From a candidate division WOR-3 bacterium (lineage in GTDB: Bacteria; Hydrothermota; Tepidihabitantia; Tepidihabitantales; Tepidihabitantaceae), in NCBI GenBank assembly GCA_965649205.1, contig CBFGJV010000006.1, forward strand, positions 41,611-105,610: a stretch of 64,000 bases of DNA, written 5' to 3'. Within the stretch, counting starts at the first letter, position 1. Every line of letters begins with the position of its first letter. The position numbers were made by a program, and so were the translations under genes. Positions 1 to 64,000 of this stretch are shown piece after piece. The notes below the pieces were generated by a model. It was not told the origin of the DNA, searched no databases, and saw nothing but the letters and a program-made list of their open reading frames with translations.

Positions 1-1569
1 AAAGGAATCCAGCCGCGGCTGGAGGCTGTGTACATAGTGAACCCCTATGCCCGCGGCTCTCTGCAAGGTTCTTTCATCCAGGAGTGGGATACCCGACGCA
101 GACGGTACAGCGTAAACGCGGCTCACAACTCGCGCTTTTTCTTTGGTTCCGAACTGGCCGCCAAGGTTGACTACATCTCAGACCGCTCCTATGCGCCCGA
201 TTACGCCGAGGAAAGATTGGAATGGCTGAAACAGGACGTACTGTCTTATGCCGAACTCGTACGCAGTTTCGGTCGTACCGCTCGAAGCTCAGCCCGAATT
301 GAGTATCAAAATGACTTCGCTCGCCATCGTCGTTTCATCAGCTTGCCCTCCGCCCGAGTAAGTTTCAGCGCTCGACCTCTGGCTGGGGGCTGGACGGCGA
401 GCCCCAATCTTTCCGCCACAAACCTAATTTCGGTGTACTCTGATTCCCTCGGCAATGATACGGCGACGGTTGTCAACCGCAACGGAAAAACCAGCTTGGG
501 AATCTCCAGCCCGCAGTATTCTTTAGCCCAGTTCGGCAATCTGAGCCTTTCCTGGGATTTGAGCTTGGCCGAGATGCGCTCTTGGCGCAATAGTCTGATC
601 GCCTCCGCTTCCCGGCCGGCCACGCTTGGTTTCAACCTGCAGACTTCCCAAAAACTGGCCGGCTCTTTCCAGTTCTACGAAGACCTGAATTTTTCGCGCA
701 CCGATAACCTGCTTGATTCAACTGCAGCTCCACCTGATTACTCGGCTTCACTTTCTTCCAGCTTCTCACTGTTCCGCATCTATGCTCTTGAAGCACTCGG
801 ACTTTACGGTGTCCTGCACACCGCTCGCCCCCTTATTCAAATTCGCTACTCACCGCAAGTCACAAGTTCCGGCTTCTTTGGTCGGTTGACCCCTCTCAAC
901 CCCGCAGCCGCAGCCGTCGATTTGGCCTTAGACAACGGATTTGAAGCTAAAACCGGAAAAGAAAAAAGCAAGTTCGACCTTGGTCGGCTAAGCCTGAACA
1001 CAAACTATGACCTGTTAAGCGGCAAATTGTCGCCGCTGCGGGCCGATGTCGCTGTTACACCCCTCAGTTTCGTGTCTGGCCTCCAGCTCCAGATAAACGC
1101 AGGAACGAGCTTGAACTTTGCTACAAGACGTGTGAGCGAAGACTATTCATTTCTGACCACTTTGAACTGGAACAAAAGCGTATCCTGGAGACAAGCACGG
1201 CAAACTCCGACAAACAAAGAAGAGTCGTTGCCCAAGTCGCCTGATTCTTCTCCTCCAGCTCCACAGCCCGGCATGGACATCGGGGTGAGCCTGAACTACG
1301 TTCTGACCAGAACCAGCAATATGCTTACCGGTAACATAACCATCTCTTTTCCCGGCTGGAAAGTTTCCGTAGGTAGTTTTGGTTACAACTTCGCCACCTC
1401 TCAACTCACCAACTACAGTCTGACTATCTGGAAAGACCTACACTGTTGGGAGGCTATCGGAGAGCTGCGCAGACTTGGCAACAGATGGACCTACGATTTT
1501 CAGGTGCGTATCAAACTGTTGCAGGATGTGAGATTCAGCAAAAGTATGTTTGGTGCTTTCCTTCCATGA
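1..1569 (+). CDS. Outer-membrane beta-barrel protein, LptD-like (5' part outside the window)
   Basis: Frame is open from base 1. Amphipathic beta-strands; the C-terminal KDLHCWE motif resembles putative LPS-assembly LptD of FCB bacteria. Confidence 0.6.
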   Translation, partial: KGIQPRLEAVYIVNPYARGSLQGSFIQEWDTRRRRYSVNAAHNSRFFFGSELAAKVDYISDRSYAPDYAEERLEWLKQDVLSYAELVRSFGRTARSSARIEYQNDFARHRRFISLPSARVSFSARPLAGGWTASPNLSATNLISVYSDSLGNDTATVVNRNGKTSLGISSPQYSLAQFGNLSLSWDLSLAEMRSWRNSLIASASRPATLGFNLQTSQKLAGSFQFYEDLNFSRTDNLLDSTAAPPDYSASLSSSFSLFRIYALEALGLYGVLHTARPLIQIRYSPQVTSSGFFGRLTPLNPAAAAVDLALDNGFEAKTGKEKSKFDLGRLSLNTNYDLLSGKLSPLRADVAVTPLSFVSGLQLQINAGTSLNFATRRVSEDYSFLTTLNWNKSVSWRQARQTPTNKEESLPKSPDSSPPAPQPGMDIGVSLNYVLTRTSNMLTGNITISFPGWKVSVGSFGYNFATSQLTNYSLTIWKDLHCWEAIGELRRLGNRWTYDFQVRIKLLQDVRFSKSMFGAFLP

Positions 1570-1639
1570 GCGGAACAAACGCACTGCTTTCTCGCTTGCT
1601 CTTTCCCGTTCTTCCCGGTAGGTTCAACCACTGTCTCTG

Positions 1640-2212
1640 ATGTTGTATTTGGCTTCCACCTCTCCCCGCAGACGTCAGATAATGCGAATGCTGGCCATTC
1701 CTTTCCGGGTTATCCCGCCCCGCTGGAATGAACCTGAACCTTCAGCCGGCACCGACCCGGCGGCTTATGTTCTCACCAATGCCAGAGCTAAAGCTGGTTC
1801 GGTCGGTATAAGAAAACCTGAGGCTCTGATTATTGGCGTGGATACTGCCGTAGTTCTGGGAAATACTGTCTTGGGCAAGCCTACCGGTCCTGCCCAAGTA
1901 ATGGAAATGATGAAAATGCTGTCCGGGCGCACGCACCAAGTAATCACAGGCGTCTCCGTTCTTGCTGTTGCCCGACAGGTCACTTGGTCTGGAACAGAAA
2001 TCAGCCTTGTGACTTTCCGCCGGCTCAATGCTCGGGAACTCTGTAATTACTCCCGCTTGCGAGAACCCTTAGACAAAGCCGGTGCCTATGCCATACAGGG
2101 ATACGCCGGCAGATTCATCACCGACCTTTCCGGAAGCTATTTCAATATAGTAGGACTGCCGGTCATGCTTCTGGTTAAACTGCTGATTCGCGCCGGCTAC
2201 AACCCAGGGTAA
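1640..2212 (+). CDS. maf: Maf family nucleoside triphosphate pyrophosphatase
   Basis: LASTSPRR, DTAVV, GKP, LSGRTH and DKAGAYAIQG motifs. Confidence 0.92.
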   Translation: MLYLASTSPRRRQIMRMLAIPFRVIPPRWNEPEPSAGTDPAAYVLTNARAKAGSVGIRKPEALIIGVDTAVVLGNTVLGKPTGPAQVMEMMKMLSGRTHQVITGVSVLAVARQVTWSGTEISLVTFRRLNARELCNYSRLREPLDKAGAYAIQGYAGRFITDLSGSYFNIVGLPVMLLVKLLIRAGYNPG

Positions 2213-2219
2213 GGTCTCT

Positions 2220-2930
2220 TCAGGGAGTTCTCTTCTTTAAAACAAAATGCAGGTCCTTGTCCCGACGCTCATCGTTATTTTCCAGCACGAACGCATATAC
2301 ATCGCTTGTTCGCAGACTGAAACGCAACGAATCCTCCCGAACCCGTATCCTACTGGCTAGAGTTTCGCAAGGTTGCCGTTGTAGCCAATGTCCGTAATTA
2401 GCCCGGTCAAACACAAGAACCGATACAGCCGGGGTATCCACAGCGAAAAAGACCTCTACTTCGTATCCTGCAGACAGACTCTCATGCCAGACCCGGAAAG
2501 TGCCAGCTTTTACTGCGCCCCAGTAGTCCATCAGCACAGTGGTTCGTCGGTTCACCCATATCACTATACTGTCGCTCGTCTTCAGACCTTCCTGGTCTGT
2601 CACTGTGCAACGTAACAATGCATACCCGGAAGACTCCGGCGCATACCACTTCACCCTGAACAAAGAGTCCCACGCCAGTCGACCGCGTGTTGCTTGCCAG
2701 GAGTAGACTACTGGTCCGCCTCCCCAATCCCAGGCCAGACAGTCATACTGAGCGCTGTCCAACGCAAGTACCACAGAATCACCCTTTATGTATTCAAGAT
2801 GCGGGGGCTTGCCTTTCACGCAACCGGAGTATCCCCAAATCCCCAGAATCAGGAAAAACCAGGCTAACCGACAGACAGAAGACACAGGTGGCACTTCAAA
2901 GAAGTGTAACCGGCCCGACCGCCGTTTCAA
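2220..2930 (-). CDS. Putative lipoprotein with Ig/PKD-like domain (start uncertain)
   Basis: Hydrophobic stretch ending in lipobox-like YSGC; YSW...CTVTDQEG resembles PKD/Ig domains. Confidence 0.55.
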   Translation of the reverse strand: MKRRSGRLHFFEVPPVSSVCRLAWFFLILGIWGYSGCVKGKPPHLEYIKGDSVVLALDSAQYDCLAWDWGGGPVVYSWQATRGRLAWDSLFRVKWYAPESSGYALLRCTVTDQEGLKTSDSIVIWVNRRTTVLMDYWGAVKAGTFRVWHESLSAGYEVEVFFAVDTPAVSVLVFDRANYGHWLQRQPCETLASRIRVREDSLRFSLRTSDVYAFVLENNDERRDKDLHFVLKKRTP

Positions 2931-2977
2931 GAGCCGGAGGTCTTAGAATGCGATTTTGGACAGAAACCAAAAATGCC

Positions 2978-3005
2978 TTGACTTCGCTCTAGGCTCAAAT
3001 ATCCT
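2978..3005 (+). promoter_or_regulatory. Sigma70-type promoter of gap operon (TTGACT-16-TATCCT)
   Basis: Motif match; SD AAAGGAGGT precedes the gap TTG start. Confidence 0.65.
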
Positions 3006-3030
3006 TAGGCCAGACTGAAAGGAGGTCTAT

Positions 3031-4038
3031 TTGGCAGCCAGAATCGCAATCAACGGCTTCGGACGTATCGGCCGACTCGTAGCCCGCCTGACCGTTGATC
3101 ATCCTCGTCTCACTCTGGTGGGCATCAACGATGTCACCGACTCCAAAACCTTGGCACACCTGCTCAAATACGACTCCGTACATGGCCGACTCCAAGTTGA
3201 TATCACTGCGCGCGAGAACGAAATCGTCATTGCCGGCCGCCCGGCCCGAGTTACAGCAGAGAAAGACCCGCAGAAGCTTCCCTGGCGAGAGCTGGGCGTG
3301 GATATTGTCATTGAATCAACTGGAGTGTTTCGTTCCCAGGAAAAAGCCGGTTCCCACTTAGCTGCAGGTGCCAAAAAGGTGATTATTTCCGCTCCCCCAA
3401 AAGGCGAAGGAGTAAAATCTTTTGTCGTGGGCGTAAATCACACTACCTATAATCCCGAAACCGACCACATTATCTCCAATGCTTCTTGCACTACTAACTG
3501 CGTCGTACCAGTGGCCAAAGTCCTGCATGACAACTTTGGCATAAAAAGCGCATACATGACTACGGTTCACGCCTACACCAATGATCAGCGCATTCTGGAT
3601 TTGCCTCACTCCGACCTGCGCCGAGCTCGAGCTGCTGGACTCTCCATGATTCCCACCTCCACCGGGGCCGCAAAACTCATCGGCGTCATATTTCCCGAGC
3701 TCAAAGGCAAAGTAGATGGAATGGCCATCAGAGTTCCCACCGCTAATGTTTCCCTTGTAGACCTCAGCTGTATAACAGAGAAAAAGACCACGGTAGAGGA
3801 AGTGAACGCTGCTTTCCAAGCGGCTGCCTCAGGTTCTCTCAAAGGCATTCTGGAATACGTAACCGAACCACTTGTATCTGTGGATTTCAACGGCAATCCG
3901 CACTCTGCCTGTTTCGACTCCAGCCTTACTGCGGTCGTGGACGGAAACCTGGTCAAGACCTATTCCTGGTACGATAATGAGTACGGATACTCCTGCCGTC
4001 TGGTAGATTTAGCCTGTTACATCGCTACGTACCTATGA
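3031..4038 (+). CDS. gap: Glyceraldehyde-3-phosphate dehydrogenase, type I
   Basis: INGFGRIGR, ASCTTNC and WYDNE motifs. Confidence 0.98.
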   Translation: MAARIAINGFGRIGRLVARLTVDHPRLTLVGINDVTDSKTLAHLLKYDSVHGRLQVDITARENEIVIAGRPARVTAEKDPQKLPWRELGVDIVIESTGVFRSQEKAGSHLAAGAKKVIISAPPKGEGVKSFVVGVNHTTYNPETDHIISNASCTTNCVVPVAKVLHDNFGIKSAYMTTVHAYTNDQRILDLPHSDLRRARAAGLSMIPTSTGAAKLIGVIFPELKGKVDGMAIRVPTANVSLVDLSCITEKKTTVEEVNAAFQAAASGSLKGILEYVTEPLVSVDFNGNPHSACFDSSLTAVVDGNLVKTYSWYDNEYGYSCRLVDLACYIATYL

Positions 4039-5216
4039 ACAAATTAACAGTTAGAGACTTAGACGTACGGGCAAAACGCGTCTTTCTGCGCGTAGATTTC
4101 AATGTGCCCATGTCAGAAAATGGCCGGATACGTGACTTGGCACGTATTGTGGCCGCTCTGCCAACACTACAGTATCTCTTGGACCACGGAGCTGGGGTAA
4201 TTCTGGCTTCCCATCTGGGTAAAGCCAAAGGCAGACCAGACCCCAGATATTCGTTGCACCCTATTCTACCAGTAATAGCCCAGCTGGTAGGTAGCCCGGT
4301 CGGCTATACCCCGGTCTATACTGGTGAAAACGCCGCTCAGGTAAGAGCCAGAGCCTTACCGGGCACTGTAACGTTACTAGAAAACCTACGTTTCCACCCC
4401 GGAGAAACAGCCAATGACCCCGGTTTCGCTAAGGAGCTGGCTTCCCTTGCCGACCTGTATGTCAACGACGCCTTTGGCGCCGCCCATCGCGCCCATGCGT
4501 CCACAGTAGGGGTACCGAAGTTCTTTGGTCAGCCAGCAGCCGGTCTACTCATGGAAACAGAAATCTGTCGCCTTTCTCGCCTTCTCAATAATCCAGCCAG
4601 ACCCTTTGTGGCCATAATCGGGGGGTCTAAAATATCTGACAAGGCCGGAGTACTTGCCAAGCTGCTTCCTCAGCTTGATCAAGCCATAATCGGCGGTGCA
4701 GCGGCTTTCAACTTCCTCAAAGCCCGAGGCATAAGTATAGGACGCTCTCTTTGGGAACCAGAGATTAGCGACACACTTGCCCCTCTCGCTCACGACCCCA
4801 AGCTAGTACTGCCCACCGATGTGGTAGTAAGCACCAGTCCGGACAACGAAGCCGGCGCCCTGGTTGTACCGGTAACGCGCATACCAGACGACCGCATGGG
4901 CCTAGACATCGGACCGCAATCTGCCGAGTTGTTTACCAAGGTACTACAGAAAGCCCAGACTATCGTGTGGGCAGGTCCGATGGGCGTGTTCGAACGGACA
5001 GCGTTTGCTTCCGGCACTCTGGCTGTAGCCAAAGCTATGGCCGAAGCAACGGAGAATGGCGCCAACACGGTAGTGGGAGGTGGCGACACAGGGGCTGCAC
5101 TAAGCAAGTTCGGCTACGCACTCAAAATGACCCATGTTTCTACAGGCGGCGGCGCTTGCCTAGAATTTCTGCAGGGACGGGAACTTCCCGGGATAGCTGC
5201 ACTGGCAGACAGGTGA
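4035..5216 (+). CDS. pgk: Phosphoglycerate kinase
   Basis: [31 protein letters not shown] and STGGGA motifs. Confidence 0.98.
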
Positions 5217-5983
5217 ATCCGAAAAGAATTCCTCTCATCGCCGCAAACTGGAAGATGCATTTTTCCGCCTCTGAGGCACGAGCCTTTATCATTACTCTCA
5301 AACCTTTTCTAAAGAATTTGCGTGATCGAGAAGTAGCTATCTTTCCCCAGTTTACCGCTATCGCTGCTGTCAGTGAAGAATTGCGTGACCCCAATATTAC
5401 CTGCGGAGGTCAAGACCTGTACTGGGAAGCACAGGGACCTTACACCGGAGAAGTGTCTGCTTCCTCTCTTACTGACTTGGGCTGTGTTTATGTTCTCGTG
5501 GGTCATTCAGAAAGACGCCGTCTTTTCGGCGAAACTGATGAAACTTGCCGACTCAAGATTCGCGCCGCACTCGGCGGCAAACTTACCCCAATTCTCTGCA
5601 TAGGTGAAACTCTTGAGGAAAGAGAAACCGGCAATACGAAAATAGTATTAGAAAGGCAGATTAGAACCGCTCTTGCCGACGTTAATGAGCAAGACACGCT
5701 GGTCATAGCCTATGAGCCGGTGTGGGCCATAGGCACCGGTCGCAATGCCAGTCCAGAACAAGCCCAGGAAATACATGCTTGGGCTAGGGAACTTATCGGT
5801 CAAATCATCGGTTCCCACAGCGCCCAAGAAACGAGAATACTGTACGGCGGGTCGGTTAATCCTGCGAATATCGATGACCTGATGGCTCAACCAGACGTAG
5901 ACGGCGTACTGGTGGGCGGAGCCAGTCTGGATGTTCAATCATTCAGCCGAATCGTATGGTTCCGTAAAACACCAGCAGTCTGA
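5213..5983 (+). CDS. tpiA: Triosephosphate isomerase
   Basis: [23 protein letters not shown] and YGGSV motifs; GTG start overlaps the pgk TGA. Confidence 0.97.
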
Positions 5984-6009
5984 AGCGAGTCTTTGCTCTG
6001 CTCCAACGA

Positions 6010-6768
6010 CTAGAAAATACTGATTCGAAAGTAACGCCTAGGATTTGACTTTATGTCTATAAGAAGAGACTGTAATTTTTCGTTTGTGGCCCTCAACTCC
6101 TGATATAGCTCTTCTGAGCGCAGCAACTTACCTAATGTGGAAGGTGCTTCCAGTAACCCAACTAAACTATCCAGACGACAAGATATGGCCTGCAAACTAC
6201 GATCAGCCTCCTCCAGCCCGACGCCGAGCCGGTCTACCCCTACGGCGAAATTCCGAATCTCACAGGCGAAGCTATCCAGAAACAAACGGGCTTTTTCTTC
6301 TATATCCTTTTCCAGAGAAACGGGGTCAAGACTCTCTAACATTCTGTCCAGCCGCAAGAAGGTACTTTCCAAGCTGAGCACCTCGTTTGTTCCCTCGAAC
6401 ACATATCCTGGTCTCGCCTCCGGCCCGGAACCTGTGGTAACCATTAAGTAGCGGTCACTACCCAGATAGCTTACGGACCTTATGGCAAACTTCGTATCCT
6501 CTGTAAGCTTCACGTCGCCATCAATGGCAACCACACATTTAACCTTGGCTTTCTCCAGCGTAAGCGCTAGGACTCTGCCTTTGGGCAACCCCCTCACCTC
6601 CACCGGATCACCTGCTCTGAGGCCGGACACATCGTCGAACATCACCACCACCCTATACCGTCTCGCCGAAACTATTCTCCCCGAAAGCCACAGATAGGCA
6701 GCTACCCCAAGGCCAAAACCCAAAACCAGAAACATAACCACCATTACCTCACGTGCGGACTTGCTCAT
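6010..6768 (-). CDS. mlaD: MlaD/MCE family protein
   Basis: N-terminal TM helix, MCE motif FDDVSGLRAGDPV, C-terminal DIKSNPRRY. Confidence 0.88.
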   Translation of the reverse strand: MSKSAREVMVVMFLVLGFGLGVAAYLWLSGRIVSARRYRVVVMFDDVSGLRAGDPVEVRGLPKGRVLALTLEKAKVKCVVAIDGDVKLTEDTKFAIRSVSYLGSDRYLMVTTGSGPEARPGYVFEGTNEVLSLESTFLRLDRMLESLDPVSLEKDIEEKARLFLDSFACEIRNFAVGVDRLGVGLEEADRSLQAISCRLDSLVGLLEAPSTLGKLLRSEELYQELRATNEKLQSLLIDIKSNPRRYFRISIF

Positions 6769-7447
6769 AATCCTCCTTTCTCACCTGACTCAAAGGCAAT
6801 ACTTTCCCCTCGCGCAACATCAGAACCTCATCAGCTACAGCCGTAACTGCTTCCAAATCGTGCGTCACCACTATCTCGGTTTTACCCTCTTCGCCTCGCA
6901 AACTGCCCAGAAGGCTACATATTCTCTCTCTCATTATCGGGTCGAGCCCGGAAGTGGGCTCATCAAGAAAAAGATAGCGTGGGTTCATTACTAGGGCTCG
7001 TGCCAGAGCTACCAACTTTATCATTCCGCCCGACAACTCCCTAGGCTTGAAATGGGCGCATCCCCGCATACCTACCTTTTCTAACGCCATGGCGACCCGT
7101 TGCTCTACAACTCTTTTGTCCAACCACTCGTTCTCTACCAGGGGTAGAGCTACGTTACCGAATACATCTAGAGAATCAAACAGCGCCCCTCCCTGAAATA
7201 CAAAACCGATCTGCTGTAATATACGTTGATTATCAGCAAAGGCTCCATAATGTATCGGCACGCCATCGTAACTTACTCCGCCCGTATCAGGCTTAAGCAG
7301 GCCCGTCATAATCCGAAGTAAAACACTCTTTCCCGCACCAGAGGCTCCCAGAATCACTAGAACGCGAGCATCAGCTACATTAAAGGTAACCCGATCCAGA
7401 ACCAGACGAGAACCAAAACGCTTGGAAACTTCCCGTACTTCTACCAT
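6749..7447 (-). CDS. mlaF: ABC transporter ATP-binding protein, MlaF-like
   Basis: GASGAGKS, FQGGALFDS, LSGGM and DEPTSGLDP motifs; lies between mlaE and mlaD. Confidence 0.9.
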   Translation of the reverse strand: MVEVREVSKRFGSRLVLDRVTFNVADARVLVILGASGAGKSVLLRIMTGLLKPDTGGVSYDGVPIHYGAFADNQRILQQIGFVFQGGALFDSLDVFGNVALPLVENEWLDKRVVEQRVAMALEKVGMRGCAHFKPRELSGGMIKLVALARALVMNPRYLFLDEPTSGLDPIMRERICSLLGSLRGEEGKTEIVVTHDLEAVTAVADEVLMLREGKVLPLSQVRKEDYEQVRT

Positions 7448-8184
7448 GCCCTGAAGAATATTAGGGCCACGACAAAATCGACAGCCAGTATCATTATGGA
7501 AGAACTTACCACCGCCTTTGTCGTTGCCCTTCCTACCTGTTCTGCCCCTCCCCTGACAGCAAATCCAGCATAACAGCCGTTGGTACCAATGACCAAACCA
7601 AATATCAAGGCCTTCACCAAACCCCCGAAAAAATCTCGGTCAAGAAAGAAACGGGTGACACCATAGACGAAGGTATGGGACGAGATATTCAAAACCGTGG
7701 ACGATACCCAGAGTGCCATACCAAGTGCCACTACCTCCATGAACACCACAAACACGGGCAAAACCACTGTCAGAGCTACTATTCTTGGCAGACAGAGGAA
7801 ACGGTACGGATTTACCCCCATAACCATAAGCGCATCAATCTGCTCCGAAACCCGCATCGAACCGAGTTCGGCCGCAATGGCAGAAGCCGATTTCCCCGCA
7901 ACCACAAAAGCACTGAAAACCGGCGCCAACTCAATCAGCACCAACCGCCCCACACCCATACCTACAAAGTACTTAGGCACTACTCCCAGTAACTGATAAC
8001 TTGTCTGTACCGCGGTTGTAAGCCCCACAAATACCCCGGCTACAAGCAATATCGGCAAAGCCTCCAGTCCCTGCTGACAAATTTGCTCCACTACCCGCGG
8101 CCAAGTACGACGCAAATCCCAGGGTTGGAAAACAGTCTTAGCCAGAAAAACAATATATCTGGCGGGAACGCCGACCCAGCTCAC
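7441..8184 (-). CDS. mlaE: MlaE family ABC permease (probable leaderless GTG start at 8184)
   Basis: ELAPV, AELGSMRVSEQIDAL and VGRATT motifs; promoter ends 7 nt upstream of the GTG. Confidence 0.92.
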   Translation of the reverse strand: MSWVGVPARYIVFLAKTVFQPWDLRRTWPRVVEQICQQGLEALPILLVAGVFVGLTTAVQTSYQLLGVVPKYFVGMGVGRLVLIELAPVFSAFVVAGKSASAIAAELGSMRVSEQIDALMVMGVNPYRFLCLPRIVALTVVLPVFVVFMEVVALGMALWVSSTVLNISSHTFVYGVTRFFLDRDFFGGLVKALIFGLVIGTNGCYAGFAVRGGAEQVGRATTKAVVSSSIMILAVDFVVALIFFRAW

Positions 8185-8191
8185 AGGCGCT

Positions 8192-8219
8192 ATGTTAGCT
8201 CCGCCCTTCCAGGTGTCAA
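8192..8219 (-). promoter_or_regulatory. Promoter of mlaEFD (TTGACA-16-TAACAT)
   Basis: Motif match on the minus strand. Confidence 0.65.
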
Positions 8220-8246
8220 TTCCAGTGACAGTAATCTTCAGCCCGC

Positions 8247-8274
8247 TTGACAACAAAAAGAAAGCTGCCAAGAT
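8247..8274 (+). promoter_or_regulatory. Promoter of the aldolase-TrmH gene (TTGACA-16-CAAGAT, with TG extension)
   Basis: Motif match, divergent from the mlaE promoter. Confidence 0.5.
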
Positions 8275-8280
8275 TCTCTC

Positions 8281-9582
8281 ATAGTACGCGATTTAGTCAT
8301 AGAAGCCGCCTCACCCCACCTTGCGCAGATACAGTTTGTAGCTTCGGAATTAGTACGCAGAGGCTGGGCCGAAGCCAATGCCGGTAACTTTTCTATTCGC
8401 GTAACTGAAATCCATCCACCTGGGAAATCCAAACATCCATTAGTGCCACCACGCCCAGCCTTGGCCAACCAGACTTTGCTCATCAAGCAAGCCGGGGGCA
8501 GAATGCGCGACCTTGCTATCAACCCTTTACCCAACCTGTGTGTTATATCTATATCTGAAACTGGCGACACTTACGAGCTACTGGGTGATAGTCCACCATC
8601 GAGCGAACTTCCTGCTCATCTTGCCATTCACGAAACACTGCTACACTTTCGACCTGCCCACGTCTGCGTGCTGCACAGTCATCCCACTGCCCTTGTGGCC
8701 TTGAGCCTCCGTTATCCCGAACCGGAAAGTCTACTCGCTCTGCTTTTTCGAGCCCATGCAGAAATGTCATTGGTACGAGATGAGATTTACGCTCTACCCT
8801 TCTTGGCACCTGGCACTCAAGCGCTGGCCGAAGCTACCGGCAAAGCTTTCTGTAAACATTCGGGGGTCGTCTGGTCACGCCACGGCATGATTGCATCCGG
8901 CTCGGACCTGTATAAAGCGCTGGACCTACTGGAACTATGTGATAAAGCAGCCCAAATCTCCCTTCTTGCTGGTGCTCCCCCACCGGTTAGAAACGTTACC
9001 CCCCCCCCCAGCAAGCTATCTAAACGCGGCTTCCTCGCAGCAGACGGCCTGGAAACATTCTACGACGTTAAATCTCTTGACTCTACGCTGCCTTGGGAGG
9101 AATTCAAACGCCTACCTCGCATTCCGGTAAGCTTGGTACTAGATAACCTTCGTTCTGCCTTTAATGTCGGCTCCATTTTCCGTCTGGCTGATGCCGTACG
9201 TGTCAAGGAGATAATCACTTGTGGATATACCGCCCATCCTCCGCATCCAAAACTAGAACAAACCGCACTAGGTGCAACCGCCTTTGTTCCTTGGCGCGCT
9301 GTTCCTCAGACAACTACGGCTTTACAAGAACTCAAAGCAAATGGTGTACAAGTTGTGGCTCTGGAAACCGCAGCGAATGCACAGCCCTACGACCATTTTC
9401 CCTTCAGAGCACCGTTGGCATTAGTTTTAGGGAATGAAGCACTGGGAGTATCTCAATCCACCCTCCAGGCCTGCGAGGCAATAATTGCCCTGCCCGTATT
9501 CGGATTTAAGAATTCCATCAATGTAGCGGCAGCCGCAGCAGTAGTACTGTACGACCTTGTCCGCCGATACCGCTGGCTCTGA
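8281..9582 (+). CDS. Fusion of a class II aldolase (rhamnulose-1-phosphate aldolase-like) and a SpoU/TrmH RNA methyltransferase
   Basis: RGWAEANAGNFS, LHSHP and SRHG (aldolase); LDNLRSAFNVGSIFR, GNE and SINV (SPOUT). Conserved N-terminus extends upstream of the called GTG 8443; probable ATA start at 8281. Confidence 0.8.
   Translation: MVRDLVIEAASPHLAQIQFVASELVRRGWAEANAGNFSIRVTEIHPPGKSKHPLVPPRPALANQTLLIKQAGGRMRDLAINPLPNLCVISISETGDTYELLGDSPPSSELPAHLAIHETLLHFRPAHVCVLHSHPTALVALSLRYPEPESLLALLFRAHAEMSLVRDEIYALPFLAPGTQALAEATGKAFCKHSGVVWSRHGMIASGSDLYKALDLLELCDKAAQISLLAGAPPPVRNVTPPPSKLSKRGFLAADGLETFYDVKSLDSTLPWEEFKRLPRIPVSLVLDNLRSAFNVGSIFRLADAVRVKEIITCGYTAHPPHPKLEQTALGATAFVPWRAVPQTTTALQELKANGVQVVALETAANAQPYDHFPFRAPLALVLGNEALGVSQSTLQACEAIIALPVFGFKNSINVAAAAAVVLYDLVRRYRWL
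8999..9009 (+). repeat. C11 homopolymer in the inter-domain linker
   Basis: Read directly: gtta-CCCCCCCCCCC-agcaag. Confidence 0.9.
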
Positions 9583-9603
9583 CCTCCAAGACCAGCCAAT
9601 CTC

Positions 9604-11946
9604 CTACGGAAGGACTAAGAAACTAACTTCCTCACTAGTATGCCCTGCCGCCAATAATCGCAACCTGTGTTTACCCGGTTCCAGACGCCAGAAGCAAGCA
9701 TAAGGAGGCCCAACTACGGCCAATTCTCTTTCATCGAGTATCCATCTTGCTTCAGTAGCGCCGGCAGGTACAACCGCTCTGAAAAGAACTGCCTGAAATT
9801 CCCGGCTAAGGTCGGGGTCAATCTTGAACACATCTCCTTCGTCAGGGAAAAGCACAACCGGCTGTGAGCAAACTGTACGTGCCTGAGTTTGAGTTAAACC
9901 CGTCACCGGAGGCAACGGCAAACCGTTGTCCGCCATCCAGGCCCAGTACTCCGGAGGATATACCTCATATACCTTATCCTGTATTAACAGATGAACCGAG
10001 CAAGTTTCTCTGGGCAGTCTGGAAGCAATGAATTTTTCCTGTACCGCTGCTGGACAATGTGGACCCGGGATTAAACCAGATTTGGGACACACCGCACACA
10101 ACACTATACCCGGAGGAAGGTCAAATCCGGAAGGCGAGCGTGTTTGCGCTGCCAGCATCACATCACGAAAAAGCGGACCGGCTCCTGTTACGCCCGAAAC
10201 CCGGTGCATCGGCGAACCATCAAAGTTTCCCACCCATACACCTACCACATAATCGCGGGTGTAACCTACAGCCCAATTGTCCCGGTAATCCTTGGAGGTA
10301 CCGGTTTTAACCGCACAAGGAAAAGGTAATGACAAACATGAGAACTGTCCAAAAGCGGGTGCACGTGCCTGATTATCGCAAAGAATATCTGTCACCAGAT
10401 AAGCAGATTGGGGACTGAATACGCGAATCTGCGATCCACCAGTCCGCAATCCTGTTTCTGGTTCCGCATCAGACATTATCACCCGCACCTCTGAAAACTC
10501 TCCGTAGTTTGCCAGAACACGATATGCGTTTACCAGCTCCAGCAAACGTACATCACCCACCCCCAAACTCAGAGCCAAACCATAATAACCAGGTTCCCTC
10601 CGCAAACTGGTCAACCCACACTGACGAAGAACAGTAAGCAGACGGTCAACCCCCAGCTCCTCAGCAAGCCTCACGGCCGGAACATTGTAAGACGAACCAA
10701 GTGCCACCCGGCAACTCACAGGACCGCGAAATTGTCGGTCATAGTTACGGGGCACAAAATCGCCGGCCAGTTCTGCAAAATGGCCAGGCAAGTCAGGTAC
10801 TATCGCGGCTGGAGACTTTTCCTGTTCAAATGCAAGGGCGTAAACAAAAGGCTTCAACGCCGAACCTGGCTGCCGCAGGCTCAAGCAAGCATTCACCTGC
10901 CCGGCATCCGGGGAAAAATAATCCCTTGAACCTACCATGGCCAAGACCTCCCCGGTAGCACGATCAAGAACCACGACAGCAGCGTTGGTAACGTGGTAGG
11001 AAGCAAATTGCCGCAGATGCACCTCAACCAAATCCTCACACTGCTGCTGAAGTCGGTAGTCGAGGGTAGTACGGAGCAGACGTTCTCTACCTCGCCAAGC
11101 TCCCTTTGGAAGACCTGTAGAAAGAACAAAATCAACGAAATGAGAGGCTTTGAATGGCCTGCGAGGACGACATGGTGTAATGCTTTCAGCCAACGCCGCC
11201 TCAAAATCAGAAAGTTTTATCCGGCGCCGTGCCAGCAGATTTTCCAAAATCCACCGTTGTCTTCGGCGACACCTTTCAAAGTGACGATATGGGTCACACT
11301 CTCCAGGTGAACGCAGCACTCCAGCCAGGAAACACGCCTGCGCCAGCGACAAACGGTCAGCGCTTCGATTGAAATAGGTCCGGGCAGCAGCATCAATACC
11401 ATAGAGTTGGTTACCGAACCAGACCCGATTCACATACGCTTCCAAAATCTCCCGCTTCGACAAATGAAGTTCTAGGCGTATTGCACCAAGCAGTTCGCCC
11501 AGTTTTGTCGCTATTCCCCGTCGCCCAGAATGACGCAGAACACGCACAAGTTGCTGGGTGATAGTTGAACCCCCTGACACTACCCGACCTGCCCGCAGAT
11601 TTGTCAGCGTGGCACGCACCAAAGCCAGCAGATCCACTCCACAATGACGCCAGAATCTTCTGTCTTCCGCGACTATTACCGCTTCCACAAACCAAAGACT
11701 CACCTGGTCAAGTTCCACCCAGTGGTTCACGCCATATTCGGAAGAACAGACTTCCCTCAGTGGTTCTCCTCTGCGGTCGGTAACTACCAGTGTAGCCAGT
11801 TGCTCCCCGCGTACGTAGCTGCGGCTCAACGGCAATAACAAGAATAAACCAACGCCCAGCCATAACAGCTGAACTATACTACACCCTACGGCTAGGACTC
11901 CGATGGTAACTGTGTGCCTAGCTGCGGTAAATTTTACTCTCCTCAC
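9604..11946 (-). CDS. pbpC: Penicillin-binding protein 1C
   Basis: EDRRF, GGSTITQQ, SALK, SYN and KTGTS motifs; C-terminal PBP1C domain; directly downstream of alpha-2-macroglobulin. Confidence 0.93.
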   Translation of the reverse strand: MRRVKFTAARHTVTIGVLAVGCSIVQLLWLGVGLFLLLPLSRSYVRGEQLATLVVTDRRGEPLREVCSSEYGVNHWVELDQVSLWFVEAVIVAEDRRFWRHCGVDLLALVRATLTNLRAGRVVSGGSTITQQLVRVLRHSGRRGIATKLGELLGAIRLELHLSKREILEAYVNRVWFGNQLYGIDAAARTYFNRSADRLSLAQACFLAGVLRSPGECDPYRHFERCRRRQRWILENLLARRRIKLSDFEAALAESITPCRPRRPFKASHFVDFVLSTGLPKGAWRGRERLLRTTLDYRLQQQCEDLVEVHLRQFASYHVTNAAVVVLDRATGEVLAMVGSRDYFSPDAGQVNACLSLRQPGSALKPFVYALAFEQEKSPAAIVPDLPGHFAELAGDFVPRNYDRQFRGPVSCRVALGSSYNVPAVRLAEELGVDRLLTVLRQCGLTSLRREPGYYGLALSLGVGDVRLLELVNAYRVLANYGEFSEVRVIMSDAEPETGLRTGGSQIRVFSPQSAYLVTDILCDNQARAPAFGQFSCLSLPFPCAVKTGTSKDYRDNWAVGYTRDYVVGVWVGNFDGSPMHRVSGVTGAGPLFRDVMLAAQTRSPSGFDLPPGIVLCAVCPKSGLIPGPHCPAAVQEKFIASRLPRETCSVHLLIQDKVYEVYPPEYWAWMADNGLPLPPVTGLTQTQARTVCSQPVVLFPDEGDVFKIDPDLSREFQAVLFRAVVPAGATEARWILDERELAVVGPPYACFWRLEPGKHRLRLLAAGHTSEEVSFLVLP

Positions 11947-14900
11947 TCACTTAATTTCTAGATACTGCTGACCAGTGTGGCCAAAAACCTCAGGTGTATA
12001 CATTTCCTCCACCCGCGTGGGTGGAAGGAAAAATCTGCCGCTTGTAAGCGCTCTAACCCGATAAGTCTCCGTGTGCACACCCTTGGTAAGGTAAGTAGCC
12101 ACCAGAAGGTAACGGTCATGGTATGTTTCTTCGTAGTTAAAGCCGCCCCACCACTGTTTGTTCGATTTCGTAGAAAGAGGTTGAGTCTGACGTTCAGTGG
12201 CAAAGGAAGTATTAACTATCTCCCAGCCCGCAGGCAGAGGGTCGTCCAGCACCACAAATATCCGGTCCTGAGCAGTGTGTACTTTCAAAGTTATGATATA
12301 CTCTGCTCCGCGTACGTAACCTGATACCTTGCCCACGGGCCTGATAACTTTCTCTACTCGGAATCCCTGATCCTTGGCCTTTAGCTCGCCCTTGCGGGCA
12401 TAATAAAGCCTGAGTCCATAATACATTCTGCCCTGTCCCTTTCTGCTGATGTTTACTGGCAAGGTCGTTTTTGCCAAACTATCAATCGGCAGGAAACGAC
12501 GAGCAGTCTTCAACGAACGACCAGAGAATACTGCACTGAGCACGTCTTTACCTGCAATCCTGACTGAAGCTCTGAAATTCGGCCTCTCCTTTTCATACGT
12601 GCGGTAGAAAGTTGCCAACGCATCAAAAACACAGGCATTTTCTTGGGTCGTACGCCAACGGCCAACCCTACGCTCCGCAATCAGCCACCTGACTATTTTC
12701 TCTGCAAACTCAATCTGCCCTTGATGTTCTAGTAGCGCTTGCAGTACCACAGCCGTGGTTCGCACATCTGAATGAAACAGCCATCCTCCTTCTCTTTCTT
12801 CCTCATAGTGTGCCATAGTCGGCTCGAGCTTGAGTTTGTTATTCATCGCCCGTATAAGATTACTCCTTGCCTCCGCATATACAGACTTAGGAAGCAAAGC
12901 TAGCGTCTTCAACAGGTATGCTTTACCATACACTGACATTTGGTCAACTTGGTCAAGCAAGAAAGGTAGGTGAGATTCTACTTTCTCCCCCCATAGCGCA
13001 ATTGCATACACAGCCAGACTGCGGGCAGTGAGATACTCATCTGTTGAATACGGCCAGTCTGTCCCACGTTTACCGTAGTTGAGCCAGTTCGTCAGGTAAC
13101 TCTTGCCTCGCTCGCTAACCCGGGAAGCCACTTGGAAACCCTTCTTCTCTGCCAGTGCCAGAACGTACATGGTATAAGCTGAAAGCCAAGGAGAAGGCTT
13201 TTCGTAGGCATAAGACTCGAGGTCTGGCCAGAAGTAAAAGCCGCCAGATTCATCCTGGTATCTGCTTACCACATCCAATTCAGCCTGCACAAACTTACGC
13301 AAAGCCGAGCCCCGCAACTCAGACAAACCAAATTGGTTTATCACATCCTCCCCGACAATAAAAGGCAGTATTTTGCTCATCCGCTGCTCCAGACATTCAT
13401 AAGGATACGTACGCAAGAATTCCAGCCCTCTTTCCAGTCCTGTGAGTCCCGAAGAAGAAACTGCAACCTCCAGCCCCCCGACTCCCGCAAAGACGTCAGG
13501 CGGCACACTCACCGTCTGTTGTATCACTGAATCCATTGTCTGCTCGTACAGAGCCACTGCTTCTGAAACTACAGAAGGTATTGCTGGCAAAGTTACACGC
13601 AACCTGTCCCTTGCTCCCTCCCCACTCGCCTCAAAGGTAAACTCTGCCTCGCCTGCACCGATACAAAGGTAGTCAAACACAACTTCCACAGGACGGTTCG
13701 GCTCTACTTCCACTTGCCGACTTGTACTGCCATCAATCCTCACTCCCTTGGCAGCTGTTGCTTTCACCGTAACTTTCATCTTCTTGTCAGTGCGATTGTG
13801 CACCATTACGCCGGCCGAAAAACGGTCCTCAGGCCGTATGAAACGCGGTAAAGAACTCACCAGAAGCAGCGGTTTATTAGTCTGAAACTTGCTTTCGCCC
13901 GAACCAAACTTGTCAACTGTTGCCGCCACGGCCATTATCTGCCAAGTGGTGAGATTATCTGGCACACGAAAACGGACACGAGCTCTGCCGTTCTCATCGC
14001 TTCTCAAAGACGGTATCCAAAGCGCCGTTTCGAGAAACTTCTGCCGGTAGGCATAATCATACCCACCATCAAGCCCTACCCCATCTAATCCGCCACCACC
14101 TGCAGCCTCACCTTTCTCACCGTAATTGCGCTGACCAATCACATGCAGCCTGGACTCAGCTGTTACCACCGAAAGAGATCGAGAGGCGTAAAACATACTG
14201 AACGGATCCGGCGTCCTGTAGCCAACCAGCTTTAAGACGCCAAGATCAACGACCGCAAGCGATACTTCTGAGCGAACTCCTCTACCTTTCTTGTCCAAGA
14301 CTTGCAAGTCAATTTCTACCTCCTGCCCTGGCTGGTACTCGGTCCGCCCCGTTTTCACAACCACCGTCAACTTCTTGGCTTCCGGATCAACTGGCAACTC
14401 TACATATCCAATCTTGAAGCCCGGTTTACCCAGGTCCTGGCCTTCGTCTCCAAAGCTGTTATAGGCAGTTCTCCCTTTCAGCAGAACTACCGAAACAAAT
14501 ACGTTGGGAAGATACTCTTCTTTTATCGGTATTCTGATCAAATCCGCATTGCCGCTAATCTCTGTTCCAAAGTAGTCCAGTACCAGCTCCCGCTCAACCG
14601 TCACCATAGCCTTAACCCCGGTCCACGGTGATTTTACAAGTATCTTCGCAGTATCGCCTGGCTTATAAGCATTCTTATCCCTCACCAACTCAATCAGGTC
14701 GTCATCTCGTATCATCCACGCAGCTTCGCCCTTGCCTGCAACCCAGAACTCCAGATCGGTTCTCGCAGTATTATTCCGTCTGTCTCTCATTTCACACTTG
14801 CACCAGTATTGACCTGGCTTGTCCGGTCTGAACCACTTGCGCACCGCTTCGGACTCTGTTCTGACCTCGAAAGTGGCTACTTTCTCGTCTACTTTCTCGC

Positions 14901-17601
14901 TCAACCAAGAATACCTACCCCCGGTCTGAGCCTTACGCGCCGAACGCCATATCCGCCGGAACACCGTAACCGTCACGTTTTCACCACTGGCTGGTCTACC
15001 GTCTGGGAACGCAGCCACTAAATCTAAACCTACAGAATCACCCAGTTCTACCATACCCCTGGTCATCTTTACGCCTACATAGCGTTCTGCTCGGTGGACG
15101 ATATACGATTCTCGACCGGTAATACTCCTCTGGTTAGTGGCAGTAACCGTCGCTTCGCAGGTCACACGACAGCTGGAAAGCCGCCTCCCTAAATTCAGCT
15201 TAGTTTGTACCTGCAAATGCCCCTGGACGTCTAATTTGCCGCTCCCTGAACTCAGCAGACTTATTGCTTGTTCAGTCTCATCCATGTACGCGCCCCAGCT
15301 GAACCCTTCGTATCCGGGAGGCGAGAAAGACGTAGGTTCCAAACTCACCGTCCAATCCACCTGTTCGCCTGCCATCTGAGCTCCAAACAGATATCTGGCG
15401 TTGATATGCGCCGTGAACATGTCACCCGCAACATAGCTATCTTTGTCGCCCTTTACTGTGACTTCGAACTCTGCTGGCCTGTATGCCTCAACCCGAAAAT
15501 GTCCATAGAATTCGTGCTCACCCTGAGAAAAAACAATACTGTAGTAACCGGTGAAAGCCTCTGCCCCCAGTGGCAAAGAAATATCAAAGCTACCCCAGTC
15601 AGACAATCTCACCCGCCGGGTGAAAATCTCCTCATCCCGCGAATCTGTTACTCGTACCAACCCATCCCTGCGACTGGGAATAATCCACCTGCCTCGCTGC
15701 TTGTGGCGGATAATACCCTTAATGCGAACCGTATCCGCCTGTTTGTACAGCCCCTTTTCGGTGTAAATGAAGCCCGAAGGTTCGGTAGGGTCAGGAGACC
15801 AATCATAGCTCACGCCAAGCTCATAAGGATGAATTCCAGTGCCCCATTCCGAATGCACAAAACCTTCTCCTCCCGGTTCCCGGACAAACATCCACAAACG
15901 AGGACTATCCCACTCGCTTCGCGCCTTAACACCCAGCATAGCCCATCCAGGGAACACCACAAACCCGTTCTTATCCGTGCGACCAGTCCAGACGGACCGG
16001 TTGGCATCATCTCGCAACTCAACTGTGACTCCTGCTACAGGTGCGCCGTCAACCAGACGAGTCACATAACCTAGCCCGTTTTCTGGTGAAAACTTTGCTG
16101 TCAGCCCAAACGGTGATACCTGCAGAAAAGCTCGACGATACCTTGCACCCCGTTCTGGTTGGTGAAGCATATCCAGTTCACAGAACAAAAAGCCGGATTT
16201 CCTTCCTCCTAATCCGGGCGCTATATCCAGAGGCAGTAGCGTACGTCTGTTCCTGACCAGCTTTGGTCTCCAAACAGTCTGATAATTAAAACCGGTCTGC
16301 CAGATTCGCTCCAATTCGCCAGGCTTCTCTTTCTCCTCCTCCCCATGACCTTCGTACCGCTTCCGCCAGAAGGGAATAACTTCCCCGGCCTCCAGCCTCC
16401 TCATCCTTACCTTCACTGATTCTACATTCACCATCCATACCGGATGACGCAACTCTGTGGCAGACTCCACAATACCCAAACCAACAGGCATACCCAGGGC
16501 TGGGCGATAGGAGACTGTCTTCAGTCGCAAACGGACGTCTTTACCCAGGCGATTGCCAAAACGGTCAGTAAGCTGGCGGGAAAGAATTACCTCGTACTGC
16601 GTCTCTGGAGCAAGTTCTACATAGAGGTACTGCTGCGTGGTTGCAAAATCATATTCGTACCGAGGCAACTTCACTGGAGGAGAGAATTTCACGTGCCTGA
16701 GTAACTCTTCTTGCGCTACAGGATTGGAAAAAACAAATACCAGCGGATCTTCCGGGTGATGAGCGGACGCCCTCTCCAATCTTTCCAGCCGAAAGTGATT
16801 GAAGGTACGAAACTCTATTCTGCGTTCCTTCTCTAATCCCAAGTTGCCCTCAGCCGCCAATAATCCCTCCGCCAGGATAATCTGGTACTGAGTCTGTTTT
16901 CTCAACTGCACTTTCGAGGTAAGCACTAACACCGAACTAAGTTTTTCTGGTTCATACCACCATGCATCTTCCGTTCTCTCCTTGGGTCTTGGATGACGGA
17001 GTCGAAAAGGCACCCTGGTTCCGTCGCCCGCCACCAACTGCAGAAATTTCTGGGCACGTTTTGGGTCCATCGGCATGTTAAAGTGAAGCCAGATGTTTGG
17101 CTTGAGTGTTACAAACTCCGCACCATGAAAGGGAACAGAATATTCCAGGCTAGGTCTCACAGTCTCAAACTCAAACTCGTAGTCCTGCTTGAGCATCCGT
17201 CCACTCAACGAACGGACGCCTCGCGGTATTTTCACTTTAAATCTGGTCGCTGTGGGTAGAACAGTCGCCGGGCGAAAGACGACAGTATTTGGACTCAACC
17301 AGTCACAAAAACCTGGGACTTCCGGGTCAAGGAGCAGTGGAAAATTCTCCTCCTCAGAGACTTCGCCAAGAGACACCATGGCATCATCGAAAGTCACCAG
17401 GATTTCGCTTGCCTCTTCTGTTTTCTCCAGCACCCCTACGGGTGTCGCAGCCACAATCCGCAGAGAATCGGCCCGACGCAATTCCTCTTCACTAAATACA
17501 GGCATCGCTACACGCCGAGCCAAGGGCTGTCTAGGTTTCTCGCGGGGACAACTACCGACAACAACTAGGACAGCGCACAGAACCCATGCTCTTGTCCTCA
17601 C
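11947..17601 (-). CDS. yfhM: Bacterial alpha-2-macroglobulin lipoprotein
   Basis: Lipobox VGSC, MG domains, thioester motif YPYECLEQ, WRTTQEN, C-terminal VEEMYTPE. Confidence 0.93.
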   Translation of the reverse strand: MRTRAWVLCAVLVVVGSCPREKPRQPLARRVAMPVFSEEELRRADSLRIVAATPVGVLEKTEEASEILVTFDDAMVSLGEVSEEENFPLLLDPEVPGFCDWLSPNTVVFRPATVLPTATRFKVKIPRGVRSLSGRMLKQDYEFEFETVRPSLEYSVPFHGAEFVTLKPNIWLHFNMPMDPKRAQKFLQLVAGDGTRVPFRLRHPRPKERTEDAWWYEPEKLSSVLVLTSKVQLRKQTQYQIILAEGLLAAEGNLGLEKERRIEFRTFNHFRLERLERASAHHPEDPLVFVFSNPVAQEELLRHVKFSPPVKLPRYEYDFATTQQYLYVELAPETQYEVILSRQLTDRFGNRLGKDVRLRLKTVSYRPALGMPVGLGIVESATELRHPVWMVNVESVKVRMRRLEAGEVIPFWRKRYEGHGEEEKEKPGELERIWQTGFNYQTVWRPKLVRNRRTLLPLDIAPGLGGRKSGFLFCELDMLHQPERGARYRRAFLQVSPFGLTAKFSPENGLGYVTRLVDGAPVAGVTVELRDDANRSVWTGRTDKNGFVVFPGWAMLGVKARSEWDSPRLWMFVREPGGEGFVHSEWGTGIHPYELGVSYDWSPDPTEPSGFIYTEKGLYKQADTVRIKGIIRHKQRGRWIIPSRRDGLVRVTDSRDEEIFTRRVRLSDWGSFDISLPLGAEAFTGYYSIVFSQGEHEFYGHFRVEAYRPAEFEVTVKGDKDSYVAGDMFTAHINARYLFGAQMAGEQVDWTVSLEPTSFSPPGYEGFSWGAYMDETEQAISLLSSGSGKLDVQGHLQVQTKLNLGRRLSSCRVTCEATVTATNQRSITGRESYIVHRAERYVGVKMTRGMVELGDSVGLDLVAAFPDGRPASGENVTVTVFRRIWRSARKAQTGGRYSWLSEKVDEKVATFEVRTESEAVRKWFRPDKPGQYWCKCEMRDRRNNTARTDLEFWVAGKGEAAWMIRDDDLIELVRDKNAYKPGDTAKILVKSPWTGVKAMVTVERELVLDYFGTEISGNADLIRIPIKEEYLPNVFVSVVLLKGRTAYNSFGDEGQDLGKPGFKIGYVELPVDPEAKKLTVVVKTGRTEYQPGQEVEIDLQVLDKKGRGVRSEVSLAVVDLGVLKLVGYRTPDPFSMFYASRSLSVVTAESRLHVIGQRNYGEKGEAAGGGGLDGVGLDGGYDYAYRQKFLETALWIPSLRSDENGRARVRFRVPDNLTTWQIMAVAATVDKFGSGESKFQTNKPLLLVSSLPRFIRPEDRFSAGVMVHNRTDKKMKVTVKATAAKGVRIDGSTSRQVEVEPNRPVEVVFDYLCIGAGEAEFTFEASGEGARDRLRVTLPAIPSVVSEAVALYEQTMDSVIQQTVSVPPDVFAGVGGLEVAVSSSGLTGLERGLEFLRTYPYECLEQRMSKILPFIVGEDVINQFGLSELRGSALRKFVQAELDVVSRYQDESGGFYFWPDLESYAYEKPSPWLSAYTMYVLALAEKKGFQVASRVSERGKSYLTNWLNYGKRGTDWPYSTDEYLTARSLAVYAIALWGEKVESHLPFLLDQVDQMSVYGKAYLLKTLALLPKSVYAEARSNLIRAMNNKLKLEPTMAHYEEEREGGWLFHSDVRTTAVVLQALLEHQGQIEFAEKIVRWLIAERRVGRWRTTQENACVFDALATFYRTYEKERPNFRASVRIAGKDVLSAVFSGRSLKTARRFLPIDSLAKTTLPVNISRKGQGRMYYGLRLYYARKGELKAKDQGFRVEKVIRPVGKVSGYVRGAEYIITLKVHTAQDRIFVVLDDPLPAGWEIVNTSFATERQTQPLSTKSNKQWWGGFNYEETYHDRYLLVATYLTKGVHTETYRVRALTSGRFFLPPTRVEEMYTPEVFGHTGQQYLEIK

Positions 17602-17757
17602 AACTCCTCCTTAGATTAGCTAGTTAGAATACCACAATAATGATATGAGACAGACCGTTTTTGTCTTTGAGCCTCATGACTAACTATCGCTGCCCCCATC
17701 ATAAGTTGGGAGGGTCGGTACAATCTACGACCACAGCCGGCTTAGGGCTACAACTTA

Positions 17758-18855
17758 TTAATCTAAGCGAATCGGCATAAGTAGGAATATTATCTCTCGC
17801 TCAGGGTTTTGCTCCTCCGGTTTCATCAAACCAGGAGCAAGTGGATTCTGGAGCTCGAGAACAAGCCGTTTCCCAGGCAGATGTCGCAACGCCTCAAGTA
17901 TATAACCAACATTGAAACCAATCCTTATCGGTTCTCCCTGGTACTCACACGGCATCTCTTCCTCACTTGAACCTACATCCGGCGTTTCAGCACTAACTCG
18001 TAGTTTATTTTGCGAAAACTCGAGAGTAACTGGTCTACCGAGCGGATTGACAAAAACGGCCGCACGCCTTACGCAAGCAAAGAAAGCGTCGTGCTCCAGC
18101 ACAGCGCGCATAGGATATCCCTTTTGGGGCAGGACTCGTTCATAGTCAGGAAATGTCCCTTCCAAGGGGCGGCTGATGGCCAAAGTGTTCTCTGTGACAA
18201 AAGAAATCCTGCCCGGGTCCACTCGGAAGGTGGCCGTTTTTTGCTCTCGGGGCAAGAGTGCAAAGAATTTGGGGACAACCGTCGTCTTAAAGGTAGTAGT
18301 GAATTCTCCCTTGTGGTTGACAAAAGCGAGGCGATGGCCATCAGTAGCAACCATCCGCATTGAATTCTTATGCACTTCCCAATTCAATCCCGCCATGGCC
18401 GGACGAGACTCGTCTGTGGAAACGGCGAAAGACACAAAATCCACCATCTCCGTCAGGGTGGCGATTGACAGGTCAAGAGCCGCTGCCTCAGGTAATTTGG
18501 GCATTTCCGGAAACTCAGCCGGGTCCGGGCTTGCTAAAGTCGCCTTGCTATTGCCCGAGCGAAAATGCACGTTTGTATTCTTTGTCTGGCAGGTCACAGT
18601 TTCTCCCGCGAATTCGCGACACATTTCTGATAGTTTCCTGAAAGGAAGCAGACACTTGCCTTCTTCGGAGTCACCGGAAAGAACGAGTTGTTTCTGCACG
18701 AACGTGTCTAAATCAGTCCCAGAAATGTACAGCTTCCCGTCTGTGACTTCCAGCAGCACATTCTGCAGTACCTGATATACAGCTCGGGAAGGTATTACAT
18801 TCCCAACCGCGGCCAACATTCCAGAAAGCAGGCTTCGTTCGATCTCAAAACGCAT
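17758..18855 (-). CDS. dnaN: DNA polymerase III beta clamp
   Basis: GTDLD, VATDGHRLA, FPDYERV, IGFN and LLMPIRL motifs. Confidence 0.97.
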   Translation of the reverse strand: MRFEIERSLLSGMLAAVGNVIPSRAVYQVLQNVLLEVTDGKLYISGTDLDTFVQKQLVLSGDSEEGKCLLPFRKLSEMCREFAGETVTCQTKNTNVHFRSGNSKATLASPDPAEFPEMPKLPEAAALDLSIATLTEMVDFVSFAVSTDESRPAMAGLNWEVHKNSMRMVATDGHRLAFVNHKGEFTTTFKTTVVPKFFALLPREQKTATFRVDPGRISFVTENTLAISRPLEGTFPDYERVLPQKGYPMRAVLEHDAFFACVRRAAVFVNPLGRPVTLEFSQNKLRVSAETPDVGSSEEEMPCEYQGEPIRIGFNVGYILEALRHLPGKRLVLELQNPLAPGLMKPEEQNPEREIIFLLMPIRLD

Positions 18856-19212
18856 TCTGTCTCCTTTCGCAACGCTTAGTGAACTTCACCCAATACTACT
18901 ATCGTAAACGCAGCCCAAGTCAAGCCCAGAACTCCGCCCGACTTACTATCCAGCGGTGCAAAACTGCACCTTACTGCCTAAGAGCCAACCGAGGCATCCT
19001 GTAGCCCTGCCTGATTGTTATGCCTTTTCTATGACGTACAATACACATTGAGCCGTTATCTCCCGTTGACTATTGTTGTCGCAATTGGAGTACTTTTGCT
19101 CCGCGCTGTGTCAGAAGTAGTACCTACTCTCGCTTGGGCAAGGTAATCGCGCGACTTCCTGACGTAATACCACTGGTCGCTACGCATTGAAAGCCAAGAG
19201 TTTGGACTAAGG

Positions 19213-19240
19213 TTGACTACCGTCCCCTCCTTTCTATAAT
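19213..19240 (+). promoter_or_regulatory. Promoter of tRNA-Leu/deoB/cdd (TTGACT-16-TATAAT)
   Basis: Near-consensus boxes. Confidence 0.75.
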
Positions 19241-19305
19241 CCCTCAGTGACAGGAGACGATCGGGAACCTCTCGCGGGCTTCACGGTCGTGTTACCAACC
19301 GCTGA

Positions 19306-19387
19306 GCCGGGGTGGTGGAATTGGCAGACACGCTTGGTTGAGGGCCAAGTGCTTCACGGCATGCAGGTTCAAATCCTGTCCCCGGCA
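19306..19387 (+). tRNA. tRNA-Leu(GAG)
   Basis: Acceptor GCCGGGG/CCCCGGC, anticodon arm CTTGG-TTGAGGG-CCAAG, long variable arm, GGTTCAAATCC T-arm; CCA not encoded. Confidence 0.95.
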
Positions 19388-19500
19388 TCCAGCCTCCAGA
19401 GGTGCTGTCAGAAACGCAGGCCTTCACTCCGTTGCGCTTCAACCGATAGAACTATTCGCAGACTCCCTTGCCGGACTACAAACCAATCAAGGAACCCAGC

Positions 19501-20703
19501 GTGAACCGGGTCACTATTCTACTATTGGACGGGGTCGGCTGCGGCGAAATGCCTGACGCTGCCAAGTATGGAGACGAAGGCTCCAATACACTGGCCAACA
19601 TCGCTTCAGCAGTCGGCGGTCTGCATCTTCCCAATCTCGCCACACTAGGCTTAGGCAACATAATCCCTGTACTGGGTGTGCCGGCACAAACCTCACCGAG
19701 CGCCTGCTTTGGCAAGATGGCCGAAGCTTCGGCCGGCAAGGATTCGACCACAGGACACTGGGAAATAGCCGGTCTGATTACTGACCGGCCTTTTCCTGTT
19801 TTCCCACACGGTTTTCCGCCGGCCTTCATCAAGCAATTCGAACAAGCCATCGGCCGCGAGACTCTAGGTAACGTAGCAGCATCCGGTACAGAAATTATCA
19901 ATCGTCTGGGGGCAGAGCATATCAGAACCGGAAAGCCTATCGTCTACACCTCGGCTGACAGCGTTTTTCAGATTGCCTGTCACGAAGAAGTAGTACCTGT
20001 TGGGGAACTATACCGTTACTGCGCAATAGCCCGCGAAATGCTCAAAGGTCCCTGGTGCGTAGGTCGCGTTATCGCCAGACCTTTCGTGGGCCGACCGGGC
20101 TCCTTTGTACGTACCCCGAGACGGAAAGACTTTTCGTGTCCTCCACCCAGGCCTACTTTGCTCGACCTCACAAAAGAAGCAGGAATGCCCGTGATTGCCA
20201 TCGGTAAGGTGGACGACCTATTTGCAGGTCGCGGTTATACCCGGGCGTACCACCCCGTAAGTAATCAGGAGTGTGTCGACCTGACCCGGGAAGTATTGGC
20301 AAGTCTCGAAGCCGGATTGGTGTTCACCAATTTTGTCCAGTTTGATATGGACTGGGGCCACCGGAACGACATCGCCGCTTTTGCCGCCGGTCTGGAAGAG
20401 TTTGACAGAACCTTACCTGACATTTTGTCTCACTTAAGAAAAAACGACCTGCTCTTCATTACCGCTGATCACGGCAACGACCCAACAACGCCTTCAACCG
20501 ATCATTCCCGCGAATACGTGCCTCTCCTGGTATACAGTCCGATTTTAAAAAGAGGAATACATCTGGGCACGCGTTCTACCTTCGCTGACCTGGGTCAAAC
20601 TGCTGCCGAGTTTCTCGGCACAAAGCCTACCCCGTATGGCACCAGTTTTCTTAAAAAGATTTTGAATCAAGGAGCCCAACGTGAACACAATTCTAACGGC
20701 TAG
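19501..20703 (+). CDS. deoB: Phosphopentomutase
   Basis: [29 protein letters not shown] and TADHGNDP motifs. Confidence 0.96.
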
Positions 20704-21085
20704 ATTATTGCGTGCTGCCTGTAGTGCTTCAAGCCGGGCATACGCACCCTATTCCGGATTCAAAGTAGGAGCCGCCCTTCTTGATGAAAAGGGGCGTGTA
20801 CATGCAGGCTGTAATGTAGAAAATTCATCCTATGGCCTGACAATCTGTGCAGAACGGGCCGCTATATGCAAAGCCGTGTCTGCAGGCGCAAAACAGATAA
20901 GAGCCATTGCGGTCTATGCGCAGTCGCCGGTACTCACCTATCCTTGCGGCGCCTGTCTGCAGGTGATATTTGAGTTTGGCCCGCAGGCCGAAGTGATCCT
21001 ATCCAACGGCACGCAGATAAGACAGTACTCTATGCCTAAACTGTTGCCTTGTGGTTTTCGCCTTGCCCCAGCCCGCAGCGAATAA
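20681..21085 (+). CDS. cdd: Cytidine deaminase
   Basis: YAPYS, NVEN, CAER and PCGAC motifs. Confidence 0.96.
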
Positions 21086-21108
21086 GGATTGCTTGGCGGT
21101 AGAATTTT

Positions 21109-22359
21109 TCAGTCTATTCTTTCCAGCCCGGACATATAAGGCCGCAGAACTGGGGGAATCAAAACTGAACCGTCAGCCTGCTGATAGTTCTCCAATATCG
21201 CCACAAAAATACGGGGCAAAGCCAGAGCGGAAGCGTTCAATGCGTGCGGATAGTAGGTAATGCCCTCATCGGTTCTGACTCTTATGTTCCCCCGTCGAGT
21301 CTGATAGTCCTCACAATTCGAAGCCGAAGAAACCTCCAACCACCGTGCCACGCCCGCCGCCCATACCTCCAAATCATACGTTTTGGCTGATTGGAAAGCA
21401 ATATCCCAAGCAGCCAGCCGCTTCACCCGATAGGGCAATCCCAAATCACGCAGAAGACTTTCTGCCTCTGAACGCATCTCTTCCAGTGCAGCATATGATT
21501 CTTCGGGTTTCACCAGGCGCACTATCTCCACTTTGTCAAACTGATGAATCCTTATCATCCCGCGTACGTCCTTGCCGTACGAACCGGCTTCGCGTCTGAA
21601 ACAGGGAGTGTAAGCTACGTACTTCAGAGGCAGGTTTGCTTCTGGGATTGTCTGGCCACGATGATAACTCACCAGTTGCGGCTCAGCCGTAGGAATAAGA
21701 TAGAAGCTGTCATCCCGCGTTGTATACATTTCTGTCTCCAAATGAGGTAACTGCCCAGCAGCTTCCAGCGTAACAACATTAGCCAGTACTGGCGGTGCAA
21801 TCTCCGTATAACCATGACGTCTGACATTGACATCGAGAAAATAGTTGATGAGAGCTCGTTCCAGTAATGCCCCCTTGCCTCTGAACACCACAAACCTGGA
21901 GCCAGACAACCGAGCTGCTGCTTCCAAGTCAATTATGTTCAGAGCTGCGCCCAAATCCCAATGTGCCAGCGGCTCGAAGCTGAAACTCGGCAATTCGCCC
22001 CATTCTCCCACAATTTCTTCCTCTGCCGTCACCGATTCATGTACTCGATTAGGAAGAGCCCTTACCATATTTTCCAGCTCCGCATCCAGGGCGGCCAGCT
22101 CGGTTTCCAACCGCTTTATCTCATCTGAAAGTTGTCGAGCCTCTGCCTGCATTTCTGCGCAATCCCTGCCGGCACGTCTTTCCTGAAAAACTCGTTCCGA
22201 TACCTGTTTTTGCTTATGACGCAATTCATCCCTTGTGGCCGATATTTTCCTCCGTTTTGCATCCAGCTCCAGCATACGGTCCAAGTCGTGCTTAAACCTG
22301 CGCAACTCCAGCATACGGCGGACTTCTTCCGGCCGTTCACGCACCAGTTTCAAATTCAT
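21109..22359 (-). CDS. serS: Seryl-tRNA synthetase
   Basis: N-terminal coiled coil, LIPTAE, CFRREAG, HQFDKVE, KTYDLEVW and EVSSAS motifs. Confidence 0.97.
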   Translation of the reverse strand: MNLKLVRERPEEVRRMLELRRFKHDLDRMLELDAKRRKISATRDELRHKQKQVSERVFQERRAGRDCAEMQAEARQLSDEIKRLETELAALDAELENMVRALPNRVHESVTAEEEIVGEWGELPSFSFEPLAHWDLGAALNIIDLEAAARLSGSRFVVFRGKGALLERALINYFLDVNVRRHGYTEIAPPVLANVVTLEAAGQLPHLETEMYTTRDDSFYLIPTAEPQLVSYHRGQTIPEANLPLKYVAYTPCFRREAGSYGKDVRGMIRIHQFDKVEIVRLVKPEESYAALEEMRSEAESLLRDLGLPYRVKRLAAWDIAFQSAKTYDLEVWAAGVARWLEVSSASNCEDYQTRRGNIRVRTDEGITYYPHALNASALALPRIFVAILENYQQADGSVLIPPVLRPYMSGLERID

Positions 22360-22984
22360 AGGGTATTCTATGAGACACTTCTTTTCTCGTCAATTTCTCC
22401 GCCCGGGAAATCATCTCCGCAGCTGCCTTTACCAGAAAATCATATTCTACATTCACCTTGCTCCCTCCTCTCAATTCCTTCAGGTTTGTATTCTCCCAGG
22501 TATACGGAATCACATTGACGTGGAAGCAAGTTTGAGTTACAAGGGCCACGGTCAGACTCACACCATTCACGCACACAGAACCGCGGTCAACCAGAACTCG
22601 TGCTCCTCTGCTGGTGAGCTGCAGACTAATCTCCCAGTACCCCGACCTACGCTCCACCTTACGTACCTGCAGCACTTCATCCACATGTCCCTGAACAAAG
22701 TGTCCTCCCAGCCGTTCGCCCACCATCAGAGCCCGCTCCAGATTCACCCGCGAACCTACCTTCAGACTGCCTAACGTAGTTGCTTTCAGTGTAGCCGCCA
22801 CCGCCTCTACCTCAAAACTTTGTCCAGTTGCCTTCACCACCGTCAGACAGCATCCGTCTACGGCGACGCTGTCACCCTGCCTCAGCTGCCCTGCGAACTT
22901 TGCGGCAACACGCAAGCTGCGGTTATCTCCGAGTCCTGAAATTCGCAGAACCTTGCCAACTTCCTCTATGAGCCCGGTAAACAC
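22337..22984 (-). CDS. ribE: Riboflavin synthase alpha chain
   Basis: MFTGL, GCCLT, VNLERA and GGHFVQGHVD motifs. Confidence 0.96.
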   Translation of the reverse strand: MFTGLIEEVGKVLRISGLGDNRSLRVAAKFAGQLRQGDSVAVDGCCLTVVKATGQSFEVEAVAATLKATTLGSLKVGSRVNLERALMVGERLGGHFVQGHVDEVLQVRKVERRSGYWEISLQLTSRGARVLVDRGSVCVNGVSLTVALVTQTCFHVNVIPYTWENTNLKELRGGSKVNVEYDFLVKAAAEMISRAEKLTRKEVSHRIPYEFETGA

Positions 22985-22986
22985 TG

Positions 22987-24093
22987 TTAGTTCATAACTT
23001 TCATGGACCTAGCCGGACCGACTACATACCCTTCAGTCAACACATCCTCGCCAAAACACCTGTGCCGGACCTTCTGCAGAACCAGTGCCCGTCCAAAGCT
23101 ACGCGGCTTCATCCTGGCACCAAAACTTCGACCCGGTCCTATAATTTTCGGAGCGTGAAAGAAACATATCTTGTCCACGATGCCGGCATCCATAGCCGTG
23201 GCGGCCACCATTGCCCCACCTTCCACCAAAACCGACATAACTTCCCGACGATATAACTCGGCCAAAATGCGAGACCACGACAAAATTCCTGACTTATTTC
23301 CCCTGCCTATCGCCACCACCTCTGCTCCAGCTCGTTCCAACAGCTCTCTCCGTTTCTGGTCGCGCGAACTGGTAAACACCAGCGCAATTCCTTTACCTCT
23401 TAGAAATCGGCTGCGAGAGGAAACTCTCAACTCAGAATCCAGCACCACCTTCAACAAGGGCCGCCTCCGATTCAACCGACAATCCAAACTGGGGTCATCA
23501 TATAGTATCGTTCCCGCTCCCACGAGCACTGCGTCCGACGCCTGCCGCAGTTTCTGCACTTCTCTCCTTGCCTTTTCACCTGTAATCCACTGCGACTCCC
23601 CCCTGCTAGTTGCCACCATGCCATCCAGACTCAGAGCCAGTTTCAGAGTGACAAAAGGCCTGTGCCGCGTATGGTAACTAAAATACCCCTCATTCAGACG
23701 TTTCGCCTCTTCGGTCAGCATCCCCACCTGTGTAAATATCCCAGCCTCAGACAAACACTTCATTCCCCGACCCCGGACTCGAGGATGAGGGTCCAGCGTA
23801 GCCGCAAAAACGCGTCTTACGCCGGCTCGTATCAAAGCATCGGTGCAAGCACCGGTCTTACCGCAAAAACAACAAGGCTCCATGGAAACGAAGAGGTCAG
23901 CCCCGCGAGCCCTGGCTCCCGCCTGCTTTAGAGCTTCAATCTCTGCATGTGGCCCACCGAAACGGCGATGATAACCACATCCAACTAACTTGTTTCCCTT
24001 GACCAGTACTGCTCCCACCATTGGATTTGGAGAAGTGAAACCCTGGCCGCGTCGCGCCAGACGCAAAGCCAGACGCATCATCTGCTCGGACAC
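22987..24093 (-). CDS. ribD: Bifunctional riboflavin deaminase/reductase RibD
   Basis: NPMVG, HAE, EPCC, SLDG and VEGG motifs; probable leaderless GTG at 24093. Confidence 0.96.
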   Translation of the reverse strand: MSEQMMRLALRLARRGQGFTSPNPMVGAVLVKGNKLVGCGYHRRFGGPHAEIEALKQAGARARGADLFVSMEPCCFCGKTGACTDALIRAGVRRVFAATLDPHPRVRGRGMKCLSEAGIFTQVGMLTEEAKRLNEGYFSYHTRHRPFVTLKLALSLDGMVATSRGESQWITGEKARREVQKLRQASDAVLVGAGTILYDDPSLDCRLNRRRPLLKVVLDSELRVSSRSRFLRGKGIALVFTSSRDQKRRELLERAGAEVVAIGRGNKSGILSWSRILAELYRREVMSVLVEGGAMVAATAMDAGIVDKICFFHAPKIIGPGRSFGARMKPRSFGRALVLQKVRHRCFGEDVLTEGYVVGPARSMKVMN

Positions 24094-24098
24094 GGCCA

Positions 24099-24126
24099 AT
24101 CATAGAACTGCTTCCCTCGATGTCAA
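24099..24126 (-). promoter_or_regulatory. Promoter of ribD-ribE-serS (TTGACA-16-TATGAT)
   Basis: Motif match, 5 nt upstream of the GTG. Confidence 0.7.
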
Positions 24127-24167
24127 GCACGGGCAGGATAGGGCCTTGGAACGAAGAGAAATTCTAC

Positions 24168-25211
24168 TTATCTGTCTGCATCGCCGGGCTGGCTCTGGCT
24201 TTCCTGCCTGCGCCCGGAATCTAACTTGGGGAAAAAGGCCTCATCGGCCCGAAAAAACTGCGGAACTGTTATCCAGCTTCTCACCTTCCGACCCTCTTTT
24301 ATGGCCGGTCGAAATTTGGCCCTTTGTACATTGAGCAAGGCAATCGTGTCCAGAAACCTGACTCCGCTGGAACGCTCAAGTTCCAACCGGGAAACAGACC
24401 CATCTGGTTCTATCAGCGCCCTGACGAGAACAGTAGCCGTGTCTTCAGGTTTTACTCTGGGCAACTCGGCAATACTGACAACCTCTGCCGGCTGGTCAAC
24501 CGGTGCCGGTATCGGCAAAGGCAAAACTGCAGAAGGTTTCTCCGCCGGTGTACTTACACCTCGAGCAACTGTTACAGCTCCCTTTTCGGACGCAATCCGC
24601 ACCTTTGCTACAGTGACCACCGCTTCTGGTTGAGAATCTGTGCCTGGTGCACTAGTGGCGGAGTGATATTCACGGCGAGAAGGCTGACTCTCAACCTCCG
24701 CCTCTGTCCTGTTTTCATAGTCTTTTACAGCGGAAACTACATTTTTCAACGACTCTGGAGCCCTCCTACCACGACCAGATTCCTCCGTCAGTGACATAGA
24801 ATCCGGCGTGCGTGACGCTGTCCCGTCGACACCCGGTTTCTGCGTTCCGCTCCATAACTGCCACCCGATAACCGCCAGAACCACTATAACCGCCAGCCCG
24901 CCAGCCAAGACTGCTACCCGAAACCACGAAAACACCGGTTCGAATGTCTGGTGAAGTCGTCTCCTGCCCATCCCGCGGATACGTTTCCACACCTGTTGTC
25001 TGTGCCAGTCCCAGTAGTCATCAGCCAATTCCGGGCCGGTGTCTCTCTCCTTCACTAATCGGTACAGGGTTTCCAGTGTCGCCAGCTCGGCCCGACAGCC
25101 CGCACAAACCCGCAGGTGTTCCTCCACTCGTAACCTGTGAATGGTATCCAGCTCTCCATCCAGATAGGCTCCCAACCATTGCAAACAACTCTGACAGTCG
25201 TGCTTCATCAC
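24168..25211 (-). CDS. Zinc-finger (zf-HC2) anti-sigma factor with TM helix and C-terminal TonB_C-like domain
   Basis: AYLDGEL...EEHLRVCAGC; TM segment; VLVRALIEPDGSV...RSSG...LD...FRPA...G. Confidence 0.85.
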   Translation of the reverse strand: MMKHDCQSCLQWLGAYLDGELDTIHRLRVEEHLRVCAGCRAELATLETLYRLVKERDTGPELADDYWDWHRQQVWKRIRGMGRRRLHQTFEPVFSWFRVAVLAGGLAVIVVLAVIGWQLWSGTQKPGVDGTASRTPDSMSLTEESGRGRRAPESLKNVVSAVKDYENRTEAEVESQPSRREYHSATSAPGTDSQPEAVVTVAKVRIASEKGAVTVARGVSTPAEKPSAVLPLPIPAPVDQPAEVVSIAELPRVKPEDTATVLVRALIEPDGSVSRLELERSSGVRFLDTIALLNVQRAKFRPAIKEGRKVRSWITVPQFFRADEAFFPKLDSGRRQESQSQPGDADR

Positions 25212-25777
25212 GATGGTAAATAGTCTTTCAACAATTCTCGCAACTTAAGCCGTGCCCGGTTGAGACGGGACATCACCGTCCCAACCGGAATCCTCAAAGA
25301 GTGTGCTATTTCACTGTAGCTCAATTCATCCCTGACGCGCAATACGAAAACCGCTCGCTGGTCAGGAGGTAGCCGGGTTAGAGCTCTGTCCAAGTCACGG
25401 GAAAGCTCCGCCTCGGCTGGAGACCCTGCCGGATCTGGTACGTCCTGCCATTCCGCCCCGGCTTCACCCGCAGGCAACGGTACGGTGCGCTGCTGTCTGT
25501 TACGTTTGAAATGGTTCATGCACAAATTCACGCAGATACGGTGCAACCAGGTGTAGAATCGGTAATGTTCGTCGTACCGACCTATAGCGCGATAGGCGCG
25601 CACGAAGGTCTCCTGACAAATGTCTTCTGCATCCGGGTGGCTGCGTACCAGCGAATAAGCCAACCGATAAATAGCTTGATTGTATCGTCTCATGAGTTCA
25701 TCGAAAGCCCGGGTATCGCCTTTCTGCACCAGCCGGATAAGTTCCAGGTCCGACACTGTGCCTTGTGGTTCACCCAT
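25208..25777 (-). CDS. ECF RNA polymerase sigma factor
   Basis: DAEDICQETF, FYTWLHRI and LSYSEIA...GTVMSRLNRAR motifs; coupled to the anti-sigma gene. Confidence 0.95.
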   Translation of the reverse strand: MGEPQGTVSDLELIRLVQKGDTRAFDELMRRYNQAIYRLAYSLVRSHPDAEDICQETFVRAYRAIGRYDEHYRFYTWLHRICVNLCMNHFKRNRQQRTVPLPAGEAGAEWQDVPDPAGSPAEAELSRDLDRALTRLPPDQRAVFVLRVRDELSYSEIAHSLRIPVGTVMSRLNRARLKLRELLKDYLPS

Positions 25778-25782
25778 ATATA

Positions 25783-25810
25783 TTTACGATTGTACCGCTG
25801 CAATTATTCC
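25783..25810 (-). promoter_or_regulatory. Candidate autoregulatory ECF promoter (GGAATA-16-CGTAAA)
   Basis: Resembles GGAAC...CGT ECF promoters; lies 5 nt before the sigma ATG, with no SD. Confidence 0.5.
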
Positions 25811-25834
25811 CTGATAAGTGACGGCCCATCTTGT

Positions 25835-25865
25835 AAAAAAGACAAACCGCTTCCTGGTGAAGCGG
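25835..25865 (-). terminator. Intrinsic terminator after secY
   Basis: CCGCTTC/GAAGCGG stem followed by TTTGTCTTTTTT on the minus strand. Confidence 0.7.
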
Positions 25866-25927
25866 CATCTGTGGGAACGAGTCTTTCTAGGTTTTCCGGC
25901 TGCAGCTTCCGTAGTCGTCAGTCCCGA

Positions 25928-27238
25928 CTAGCCGAACCTGCGTCCTTGGAACTTGCCGCCCTTGATTAATCCTTCGTAATGGCGCATAACCAGATGTGCT
26001 TCTATCTGCTGTAGGGTATCCAGAGCCACACCCACAATAATCATCAGAGTTGTACCGCCAAAGTAAAAGGGAACCCTGAATACGTTCATCAGATACAAGG
26101 GCAGAAGCGCCATAACCACCAGAAAAAGAGCCCCAGGCAGAGTGATAAGAGACAGCCGCCGGTCTATGTAACGGGCCGTATTCTCACCCGGCCTGATTCC
26201 GGGAATAAACCCTCCATACCGCTGCATGTTATCAGCCAAGTCCAGAGGATTAAATACTACCGAAGTATAAAAGTAGGTGAAAAAGATAATCAGCGCTGCA
26301 AACAGCAGATTATATAGCCATCCGCCAGCAGACAGAATGCTGGCCAGTGTTTGGAAAAACGGAAGTTTGATAAGTCCCGCCAAGGTGGAAGGAAACACCA
26401 CCAGACTCTGAGCAAAAATAATGGGGATCACCCCAGCGGTGACCACGCGCAAAGGAATGTGAGTTGACTGTCCCCCGTACATCTTGCGGCCGACAATGCG
26501 CTTCGGATACTGAACCGGTATCTTGCGTACGGCCATCGTCATCATTACCACACCGGCATACACGCCAAACACCATAAGACCAATGATGATGAGCGCCAGC
26601 CAGGAAAGCTCGCCTGCCCGCACCATGGCAAAGGCTCGACCAATATCAGCTGGAGTAGAATCCAGACAACCTACAAGTATCAGGAAAGAAATACCGTTGC
26701 CAATTCCCCGGTCCGTTATCTGCTCGCCCAGCCACATAACAAATATGGTACCGGCGGTAAGAGTGAAAACTGTCATCAGACGAAAGAAAAAGCCCGGGTT
26801 CATCACGATGGGTCCGAATGCGGTCGGCGCCTGATTCTCCAGGTAAACTGCAATGCTGGCCGATTGAATAATAGCCAGCCCAACCGTGGCATAACGAGTG
26901 TATTGGTTTATCTTCTTACGCCCTTCTTCATCGCGCTGCAGCTTTTCCAAATAGGGAAAAACCGAACCCATGAGCTGGAAAATAATGGAAGCGGAGATGT
27001 AAGGCATCACCCCTAACGCAAACACCGAAGCACGGGAAAGCGCACCCCCTACAAAAATGTCGTACAGACCGAACACTGTCCCCCGCAACTGACCCAGAAG
27101 ATAACCCAGAGCCTGACCATTGATACCGGGTACTGGGACATGAGTACCTAACCGGTAGACCACTATCATGGCCAGAGTAAAAATTATCTTCTTACGCAGA
27201 TCTGGAATCTTGAATATATTGGGAGCGCTGCCCAGCAT
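25928..27238 (-). CDS. secY: Preprotein translocase SecY
   Basis: ALGVMPYISASII, WLGEQIT..GIGNG, GVIPIIFA, FIPGIRPG and FGGT motifs. Confidence 0.98.
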   Translation of the reverse strand: MLGSAPNIFKIPDLRKKIIFTLAMIVVYRLGTHVPVPGINGQALGYLLGQLRGTVFGLYDIFVGGALSRASVFALGVMPYISASIIFQLMGSVFPYLEKLQRDEEGRKKINQYTRYATVGLAIIQSASIAVYLENQAPTAFGPIVMNPGFFFRLMTVFTLTAGTIFVMWLGEQITDRGIGNGISFLILVGCLDSTPADIGRAFAMVRAGELSWLALIIIGLMVFGVYAGVVMMTMAVRKIPVQYPKRIVGRKMYGGQSTHIPLRVVTAGVIPIIFAQSLVVFPSTLAGLIKLPFFQTLASILSAGGWLYNLLFAALIIFFTYFYTSVVFNPLDLADNMQRYGGFIPGIRPGENTARYIDRRLSLITLPGALFLVVMALLPLYLMNVFRVPFYFGGTTLMIIVGVALDTLQQIEAHLVMRHYEGLIKGGKFQGRRFG

Positions 27239-27243
27239 CTCAG

Positions 27244-27696
27244 TTACTTCCCTGCCGCAATGGGCACTACTTCAGCTTTGCCGCCAACCGCTTCGATCTT
27301 TTCTTTCGCCGTCTTGGAAAAAGCGTGAGCCTGCACCACAATTGGCCCGGCCAACTCTCCGTCTCCAAGTATCTTAACCCGGTTGCCGCGCTTCACCACG
27401 CCCCGCTCGCGCAATACTTCGGGGGTAATCTTGTCAGTCTGCATCTTGGCCAGACTGGCCAGATTCACCACCTCGTATTCCTGCCGGCAGTAATTCTTAA
27501 ATCCCCGTTTGGGGATGCGGCGATAGAAAGGCATTTGGCCGCCCTCAAAGCGGGCGTCAAATTCAGGTGCAGAATGTTGACCTGCGCCTTTGTGGCCCCG
27601 GCCTGAAGTCTTGCCGTGACCAGACCCCGGCCCACAACCGCGCCGCTTACGTCGCTTGGTCGCTCCGGGATTAGGAGACAACTCTACCAGTCTCAC
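27244..27696 (-). CDS. rplO: 50S ribosomal protein L15
   Basis: GSGHGKTSGRGHKG, FEGGQMP and RRIPKRGF motifs. Confidence 0.97.
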   Translation of the reverse strand: MRLVELSPNPGATKRRKRRGCGPGSGHGKTSGRGHKGAGQHSAPEFDARFEGGQMPFYRRIPKRGFKNYCRQEYEVVNLASLAKMQTDKITPEVLRERGVVKRGNRVKILGDGELAGPIVVQAHAFSKTAKEKIEAVGGKAEVVPIAAGK

Positions 27697-27872
27697 AATT
27701 CCTCCACCTTTACCAGGTGCTTAACCTTGAACAACATACCTCTAATAAGCGGTTCATCTCTGTGCACGCGCACCATCCCCCTTCGCCGCAAACCCAGGGC
27801 CAGAGCCGTCTTTCTGACCCCCGGTTTCTGATCAATCAGGCTACGCACCAGTGTAACTTTCAACTGTTTCAT
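27693..27872 (-). CDS. rpmD: 50S ribosomal protein L30 (59 aa, absent from the ORF track)
   Basis: Manual translation [32 protein letters not shown]...RGMLFKVKHLVKVEEL; lies between rpsE and rplO. Confidence 0.95.
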   Translation of the reverse strand: MKQLKVTLVRSLIDQKPGVRKTALALGLRRRGMVRVHRDEPLIRGMLFKVKHLVKVEEL

Positions 27873-28404
27873 GAGCTCTTTCCCTTTTCACAAAATGAGA
27901 AATCGGCTTGTTGCAGGCACGGGCCACCTGGTCGATGGTACGAAGTTTCTTCAGCGCAATAATTGTGGCGCGCGCCGTACTGTAGGGATTGCGCGACCCC
28001 AGAGACTTAGATAAGGCATCCTTCAGCCCCACCGCTTCCAGCACTGCGCGTACGTGACTGCAAGCAATCAGACCGGTACCAGCTGCTGCCGGTCTTACCA
28101 ACACCTTGCTAGCCCGGAACTTACCATAGGTTTCATGCGGTATCGTACGACCCTTGACTGAAACCTTGACCATATCTTTCTTGGCACGGGCTGTAGCCTT
28201 GCGCACCGCAGCCGCCACTTCGGACGACTTGCCATGACCCAACCCCACCTGACCCGCACCGTCTCCTACGACAACCGCGGCGGAAAGCTTCATCCGCTTG
28301 CCGCCTTTCACAACCTTGGATACGCGCTTTATGTCTATAACCCGTTCAATGAGCTCTTGCTCAGGCAGGCTCAGTTCGTTTTCGGTATCGTGCTGTTCAA
28401 TCAA
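27841..28404 (-). CDS. rpsE: 30S ribosomal protein S5
   Basis: [20 protein letters not shown] and [10 protein letters not shown] motifs. Confidence 0.97.
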
Positions 28405-28748
28405 AACTTCAGTCCTCCTTCGCGCGCGCCATCAGCCACAGCCTTTACGCGACCGTGATAATTATAGCCCGCGCGGTCAAAAACCACGGCGGTTATGCCC
28501 AGCTCTTTTGCTTTAGCCGCAATTAACCGCCCTACTTCCTTGGCCGCTTCCATCCGCTTCAGCTTTTTCTCTCTTATCGCCGGTGTCAAAGAAGAAACAC
28601 CGGTCAGAACCCTACTTGCGGAATCATCCACCAGTTGGGCAAACATATTGGCATTACTACGCTTTACGCAAAGACGGGGACGCTCGGCTGTGCCGACCAC
28701 CCGCTTGCGTATATGCAGGTGACGTCTTTTTCTGGGATTCCGAATCAT
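28401..28748 (-). CDS. rplR: 50S ribosomal protein L18 (leaderless ATG at 28748)
   Basis: [20 protein letters not shown] and AREGGLKF motifs. Confidence 0.96.
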
Positions 28749-28755
28749 TCTGGCA

Positions 28756-28783
28756 ATACTATCCGAAAAACCATTTTTGTCAA
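28756..28783 (-). promoter_or_regulatory. Promoter of the rplR-secY block (TTGACA-16-TAGTAT)
   Basis: Motif match in the ddl-rplR gap, 7 nt upstream of the ATG. Confidence 0.7.
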
Positions 28784-28789
28784 CCTCAT

Positions 28790-29737
28790 TCAATCCAACG
28801 TCTGGGCGAGTATCCGAAATATCAACTCATCATAGGAAATGCCTGCAGCCTGGGCCTCGGCCGGCAGGTCCGACATATCTGTAAGACCGGGAAGCGTGTT
28901 AATCTCCAGAAAATAGGGATGTTTTCCATCTTTTACTATCAGGTCCAGTCGGGCAAACCCGCGGCAGCCTATCAAGCGGAAAGCCTCCAACGCCATTTCT
29001 GATACCCGTTCCGCAGTTTTCGCGTCCAGACGTGCCGGAACAATGAACTCTGTTTCTCCTCGCGTATACTTTGCCTGAAAATCGTAGAACTGCTGCCGCT
29101 TGGGTACCAGCTCCAGAATAGGTAGTGCCTTGTCCTCCAGAATGCCCACTGTAGCAATCATACCAGATATGAAAGGTTCAATGATAATGTCGCCGTAGCC
29201 CCGGTGCACCTTCAGGCAGATATCTTCTGCCCCTCTCTTGCCAGAAATTACCTCCACGCCCACACTTGAACCTTCGGAACGGGGCTTGACAATCATCGGA
29301 TAACCAAATTTCTTTTCTGCTGTAACAAGTGCTGGCGCAATCTCCTGTTCGGTACGCACGGCCACAAAGTCAGGAGTGGGGATACCCGCCTGCCTGAGCA
29401 GCATTTTCGTCAGCAACTTATCCATTCCAACGGCCGAGGCGGTAACGCCGGAACCGGTATAGGGTATTCCCTCCAACTCGAGGAAACCCTGGATGGTACC
29501 GTCCTCGCCCGGGCGGCCATGCAGAATAACAAACGCAATGTCAATCTTCGCTTTCTTTATCTGAGTGGCAAAACCCCGCGTGATGTCTATGCCGATGCCA
29601 GTCAAACCTTGGTCAGCCAGAGACTTCAACACCCGTTGACCAGAACGGAGAGAAATTTCTCTCTCGCTCGACCACCCGCCCATAAGGACGCCGATCCGGC
29701 GCTTTCTCAACCTGCGCAACAAATCGCTTCTACTCAT
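28790..29737 (-). CDS. ddl: D-alanine--D-alanine ligase
   Basis: [31 protein letters not shown] and EINTLPG motifs. Confidence 0.96.
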
Positions 29738-29776
29738 AGTGTCTCACCTCTTCAGCATAAAGAACGAGTCCATATT

Positions 29777-31174
29777 CTACCATACCCCGGTTTTCAAATA
29801 CTCGTCTATGGAATTCGCCGCCAATCGGCCGGCGCCCATCGCCAGAATAACCGTTGCCGCACCTATCACTATATCTCCGCCAGCGAAAACACCCTTCTTG
29901 GAGGTCCTGCCGGTCTTGGGATCGGCTACAATCGTGCCCCATTTGGATATCTCCAGACCAGGTGTTGTCTGCGGGATCAGCGGATTAGGACCGTTGCCGA
30001 TCGCAACCACAACGGTGTCAACAGGAATACGAAACTCCGAACCGGGAATAGGAACTGGCCGTCTGCGACCGGACGCATCCGGTTCCCCCAGCTCCATCCG
30101 CAAACACTCTATCTCCCTCACCCACCCTTTTTCGTCTGTAACGTACCGCACGGGATTGGTCAGAAATAAGAATTCTATCCCTTCTTCCTCAGCGTGATGT
30201 ATCTCCGCTGCTCGTGCCGGCATCTCCTCCCTGGACCGTCGGTAGATTACAAGGGACCGCTCTGCTCCCAGTCGCAACGCGGTACGAGCTGCATCCATAG
30301 CCACATTTCCGCCACCAATGGTTGCCACTTGCCTGCCCCGCACTATGGGCGTGTCATAATAGGGAAATAGATAAGCCTTCATAAGATTGGAACGGGTCAG
30401 GTATTCATTAGCGGAATAAATACCCAGAGCATTTTCTCCTGGTATCCCCATAAACCAAGGGCGGCCCGCGCCAGTCCCGATAAACACCGCATCAAATTCC
30501 TCCAGCAGCTCATCCACCGTCTTCGTCATGCCCACCACGTAATTCAATACCAGCTTGGCACCGGTGCGGCACACAAAATCAACTTCTCGCTGTACTATCG
30601 CTTTGGGCAAACGGAATTCCGGTATGCCATACACCAGAACTCCACCCGGTTTATGCAAAGCTTCAAAAATGGTTACCTCGTGTCCCAGTTTCAGACAATC
30701 ACCAGCCACGGTCAACCCGGCAGGCCCTGAACCTACTACTGCCACATTCTTCCCGGTCGGAGGCAACTTCTCGCACATCACGCATTCTGCCTGCTCTGCT
30801 TCCCAATCGGCGATGAACCGTTCCAGATTGCCGATAGCCACCGGTTCCATCTTCTTGCCCAAAACGCACTCACCTTCGCATTGCGTCTCCTGAGGGCAGA
30901 CTCGTCCGCATATAGCCGGCAGCACATTCGTCCGTTTCATTATCTTCATCGCCTCCAGGAAGGCACCCTCGGCAATCTGACTCACGAACCCCGGTATGTC
31001 CACTTCTACCGGACAACCCTTCACACAGGAAGGCTTTCGACACTGCAGACACCTCTGGGCTTCGGCTATGGCTTCTTCCGGCGTATATCCGTACGGCACC
31101 TCGTCAAAATTACGTGCCCTCAGCTTGGGGTCCTGCTCTCGCATCGGCGTACGTTTGGGATTTGGTCTAGCCAC
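29777..31174 (-). CDS. nfnB: NfnB / GltD-like NADPH-dependent flavoprotein (large subunit of NfnAB transhydrogenase)
   Basis: RCLQC..P.C..GCP, CGRVCPQETQCE, GSGPAG, YGIPEFRLP and GGGNVAMD motifs; GTG start at 31174. Confidence 0.88.
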   Translation of the reverse strand: MARPNPKRTPMREQDPKLRARNFDEVPYGYTPEEAIAEAQRCLQCRKPSCVKGCPVEVDIPGFVSQIAEGAFLEAMKIMKRTNVLPAICGRVCPQETQCEGECVLGKKMEPVAIGNLERFIADWEAEQAECVMCEKLPPTGKNVAVVGSGPAGLTVAGDCLKLGHEVTIFEALHKPGGVLVYGIPEFRLPKAIVQREVDFVCRTGAKLVLNYVVGMTKTVDELLEEFDAVFIGTGAGRPWFMGIPGENALGIYSANEYLTRSNLMKAYLFPYYDTPIVRGRQVATIGGGNVAMDAARTALRLGAERSLVIYRRSREEMPARAAEIHHAEEEGIEFLFLTNPVRYVTDEKGWVREIECLRMELGEPDASGRRRPVPIPGSEFRIPVDTVVVAIGNGPNPLIPQTTPGLEISKWGTIVADPKTGRTSKKGVFAGGDIVIGAATVILAMGAGRLAANSIDEYLKTGVW

Positions 31175-32042
31175 GACAACCGCCCTTTCCGCCGCAGCAA
31201 CTGCGCTTGGCCTGCCGCGTTTCAAACATCTCCAGAGACTGTTTCTCTTCAGGCAGGTACAGTTGCAAACGCTGCATCAGCAAATCAAAGTCAACTTTGT
31301 GGCCGTCAAACTCCGGCCCGTCAACACAGGCCAGCCTGGTCTCGCCATCCACCTCCACCCGACATGCGCCGCACATTCCGGTCGCGTCCAGCATAATAGG
31401 ATTGAGACTGACAACGGTGGGAATCGCATACGGCTGGGTCAGCTTGGAAACCATTTTCATCATTATCACCGGCCCTACCGCAAATACCCGGTCTACTTTC
31501 CTGCCACGTTCAATCACCGCTTTCAGAGCATCAGTCACAAGACCTTTCTGACCATAACTACCATCATCTGTCATCACTATGAGCTCATCTGAGACTTTTC
31601 TCATTTCCTCTTCCATCATACGCAGACCGCCATGACGGAAACCGAGTATGGAAACAACGTAGTTTCCCGCTTGCTTCAACCCCCGCGCCACCGGGTAAAT
31701 CTCCGGAGTACCCACTCCTCCGGCAACGCACACTACGGTTCCAAAATTTCTGATGTCTGTGGGTCTGCCTAGCGGACCAATGAAGTCAAGAATAGAATCC
31801 CCCGCTTCTAAAGTGCCCAGAAGCTTGGTCGACTTGCCAACTTCCTGAAATACTATGACCACCACCCCCTCATCTGGTCGCAAATCGCCAATAGTTAAAG
31901 GGATTCTTTCGCCCTGCTCGTGTATACGCAGCACCACAAATTGACCCGGCCTGGCTTTGCGGGCTATTTCTGGTGCCTCCAAATCCATTCTTTTAATACC
32001 GGGCGCCAGAACTTCCTTTCGCAGTATTTTAGTCAAATGCAC
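31167..32042 (-). CDS. nfnA: NfnA / sulfide-dihydroorotate dehydrogenase-like FAD/NAD-binding subunit
   Basis: PGQFV, ERIPLT, GPLG and DATGMCGAC...ACVDGPEF motifs. Confidence 0.9.
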   Translation of the reverse strand: MHLTKILRKEVLAPGIKRMDLEAPEIARKARPGQFVVLRIHEQGERIPLTIGDLRPDEGVVVIVFQEVGKSTKLLGTLEAGDSILDFIGPLGRPTDIRNFGTVVCVAGGVGTPEIYPVARGLKQAGNYVVSILGFRHGGLRMMEEEMRKVSDELIVMTDDGSYGQKGLVTDALKAVIERGRKVDRVFAVGPVIMMKMVSKLTQPYAIPTVVSLNPIMLDATGMCGACRVEVDGETRLACVDGPEFDGHKVDFDLLMQRLQLYLPEEKQSLEMFETRQAKRSCCGGKGGCRG

Positions 32043-32161
32043 TCCTTCGAAACTTCCTCAAATAGACTGCAAATAATAAATGACTGCGCCGGCATACGCC
32101 GGCACCTTCCGGAACAACCGTTTCTCTCAGTTAGCACCGGAAAACTGCCAAAGAGATACTG

Positions 32162-32189
32162 ATTATACCGGCGGCCGGCTGTCGGTCAA
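32162..32189 (-). promoter_or_regulatory. Promoter of nfnAB-ddl (TTGACC-16-TATAAT)
   Basis: Near-consensus boxes. Confidence 0.7.
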
Positions 32190-32941
32190 GACCGCCCGAC
32201 AAAAACGCTCGTCGTAGTCGCCTGCTCAATGGGATGCAGCCTCAGCAGTACGCTATCAGCCACATATCAAAGGAATCTGCTGGTATGCTACAGGAACTGA
32301 CCCGCCCGCCAGCCCAGCTCTGTTTCATGGCACCGGCCGACGCTCCTTCACGACCCGCAGAAAATGTATAGTCCGAACTCGCAGCAGAAGACAAACTTCC
32401 ATCGGCTCACCAGCGCTGAAACTGCCAATCTGACTGCACATTCCCGTCTTCAAATAATGCTCATCAGTATTATTCTCCGTCTGGGCTTATTACCGACTAA
32501 CTGCCTTACCAGCAATAAGATAGGCCAAACCACATCTTGCCCCCCCCTCCCCAGCCCCCCAGCCACTCCCCCAGTCGTTGCCTCCCCAACCTAATCTGTG
32601 GCTCTCAGGCATGGCATCTGACTCTCTCGCCCTGCCAACCACCCGGACGCATTCCCTACGATAGGACAGAACACTCAGAAAGCAGTCAGTCTGGTTCTCA
32701 TCCGGGCCAAAATCAGTTTCAGGGGTATTGAAGAATACTGTGCCCCTCACCGACCAGTTTCGCCCATCAGGGTCTGGAGCAAAAAGCAGTTAACCTACAG
32801 GATAGGTTTCTGTTTGATTTGGTTGCAGGCCTACTGCATCGCAGGGACAAAACGCATCTGCATCTGACACTGTAATCTCTTTGTTTCCCTCGTCCTCGAG
32901 GACAAACTGACCATCTTCTTCGGGCGAAACCAGGTACGTCC

Positions 32942-32969
32942 TTGACTTCGCTTTCACTTATAGTAAGCT
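32942..32969 (+). promoter_or_regulatory. Promoter of secG-rplU (TTGACT-16-TAAGCT)
   Basis: Motif match; SD TAAGGAG before the secG ATG. Confidence 0.6.
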
Positions 32970-33005
32970 TCCAAATAAAGATAAAGATAATAAGGAGCAA
33001 CCTCA

Positions 33006-33326
33006 ATGTACGGTGTTTTAATATTTATTCACCTGCTTGTGGCGGTGCTGCTGATTCTCGTGGTGCTCATACAACAACCACAGAAGGGAGGCATGGCTAC
33101 CATCATGGGCGGTGGAGAGACAATCTTTGGCGGCTCCGGGGCGGCGCCATTTATGACCAGACTGACTTCAATTCTGGCCATTCTTTTCATGCTGACTTCC
33201 ATCGGTCTTGTCCTAACTTCGCCCAGCAGGGCCCGGACAGCAATCCCGACCCAGACCGTTCCTGCTGAAGCCACTCCGCCCCAGCCGGAACCAGAACAAC
33301 CTGCTGTACCAACAGGAGGTGAATAG
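33006..33326 (+). CDS. secG: Preprotein translocase SecG
   Basis: Two TM helices, VLIQQPQKGG...FG...MTRLT. Confidence 0.93.
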   Translation: MYGVLIFIHLLVAVLLILVVLIQQPQKGGMATIMGGGETIFGGSGAAPFMTRLTSILAILFMLTSIGLVLTSPSRARTAIPTQTVPAEATPPQPEPEQPAVPTGGE

Positions 33327-33661
33327 TGTACGCAGTACTACGTATAGCCGGATTTCAATACCTGGTAAAGGAAGGCGATGTAGTTACGGTTCCACATCTC
33401 GGACTAGAACCCGGGGCTCGTCTGCGCCTGGAGGACGTGCTTTTTCTCCGTACCGCCAACCAGGCCATCGCAGGACGCCCGCATGTGCCCGAACCGTCAG
33501 TAGAAGCAGAAGTTGTAGAAAACTTGCGTGGGCCCAAGCTGCATGCCTTCAAATTCCGCCGTCGTGAGAACTACAGACGCAAACTTGGGCACCGCCAGCT
33601 TCTTACCAAGTTGCGCATCTCCAAGATAGACTATATGGCAGATTCAACCATCAAAGGCTAA
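33326..33661 (+). CDS. rplU: 50S ribosomal protein L21
   Basis: MYAV...GFQYLVKEGD and YRRKLGHRQ motifs. Confidence 0.95.
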   Translation: MYAVLRIAGFQYLVKEGDVVTVPHLGLEPGARLRLEDVLFLRTANQAIAGRPHVPEPSVEAEVVENLRGPKLHAFKFRRRENYRRKLGHRQLLTKLRISKIDYMADSTIKG

Positions 33662-33679
33662 CCCCGAAGGAGGTAAGTA

Positions 33680-34531
33680 ATGCGCCTTGCTGTAATAACA
33701 GCCTTTGCAGTCTGCGCCTCGGCACTGACCGTTCGAGCAAATCTCCTGGTAAATCCGGATTTTTCCGGATGGACCAATCCGAACAGACCTACAGGCTGGT
33801 TTGTGGAAGACACAACCAAAGCCAGGGTCGAACAAGCTACTAACCCGGTCCGTAGCGCTCCCTATGCGGTTAAACTGACCCGGCGTGTAGCAGGCACTGG
33901 CAACAACGCCGGTATCATACAATATGTAGCGGTATCTCCCAATCTCGACTATACGCTATCCGTATGGTTTCTGGACGACGACGTGAACGCCAGCGGCGGC
34001 TGCGGCATCAGTTGGTACACCCAAGATACTACCTTTATATCAAGTACCACCAATGCCTATACCGATTCGGCTATTCGCACCTGGCAGAAAGTAGTAAAAA
34101 CGGCCACTGCACCGGCCACTGCGGCTCTGGCTAAAGTATACTTCCGAGTGTACGGCTTCACTGGCAGCCCGGCCGGGGGAGTAGTCTATCTGGATGACGC
34201 CAGTTTTGTGCAGGGGTCAGGTGTAACAGAGGACAAATTCTACCCTGCCGCACAGACCTGTCGACTAAGAATCAGCCCCAATCCGACACCAGGCCAAACT
34301 GTAATGCAGGTAACTCTGACTCAGCGAGAACAAGTTAAACTCGCGGTATACGATCTGACTGGCAGAATCGTCTCCTCTGTTTTCTCTGGCGTCCTGAATG
34401 CGGGTTCGCATTCTTTCTCCTGGAAAGCAATTGATCTGGATAACAAACCTCTGTCTAACGGTCTTTATTTCGTGTTAATGTCAGACGCCAGCGATAAGGT
34501 TGCCGTAGCCAAGCTGCTCATCGAACGCTAG
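33680..34531 (+). CDS. Secreted protein: CBM4/9-like galactose-binding-fold domain plus T9SS/FlgD-Ig C-terminal domain
   Basis: Signal peptide; NLLVNPDF...YLDD; C-terminal PNP...VYDLTGR...GLYF. Confidence 0.75.
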   Translation: MRLAVITAFAVCASALTVRANLLVNPDFSGWTNPNRPTGWFVEDTTKARVEQATNPVRSAPYAVKLTRRVAGTGNNAGIIQYVAVSPNLDYTLSVWFLDDDVNASGGCGISWYTQDTTFISSTTNAYTDSAIRTWQKVVKTATAPATAALAKVYFRVYGFTGSPAGGVVYLDDASFVQGSGVTEDKFYPAAQTCRLRISPNPTPGQTVMQVTLTQREQVKLAVYDLTGRIVSSVFSGVLNAGSHSFSWKAIDLDNKPLSNGLYFVLMSDASDKVAVAKLLIER

Positions 34532-34546
34532 AAAACCGGCGTTGAA

Positions 34547-35062
34547 GTGTCTAAACCGAACAAAACGATGAAGGCCAGACAACCAACTGCTCTGGAAGCA
34601 ATAAACAAGCTTGGCAAGAAAGTTGCTACCATGACCCAGGCCGAGCTGGCGCGAGCGGTAGGTGTATCCCGCGAACGAATTCGTCAGCTGGTGCCGCGTA
34701 TGAAGATAAAACCAGGCCGGCGGGTGCGCGCCTGGCATCGGACCTTGTCAAAAAAGGTCTGTGCTGAGATGGCACGCCTGCATGACAAGGGGAAATCTCT
34801 GGCTGAAATCGGCCGGCAGTTCGGTGTGAGCGACTACCACGTACGCGAAGCCATACGGCAGGTACGCCTGCAAATCGAACCAGCAGGGAAGATTCAACGC
34901 CTGCGCCGACTGGACGCTCTACGTCGACTTCTGGACCAGGGACTCACCTTTGAGCAGGCCTGCGACAAGCTGGGATTCAGTGCGTTGCAGCGACGGCGCT
35001 ATCGTCGCCAACTGGGTCTGTGCTGGGACGGAAAGAAAACTGTTCCGGAGAAAAAAGCGTAG
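34547..35062 (+). CDS. Basic DNA-binding protein with three helix-turn-helix-like motifs
   Basis: TQAELARAVGVSRERIRQL; SLAEIGRQFGVS; TFEQACDKLGFS. Confidence 0.7.
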   Translation: MSKPNKTMKARQPTALEAINKLGKKVATMTQAELARAVGVSRERIRQLVPRMKIKPGRRVRAWHRTLSKKVCAEMARLHDKGKSLAEIGRQFGVSDYHVREAIRQVRLQIEPAGKIQRLRRLDALRRLLDQGLTFEQACDKLGFSALQRRRYRRQLGLCWDGKKTVPEKKA

Positions 35063-35196
35063 CGTATCTTCGGCACGCTCCTTCTTTTCTGGCCGCATAG
35101 GAATTTTTAATCGATGCTATGTACTTGACTGTGGGAGCACGTAGCTATTTGCTGTCGAAACCAACCCCCAACGAACCAGACACCAAAAAACAAAAA

Positions 35197-35270
35197 TGGG
35201 CGATACAAGAGTTGAACTTGTGACCTCTGGTATGTGAGACCAGCGCTCTAACCAACTGAGCTAATCGCCC
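35197..35270 (-). tRNA. tRNA-Val(CAC)
   Basis: Reverse complement GGGCGATTAGCTCAGTTGGTTAGAGCG-CTGGT-CTCACAT-ACCAG-AGGTCACAAGTTCAACTCTTGTATCGCCCA. Confidence 0.95.
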
Positions 35271-35280
35271 TCTAAAAAGT

Positions 35281-35308
35281 ATTTTAGCCAGCGGCCATAG
35301 TTAGTCAA
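35281..35308 (-). promoter_or_regulatory. Promoter of tRNA-Val (TTGACT-16-TAAAAT)
   Basis: Motif match just upstream of the tRNA. Confidence 0.7.
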
Positions 35309-35345
35309 CTACCAGCCGATACCCTCGGCCTGGGAAGTAGACAAA

Positions 35346-35371
35346 GAGGGCGGCGCCGAGACGCCGCCCTC
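35346..35371 (-). terminator. Terminator hairpin after the RRM gene
   Basis: 10-bp stem GAGGGCGGCG/CGCCGCCCTC followed by TTTGTCT on the minus strand. Confidence 0.7.
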
Positions 35372-35387
35372 CTGCTTCAGGTCTTAC

Positions 35388-35678
35388 TTACCAGCGGTTG
35401 CCGGAATCACCGCCAGACCTGCCGCCTTCCTTGCGCGAACGCGCCTCGTTAACGGTCAGGGCTCGGCCGTTCATCTGGTAACCGTTCAGGGCAGAAATAG
35501 CTGCCTGAGCTGCTTCGTTGTTTGCCATCTCTACGAAGGCAAAACCACGCGAACGGTCGGTGAATTTGTCTTTGACTATCTCAGCCGAAGTTACTTCACC
35601 ATGCTTGCTGAACAGCTCATGCAGCTGCTCTTCTGTAGCGCTGAAGGGAAGATTCCCTACGAAAATGCGCTGACCCAT
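35388..35678 (-). CDS. RRM (RNP-1) RNA-binding protein
   Basis: IFVGNL (RNP2) and RGFAFVEM (RNP1) motifs, Gly-rich tail. Confidence 0.95.
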   Translation of the reverse strand: MGQRIFVGNLPFSATEEQLHELFSKHGEVTSAEIVKDKFTDRSRGFAFVEMANNEAAQAAISALNGYQMNGRALTVNEARSRKEGGRSGGDSGNRW

Positions 35679-35855
35679 CGAAAAACCTCCGATGTATTTT
35701 TGCTTGGGAGTCGCTAAAGGACACTACGGCTCAGGACTCAGGCGCTAACACGGTCCGGACTCATAGGCCAATGAACGAACACAAGCTGCTTAGTGGACCT
35801 CTTCTTACTTTTCCTTAGAGCTGGATGTGAGGTCCCTCCACAACCAACTGATTGT

Positions 35856-35884
35856 ATTATAGAGGCCATAACTCTCTCTGTCAA
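35856..35884 (-). promoter_or_regulatory. Promoter of the RRM gene (TTGACA-17-TATAAT)
   Basis: Perfect consensus boxes about 180 nt upstream of the ATG. Confidence 0.8.
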
Positions 35885-36009
35885 ATTCTACGCCTACCTG
35901 TAAATAGGCCGGTAACTTGACATCTGCTGGCGGCGGATGCTACAACAATTCAGTGCCGCTAGATGTAAGAGCAAGCCATTTACCTAATAGCCCGAAAAGA
36001 TGAGGTAGC

Positions 36010-38169
36010 TTGAACAAAGTGCTGACCGCGGTCCTGCTTACTGCTGGTGTGCTGCTAACAGCCGCACAGGGTAACCTGTTGACCAATGGCGACTTTGAAC
36101 AGCCGCTCACGGTCGGCTGGAGCCAAGAGTTTGATGATAGCCAGGGGTCATACGTAATCACCCGTGATACAACACTGCAACCAGACCCGGATTTCGAAGT
36201 GCGCATATATAAGTACTTGCGCTACTACGCCAGGTTGAAACAAACAGTAGCCGTGCCTGGTACAAACGTGCGTTTCTCTGGCGCGGCCAAACTGGTTGCC
36301 ACTAAAGGTCCGACCAGCGGTTACTATGCCTATGCTGCCATAATTCTGGAATATCAGAACGCCGGCGGAGAAGTTCTGGGCCGTACCTGGATAATGAAAA
36401 AGATAGGCGACTTCAATCCCCAGAATACCCCCACTCAGCACTACATACTGACTATAAGCGATGTTTGGGAGAACTACGGTTTTGTTCTCGCTGATGAGTT
36501 AGCCAATCTGCCAGGCATCAACCCCCGGGATATTTCCCGGGTAAGTGTCGTTGTGGAAAGCTACGGCACCGGCGCTTCAGGTTGAGGGGGATGTGAAACC
36601 ACGACGGAGGTCTCCGCCGATGACATAGCCCTCACATACCTGGGCGCTGCTCCATTTCTCACCTACCAGTCAAACACAATTATTGACCCGCCACCCGGAA
36701 GAAATAACAACGGCCGATTTGATCCGGGCGAGAGCGGCGATATACGTGTGAAAGTGAAGAATGTAGGCAACCAGGAGGCACACACTGTCACCGCAGTTCT
36801 GCGGTCAGGGCATGATCTGTTTGTCGTCACCGACTCTACCGGTAGTTTTGAAGACATACCAGCCGGTGGCAGTGCTGAGAACGATGCGGACCGGTTCTCA
36901 ATTCAAGTCAACAGCAGCATGCGTCCCGGCACGACAGTCCTCTGCACCCTCCTGCTGCACTGCGAGAACTGGGGATACGACTGGAAGTATGTTTTCACCC
37001 TCCAGGTAGGCACGGCACCGCGGCCAGGCCAATACGTGGTTACGCTAGATACCGGCTCAGTTTCGCTTTCAGTCTGTGCCATAGGCTCGCTGGGCTTCAA
37101 CGAGCCTGGCGGAACTGGTAACGGCTTCCGCGTGCCCAAGACCGTCGCCAACACTCTTTACTATGGTAGCATAATGGCTGGGAATTCAGACGCCTATCTG
37201 GTTGACCACTTCTTCTCGCGACCTGCTTCTGGTCCCACACACAAGGACTGGGCGATGGAAGAGAGCTTCAGGTTCATATTCCCCGGTTCACCGGCAGATA
37301 TGCACTGGATGAACACAATGAACGATGCAGGTCACACTTCGCCCCGCCGGCTGCGGACAGAGCAGCACTGGTATATGAATGCCAATCCCACTAATTCCAA
37401 CTGGACAGTTGTAACGCTGGAACTGAAGAACGACGGCACCAGCCCGCTGAATGAAATGTACGCCGGCATCATAGGCGATTTTGATGTTGGGTCTTCGCCT
37501 ACGACCAATATTGTCGGTTCAGATGAAACCCGGCGTGCGATCTGGATGGCACAGGCCACAAGCGAAAACCCCACAGTAGGCTTTGTTCTCCTGGACCCGC
37601 CGATGTTCGCCAACCTGACTGCGGTAGACCACGCGCGCTATGTGTATCCTGATTCGGCTATGACCGATGGTATGAAGTGGCGTCTGCTCAATGGTACCAT
37701 CTCTTTACGTCAGTCTAATCGCAGCTATGACTGGTCAGTGCTGGTCTCGGCCGGACCGTTCAACCTGCCAATTGGTTCAAGTCAGAAACTGGCCTTCGCA
37801 GTTGTAGGAGCAACAAGCCGGGCCGGCTGGTTTGCCGCGGTCGAGAGCGCGCAGAAGTGGTACGACGCTAACCTGGTAGGTGTAGAGGAAGAAAAACCGT
37901 GCCCTGCCTACATCGAACAGTCTCTGCTACTTCGGCCCAATCCTTTCTCTCGTGCCACTTACGTGTACTACTTCGCACCGACAGCATCCCGCGTATGCCT
38001 GTCCGTGTATGACATCTTGGGCCGGGAAATAGAACGAACGTATTTTGATGCTGGTGCAGGCGTAAACCGCTACGTCTGGCAACCTAAAAACGTTACTCCT
38101 GGTATCTACTTCGTGAAAGCGACCACACCAAACCACGAAACTACAGCTAGAGCTCTTCTGCTGGAATAA
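36010..38169 (+). CDS. Predicted 719-aa secreted selenoprotein (Sec192 in U-G-G-C): signal peptide, CBM-like domain, Ig-like domain, beta-sandwich region, T9SS C-terminal domain
   Basis: ORFs 36010-36585 and 36748-38169 share a frame and are separated only by TGA 36583-36585. The intervening sequence encodes VSADDIAL and NNNGRFDPGE motifs; a SECIS-like hairpin follows the TGA. Confidence 0.8.
36583..36634 (+). promoter_or_regulatory. Bacterial SECIS element (candidate)
   Basis: UGAGGG/CCCUCA and AUGU/ACAU lower stem, CG-A-CGG/CCG-C-CG upper stem, apical loop AGGUCU at 36608-36613. Confidence 0.78.
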
Positions 38170-38193
38170 GAAGATCCGCTCGGTGTTATGGAT

Positions 38194-38224
38194 GGGGCGC
38201 TCTGCGGAGCGCCCCCGACTTTCT
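38194..38224 (+). terminator. Terminator hairpin after the selenoprotein gene
   Basis: GGGGCGCTC-TGCG-GAGCGCCCC followed by a short T-rich tail. Confidence 0.65.
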
Positions 38225-38262
38225 GTGCCATTTTGACTTACAGCCAGCCGGTACTATTGTTT

Positions 38263-40647
38263 ATGAACAAGGCAGAGATGTCTATGATGTCGGCACTAGT
38301 GCTGGCCGGAGCGGCTCTGGCGCAGCCGATTGGTGCGGACGCGGCCATCAAATGCAGAGGCGGGCGAGCCGGTGGAGTTCGCGGACGCTGTCCTGTACTC
38401 GCTGCCGGACGGCTCCCAGGTGCAGGGCACGATCACAGATAAAACTGGCAGTTTCGCCCTTACCGCGCTTCGTCCCGGACGTTACTATCTAGAGGTCTCT
38501 TTCATCGGATATCAGACGAAAACAGTGGACAATATTGAATGCGCGGAGGGAGCCAGACTGGACCTGGGTCGGCTGGAATTGCAGGCAAAGCCGGTACCGG
38601 TAGAAGGCGCGGAGGCAACAGCTACCACTCTTACCATTTCTCGCAAGCTGGACAAGATTGTGATTGACGTTACCAAACTGCTCAATGCCGGGTCGGGCAC
38701 CGCGGTGGATGCTCTGAAAAACGCGCCGTCGGTGAAGGTGAACATTGACGACAACGTCACCCTGCGCGGCAGTTCCAACTTCAAGGTACTGGTGGACGGC
38801 AGACCGAGCGAGCTGGAGCCACAGGACGCCTTGAAGCAGATTCCGGCCGCGACGATCGACAATCGGCCAGGTACGAGGCGGATGGGCCCGCGGGTATCGT
38901 CAACATACTGCTGAAGAAGCAGAAGGGTCCGGGCATCAGCGGGATGGCTAACGCCAACGCAGGTCTGAACAACCGGTATGGCACTGACCTCCTGGCCGGG
39001 TATCGTGAGGGGAAAGTCAACGTCTACGGCGGCGGCAACATCAACCGCTTCTCGTGGCTGAACCGCAGTGAGTCAAAGAGGAAGATAGTCACAGGAAGCG
39101 ATACTCTTGTTACAGCGAGCAAGGGTTCGGGCCGCGGGGGCCCGGTCTTTGGTGGCGGCCGGGCTGGTGGAGACATCGAGCTGGGGCCCAGGGATAAGGT
39201 CGGTCTGTCGTGCCGGATGCGCGGTTTTCGCACCGGCGGTGTCTGCGGTTCGGATGCAACAGAGCGTCGTCTGCCTCAAAATTCGGTCAGGCACTATACG
39301 ACCGAGGAAACCTGGCTTTGGACCGGCACAGCACTGTTCGGCATGGCCGATTACGAGCACGGGTTTGATACCAGCGGCCAGAAGTTGACCGGACGGCTCT
39401 ACCTCATCAATCGTTCCGGCGGCTCCAGCGGGTTGCGCCAGGAGATGGAAGCAAAAGATACAGTCTATGGTAGACGCAATGAGCAGGGAAGGCCGTGGCT
39501 GCGTCTTACCGGTGAACTGGGGTACGAGAAACCGGCACTGGCCGGCGGCAAGCTGGAATCGGGCTACGAAGGTAATCTGGAACGCACGTCGGACGATATG
39601 AAGCAGTGGCAGTACGATACAGCCGCGCACGCCTACGAGCCGGATACATTGTCCAATCACTCCAACTCTGGAGCAGACCAGGTGCACGCGGCGTACGCCA
39701 CATGGTCAACAGAGTGGCGCGGGCTGGGAATACAGCCCGCTCTGCGCGTGGAGTATGAGGGCCGCGCGGTCGAGGTATTGGACACGGATTCGACCTACCT
39801 GGTGAACCGATGGGACGCATTTCCCAGCCTGCACTTGTCTTACGGCCTGCCCGCGAATCAGCAAGTGAGCGCGAGCTATTCCCGTCGGGTGAACCGGCCA
39901 AGCATCTGGGAGCTGGACCCGTTCCCGAACTGGCAGGGGCCGCACAGCGTGTACCAGGGCAACCCGCTGCTTTCCCCTGAGTTCACCGATTCCTGGGAGG
40001 CCGGGTACGAGTTGTCGTTCGGACAGAACTCGGTCAACGCGGGTCTGTACTACCGTGTCACGCGCGACCTGTTTCAGTGGGTGACGATGAAGTATGCTCC
40101 GGACACGGCTGCACTCTTGACTACACCGCGCAATGTGGGACAGGACTATTCGCTGGGAGGCGAGTTCTCAGCCAATCTCAATCCGTGGAAGTGGCTGACG
40201 CTCGCGCCCAGCGCGGACCTGTACGACTATCGCGTTACCGGCAATCTGCTCGGCCAGGACTTCGCCCGTTCGAGTTTCGCCTGGAGCAGTTCCCTCAGCC
40301 TGACTCTGCGCGCACCCTTTGGCACACAGGTACAGTTGGATGGAAACTACACTGCTCCAACGGTCACGTCTCAGGGCAGAGAAGGAGGCTGGTTCGATAC
40401 CGATGTGGCGGTCAGGCAGATGTTCTTGAACCGGACATTGTCAGTTACCCTACGGATCGGACACATCTTCGGCGGTGTGCCCTGGAGAACTGAATCAGCG
40501 GGCCCGGGGTTTTCCGCCAGCTCATCCTATTTCCACGACGAAAGGGTGGTGACTCTTTCCATAAGCTACAACCTGAACAACTTCCGGCCCAACCCGAAAA
40601 TGCGCGCTGGCGAAGGCGAAGAAATGCAAGGTGGTCCGGGTCGCTGA
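38263..40647 (+). pseudogene. TonB-dependent receptor / outer-membrane beta-barrel, disrupted by two frameshifting deletions (about 38350 and 38862)
   Basis: Signal peptide (frame 1), carboxypeptidase-regulatory-like domain and plug (frame 2), then SARYEADGPAGIVNI and the barrel (frame 1). Confidence 0.8.
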
Positions 40648-40671
40648 GTTGCAACTTCGGTTCTGGTCTGC

Positions 40672-40699
40672 TTGACACGGGGCAGGTGGTTTCTATCAT
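40672..40699 (+). promoter_or_regulatory. Promoter of the hdr-mvh operon (TTGACA-16-TATCAT)
   Basis: Motif match. Confidence 0.7.
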
Positions 40700-40711
40700 A
40701 ACTTTCTTACC

Positions 40712-41620
40712 TTGAGTACCAAAAGCGAATCTGTTTCGCCCCAGTCCATCCGGCCCTATGTGTACTATCCGGGCTGCACGCTCTACACCAAGGGACGGAG
40801 TCTGGACCTGTGCGCGCGCAAGGCAGCGGAGCGCGTAGGATTCAGTCTGGCTGAGATGCAGTCGTGGACCTGCTGTGGAGCGATATACAACACCAATTCA
40901 GACGATTTCGCGGCGCAGGTTGGGCCGGTGCGTAATCTGGCCAGGGCGAGTCAGGCAGGCGACAAGCTGGTTACCCTGTGTGCCGCGTGTTACAACGTGC
41001 TGAAACGGGCGAATGACAACCTGAATGCGAGGGGAAACGAGGAGACGCGGGACAGGCTGCTGGCATTCGTGGACGAAAAGTTCGAGCGGCCGGTAGAAGT
41101 GGTGCATTATCTGGATGTGCTGAAAACTGACATAGGCTGGGAGAATCTGAAGCAGAAGGTGACAAAGTCTCTGGCTGGACTGAAGGTGGCGTCCTACTAC
41201 GGCTGTCTGATGGTGCGCCCGGCCTCGGTGCTGAGCTTCGACGACCCGGACAATCCCAGCGTGATGGACGAACTGGTGTCAGCTCTAGGCGGCCAGCCGG
41301 TAGACTATGATTTCAAGACAGAATGTTGCGGCGGGTATCTGGTTACGAACCAGCGCGCCACCGCGGTGGAGTGTTCGCGCCGAGTATTGGACAACGCGGC
41401 CCAGACCGGTGCAGAGGTGGTGGTGACTACCTGTCCTCTTTGTCAGTACAACTTGGACGCGTTGCAGAAAGATATGGGCCGGGAAAGCCAGATGCCGGTT
41501 TTGTACTTCACCCAGCTTCTCGGGCTTGCAGTCGGGCTGGACGAGTCAGAGCTTGCCTTGGACTATAACCAGACAGATGCGAGGCCGCTCTTGAAGTCCA
41601 AGGGTCTGCTTACCGCGTGA
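40712..41620 (+). CDS. hdrB: Heterodisulfide reductase subunit B-like (CCG domains)
   Basis: YYPGC, WTCCG, CAAC, YYGC, ECCG and TCPLC motifs. Confidence 0.92.
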   Translation: MSTKSESVSPQSIRPYVYYPGCTLYTKGRSLDLCARKAAERVGFSLAEMQSWTCCGAIYNTNSDDFAAQVGPVRNLARASQAGDKLVTLCAACYNVLKRANDNLNARGNEETRDRLLAFVDEKFERPVEVVHYLDVLKTDIGWENLKQKVTKSLAGLKVASYYGCLMVRPASVLSFDDPDNPSVMDELVSALGGQPVDYDFKTECCGGYLVTNQRATAVECSRRVLDNAAQTGAEVVVTTCPLCQYNLDALQKDMGRESQMPVLYFTQLLGLAVGLDESELALDYNQTDARPLLKSKGLLTA

Positions 41621-41624
41621 GGTT

Positions 41625-42944
41625 GTGAGCATGGCAACCACCAGAAAGGCATTGGTCATCGGCGGCGGCATAGCGGGCATTCAGGCGGCTCTGGACATAG
41701 CCAACGCAGGAGTAGAGGTAGTGCTGGTGGAACGCAAGTCATCTATCGGCGGGCATATGGCGCAGTTGTCCGAGACTTTCCCCACCCTGGACTGCTCGCA
41801 GTGCATCCTCACGCCGAAGATGGTGGACGCGGCTCAGCACCCGCGCATCAGGCTGATGACCTACTCCGAAGTGGAATCGGTCAGCGGCTCGACCGGCGAT
41901 TTCCAGGTACGGATCAGGCAGAAGGCCAAATATGTGGACTGGGATGTATGCAACGGTTGCGGCCTGTGTATGACCAAGTGTCCGGGCAGGACAGAGTCTG
42001 AGTTCAATGAGGGACTGGAGAAACGCACGGCGATACACAGGCTATTCCCTCAAGCAGTACCGAACAAACCGGTCATAGATCGCAACTCGTGCATCTATCT
42101 GCAGAAGGGCAAATGTCGGGTATGCGAGAAAATCTGCCCGCCCCAGGCAATAAGGTTCGAGGACCAGGACCGGCTAGTTCAAGAAAACGTTGGCGCTATC
42201 GTAGTAGCTACCGGATTTGAGCTGCTTCACCTTAAAACTTATGGTTCCTACGGACTGGAACGGCATCCGGACGTTCTCACCGGTCTGGAGTTTGAGCGGC
42301 TGCTATCAGCGTCCGGCCCGACCAAGGGAGAAGTGAAGCGACCTTCGGACGGCAAGGAACCCAAACGTGTTGTGTTTGTGAAGTGCGCGGGCTCAAGAGA
42401 CAGGGAACGGGGCGTACCATACTGCTCCAAGGTGTGCTGCATGTACTCGGCCAAGCACGCGCTTCTGTACAAGCACCGGGTGCACGACGGCGAGGCCATC
42501 ATTTTCTACATTGACGTGAGGACAGCGGGTAAGGACTTTGAGGAGTTCTACAAGCGGGCAACAGACGAGGGTGTTATCTATGTGCGCGGCAAAGTGTCCA
42601 AAATTTTCCGCCGGGGCGACAAGATGGTGGTATGGGGTTCGGATACGGTCGCAGGCCGGAAAATGGAAGTGGAAGCTGATTTGGTGGTATTGGCCACAGC
42701 GATGATTCCAGATTCCCATGCCAGCTCGATAGCAGATATGCTGGGTATCCAAGTAGATCAGTATGGATTCTTCACTGAAGCGCAGTACAAACTGAAACCG
42801 GTAGAAACAAACCGGCCAGGCATATTCCTAGCTGGCGCTTGCCAAGGGCCGAAGGATATTCCAGAAACAGTAGCTCAGGGCTCAGCCGCTGCAAGCAAGG
42901 TTCTGGAGCTTCTGGCACAAAGACAGGAGGAGAAGCGTGGCTAA
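41625..42944 (+). CDS. hdrA: Short heterodisulfide reductase subunit A-like flavoprotein
   Basis: GGGIAG, TFPTLDCSQC, inserted ferredoxin, CAGSRD...YCSKVCC and GACQGPKDI motifs. Confidence 0.92.
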   Translation: MSMATTRKALVIGGGIAGIQAALDIANAGVEVVLVERKSSIGGHMAQLSETFPTLDCSQCILTPKMVDAAQHPRIRLMTYSEVESVSGSTGDFQVRIRQKAKYVDWDVCNGCGLCMTKCPGRTESEFNEGLEKRTAIHRLFPQAVPNKPVIDRNSCIYLQKGKCRVCEKICPPQAIRFEDQDRLVQENVGAIVVATGFELLHLKTYGSYGLERHPDVLTGLEFERLLSASGPTKGEVKRPSDGKEPKRVVFVKCAGSRDRERGVPYCSKVCCMYSAKHALLYKHRVHDGEAIIFYIDVRTAGKDFEEFYKRATDEGVIYVRGKVSKIFRRGDKMVVWGSDTVAGRKMEVEADLVVLATAMIPDSHASSIADMLGIQVDQYGFFTEAQYKLKPVETNRPGIFLAGACQGPKDIPETVAQGSAAASKVLELLAQRQEEKRG

Positions 42945-43926
42945 GCCGAGGTTCGGATTTTACTGGGCGGCGTCGTGCGGCGGATGCGAAATTTCAGTAT
43001 TGGACACGAACGAAAAGCTTCTGGACATTGCGGCCAGGGCTGAAATCCTGCTCTGGCCAGTGGCAATGGATACCAAAAAGGCGGATGTGGAGAAGATGCC
43101 GGACAAGCACCTAGACACAGTGTTCTTCAATGGTTCGGTGCGTAACTCAGAGCAGGAGGAATGGGCGCACCTGCTTCGGCGCAAGGCTAAGACACTGGTG
43201 GCGTTCGGATCCTGCGCGCATCACGGCTGCATCCCCGGACTGGCCAACCTCTATAGCCGAGAGGAAATCTTCCGCACTATTTATCGCAACGAACCCTCGC
43301 TCGACGAATCAAGGGGAATCGAACCGAAGACAAAAGTTACAGTAGCGGAGGGAGAGTTGACCCTGCCGGAGTTCTTTGACCTGGTTAGACCGCTGGACCA
43401 GGTAGTGGAAGTTGACTATTATCTCCCGGGGTGTCCACCGCCAGTACCGATTGTCCTAAAAGCGATGGACACAATAATATCCGGTAGTCTGCCGGCAAAA
43501 GGCACTGTGCTTGCGCCGACCAAAGCGTTGTGCGACGAGTGCTCGCGGAACGAAAGTCTGCCTAAGAAGATGCCGGACGTGAAACGTACCTGGGAAGTGC
43601 AGGCAGACCCCAAGGTGTGCTTTCTGCGGCAGGGCATCATCTGTATGGGCCCGGCTACGCGCTCCGGGTGCGAGCAACGTTGTATCAACGGCAACTGGCC
43701 CTGTACCGGTTGTATGGGCCCGGTTCCGGAGGTGAAAGACCAGGGCGCAAAGATGATTTCCGCCCTGGGTGCAATACTCGCTTTAGACGAGGAAGCAAAA
43801 CTCACTGAAGACCAGACCAAAGCTCTGATAGCGAAAGTCAAAGATCCGGTAGGCACGTTCTATATGTACGGCTTGGCCAGTGCAACCATAAACAAAAGAC
43901 AACGGAAAGAGTCTGCTGGAGCTTAG
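42937..43926 (+). CDS. mvhG: [NiFe]-hydrogenase small subunit, MvhG-like
   Basis: SCGGC, FGSCA, PGCPP and CMGPATRSGC...PCTGC motifs. Confidence 0.9.
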   Translation: MAKPRFGFYWAASCGGCEISVLDTNEKLLDIAARAEILLWPVAMDTKKADVEKMPDKHLDTVFFNGSVRNSEQEEWAHLLRRKAKTLVAFGSCAHHGCIPGLANLYSREEIFRTIYRNEPSLDESRGIEPKTKVTVAEGELTLPEFFDLVRPLDQVVEVDYYLPGCPPPVPIVLKAMDTIISGSLPAKGTVLAPTKALCDECSRNESLPKKMPDVKRTWEVQADPKVCFLRQGIICMGPATRSGCEQRCINGNWPCTGCMGPVPEVKDQGAKMISALGAILALDEEAKLTEDQTKALIAKVKDPVGTFYMYGLASATINKRQRKESAGA

Positions 43927-43927
43927 T

Positions 43928-45406
43928 ATGGACAGACGCATAACTGTTGACCCGATTACACGACTGGAAGGACATGGAAAGATAGAAATCTTTTTGGACG
44001 AGCACGGCGAGGTAGACAACGCCTATCTCCAAGTTCCTGAACTACGTGGTTTCGAGCAGTTCTGCGTGGGCAGGAAGGCTGAAGATATGCCCCAGCTTAC
44101 CTCACGCATCTGTGGTGTCTGTCCGGTCGCCCACCACTACGCTGCTACCAAGGCACTGGATATGGCCTTTGGCGTAGAACCAACCGCAACCGCAAGGAAG
44201 CTGCGCGAGCTCATCTACGCCGGTTATATCATCTATGATCACATTTTGCACTTCTACTTTCTGGCCGGGCCGGATTTTGTGTTAGGACCGGACGCACCCA
44301 AGGAAAAGCGGAATATCCTCGGTGTTATAGAAAAAGTAGGACTGGATGTGGCAAGAGAAGTAATTAAGCACCGAGCCTATGGTCAGAAGATAACAGAGAT
44401 TCTCGGGGGCAAACCAACCCATCCTGTGTCGGGCGTTCCCGGAGGCCAGACCAAATCACTAGACGAAGATGGACGGAAGCAAATAGAAGAAATGGCGAAG
44501 TCCTGCGTAGCATTCGCTGAATTCAGTTTGGAGCTTTTCCGCAAGACGGTATTGGAAAACAAACAGTATATGAACCTTGTCACTGACCCCCGTTTCAGTC
44601 TCAAACTGTACAATATGGGTCTTGTAGACGAGAAGAACCGGGTGAACTTCTACGACGGCAAAGTACGCGTAACTACCCCAAACGGTGAGGAGTACCTCAA
44701 ATTTGAGTTAAAGGATTACCTGAAGCATATCCGGGAACACGTTCTGGAATGGAGCTATGTGAAGGTACCTTACCTTGCGGCAATTGGCTACAGGGGACTC
44801 ACTGATGGCCCGGAATCTGGCATCTATCGTGTAGGACCTCTAGCTCGCTTGAATGCGGCCGAAGGAATGGCAACACCCAAAGCAGATGCTGCATACCGAG
44901 AAATGTACAACACTTTCGGCACCAAACCGGTACACTCTACGCTTGCATTCCACTGGGCTAGGCTTATAGAATTGCTCTACGCTTCCGAACTAGCGCTTGC
45001 ACTTGCCTCGGACACCAACATCACCGGAACAGACATCCGCAATATGGACTACAAGATGCAGGAGCAGGGCATCGGCGTGGTAGAGGCGGCGCGGGGAACT
45101 CTGTTCCATCACTACTGGCTGGATGAAAACAGATTGGTGAAGAAAGTGAATCTGATTGTGGCCTCAACCAACAATATGGGCCCGATCTGTATGTCAGTCC
45201 GAGACGCAGCAAGGAGTCTAATCCACGCCGGCAAGGCAGACGACGGACTGTTGAATACGGTAGAAATGTTCTTCCGTGCCTACGACCCGTGCTTTGCCTG
45301 TGCTAGCCACACCCTCGGAAGCGCACCGCTGGAAGTCAACCTGCGCCTCTCAGATGGCACATTACTAGAGACCCTGACAAACCAATCCAACCGGGATACA
45401 CATTAA
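43928..45406 (+). CDS. mvhA: [NiFe]-hydrogenase large subunit, group 3c MvhA-like
   Basis: TRLEGHG, RICGVC (L1) and [12 protein letters not shown] (L2) with a cleavable C-terminal extension. Confidence 0.93.
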
Positions 45407-45523
45407 AACCAGGAAAATTCTATATCAGTTACAAACCACCAGCGCTCCACAGTCTAATTAAACCGCACTGGTCTTTCCAAATTAGAACGTAGAGCTGGTA
45501 CTAAGCCTTCGTGACCCGCCTGC

Positions 45524-46594
45524 CTACCAGCGGATAACCACTCCGCCCCAGGTGAGGCCAGCACCGAAAGCTACCATAACTACGGCATCTCCGGCGTGTA
45601 TTCTGCCACTGCGTCTGGCTTCATCCAGAGCAATAATTGTAGAAGCGGAAGATGTATTGGCGTATTTTTCTATGTTAACAAAGACTTTCTCTTTCGGAAA
45701 GCCCAGCATCTTGGCCACCGCCTCAATGATGCGCAGGTTCGCCTGGTGCGGAATGAGCAACTTGATATCCTCGGCCTTAAGCCGGGCCATATCCAAGAGC
45801 CGTCTCACCGCATCACTCATACTCCGTACGGCCACCTTAAATATAGCGTTGCCGTTCATCTTTAGGTAATGAAGTCGTTCCTTGACCGATTCCACTGTGG
45901 CTGGTATGCGGGAACCGCCCGCGGGCATCATCAGATCGGGACCACGTGAACCATCCGCAGCCAGATAGCTCGCTATAATACCACGACCCGTATCTCCTTC
46001 CGCCCTGACCACTGCCGCACCCGCCCCATCTGCAAGCAGTACACAAGTCCCGCGGTCAGTCCAGTCTGTAATCTTGGAAAGTATCTCCACCCCTACGACC
46101 AGAACTGTTTTGTAGGTTCCGGCCGCTATGAACTGCCGAGCTGTGGCTAGTGCGTAGATAAACCCGGTGCAGCCAGCAGAGACGTCCATCGCCGCCGCTT
46201 TCTTCGCACCCAGTCGGTTCTGCAGTATGCAAGAAGTAGAAGGAAACAGCATGTCACCGGTCACAGTCGCCACCAATATCAGGTCCAGGTCTTCAGGATG
46301 CACTTTGGCGTCAGCCAGTGCTTTCTGAGCAGCCCGGAGAGCGAAGTCCGACGCTGCCTCGTCCGGCCGCGCAATCCTGCGTTCTCTCATCCCGGTACGC
46401 TCTACGATCCATTCATCAGAAGTGTCTACCAGCTTCTCCAAATCGGCATTGGTCATAATCCGCTCCGGCACATCAAAGCCGGTGCCGGAAATTATGGCCG
46501 CGGGCCGACTCACTACATTCACAGCAAGAGAAGAAAAAAGATGCGGCTCTTCCTTCGCCGCCAGGGACTCCGGGTCAATAGCTACTTTGTTCAC
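45524..46594 (-). CDS. fabH: Beta-ketoacyl-ACP synthase III
   Basis: DTSDEWI, AGCTGF, PHQAN, NTSSAS and FGAGLTWG motifs; promoter TTGACA-16-TAGTAT at 46604-46631. Confidence 0.96.
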   Translation of the reverse strand: MNKVAIDPESLAAKEEPHLFSSLAVNVVSRPAAIISGTGFDVPERIMTNADLEKLVDTSDEWIVERTGMRERRIARPDEAASDFALRAAQKALADAKVHPEDLDLILVATVTGDMLFPSTSCILQNRLGAKKAAAMDVSAGCTGFIYALATARQFIAAGTYKTVLVVGVEILSKITDWTDRGTCVLLADGAGAAVVRAEGDTGRGIIASYLAADGSRGPDLMMPAGGSRIPATVESVKERLHYLKMNGNAIFKVAVRSMSDAVRRLLDMARLKAEDIKLLIPHQANLRIIEAVAKMLGFPKEKVFVNIEKYANTSSASTIIALDEARRSGRIHAGDAVVMVAFGAGLTWGGVVIRW

Positions 46595-46659
46595 GACTGC
46601 TAAATACTACCATGCTGTTCCGCTGTGTCAAATCGCCTGCTCTCGCAGTTTTGGTTCTA

Positions 46660-47415
46660 CTAGCTTTTCGGCGACGCTGACCAACCTCTTTCTGCCAACC
46701 GTTCTAGGAACTGCTCTATCCGCCGTTGGTTCAAAAAATACCCAACAGAAAGCGCAGCCGCGATCAAACCAAGCAACGCCCACTGCTGCCAACCGAAGCG
46801 AGTTGCACCTGCCCCCAGGGCACATTCTATCAGGTTCGATGGCAACCGCGCCACAAGCACCAATATCAGGAACACAGGCAACGGTAACGGGGTCAGACCG
46901 GCAAGGTAATATATCCAGTCCCCAAACGGATTAGGCACCAGGAGCAAAAGAAACACATAAAAGGTACCCCGACGCAGTATTACTGCATCCAACCGCCGCA
47001 GTTGCTCAGCCGGGACTAGATACTTGAGTAACCTACGACCCAAAAGCCTGGTCAAAAGAAAATCTACAGTCGCTCCCAAGAGCACACCCAACATCAACCA
47101 GATAATAGTGGGCCAGGTACCCAGCGCATAACCGCAGGCGAATGCAACCACATTACCAGGAAGCGGCGCCACAGCTATCTGCACTGCCTGAAGAATAATA
47201 ATGCCCACAGGGGCCCAGCCTCCCCATCCCTTTACCAATGCCCTGAGTTCCAATGGATTGCGGAAGCAATGCCACACCTGCCTGCCGCCTGCAGCGATAG
47301 CCAGAGCCAGAACCACAATGAGTAGAAACAGAAGCCCAACTGAAATCCGCCTACCCGCCACTCTGCTTTCCCTCACATCTCTACGATTATTGACGGTTCT
47401 GCTGCTAGAAAACAA
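46660..47415 (-). CDS. TVP38/TMEM64 (VTT domain) membrane protein (start uncertain)
   Basis: QIAVAPLPG...G; multiple TM helices; YLAGLT. Confidence 0.85.
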   Translation of the reverse strand: MFSSSRTVNNRRDVRESRVAGRRISVGLLFLLIVVLALAIAAGGRQVWHCFRNPLELRALVKGWGGWAPVGIIILQAVQIAVAPLPGNVVAFACGYALGTWPTIIWLMLGVLLGATVDFLLTRLLGRRLLKYLVPAEQLRRLDAVILRRGTFYVFLLLLVPNPFGDWIYYLAGLTPLPLPVFLILVLVARLPSNLIECALGAGATRFGWQQWALLGLIAAALSVGYFLNQRRIEQFLERLAERGWSASPKS

Positions 47416-47526
47416 AGGGAGAAAATTGGCATTGGTACCCTATATCTAGCTCAGTCCAATACAAAGTCAAGTATGCATTCAGGGTTTGTGTTGACGTTGT
47501 CTGGCTCATGGTTATCCTGAGCTTGT

Positions 47527-48975
47527 ATGCATCAAACAGGAAGATTACTGATAGGCGGCAAGTGGGTTAAGACAGAAAAAACGATGCCAGTGAGAAATCC
47601 CTACGATGACTCTGTTCTCGCCGAAGTTGCAGTCGCCGGTCCGAACGAAGTCGAACAAGCTCTAACCTCCGCGGAAGCCGGCGCCGAGGAAATGCGCCGC
47701 TTACCTACACACCGCCGCACCGGCATCCTTACGCGCTGCGCCGAGTTGGTCGAAACCCGCAAGCAAGAGTTCACAGATACCATCATTGCTGAAGCTGGCA
47801 AACCCCGCCGCTACGCAGAAACCGAGGTTAACCGGGCCATAGAAACCTTACGCCTTGCTGCAGCTGAAGCCTCCCGCCTTCACGGCGAAACAATACCGAT
47901 GGATGCGTGCGTCGGTTCTGAAAACCGCCGGGGATTCTTCATTCGCGTGCCCCTCGGTGTAGTCGCAGCTATAACACCTTTCAACTTTCCCTTAAACCTC
48001 GTCGTCCACAAGGTCGCGCCAGCACTCGCGGCCGGCAACTCAGTAGTCTTAAAGCCAGCCAGTGCGACTCCCTTGTCCGCGCTCAAACTCGGAGAAACCC
48101 TCCTCGAGGCCGGTTTACCAGTCCAAGCTCTGAACATCTTGGTTGGATCAGGCAACACGTTAGGGGCCATGCTAGTTAAAGACCGCCGGGTACGTATGGT
48201 AACCTTCACCGGCAGCGCCGCGGTGGGAGAAAAAATCAAGACTTCATCCGGACTGAAGCGAGTAACACTTGAACTCGGTTCCAACTCTGGAGCCATCATT
48301 GACGAAACGGCGGACTTCAACAAGGCACTTGGCCGCTGCTTAGTCGGGGCTTTCTCCTATTCCGGACAGGTGTGTATCCACACCCAGCGACTGTATGTAC
48401 ACCAGTCAATCGCCGAACGATTCACAGCTGAATTCGTAGCTCGCGCCCGTAACCTGCGCTGCGGAGACCCTACCCTGCGCGAAACCGAAATAGGTCCGAT
48501 GATTAACCGAACGGCTCTCAACAAAGGGTTAGCGTTTGTAAACCAAGCACTTCAGCAGGGTGCAACGGTATGTTGCAGAGGCCAAGCGGAAGGAAACATA
48601 ATGCTACCAACGGTCATTACCAATGTCCGACCCGAGATGCCCGTTGTGTGTGAGGAAACCTTTGCCCCCACTGTCACCATTGAAACGTTTGCCGACTTCA
48701 AGCAAAGCCTAGAAATGTTCAACCGCGCATCGGCAAGGGGAACCTATCAATATGGTCTTGCCTGTGGTGTTTTCACCCGTGACCTCAGCCGAGCGATGCT
48801 TGCTGCCGAAGAACTCACTGTCGGCAACGTTTACATCAACGACTCGGCAACTTTTCGCGCGGACATCCAGCCTTACGGTGGCGTGCGAGATTCCGGTTTG
48901 GGACGGGAAGGTCCGCGCTTCGCCATAGAAGAGATGACAGACATCCGCTTTATTTCCTTCCACATCGACTTCTGA
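47527..48975 (+). CDS. Aldehyde dehydrogenase family protein
   Basis: ITPFNFP, FTGS, LELG, GQVC and EETFAP motifs; promoter TTGACG-16-TATCCT at 47491-47518. Confidence 0.95.
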   Translation: MHQTGRLLIGGKWVKTEKTMPVRNPYDDSVLAEVAVAGPNEVEQALTSAEAGAEEMRRLPTHRRTGILTRCAELVETRKQEFTDTIIAEAGKPRRYAETEVNRAIETLRLAAAEASRLHGETIPMDACVGSENRRGFFIRVPLGVVAAITPFNFPLNLVVHKVAPALAAGNSVVLKPASATPLSALKLGETLLEAGLPVQALNILVGSGNTLGAMLVKDRRVRMVTFTGSAAVGEKIKTSSGLKRVTLELGSNSGAIIDETADFNKALGRCLVGAFSYSGQVCIHTQRLYVHQSIAERFTAEFVARARNLRCGDPTLRETEIGPMINRTALNKGLAFVNQALQQGATVCCRGQAEGNIMLPTVITNVRPEMPVVCEETFAPTVTIETFADFKQSLEMFNRASARGTYQYGLACGVFTRDLSRAMLAAEELTVGNVYINDSATFRADIQPYGGVRDSGLGREGPRFAIEEMTDIRFISFHIDF

Positions 48976-49479
48976 ACGTCAAATCGACCACCAATTTGCC
49001 CTGCTAACTGGGCAGACGCGAAATTGATTTCTGTTTTCGTCAACGAGAAGAATCGATTCAGATAGCGCAACAATGCGTATCCGATCAAAAAGAAACAACG
49101 GTACGATCTCAAGACACTGCTGAGCTGGGGAGAAACGAGTCGCCAACCCCCAACAACTGCGTTAACCGCCCAATGGTATGTATAGCTGGCTGAATGTTTG
49201 AAAGCTAAAATTCTCTTTTCCTCCAGGTCACAACATTCAGACTGTACTGTTCCAGCCGCCACGAGCTTCAGACTGGCTCAACCCTTCCAGAACTGTATGG
49301 AACCGGCTCGGCATTTCAGCTACATAAAGTGTGCGCCAGTCCGGCATGGAAGCTGCTCCATACTTCATTCCACGGCATACCGCCCCTTCTTTTCGTGGTT
49401 AACGCAAAGTTAGAGTTTCTGAAAACTAAGTCTTATCTTGTATGCTTGACACTTTCAAACAACAAGATACGCTTCACTA

Positions 49480-50907
49480 GTGAAGCTTACAGGACTGCTG
49501 GTACTTTGCTCTTTGACAGTAATAAGTCTCAGTCAACCTAAACTGGAAACGGTCGTAAACTCAGCACCCCAGTCTGTCGGGCAAATGTTCATCAACGCTG
49601 ATTGTGCCGGCGCGGACTCCGCAAAGCTTTTCTACTCATTCAACCAACAATCGTCCTGGAGCGAAACCTTGATGACCCTGCGCGGTATAGCTGGATACGA
49701 GAGCACTTTTGCTCACTCTATAGACCTTCCTCGCTCAGGACAAATCTGGTACTATGTTAGGGCGTCAACCAAAGCTCAGCAGGCTACCCAGTCTCCCGTC
49801 AACACAGCAGATGTGTGGCCGCCTCCTGATAATCTCCTCGCTCTGGCTACTCATGACACAACAGGTGATGCACGCAATCCCGAAAATCCCTTTCTTGATC
49901 TTACCGGCCTGTGGGTAGGTTGGTCGGCCAAGTATTTCTATGCCAAGCTGACAAACAATCACACTTCTTGGCCGCTCTCTGCTGGGCCCTTCGGTCCTTG
50001 GTTTCTCTATTCAGTCGGCTTCGTAAATCCGGAGGCCGTCTCTGATAGCTGGGTTTTCTCTCTCAGTTATGCCAATGTTCCTCTCGCATTCTCAACAGGC
50101 CTTTATCTGATAAATCGCTATACGGGCAACTATTCTAAACTTGCAGACATAGAAGTAATCACCTCCGGAAACTGTCTTCATTTGCGGGGCCGCAGGAGCG
50201 ACATCGAACTCCATCCTCGCTTTGCACCCTGGCCCAATTCTTCAGGCGCCACAGCGGTTGCAGCTAATACCCAGACCATCAGGGTAAGTGGTGCCACGCC
50301 AAACGACACTACCGTAGCCACGCACTTCTATTCCCTATGCACCCCATCTGTCGTTATTGCTCGCAATCGTCCCCCGGTTCTTGGCGATGCCCGCGTTATT
50401 CCTCGCTCAGGAAATTCTGAAACTCTCTTTCGCTTCAGCTGTTTCTACACGGATCCAGATTCTCACCTCCCAACCCGATTCCAGCTTCTCGTAGAAGGAG
50501 ATAGCTTCGAACTGCGTCCAGTTCACCATCGTTACTGGACTGAATGCCAGTTTCTAGCTGAACGGGCAGGTTTTGCGCCCGGCTGGAAAAAATTCCGTTT
50601 TTATTTCAGTGACGGTATGACCTCAACCCAAACCAATCCGGATAGTTTCTTCGTCTCCTCAGTCGGGGTAGCCGAATCCGAAACGGAAACAATACCCAAA
50701 CGCCCCGTAGCCTCCGTTACAACAAAACTACCCACGGCACTGTCCCTAACCGCCGACCACGAAGAAATGTACTTGCTTGACTGTACCGGGCGGCGACTGA
50801 CATTGCCTCGCGCTGGCCAGAACCAAATCAAATCATTACCCGCCGGTATCTACTTTCTTGTAAATCCAGGCGAAGACCTCCTATTACGCCTCGTAGTCCT
50901 TCCCTGA
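49480..50907 (+). CDS. Secreted protein with a degenerate T9SS-like C-terminal domain
   Basis: Signal peptide; C-terminal LLDCTGR...LPAGIYF...RLVVL; promoter TTGACA-16-TACGCT 6 nt upstream. Confidence 0.65.
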   Translation: MKLTGLLVLCSLTVISLSQPKLETVVNSAPQSVGQMFINADCAGADSAKLFYSFNQQSSWSETLMTLRGIAGYESTFAHSIDLPRSGQIWYYVRASTKAQQATQSPVNTADVWPPPDNLLALATHDTTGDARNPENPFLDLTGLWVGWSAKYFYAKLTNNHTSWPLSAGPFGPWFLYSVGFVNPEAVSDSWVFSLSYANVPLAFSTGLYLINRYTGNYSKLADIEVITSGNCLHLRGRRSDIELHPRFAPWPNSSGATAVAANTQTIRVSGATPNDTTVATHFYSLCTPSVVIARNRPPVLGDARVIPRSGNSETLFRFSCFYTDPDSHLPTRFQLLVEGDSFELRPVHHRYWTECQFLAERAGFAPGWKKFRFYFSDGMTSTQTNPDSFFVSSVGVAESETETIPKRPVASVTTKLPTALSLTADHEEMYLLDCTGRRLTLPRAGQNQIKSLPAGIYFLVNPGEDLLLRLVVLP

Positions 50908-50913
50908 CTACTC

Positions 50914-51657
50914 TTATCCATATAGTACGAGCAGGTCCAACGTCAAAGCCACCGAGTAGTGCACCAATACCGCAGGCAGAAAACTGCGTCCCCGCAGTGC
51001 AAGCACACCCAGAACCACTCCGGCCACAACCGACCCCCACACCTCCAGTGCAGGCTTGCCGATATGCATAAGTACAAAAGGAGTAGTAGAAACAACTATA
51101 CCAACAGCATTACCAACTCGTCGCGAAAATCCAAACAGAAGATAACCCCGGAAGAGAAATTCCCAACCTAGCATATAAACTAGCCTGATGGTTTGAGCGA
51201 GAAAAAATCCCCTGCCCCCCACGCGACTCAGAAGCAAGTAAGGGTAAACACGTCTGAAAGACGGCTGGCGAGACGCCCAATACAACAAAAAGAACACAAT
51301 CACGTAAAGAACGAGACTGTCCCAGAGCCACACTCGCCATCTACCCCATTCCAACCCTACATCACGTGGCCGCAACCGCAACAGAAAGAGAGAACAAAGA
51401 GGAAATAACAAATAGATGCTGCCACGTACGAGGTGCAAACCCGCCTGTGTCCATGCATAGCTGTTTTCGTCCTGCGCCAGACTACTTATCCGCAGCAGGG
51501 CACCTACCGATTTGCTAACTGGAGAAGGAACAAAAAGAGAAGCGACCATGCACACCGTTGCCGTCAAACCGAGCCAGAGCAAATCCGCCTGTTCAATCCC
51601 TTCCCGTATATCACGCCAGAGTCCACACAGATAACTCACGTCAGAACATAGCAACAT
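50914..51657 (-). CDS. CPBP/CAAX (Abi) family intramembrane protease
   Basis: WEFLFRG, FVLMH and VLVH motifs; multiple TM helices. Confidence 0.88.
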   Translation of the reverse strand: MLLCSDVSYLCGLWRDIREGIEQADLLWLGLTATVCMVASLFVPSPVSKSVGALLRISSLAQDENSYAWTQAGLHLVRGSIYLLFPLCSLFLLRLRPRDVGLEWGRWRVWLWDSLVLYVIVFFLLYWASRQPSFRRVYPYLLLSRVGGRGFFLAQTIRLVYMLGWEFLFRGYLLFGFSRRVGNAVGIVVSTTPFVLMHIGKPALEVWGSVVAGVVLGVLALRGRSFLPAVLVHYSVALTLDLLVLYG

Positions 51658-51802
51658 CGTGCTCGGCAGTCAACGACAGCCCGATTGAAGATCTAGCCGA
51701 TGTTAATTCACGCACAAAATACTGCAGGCTAAGTATGAAAACAAAAGTAACTTCCATCTCTTCTCTTTCTTGCAAAAACATAAATTGTGACTAGCATAAG
51801 TT

Positions 51803-52615
51803 ATGGCAATTTCCGAAAGAAACCTTAGTGAGAAGGAAAGAATTGCAGAAAACCTGCAGCACGTCCGTAACCGACTTCTCGTCTTCAGCGGTAAGGGCGG
51901 AGTAGGTAAGACTACCGTAGCAGTTAACATCGCAGCCGGATTGGCACTCCGGGGACGTAAGGTTGGGCTGCTGGATGCAGACATTCACGGACCAAACGTG
52001 CCCAAGATGCTAGGCATTGAGGACACTCGTTTCCAAATGAGTCATTCTGGTAAGATACTGCCGATGGTCTCGGCCACTGGAGTCCGAGTAGTTTCGATCA
52101 CGATGTTCACCCAGACACCTGACACGCCGGTGGTGTGGCGTGGACCGCTGAAAATGCGAGCGATAGCACAGTTTCTCACGGACGTTGACTGGGGTGAACT
52201 CGATTGGCTAGTCATTGACTCTCCACCTGGAACTGGTGACGAGCCGCTCTCGGTCGCGCAGTTAATTCCTTCCACCGCTGCGCTTGTCGTCACTACGCCT
52301 CAGGCTGTAGCTCTGCTGGACTCACGCAAAGCGGTCATCTTCGCTCAGCTCCTCAAACTCAAAATCCTTGGCGTAGTAGAGAATATGTCTGGACTTGTCT
52401 GTCCGCATTGCGGCAAAGAAATTGAACTGTTCGGTCAGGGCGGTGGCGCACGAATGGCACGCGAGTTGCTTGTACCTCTGCTCGGTCAGATACCAGTTGA
52501 CCCGTCCATCATTAAAGATAGTGATAGCGGCAGACCATTCGTCAACGAACATCCCGATTCACAAGCAGCAAAAGTGATGATGAAAATAGTTGATCGAATC
52601 ATAGAAGACGAATAG
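51803..52615 (+). CDS. mrp: Mrp/NBP35 Fe-S cluster carrier ATPase
   Basis: SGKGGVGKT, DADIHGP, WRGP, DSPPGTGD and ENMS...CPHC motifs. Confidence 0.95.
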   Translation: MAISERNLSEKERIAENLQHVRNRLLVFSGKGGVGKTTVAVNIAAGLALRGRKVGLLDADIHGPNVPKMLGIEDTRFQMSHSGKILPMVSATGVRVVSITMFTQTPDTPVVWRGPLKMRAIAQFLTDVDWGELDWLVIDSPPGTGDEPLSVAQLIPSTAALVVTTPQAVALLDSRKAVIFAQLLKLKILGVVENMSGLVCPHCGKEIELFGQGGGARMARELLVPLLGQIPVDPSIIKDSDSGRPFVNEHPDSQAAKVMMKIVDRIIEDE

Positions 52616-52750
52616 GAGCATTCGTCGAATTCATACAAATCGGTTCAGAGATGCAAGTAGGATTCTTGGCTATCCATAGACTACGTATTTTGAGGTTTCT
52701 CAAGCTATACTTGACTTTGCTTCCCTGTTACCAAATAATAATGTCACAAA

Positions 52751-53200
52751 ATGAAACACGAAGCCATTGTCCGCTGGGCCGGGCAGATGACGTTTCTCGG
52801 GCGCGCGGGTTCAAACCACCTTGTACCCATGGATTCCGGTCCTGACTTTGGGGGCAACAATTCTGCCACCAGGCCACTGGAATTGCTACTACTGGCCCTT
52901 GGAGGCTGCACTGGCATGGATGTCGTATCTCTCCTGCGCAAGATGCGCGTCCCTTTCACTGGCCTGGAAATGCACATAACGGCTGACCGAGCCGAAGAGC
53001 ATCCCACCGTGTACCGAAAAATTGACATCGAATATATAGTCTTCGGCCACAACCTAGAGGAAGATAAGGTAAGGCGTGCCATAGAACTTTCTCAAGAAAA
53101 GTACTGCTCGGTCTCGGCCATGCTCCGGAAAGCCTGCCCCGTAACCTTCACTTGGCGGATAGAACAACCAGTCTCCCAGTCTTTGACCCCCTCATTCTAA
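52751..53200 (+). CDS. OsmC family protein
   Basis: PLELLLLALGGC and KYCSVS motifs. Confidence 0.92.
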   Translation: MKHEAIVRWAGQMTFLGRAGSNHLVPMDSGPDFGGNNSATRPLELLLLALGGCTGMDVVSLLRKMRVPFTGLEMHITADRAEEHPTVYRKIDIEYIVFGHNLEEDKVRRAIELSQEKYCSVSAMLRKACPVTFTWRIEQPVSQSLTPSF

Positions 53201-53333
53201 ACCACTCCCCTTTCTGAGGCCCAATGCGCCCCCGCATTCCCACTGTCGGACGACAATCCGCTGGGCACCCTGCTCAACTCATTCTGTGTTTCAATCGTCT
53301 TGACATCGGGAAGTTACAGTAGTATAATTGGTT

Positions 53334-53552
53334 ATGCCAATTAGAGAATTCAGCTGCTGTAACTGTGGGTATGAATTTGAAACATTAGTACTGAACAAGA
53401 ACGAAGAACACAATCAGAAATGTCCAAAGTGCGGCAGGAAAAAACTCCGTACGCTCTTTTCGGTATTCGGCATGTCTGGTACCGAGAAAAAAGTTTCAAC
53501 CAGCAAGAGTTGTGCAACTTGTGGGACTCATCGTTGTGGGTCCTGCCATTAG
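53334..53552 (+). CDS. FmdB family zinc-ribbon protein
   Basis: MPIREFSCCNCG..FE and CPKCG motifs, Cys-rich tail; TTGACA-17-TATAAT lies 5 nt upstream. Confidence 0.88.
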   Translation: MPIREFSCCNCGYEFETLVLNKNEEHNQKCPKCGRKKLRTLFSVFGMSGTEKKVSTSKSCATCGTHRCGSCH

Positions 53553-53562
53553 GAGGGAAGTG

Positions 53563-53859
53563 ATGACGGTCACTAAAGCCAAACTTGTGGAGAAAATCGC
53601 GCAAAGGGTAGCCCCAGCCATTACCAAGAAGGATGTAGGACGCATCGTTCAGATGTTCATCGACGACGTATGTGAAACTTTGCGTGAAGGTAACCGTATA
53701 GAAATCAGGGGATTTGGAGTTTTGTCCACGAAGCTTCGTAAACCGAAAGTCGCCCGCAACCCCAAAACAAAACAGCCGGTAAACATCCCCCCAAGGCGTG
53801 TACCCACTTTCAAGGCGTCACGCCTGCTCAAAGCAAGTCTCATGAAGGGAGATACATAA
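53563..53859 (+). CDS. HU/IHF family DNA-binding protein
   Basis: TKAKL, RIEIRGFG, ARNPKT and PTFKAS motifs; SD AGGAGG. Confidence 0.93.
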   Translation: MTVTKAKLVEKIAQRVAPAITKKDVGRIVQMFIDDVCETLREGNRIEIRGFGVLSTKLRKPKVARNPKTKQPVNIPPRRVPTFKASRLLKASLMKGDT

Positions 53860-53862
53860 CCT

Positions 53863-53958
53863 ATGCCTTGCGGTCGCAAGCGCAAACTGGCAAAGATACG
53901 ACGCCATAAGTTCAAAAAACGTCGTAAGGCATTACGCCATAGGAAGAAGCTTCGCTAG
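53863..53958 (+). CDS. 31-aa basic protein, ribosomal bS22/mS38 (AURKAIP1/COX24)-like (absent from the ORF track)
   Basis: MPCGRKRKLAKIRRHKFKKRRKALRHRKKLR; SD-like GAAGGGAG upstream. Confidence 0.78.
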   Translation: MPCGRKRKLAKIRRHKFKKRRKALRHRKKLR

Positions 53959-53979
53959 CCTCGGGACCTATCAGCTTTG

Positions 53980-54831
53980 TCATCCCAGGTCCCAATGCAG
54001 GTTTATTCCCTTCTTAGCTAGCTCTGCCACTTCTGAAGCACGACCAAACCTGTTCACCTCTTCAACTAATTCCGGCTGTATAGCCCCACATTGGGGACAG
54101 GACGAGAATTTCATTCTATACTCTCCTTCCAGCGCCCAGCCTTCAATCAACATTTTGTCCGTCTTCCAATCGAGAATACGCAGAAAGAAAAGTTCTGGCA
54201 GTTCAACCAAATCGGGTTTCAGCTCATAACCACAACGTAAACAATTCCATGGTCGCCGCAACTCTACTTCTTTCTTGGTACTGATTAAAATCTCATTAGC
54301 CAGGTAGTATTCCGGATACATTCGTACCAGCTGACGAACACCGGTCGGGTGCGACCCCACTCCTGTCAGCATCCAGATTCTCTCCAACTCCGGATTATCA
54401 TCATAAAAGATTCGGAGAAGCTTCTTGCGTTCATCTACTATCTCTCTTTTGCGTCTAAACTCCAGCTCACGCTGCTCTACAAAGGTACGTTGCACCCATT
54501 CCCAGTAAGCTGTCTCGGCTAACGCGTCTTGCACATCTTCATTTTCCTTACGCTGTTTGGGATCAAGGTAGAGTAGAAATAGTCTTATTTGAGAAAATAC
54601 ACTCCTGTCCAAAGAAAGAATAAAGGGCCAGGCCAAAACAAGAAATACGCTGCGCAGAACAGTAACCAACAGATCGAGAATTCTATGCCGGCTAACCCGG
54701 AATTCTCCTCCCAGACAGATCAAACTCAGATGATAGAGTACAGCCACAGCCAAACCAACCGAAATCCAGACGACTACTATCGGCACCACAAAAGCCAGCA
54801 GTCGATTGAACAGGACAAAATCAAAGCTCAT
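53980..54831 (-). CDS. Hypothetical membrane protein with two CxxC motifs
   Basis: Two N-terminal TM helices; CLRC and CPQC. Confidence 0.6.
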   Translation of the reverse strand: MSFDFVLFNRLLAFVVPIVVVWISVGLAVAVLYHLSLICLGGEFRVSRHRILDLLVTVLRSVFLVLAWPFILSLDRSVFSQIRLFLLYLDPKQRKENEDVQDALAETAYWEWVQRTFVEQRELEFRRKREIVDERKKLLRIFYDDNPELERIWMLTGVGSHPTGVRQLVRMYPEYYLANEILISTKKEVELRRPWNCLRCGYELKPDLVELPELFFLRILDWKTDKMLIEGWALEGEYRMKFSSCPQCGAIQPELVEEVNRFGRASEVAELAKKGINLHWDLG

Positions 54832-54881
54832 ATCAGTATTCGATTACCGACGGTTATCTACGAACCGTAAGTGTGCTACGG

Positions 54882-55589
54882 CTAGTGGGTGAAAAAATAG
54901 TTGATAATGTTAGCCCCCATGCGCAACGCCTGCTCCCGTAACTCGGGCGGGTCATTGTGAGCAGTAGTCCAACCGTCCGAGACGTTGCTGTTATAGGTAT
55001 AGTATACTACCAAACGGCCGCCAACGTATATCCCCAAACCCCGAGGTGGCCCTTCGTAGTGTTCATGAATCTTTGGTGGACCGTTGCTGAACTCATATGG
55101 CTGGCGGTACAGCGGATGATCGTAAGGAAGCTCAACAAGTTCATTCTGGGGGAAAATCCTTTTCATCTCCCGACGAAAAGACTCGTCCATCCCATAGTCG
55201 TCATCTGCGTATAGAAAACCGCCTGTTTCCAAAAAGTGTCTGAGTTTCTTTACCTCCTCGTCGGAAAAACTGATATTGCCGTGACCGGTGAGAAAAAGGA
55301 AAGGATAATTATAAAGACGGTCATCCGTCAAAGTTACCTGCGCTTCGCTTTCTTCCAACTTAATGTTCGTCCGCTGGTTCAACCAACGACACAAGTTTGG
55401 AATGGCATCTGGGTCATTGTACCAATCTCCACCTCCTGCATACTTGAGACGAGCAAGCTGGAATCTAGTTGGGGCCTGGGCCAACAGAATAGAACTAAAG
55501 AACAAAGCAAGAAACGAAAACCTAACCCGAATCCGGCCCAAAGATTCTGGCACCTGTTGCTGACTATCTGACATGGCGGAGTCTACCAT
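54882..55589 (-). CDS. DUF4159 domain protein
   Basis: ARLKYAGGGDWY, YPFLFLTGHG, GGFLYADD and PKIHEH motifs. Confidence 0.85.
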   Translation of the reverse strand: MVDSAMSDSQQQVPESLGRIRVRFSFLALFFSSILLAQAPTRFQLARLKYAGGGDWYNDPDAIPNLCRWLNQRTNIKLEESEAQVTLTDDRLYNYPFLFLTGHGNISFSDEEVKKLRHFLETGGFLYADDDYGMDESFRREMKRIFPQNELVELPYDHPLYRQPYEFSNGPPKIHEHYEGPPRGLGIYVGGRLVVYYTYNSNVSDGWTTAHNDPPELREQALRMGANIINYFFTH

Positions 55590-56416
55590 TCCCGGCGCTT
55601 CCTAGCTAACGTCTTCATCTGCTCCACGCGCTCGTACGGTATTGTAACATCACCCAGAAAAATATGGCCACACTTCCTGCCCCCATGACAATCACTGCCC
55701 CCAGTCACGAGCAAGGCATTTTTCTGGGCAATCTCCTCGTATTTAGCCACATCTCGATCGTTGTGGTCTGGGTGCCAAGCTTCGATGCCATCGGCCCCGG
55801 CCGCGATAGCAAGATACACCACCTCGTCGTTATGATACGTCCCCGGATGTGCGATAACGGCAACGCCCCCGTGTCTTCTTATAAACTCCACTGCCCTCAC
55901 CGGTTCCAACTTCCGCTTAGGAGCGTAAGCCGGCCCGTCGTAGCCGATATAGCGACGGAAGGCTTCTTCCGTACTCGTGACTGCCCCAACATTTACCAGA
56001 GCCTGCGCTACGTGGGGCCTACCTATCGCCGCCCCTCGCGCTAACACCCGCACATCCTCAAAACTGACTTTTACTCCCAAGCCCCGCAGTTTTTCTACCA
56101 TTATTCTCGCTCGTTCGCTGCGGTGATACCTCAAGCAAGAAAAAAACTCCTGCACCTCGGGAGAGCGAAAATCAAGATAGTATCCCAGCATATGCAGGTC
56201 AACACCCAGAACGCTACAGCTCATCTCCACCCCGGGAACTACTTCAATACCCATATCCCGACCACAACTCTGGGCTCTCTCAATACCTTCTATGGAATCG
56301 TGATCAGTGATGCCAACCGCAGCCAATCCCAATTCTTTTGCTTTAATCACCACCTGTTCCGGCGTTAGCAATCCGTCTGAAAAAGTGGTGTGGCAATGCA
56401 GGTCGGCAAGGCGCAT
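55583..56416 (-). CDS. PHP domain phosphoesterase (TrpH/YciV-like)
   Basis: DLHCHT..SDG, ITDHD, GRPH, AHP and GGSDCHG motifs. Confidence 0.93.
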   Translation of the reverse strand: MRLADLHCHTTFSDGLLTPEQVVIKAKELGLAAVGITDHDSIEGIERAQSCGRDMGIEVVPGVEMSCSVLGVDLHMLGYYLDFRSPEVQEFFSCLRYHRSERARIMVEKLRGLGVKVSFEDVRVLARGAAIGRPHVAQALVNVGAVTSTEEAFRRYIGYDGPAYAPKRKLEPVRAVEFIRRHGGVAVIAHPGTYHNDEVVYLAIAAGADGIEAWHPDHNDRDVAKYEEIAQKNALLVTGGSDCHGGRKCGHIFLGDVTIPYERVEQMKTLARKRREW

Positions 56417-56481
56417 AAGATCCTAGACTCTTCGGAAAAACTCCCCCAAAACCGACATCACAAAACCTCTCCCGTTTGTCT

Positions 56482-57999
56482 TTACTCCGCCATTCTCTTG
56501 GCAACCGTTTCCAGATATTCTTTCACCAACGCTTCTTCTTCTAGACTCATCTCTTCTACTGCAGCTCGTTTCTCGGTCACAAACGACTGATCAAGAATAC
56601 TAGGCAGATTGACCAGCACGTTCAGTCTGGCACCCCGGAAAGCAGCGTCTAGGTTCATCGTACCTACTCCCGCATCAGTAACAGAACTCTTGTTGCCATA
56701 CCGTACAATCGAACTTGCAATACGTAAAGCCTCCAAGGCCAATTTCATTGTCCGCAGCGGAGTATCAGCTGCCGCCTTCAGTGCCTCGCTGACCGCTTTA
56801 GCACGTTCCTGCCTATCCAATTCGGTCATCTTCGGAAGCCGGTAAGCTTTCATTACCTTCTTGAAAGATTCGGCATCCTCATCCACCAAAGACAGGAAAC
56901 GCTCGCGCATAGGTACGAGTCTGTCTCGTGACTTCGTCAACTCCTCTTCAAATTCCTCATAACCCTTTTTCCCCAGAGATAACTTGGCCACCATAGTCAG
57001 CAAAGCACAGCCGATAGCCCCGTTCAGCGCCGCGGCTGACCCGCCCCCAGGGACCGGCTCGGCTGAAGCAAGTTCATTCAAGAAATCAGGCAACCCTTTG
57101 GCCGGCACCAACTTATTCTCCAAAATCTGCTCCCGGCTGAAATTATTTAACTGCAAATAAAACCGGGCACAGGCATTTAGTGCAGCCTGGGGTACAAGCC
57201 CGACAATCTCCGACTCCAGCACATTTACGCCATACCGACTCGCTTCGCTCTTCACAGTTTCAAATACTCGATACAAAGGCGTCTGAGTGTAGTCGGTCAT
57301 GTTTATTGAAACCTGCACACATCCCCGTTCCTTTATCTCAAACCCCAGCGCCTTCACATATCGGTATCCACCGCTGCGAAAACGGATTGCCCGAGCAATT
57401 CGCTCTGCAACTTTCACGTCTTTTGTTCCCAAATATATGTTATAGGCAATAAGCGGAGCTCTCACTCCCACCACCGTGGCACCGGCAGTAGGATGCACCT
57501 CAGGTCTTCCAAAATCTGGTGCCCGGTCCGGGTCAGTACGGATAGCCTCGCGCAGGCCCTCAAACTCCCCTTTTCTGATGTTGGCGATATCTACACGATC
57601 AGGCCTGGTTGCTGCCTGTTCATACAGATATACGGGGATCCCCAGTTCATCGGCAATCTTCTTTCCCAGCCGTCGGGCAAGCTCTATACACTCTGCTTCT
57701 GTAACTCCGGAAATAGGTACGAATGGCACCACATCGGTGGCCCCTATGCGCGGATGTTCCCCTTTGTGCTTGGTCAGATCTATCAATTCTGCCGCTTTCT
57801 TCACCGCCTTGAAAGCCGCTTCCAGCACCGCCTCCGGCTCACCCACAAAACTCACCACCGCACGATGATGGTCAGCATCCATCTCTTGATCAAGCAGAGC
57901 CACGCCACTCACCGACCTTATCTCATTTACTATCTTTTCGATTACCTCCGGGTCCCTGCCTTCGGAAAAATTCGGAACGCACTCTACTAGACGTCGCAT
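56482..57999 (-). CDS. ftcD: Bifunctional glutamate formiminotransferase / formiminotetrahydrofolate cyclodeaminase
   Basis: ECVPNFSEGR, HKGEHPRIGA and QVSIN motifs, then the PGGGSAAA...NVLVNL cyclodeaminase domain. Confidence 0.93.
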   Translation of the reverse strand: MRRLVECVPNFSEGRDPEVIEKIVNEIRSVSGVALLDQEMDADHHRAVVSFVGEPEAVLEAAFKAVKKAAELIDLTKHKGEHPRIGATDVVPFVPISGVTEAECIELARRLGKKIADELGIPVYLYEQAATRPDRVDIANIRKGEFEGLREAIRTDPDRAPDFGRPEVHPTAGATVVGVRAPLIAYNIYLGTKDVKVAERIARAIRFRSGGYRYVKALGFEIKERGCVQVSINMTDYTQTPLYRVFETVKSEASRYGVNVLESEIVGLVPQAALNACARFYLQLNNFSREQILENKLVPAKGLPDFLNELASAEPVPGGGSAAALNGAIGCALLTMVAKLSLGKKGYEEFEEELTKSRDRLVPMRERFLSLVDEDAESFKKVMKAYRLPKMTELDRQERAKAVSEALKAAADTPLRTMKLALEALRIASSIVRYGNKSSVTDAGVGTMNLDAAFRGARLNVLVNLPSILDQSFVTEKRAAVEEMSLEEEALVKEYLETVAKRMAE

Positions 58000-58051
58000 A
58001 TTAAACTACTCCTTTCATGGGATACAACACAGGTACAAGACTCAGCAGGGA

Positions 58052-58079
58052 ATCATAGCCTCCTTCCCCAAACTGTCAA
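58052..58079 (-). promoter_or_regulatory. Promoter of ftcD (TTGACA-16-TATGAT)
   Basis: Motif match. Confidence 0.7.
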
Positions 58080-58112
58080 ACCAGCAGAAGTGACAAAGAT
58101 CAAACCGTTGCA

Positions 58113-59942
58113 TTACCCAGCGCCCGAACTGCCCCCGCCGCCTCCGCCACCTCCCCCGCCGGAAAATCCTCCTCCTGATGAGCTACTGGTTGAAAATGAG
58201 TTTATCATACTGTGAAAGTTGCTAGCAAAACCTTGAAAATCCGCGAGCCCACGGGAAAGTGACACCATATGCGACTGTCCGGATCCTGAGGCAGCCACGT
58301 ACCAGGCAGGTACAACCAATGGTGTCTGCCGCTCAGTACTCAATCGGACGAGATTACCGAGAAACTCTTTTGCCACGCCCAATGCCGTGGCATACACATA
58401 GTACTGCTCCCAGATGGGCAGCAGTTTCACTGGCGCCTGCTCCAGAGCCGAAAACTCGACCAGGAACTTTCTGAACCGAAGCCAGCGCTGGTTTTCAAGC
58501 AGAGCAACCGGATGCCAACGTAGCACCAACCTGCCCGCCACCGTATATACAGAAAAGCATAACGCGCCAGCAAGAATCGGAATCGCAATACCCACGGAAT
58601 CCGTTCCGCCCACCAGAACGCCAAATCCAATTGCCAACAATAGAGCGCCGGTCGCTATGACCAAAGCCGAAAAGCCTTTGTACCTGGCATATGCCCGAGA
58701 ACTCTCCGGATCAAGCAACTTGTTCCCCAGCTCCTTCTCCCACCATGCAGTCGCCAGCTCTCCCAGTCTTACCAGAAACCTTCTTACTTCCTCCGGGTGC
58801 TTCTTCCCGTATTCTTTCATCATCTCCTCTGTCAATGTGTCGCCATTGGCTACCTCCCGGAAAAAGAAATCAAGCACAGCCTGGCTGAATGCATCAAGAG
58901 AACCATTCTTGTTCTCGGCGGCATTCGTCCCCGTCAAAGTCGTCAGCTTGAAACGATACGAAACCTTGCGGCCCGCCCTTTCTTCCTCCACCATAATCAG
59001 TCCCTGCCCGGCAAGTTGCAGAAGCGTGGCAAACATACCTTCGAGAACCCGGGCTGCAAGCGTACCCTTGTCCGGCTTCTGAGCGAGAATACGCGGCACC
59101 ACGACCGGCGGCGCAAATCGGGGCGGTTCGTGTTCATAAACCGCATCATATTCCAGTGTAGGCTCACGACCATAACGACGATAGTAGAACAAAAGCAGGA
59201 ACAAAGGAACAAACACCATGGTCCCGAACCCCAGTGGTACGAACAGATAGCGTCTCAGGTTAGAAAACAGAAAATTCCGTTTCTCCTCCCCTAGTATTTT
59301 TGCATACCGGTCGAAAGGAAGTATCTGCGCCTGGAAGAACAGGTTCGGGCTCGCCAGCACTCGCAGCTCAAGAAAAACATTCTTGGGAATACCTGTCTGT
59401 TCCACCACCGCTACACCCTTGTTGACATCTACCAGCAGCCTGCCCGGCTTTGCCCGCGTGTGTACATAAACCTTGAACAGTTCAGGTGAAGAGCCGGGCA
59501 GACTGATATGCACAATTGCCCGCTCAACCTTTTCGTGTTCTTCCTCTATCACTTTCCAGTAAAACTCAGCTACGTCTGTATACCGTTTCGTTGCGCTAAC
59601 TATCTCGTACTCCAGAATAAAGATTTTCTGCTCGTCCTGTGCGGAATAGTTCCACTGCACACGCAGCGACCCTCCGTTATCCTGCAACTCGACCGGGACC
59701 TCTTTCTCTTCTCCTTCCCTCGTCCTCTCCCAGAGAGACCGGAACCTCACATCCACCGCACCTTTTTTCTTCAGCTCCACGAAAGCCCAGGAGAAAGACC
59801 CCTCAAAGTAATAGGTCCGTTCCTGCCTTATATAAGCATTTCCATTTGACAGCAGCTCCACATATGTTCTGATCTCCGGATAGTAATAAGACTTAGCTGC
59901 CAGCAATAGAGGTACAATCCAAAGAAAAAAACCCCTGCGCAT
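58113..59942 (-). CDS. DUF2207 domain membrane protein
   Basis: AEFYW, WEQYYVYATALGV and a Gly-rich C-terminus. Confidence 0.88.
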   Translation of the reverse strand: MRRGFFLWIVPLLLAAKSYYYPEIRTYVELLSNGNAYIRQERTYYFEGSFSWAFVELKKKGAVDVRFRSLWERTREGEEKEVPVELQDNGGSLRVQWNYSAQDEQKIFILEYEIVSATKRYTDVAEFYWKVIEEEHEKVERAIVHISLPGSSPELFKVYVHTRAKPGRLLVDVNKGVAVVEQTGIPKNVFLELRVLASPNLFFQAQILPFDRYAKILGEEKRNFLFSNLRRYLFVPLGFGTMVFVPLFLLLFYYRRYGREPTLEYDAVYEHEPPRFAPPVVVPRILAQKPDKGTLAARVLEGMFATLLQLAGQGLIMVEEERAGRKVSYRFKLTTLTGTNAAENKNGSLDAFSQAVLDFFFREVANGDTLTEEMMKEYGKKHPEEVRRFLVRLGELATAWWEKELGNKLLDPESSRAYARYKGFSALVIATGALLLAIGFGVLVGGTDSVGIAIPILAGALCFSVYTVAGRLVLRWHPVALLENQRWLRFRKFLVEFSALEQAPVKLLPIWEQYYVYATALGVAKEFLGNLVRLSTERQTPLVVPAWYVAASGSGQSHMVSLSRGLADFQGFASNFHSMINSFSTSSSSGGGFSGGGGGGGGGGSSGAG

Positions 59943-59954
59943 AACCTCTTGCTT

Positions 59955-62900
59955 TCACCGAGCCAGAAGTACCCGCGCTATTCTAACCTCATCCCCCTGA
60001 CGCAACTCAACAAAGTATGGTCCGGCCGGTACACGGTGGCCTGCATCATCACAGCCATTCCAGACGAGACCTGTGGGACAAAATGAGAAAAGTGTGCGAA
60101 CCTGACGGCCAGAGACATCAAAGATACAAACCTTCGCTGCCCGCCCTGCCCCATAAGTTGGATACAATGTAACGGAATAGCGAAATGGATTGGGATATAT
60201 TTTTATCTTTGGGTATGAAGGATAGGTTATGGGTTCCGCAATGCATGCCGGAGGCGAGGTACCGCCAGTCACTACCACATCATCAAGATAGAAACCTTCA
60301 CCCACATCCGCATCGTTGTCAGACTTGAATCCAAATTTCACCCGCACTGTCTCTCCCACCGCAAGAAAAGATAGGTCATACGTTTCCTCTAACCAATCGC
60401 TCTCAATGCCGTCCTCAACGCCAAAAACACCCTGCTCCAGCGCTCCGCCTGTTCCAATGAAATCCAACGTATCCTCCCGGTCTTTGCGCACAATAATGAC
60501 ATAGATTCCATCAACGCCATAATTCGGCACACTGAACCAGCGCCAGAACCGGAGGGTACAGTTTTCAGCCACCAGAAAAGGCAATGTAACCAGCCACGCA
60601 TTGGTATTGCGGTCGTAGCGCCTTGTTAAACTGTCTCCGCAATACCAGGCCCAACTACCGGAACGGCTGCGAAAAGAAGAAAGATGCCACCCGCTTCCCC
60701 TGCCTCCATAGGTCCATTTATCCGGACCTGACTCCATATCGTCTGTAAAACCGTAATCGCCCACCAGCAGACGCAGAGGATAGCTAAAAGCATACCCATC
60801 ACACCAGAGGTCTAAAAGCATCTCAGACAGGCACGGCTCAGGACATGAACCAGTGATTATTATCTGAAAACTATCAGAAGATACATTCCGACTCCCAGGC
60901 GATAACCTGTCCAGACTGATACTCTCTGGCTCCAATACCAATATGTTCGGGTCCCGGGAAATCAACTTGGCCCAGGTGTGGTGACTGAACCCATGGCCAA
61001 CATTATCAATCACTACTTTCAAACTCTTGGTCTGACCTGGCCGACCCGGCGGATTGGTGTAGAAGTGACGCTTTAGTACCAAACGGGGCAACCCCAACTG
61101 CAACAGAGGATAGAAACAACGCTGGTTTCCCGTTTGACCAGCGAGCAGTTCAAACCGCAACAATCTGCCATCGTCCGCGCAACTGTGAGTATACAACTGG
61201 AATGCCTTAACAAGGAAAACAGAATCGCCAGGCTGCAAAGCCGGCGTCAAGGCCATACTGTCAACAACTGTCACCACCGTATCACTTGTCCTCAAAAGCA
61301 GAGGCATTACCTCCAGAGGCGCACTGCCAGCGTTGTGCAACCAGACTCCCAGCCATACAGTCTCGTTCTCGTTCAGCACAGCGTCGTTGTTACCCAGAGA
61401 ATCATCTACCACCCAGCCCGTAAAGTTCAGATACGCGTCCTGCGTGCTTGGAACAGTCCTCTGCCAAGGCAGGAAGTTTCTCACCGTTACAGTAAGAACA
61501 AAGTCGCCGGCCGTATGTGGCTCCACCGCCATCCACGCTTCGCCTGCCGCATTGGTGCGAACAACGGCGTAAGACTCTCCCTTCTTCATCAGGCATACCC
61601 GGGCACCACTCACTGCTCTCCCCCTGGCGGATACAGTCACAAGTACCCGGTTTGCTGCCACGGGTATTTGGTCTGGCGCGTGTACCGTCAGAGTATCAGG
61701 TATTGCCGTCCAGATCGGCATTTCCGGGTCCCCCATCAGGTTCACCTGGTACTGATGCCAACGATAAACATTCTCTTCGCGAGAAAACGGAACAAAAAAC
61801 GCCTTGGCTTGAGCCAGTGCGGTCCCTATGCCGCCCGCAATCCCCCCCTGTACCACAGACCAGAACCTGTCGTCAAACTTCTCCGAATACCCGAAACCCG
61901 GATTTCCCGGCGAACCCCAACCATAAGACGAATTTCCGATGGTTGCCACTGTGCCACCGTTGGGATTCGTAACAAGGGCCTCCCCGATACTAACCGTATC
62001 GAAAGCCGTAGTCCAGCAGCCAATTGAATAGATTACCCCCCGGTAGGCGTTCGTGATGGTATCTGCGTCTCTTGTCCTTAAATAGTTCGGGTATCCTCCC
62101 ACGCTCATCACGTCAATCCAGCCATGGCCGTCATGATTCAGATAATTCTGCCCTGCACGGATAGCCTGCATTACGCTCACGCGACTCTGATTACCCAGGC
62201 TTTGATATAGCTTGGTAATCTCATACCCCGTCCGGAATGCCAATGCTTCCAGTCTGTTCTTATGAACTCCTCCGTCAGTATAGGGATCAGACCACATCAC
62301 TTCGGCAAAAAAGAGCGCCCGGTTATGCCTGACCTGAGTTCCTCCCCGCTCATATTCCAGCACCTTATTTACAAAAGCGCGCGCCTCGGCCAAATTGTCT
62401 ACCGGCGCCCGACCCACCCAAATATCAGGATACAGGTCAATAGAATCTGCCACCTCACCAAACACATTGTTTCCATTACGGTCCCAGTTCCCGTCCAAAT
62501 CAGCAAAGTATAAATCACAGGGCAACGAATCCTCGCGCGGATGCAGCCGGCCTTCGCTGGTCATAGCATACGCCTTGCGGAAAGGAATGATGCTCACATC
62601 TCCGCCCAGAAGAACATACCTCACCCCGGAATCTGGCAGGGTCTTCAGATAGTTGCGCAGCTTCTCGGCATTATCCCGACCCGGATAGTTGGCATACACC
62701 CAGTCGATATGGCGAATAACTGCAGGCACACCTTTCGCGGTCTTCCATTCCGTCAGACGCCCAAATACACTGTCGTACTCCCGCGCCGTCACCACCACAT
62801 ATTCGAAAAGCAAAGAACTGAAGAGGGCAAAGTCAGTTTGGACCGCATCCGTCTCGTATTCCACCTCAATATCAAACCCCCGGCAGTATTGCAGCTTCTT

Positions 62901-63362
62901 CTCTGCTCCAAAATAACGCACCGGATACAGAACCAGGTCAACAATGGTTCGTCCATCTCTAGTGCCTGTGCCAGTCCAGCGCCAGAAAGAAAAGGGATAA
63001 GGCCGCTCTGAGTTATACACCGCAAGGTTCGGTTCTGTGACACGCAGACCGTTGATTAAGCTCAACGGCGCCTGCCTCTGCGCCGGCTGCACCACAAGGT
63101 CTGCTCCAAGCTCCTCCCATCCCCGAGCAGAAACGCGTACGGCGGCTACTCTGCACCGCCCTGGTAGTTCAATACTCTGCGGCAAGACTGGTAACTGCGG
63201 CATCCCTGGTTCGTCGGTTACGTCCATATCGGTACCGAGAACCAACGCATATCCACCCGCCTCGGCAAGCTTGAACTGGTCGCGGCTGAAACTAACGTTC
63301 TGCCGCAATACGGCAGCGTGAGCTCCAAAAACAAGCAATAAAAACCACAAAAAATATCTCAA
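59955..63362 (-). CDS. Gingipain-like C25 cysteine peptidase with propeptide and T9SS/FlgD C-terminal domain
   Basis: WKTAKG, YVLLGGD, VGRAP, GHG, SIGC and LMGDP motifs; C-terminal IYPNPF...FDVSGRQV...GPYF. Confidence 0.9.
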   Translation of the reverse strand: MRYFLWFLLLVFGAHAAVLRQNVSFSRDQFKLAEAGGYALVLGTDMDVTDEPGMPQLPVLPQSIELPGRCRVAAVRVSARGWEELGADLVVQPAQRQAPLSLINGLRVTEPNLAVYNSERPYPFSFWRWTGTGTRDGRTIVDLVLYPVRYFGAEKKLQYCRGFDIEVEYETDAVQTDFALFSSLLFEYVVVTAREYDSVFGRLTEWKTAKGVPAVIRHIDWVYANYPGRDNAEKLRNYLKTLPDSGVRYVLLGGDVSIIPFRKAYAMTSEGRLHPREDSLPCDLYFADLDGNWDRNGNNVFGEVADSIDLYPDIWVGRAPVDNLAEARAFVNKVLEYERGGTQVRHNRALFFAEVMWSDPYTDGGVHKNRLEALAFRTGYEITKLYQSLGNQSRVSVMQAIRAGQNYLNHDGHGWIDVMSVGGYPNYLRTRDADTITNAYRGVIYSIGCWTTAFDTVSIGEALVTNPNGGTVATIGNSSYGWGSPGNPGFGYSEKFDDRFWSVVQGGIAGGIGTALAQAKAFFVPFSREENVYRWHQYQVNLMGDPEMPIWTAIPDTLTVHAPDQIPVAANRVLVTVSARGRAVSGARVCLMKKGESYAVVRTNAAGEAWMAVEPHTAGDFVLTVTVRNFLPWQRTVPSTQDAYLNFTGWVVDDSLGNNDAVLNENETVWLGVWLHNAGSAPLEVMPLLLRTSDTVVTVVDSMALTPALQPGDSVFLVKAFQLYTHSCADDGRLLRFELLAGQTGNQRCFYPLLQLGLPRLVLKRHFYTNPPGRPGQTKSLKVVIDNVGHGFSHHTWAKLISRDPNILVLEPESISLDRLSPGSRNVSSDSFQIIITGSCPEPCLSEMLLDLWCDGYAFSYPLRLLVGDYGFTDDMESGPDKWTYGGRGSGWHLSSFRSRSGSWAWYCGDSLTRRYDRNTNAWLVTLPFLVAENCTLRFWRWFSVPNYGVDGIYVIIVRKDREDTLDFIGTGGALEQGVFGVEDGIESDWLEETYDLSFLAVGETVRVKFGFKSDNDADVGEGFYLDDVVVTGGTSPPACIAEPITYPSYPKIKIYPNPFRYSVTLYPTYGAGRAAKVCIFDVSGRQVRTLFSFCPTGLVWNGCDDAGHRVPAGPYFVELRQGDEVRIARVLLAR

Positions 63363-63461
63363 GATGTCTCCTCTCTGGACATAACTACACCGAGAAGATT
63401 ATACGCCTAAGGACTTAATGTCACAACTCGCCGCCAGACAAACCGCAGACGAGGCAATTAA

Positions 63462-64000
63462 TTACGACCTATAGTAAATCAGTCTTCCTTTGAAAACAGT
63501 CGCCACCACCGGATTGTGGCCAAAGCGGTACGCAAGATGACGATAATCCGGTACGTCGGTGATAACAATGTCCGCCTGTTTGCCCGGTTCAATCGTGCCA
63601 ATCTCTGAGTCTAGCCTGAGCGCCCTGGCGGCATTGATAGTGACTCCACGCAAAGCCTCGACAATCGTCAAACCATAGTGGATACAGGCAAGCTGAAGCG
63701 TCAAAGGCTGAGCCAGCATCGTGCAGGAGCCGGGGTTGAAGTCTGTAGCCAGCGCTATTGTGATTCCCAGTTCTCGCATCCTTGCCACCGGTGGCTTGTG
63801 CTGCTCGCGCAAGAAGAAGCAGGTTCCGGGGAGCAACACCGCTACCACGTTCTTCTCTGCCATCTGCCGCAGTCCTTCATCCGACGGTTGCAACAGATGG
63901 CTGGCCGACACTGCTCCAACCTGAGCCGCAACCTCTGCCCCGCCTGAAGAATCAATCTCATCCGCGTGCACCGTGGGCAGAAGACCGTATCGCTTGCCCG
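63462..64000 (-). CDS. hutI: Imidazolonepropionase (5' part outside the window)
   Basis: HADE, SASHL, LLPGT, ATDFNPGS and GTIEPGKQAD motifs. Confidence 0.92.
   Translation of the reverse strand, partial: GKRYGLLPTVHADEIDSSGGAEVAAQVGAVSASHLLQPSDEGLRQMAEKNVVAVLLPGTCFFLREQHKPPVARMRELGITIALATDFNPGSCTMLAQPLTLQLACIHYGLTIVEALRGVTINAARALRLDSEIGTIEPGKQADIVITDVPDYRHLAYRFGHNPVVATVFKGRLIYYRS

Follow-up and report, generated by a model that had tools for sequence, protein, structure and literature searches.

A predicted selenoprotein family with a carbohydrate-binding-like head domain in candidate division WOR-3 bacteria

Structure of the gene and its product

The window (the whole stretch of 64,000 nucleotides that was analysed, from a candidate division WOR-3 bacterium) contains, on the forward strand, two open reading frames of 191 amino acids (36010–36585) and 473 amino acids (36748–38169). 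A preliminary description of this DNA had joined them into one gene, and the layout it gave is correct: they lie in the same frame with an offset of 738 nt, and the only stop within the resulting frame of 719 codons (36010–38169, ending in TAA) is the TGA at 36583–36585. The frame and its homologues point to a single gene in which UGA is read as selenocysteine (Sec). The TTG start codon at 36010 is preceded by GAGGT (36002–36006), which presumably acts as a Shine-Dalgarno sequence, and is followed by a signal-peptide-like N-terminus (about residues 1–20; 36010–36069), which is hydrophobic by eye and similar to the N-termini of homologues. Beyond this lies the head domain (residues 21–211; 36070–36642), a carbohydrate-binding module (CBM)-like jelly-roll β-sandwich according to AlphaFold2 and structure comparison. 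Alignment of homologues places the TGA, as predicted Sec192, in the turn preceding the final strand of the head. Read-through gives the sequence originally written around residue 192, with a cysteine at position 195 (36592–36594) that sequence and family survey suggest to be the partner of Sec192.

The head is followed by an all-β domain (about residues 215–334; 36652–37011), seen in the modelled secondary structure and probably Ig-like, which opens with NNNGRFDPGE. Motifs of this type occur at 11 places in the genome by a pattern scan, which missed the version in the C25 protein of the window; the match that had been drawn between these two is a loose one. The next part, the body, is modelled as a β-supersandwich plus a helix (about residues 336–624; 37015–37881) and aligns with residues 19–258 of 1ulv (VIA-align Z 20.5, rmsd 3.0, 232 residues aligned) and with 1lf6 (Z 20.4, rmsd 2.8, 228 aligned). 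It resembles the N-terminal domain of glucoamylases, glucodextranases and GH94 phosphorylases but is without their catalytic barrel, and structure comparisons of the head and the body revealed no recognizable catalytic domain. A sequence search of the PDB with the body returned matches to sorting tails only. In relatives of about 700 amino acids the same body bears a different, DUF4082/lectin-like head, and this exchange fits a swappable ligand-binding head.

The C-terminus (residues 643–713; 37936–38148) corresponds to a type A sorting domain of the type IX secretion system (T9SS), scoring 34.3 bits with TIGR04183 (cut-off 23) and 24.5 bits with PF18962, under its cut-off of 27. The earlier division of features between the two frames (start signals upstream, sorting tail downstream) thus holds for the tail by TIGR04183, and for GAGGT and the hydrophobic N-terminus as judged by eye. 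The genome encodes SprA and seven PorV-family proteins above cut-off and has 111 sorting-domain matches; the GldM/PorM motor gave no match in this genome, nor in the control genomes. The protein shares with T9SS type A cargo a signal-like N-terminus, a C-terminal sorting domain and the presence of SprA/PorV in the genome, and differs in its WOR-3-like host and in that export would hinge on the decoding of Sec.

Fold of the head domain

The AlphaFold2 model of the head has a mean pLDDT of 97.5 and is an all-β jelly roll rather than a thioredoxin fold. Its closest counterparts are β-sandwich CBMs (CBM4/9, CBM16, CBM61, CBM70-type and the CBM-like C-terminal domain of tailspikes), with Z of 11–15 and rmsd of 2.3–4.0: for example, 5w6h (VIA-align Z 15.3, rmsd 2.4, 144 aligned), a porphyran-binding CBM (Z 13.8, rmsd 2.4, 132 aligned) and CBM16 (Z 13.0, rmsd 3.0, 138 aligned), while Foldseek matched CBM61. 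The head differs from these CBMs in having Sec and Cys in its loops, and identity is only 9–20%. At the level of sequence, there is a match to the CBM of 5x7o (E 2e-4), and PF02018 weakly matches 5 of 72 family members (best E 3e-4), the copy in the window being unmatched. Sharing the CBM fold is by itself no proof of sugar binding; the head is of sugar-binding type by fold.

The strand that closes the head, which is also its longest (predicted residues 197–210), falls after the TGA, as had been proposed by comparison with a supposed paralogue at 33680. That gene is, however, no more than distantly related (hhalign probability 65%, E 6e-5), and the corresponding turn in it has neither Sec nor Cys.

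Reading of UGA as selenocysteine

The same TGA is present in 136 of 147 homologue matches (61 genomes) and in all 150 matches listed among the 246 found in 242 genomes of the phylum. Among excised copies of the domain, the Sec codon lies in the same turn in 70 of 75, and in 24 of 24 of a second set (22 of them new). The relatives that carry it belong to dozens of uncultured bacteria with the database name WOR-3. The TGA expected at residue 192, with its hairpin, is thus conserved in homologues, and the genome encodes selA, selB, selC and selD, all above profile cut-offs, the selD gene itself containing a UGA. The only tRNA with a UCA anticodon found in the genome is tRNA-SeC(tca).

The TGA might instead have arisen by nonsense mutation or by an error of assembly, or it might be a sense codon if the genetic code were changed, and the hairpin in the window is, on its own, energetically unremarkable. 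Against these, well over a hundred diverged homologues have the TGA, and the hairpin behind it shows compensatory changes (see below); furthermore, TGA terminates 190 of 505 long frames in the genome, and the lone UCA-anticodon tRNA is tRNA-Sec; a changed code was rejected. Taken together, these explanations are very improbable, and the conserved in-frame UGA, with the co-varying GGUC-loop hairpin behind it, almost certainly encodes Sec.

SelB is encoded in 94 of the 95 genomes with a strong domain match, and the domain occurs in 94 of the 112 SelB-positive genomes of the phylum and in 1 of 130 SelB-negative genomes. This co-occurrence largely tracks lineage. Within families of genomes that carry the domain, four of five SelB-negative genomes (G014, G039, G187 and G199, which are 91–98% complete) are also without it, which suggests that the gene was lost rather than turned to a Cys form. 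Forms with Cys do exist: when sites were placed by their offset from the last strand, three clear cases (P0112, P0167 and P0036) were found in the 23 database domains covering it. Others (P0162, P0144, P0201, P0210, P0227 and P0246) have neither Sec nor Cys there, which suggests that the CBM-like fold can work without the site.

The SECIS hairpin

The upper stem-loop of a bacterial SECIS lies at 36602–36619, with a GGUC loop (36609–36612) 23 nt past the UGA, an A-U closing pair, a top stem of 4 bp and 2 bp beyond a bulge (pair probabilities 0.85–0.97). The minimum-energy fold is the hairpin that was first drawn, at -18.7 kcal/mol; against shuffled sequences this is weak evidence alone (z -1.9; 8 of 200 as good). 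The hairpin agrees with a published model of bacterial SECIS elements in loop, stem, spacing and energy: a loop of 3–9 nt with G in the first two places, a stem of 4–16 bp, a spacing of 16–37 nt and an energy of -7.5 kcal/mol or below (PMC13188914). No SECIS family of Rfam matched 36500–36700 up to E 10; the four hits that Rfam gave fell far below their gathering scores.

Among homologues, a GGUC-loop hairpin follows the TGA at 17–26 nt, inside the spacing range of that model; as a measure of chance, 261 of 59,183 TGA triplets in the genome (0.4%) have such a hairpin behind them. The top three pairs of the hairpin (28:37, 29:36 and 30:35 in the alignment) are intact in all 70 copies, and their two-sided changes number 13, 32 and 12, respectively; the covariation score was reached by none of 500 shuffles, and in slid controls the paired fraction fell from 90% to 25–59%. 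These compensatory swaps require at least 11 changes on the tree and alter the protein (E-V-S, K-V-F, R-V-L, Q-V-C). In the second set, TGA plus a stem of 5–9 bp is found in 24 of 24 copies, and in four of five copies without TGA at the site the stem is gone (0–2 bp). The long lower helices that had been drawn for the window are missing from the consensus and were rejected as part of the signal, which comprises the upper stem only.

The fdhF gene of Escherichia coli (NC_000913.3) has the same GGUC loop closed by A-U behind an in-frame UGA, at 18 nt rather than 23. The proteins are unrelated (the genome gave no match above cut-off to the formate dehydrogenase FdhA), and the part of the SECIS conserved in the present family is an upper stem of 4–9 bp only.

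Distribution of the family and comparison with catalogued selenoproteins

Most bacterial selenoproteins known so far are redox enzymes, with folds that are thioredoxin-like or hold a metal cofactor. A catalogue of bacterial selenoproteins lists 119 families and subfamilies (PMC13188914, Table 1), and none of its entries names a carbohydrate-binding module, a jelly-roll fold or a T9SS sorting domain; the CBM-headed, predicted exported family is absent from it. Envelope-linked entries in the catalogue include the Omp28-related GOS_C (NF045500), a TonB-dependent receptor of the FCYXU type, the SaoB/SaoX binding proteins and ExtKL (PMC13188914). No Pfam or NCBIfam entry fits the head either, and the NCBIfam selenoprotein models matched none of 72 family members at E 0.1. 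Like catalogued selenoproteins, some of which are exported, members have a single Sec, usually a nearby Cys, and rare Cys homologues; unlike them, the family has no fixed Sec motif. A literature search found nothing joining selenoproteins with WOR-3, or WOR-3 with type IX secretion; titles retrieved for selenoproteins and T9SS were unrelated, most subscription journals lying outside the search, and the parts seen of PMC9012183, retrieved for selenoproteins and carbohydrate-binding modules, do not describe the family.

Gene callers cut the family in two, and public protein sets hold almost only fragments: 224 of 259 domain matches stop at the Sec site. Few protein clusters carry a name: a truncated one is assigned to WOR-3, and a three-copy protein that has no Sec to a Thermoplasmata archaeon. 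A search for relatives in all genomes (26 of 64 parts) gave at least 8 true relatives and at least 10 weak N-terminal matches from other phyla.

Two further T9SS-cargo families with a conserved UGA are present in the genome of the window. Looking simply for AGGUCU after TGA gave at least 289 matches and was not discriminating. A scan by dicodon score has a paralogue and other candidates among the matches listed, and missed both the site in the window and selD, so that its candidates do not make up the full selenoproteome.

The selenocysteine turn and its partner cysteines

The preliminary description had taken UxxC as the motif, and as a family motif this was rejected: Cys at +3 occurs in 6 of 70 Sec copies, including the subfamily of the window, and other copies have GUG, TUG, CU or CUxxHC. 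What recurs is the availability of a candidate partner Cys. Of the 84 domains with Sec, 80 have one, which lies in the loop behind strand 5 in 49, in the Sec turn in 31 and in both in none; the remaining four have neither type. Strict mutual exclusion was rejected, as 3 of 24 copies in the second set have both. All 49 copies with the strand-5 loop Cys group in a single clade, whose support is weak, and the tree has only about four changes of Cys state; thus, the pattern reflects few independent events. Closeness of Sec to the strand-5 loop Cys is presumed from standard jelly-roll topology.

One reading of this pattern is structural: the protein would be a surface adhesin or lectin whose ligand-binding loops are stapled by a Se–S bond, and this bond would stay closed in reducing, sulfidic settings where a disulfide opens. 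Se–S bonds have a lower reduction potential, a partner is nearly always available at a varying position, no catalytic domain is seen, and one homologue (P0120) keeps two Cys in the turn with Ala replacing Sec. Cys would, however, suffice for such a staple, but few Cys forms occur, the gene is mostly missing from SelB-negative genomes, and four copies have no candidate partner; we regard this reading as rather unlikely.

Somewhat less likely still is that the selenolate with nearby Cys or His forms a soft metal or metalloid site (Cu, Hg, As), or that the protein is a surface store of selenium. The CU, CUxxHC and UxxC turns recall the CU and UxxC motifs of metal-linked selenoproteins such as SaoL, HgcA and MbdU (PMC13188914, Table 1), there are up to nine copies of the domain per genome, and in five genomes (G050, G052, G163, G181 and G193) the gene lies within 10 kb of selB. 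The ligand set, however, varies between subfamilies, one Sec per 200–1700 residues would make a poor store, and no metal-resistance genes are among the neighbours of the gene in the window.

It had also been suggested that decoding of the UGA could act as a selenium switch, with a truncated periplasmic protein as one product and the exported full-length protein as the other; such a switch might be the main reason why the codon is kept. The sequence continues past the head in 80 of 88 domains, mostly to a tail-like segment, so export would need read-through; but the other eight stand alone, with fewer than 20 residues beyond the domain, too few for a tail, and retain UGA and hairpin, which makes the switch a poor explanation. 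Moreover, termination would delete the last and longest strand of the sandwich, and the short form likely would not fold, while partner Cys and Cys homologues point to the residue and not the stop. The probability of this reading is small.

Proposed mechanism and significance

Comparison of sequences establishes the UGA with its hairpin, the machinery for Sec, and the co-occurrence of all three. Comparative data also strongly support the core of the original reading: read-through at Sec, a SECIS of bacterial type, a fold like that of CBMs, a T9SS-type tail and a family that is uncatalogued. From established Sec biology, SelB with Sec-tRNA would very probably bind the GGUC loop and insert Sec at residue 192, allowing the ribosome to make the last strand of the head, two more β domains and the sorting tail. 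The signal peptide would then probably move the chain over the inner membrane and the tail would direct its passage through the SprA/PorV translocon. Sec192 and Cys195, at the end of the sandwich where the loops lie, may cycle between selenenylsulfide and selenol/thiol, a putative step with about even chances, by which the head would exchange with, reduce or covalently hold sulfur-containing or oxidized ligands outside the cell; other family members would use a Cys from the same turn or from a neighbouring loop. A reactive Sec–Cys site on a surface ligand-binding head is the likeliest role, at roughly one chance in two, and the same holds for the scheme as a whole: one gene, a 719-residue product exported by a type IX-like system, and a reactive pair on the loops of a CBM-like head at the cell surface.

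The family shows with unusual clarity how an RNA signal can dictate amino acids (E-V-S, K-V-F, R-V-L), and the occurrence of one 190-residue domain with Sec, with Cys or with neither provides a clean natural test of what selenium can do and sulfur cannot. The SECIS loop is the one found in E. coli fdhF, so production of the Sec-containing protein in E. coli is probably feasible, which makes the question directly testable despite the uncultured host. For the phylum, the predicted Sec is here part of a binding-module fold that is apparently located outside the cell and belongs to a family present in most SelB-positive genomes. More tentatively, much of the Sec of WOR-3 may reside not in classic cytoplasmic redox enzymes but in selenoproteins brought to the cell surface by a type IX-like system. 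The CBM-like head would then be a selenium-armed binding module, grafted in as many as nine copies per genome on varied bodies, and would react with sulfur-bearing ligands outside the cell or capture them covalently; at least two other exported folds, unrelated to it (a protein with FG-GAP repeats and a domain that belongs to no known family), would have gained Sec in the same lineage.

Reading frame and export signals

The selenoprotein gene (36010-38169, + strand) was first described as two open reading frames, 36010-36585 (+) and 36748-38169 (+), lying in the same frame, and the frame check agrees: the TGA at 36583-36585 (+) is the sole stop across 719 codons. GAGGT is found upstream of the TTG start, residues 1-20 resemble a signal peptide as judged by eye, and the T9SS sorting tail proposed for the downstream frame corresponds to residues 643-712, which score 34.3 bits with TIGR04183 (cut-off 23). 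Directly 3′ of the gene is a fragmented TonB-dependent-receptor-like gene (38330-40647, +).

Conservation of the TGA among homologues

With residues 1-215 as the query, 147 matches were obtained in 53 of 61 genomes and, counted from the match table for these 61 genomes, 136 of them contain exactly one TGA. The 11 others comprise five that stop well short of the site, four nearly full-length matches with no internal TGA, one with a TAG, and one with both a TGA and a TAA. A profile of 72 domains, its source sequences being mostly TGA copies, gave 246 matches in 98 of the 242 genomes of the phylum, and one TGA is present in all of the best 150 of these 246. When 75 copies were cut out from 71 loci (each genome's best match together with 40 picked regions, among which were the near-full-length exceptions), the TGA was at the same turn in 70; the stem of the following hairpin is reduced to 0-2 bp in four of the five other copies, and the fifth, the Cys form, retains 5 bp, including wobble pairs. 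Every copy in a second set of 24, drawn mainly from more distant families and including 22 new ones, has the TGA and a stem of 5-9 bp, at a spacing of 20 or 26 nt. The TGA or Cys with a retained hairpin that the preliminary description proposed to look for at residue 192 was found, predominantly as TGA. At one locus (L056, G060:C8), the turn is longer and its TGA, 41 nt ahead of the place of the lost hairpin, is either a shifted Sec or a stop; the copy at another (L057, G023:C4) is broken, its middle missing and a TAG present.

Among 256 proteins in the protein collections there are 259 domain matches. Of these, 224 break off at the Sec site and 23 run across it, the remaining 12 being partial matches or fragments of other kinds. 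Cys is at the Sec-equivalent offset in three of the 23 site-spanning proteins; in several distant ones, Sec and Cys are both absent. The Sec-head homologues carry the database label "candidate division WOR-3"; P0119, a kelch-repeat protein of 2727 aa with the label Thermoplasmata archaeon, has three copies of the head fold, with a turn lacking Sec and Cys. A nonsense mutation, an assembly error or an altered genetic code is excluded by the comparative data and must be regarded as extremely improbable.

The hairpin as a bacterial SECIS element

The predicted fold of the RNA downstream of the UGA matches the original drawing (-18.7 kcal/mol), an energy that is weak on its own (z -1.9; 8 of 200 shuffles equally good), and no Rfam family fits it. 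The four-base loop in the 70 TGA copies is GGUC in 65, AGUU in four and GGUU in one, placed 17, 20 or 23 nt downstream of the TGA on a stem of 4-8 bp. The three top stem pairs are present in each of the 70 alignment rows, with 13, 32 and 12 two-sided changes, and the covariation score (0.356) was reached by none of 500 shuffles. Shuffle tests are too generous with related sequences, whereas a slid-strand control and repeated changes preserve relatedness: sliding the partner strand lowers pairing from 90% to 25-59%, and the amino acids encoded by the stem (E-V-S, K-V-F, R-V-L or Q-V-C across copies) have changed state at least 11 times on the tree of 88 domains. Judged from these alignments, the hairpin is under selection as RNA.

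The proposed likeness to the fdhF SECIS is retained for the GGUC loop; the lower helices first drawn are not in the consensus, as RNAalifold recovers the same 5-pair stem and none below. The E. coli fdhF element has the same GGUC loop and A-U closing pair, but 18 nt after its UGA. The hairpin in the window agrees with the bacterial SECIS model of PMC13188914 on each of its four terms.

Selenocysteine decoding and co-occurrence with SelB

The recoding of UGA to Sec is a textbook mechanism. In the source genome, G000 (2.15 Mb, 98% complete), selA, selB, tRNA-Sec and selD are each above their cut-offs, completing the selA, selB, selC and selD set that had been sought. TGA is a normal stop in G000, terminating 190 of the 505 frames that exceed 450 codons, and the sole UCA-anticodon tRNA detected is tRNA-Sec. 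The selD gene has one in-frame TGA of its own (L017, G000:C7:46369, +), and the hairpin behind it has AGUUG as its loop in place of GGUC; thus, the SelB of G000 must tolerate different loop types.

Across 242 genomes at least 80% complete, a strong domain match is present in 95 (three weak matches in SelB-negative genomes being omitted) and SelB is above cut-off in 112: both occur in 94, SelB alone in 18, and the domain alone in one (G191, 87% complete). This co-occurrence largely tracks lineage; within domain-bearing families, four of the five SelB-negative genomes also lack the domain. Sec-head genes lie less than 10 kb from selB in five genomes: L161 (G050), L162 (G052), L159 (G181), L160 (G193) and L151 (G163), with two following selB on the same strand in G050. 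Clusters of three and two copies occur in G192 and G196, respectively.

Taking the comparative findings together with established biology, Sec would almost certainly be inserted at the UGA, and the selenoprotein would probably be exported.

Architecture of the protein

Modelled by AlphaFold2 with Cys in place of Sec, the Sec head (residues 21-211) is an all-beta sandwich (pLDDT 97.5), in which residue 192 occupies the turn ahead of the last, longest strand. Its top structural match is a tailspike C-terminal domain (Z 15.3, rmsd 2.4, 144 aligned), followed by a porphyran-binding module (Z 13.8) and CBM16 (Z 13.0), so that the CBM-like fold first suggested is borne out by the model. Neither Pfam nor NCBIfam has a model that fits the family. 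The gene at 33680, taken at first for a paralog, is related, but distantly and without Sec.

Residues 215-628 (pLDDT 92.6) are predicted to form a small beta domain followed by a beta-supersandwich. The latter resembles the N-terminal domain found in glucoamylase and GH94 phosphorylases (Z 20.5, rmsd 3.0, 232 aligned), but the body lacks the catalytic barrel of those enzymes. Relatives of about 700 aa have the same body with a different, DUF4082/lectin-like head. In the 88 domains, the head is followed by a long body (56), followed by a short tail-sized extension (24) or stands alone (8). G000 has SprA, seven PorV-family genes above cut-off and a total of 111 sorting-domain matches; a search for GldM there, run without a working control, gave no match.

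Role of selenium

The UxxC motif does not hold for the family, being seen in only six of 70 Sec copies. Of 84 Sec domains, 80 have a candidate partner Cys, either in the loop that follows strand 5 (49) or in the Sec turn (31, seven of these with one further Cys in a third loop); both types occur together in three of the 24 second-set copies, and the pattern requires about four changes on the tree. This Cys is the best clue to the role of selenium. In the standard jelly-roll topology, the strand-5 loop and the Sec turn would be neighbours at the end of the sandwich used by some CBMs for ligand binding.

The function of the selenoprotein can be suggested from sequence comparison. A reactive selenenylsulfide/selenolthiol site formed by Sec and Cys is ranked first, at about even chances, because lineages lacking SelB are mostly without the gene instead of having a Cys form of it. 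That the pair is a structural Se-S staple is possible at lower probability, and soft-metal binding by the Sec site is a little less probable again. The UGA was also proposed as a selenium switch for export; as the selected role this is very unlikely, as the UGA is kept in stand-alone domains and the truncated chain would be without its last strand.

Comparison with known selenoproteins and the wider selenoproteome

Table 1 of PMC13188914 lists 119 families, with no entry naming CBM, jelly roll or T9SS sorting domain, and "carbohydrate", "T9SS", "secret" and "sorting" are absent from the accompanying text. Envelope-linked selenoproteins are already included there, and therefore export alone is not new. 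A literature search, with most subscription journals outside its scope, found no paper describing the family. Set against that table and this search, the fold, the location and the absence of a fixed motif are new. The selenoprotein gene is real and well supported, and is a member of a large WOR-3 family absent from the 119-family table.

A second Sec head in G000 (L052, G000:C13:2800-3399, -) is 48% identical and has UxxC, a sorting tail and a GGUC hairpin of 7 bp. G000 has two further sorting-tail proteins with a kept TGA and hairpin, the hairpin being present in the 12 loci folded for each. The first (L164:1-1209; G000:C22:18849-20057, TGA 19131) is an FG-GAP repeat protein that combines a T9SS tail with a G/S-U-C motif; it has one TGA in 27 of 28 matches in 41 genomes and is a candidate second exported selenoprotein family. 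The other (L165:1-1005; G000:C4:64562-65566, TGA 64850) belongs to no known family and has a signal peptide, a T9SS-like tail and C-U-x4-C; with one TGA in 13 of 14 matches, it is a candidate third. L167 (G000:C16, TGA 18999, +), with a ResA/TlpA-like thioredoxin domain, UxxC and a hairpin resembling that of selD, is likely to be a known type of selenoprotein. A lipoprotein-like gene (L166, G000:C8, TGA 78876, -) has T-U-x-x-C, no NCBIfam match and a weak, below-cut-off Omp28 match (E 1e-4); a flavodoxin/HemG-like gene (L168, G000:C21, TGA 8434, +) has a strong hairpin and an in-frame TGA, either Sec or nonsense.

The Hdr/hydrogenase cluster lies at 40712-45406 (+). Its HdrA and hydrogenase large subunit have Cys motifs, at positions that are Sec in some organisms; three MvhD-type genes of G000 have no internal stop, and no FdhA above cut-off was found there. 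The classic Sec enzymes checked are thus non-Sec forms. Although these cover part of the selenoproteome, they support the bolder reading that much of the Sec of this lineage may go into exported proteins.
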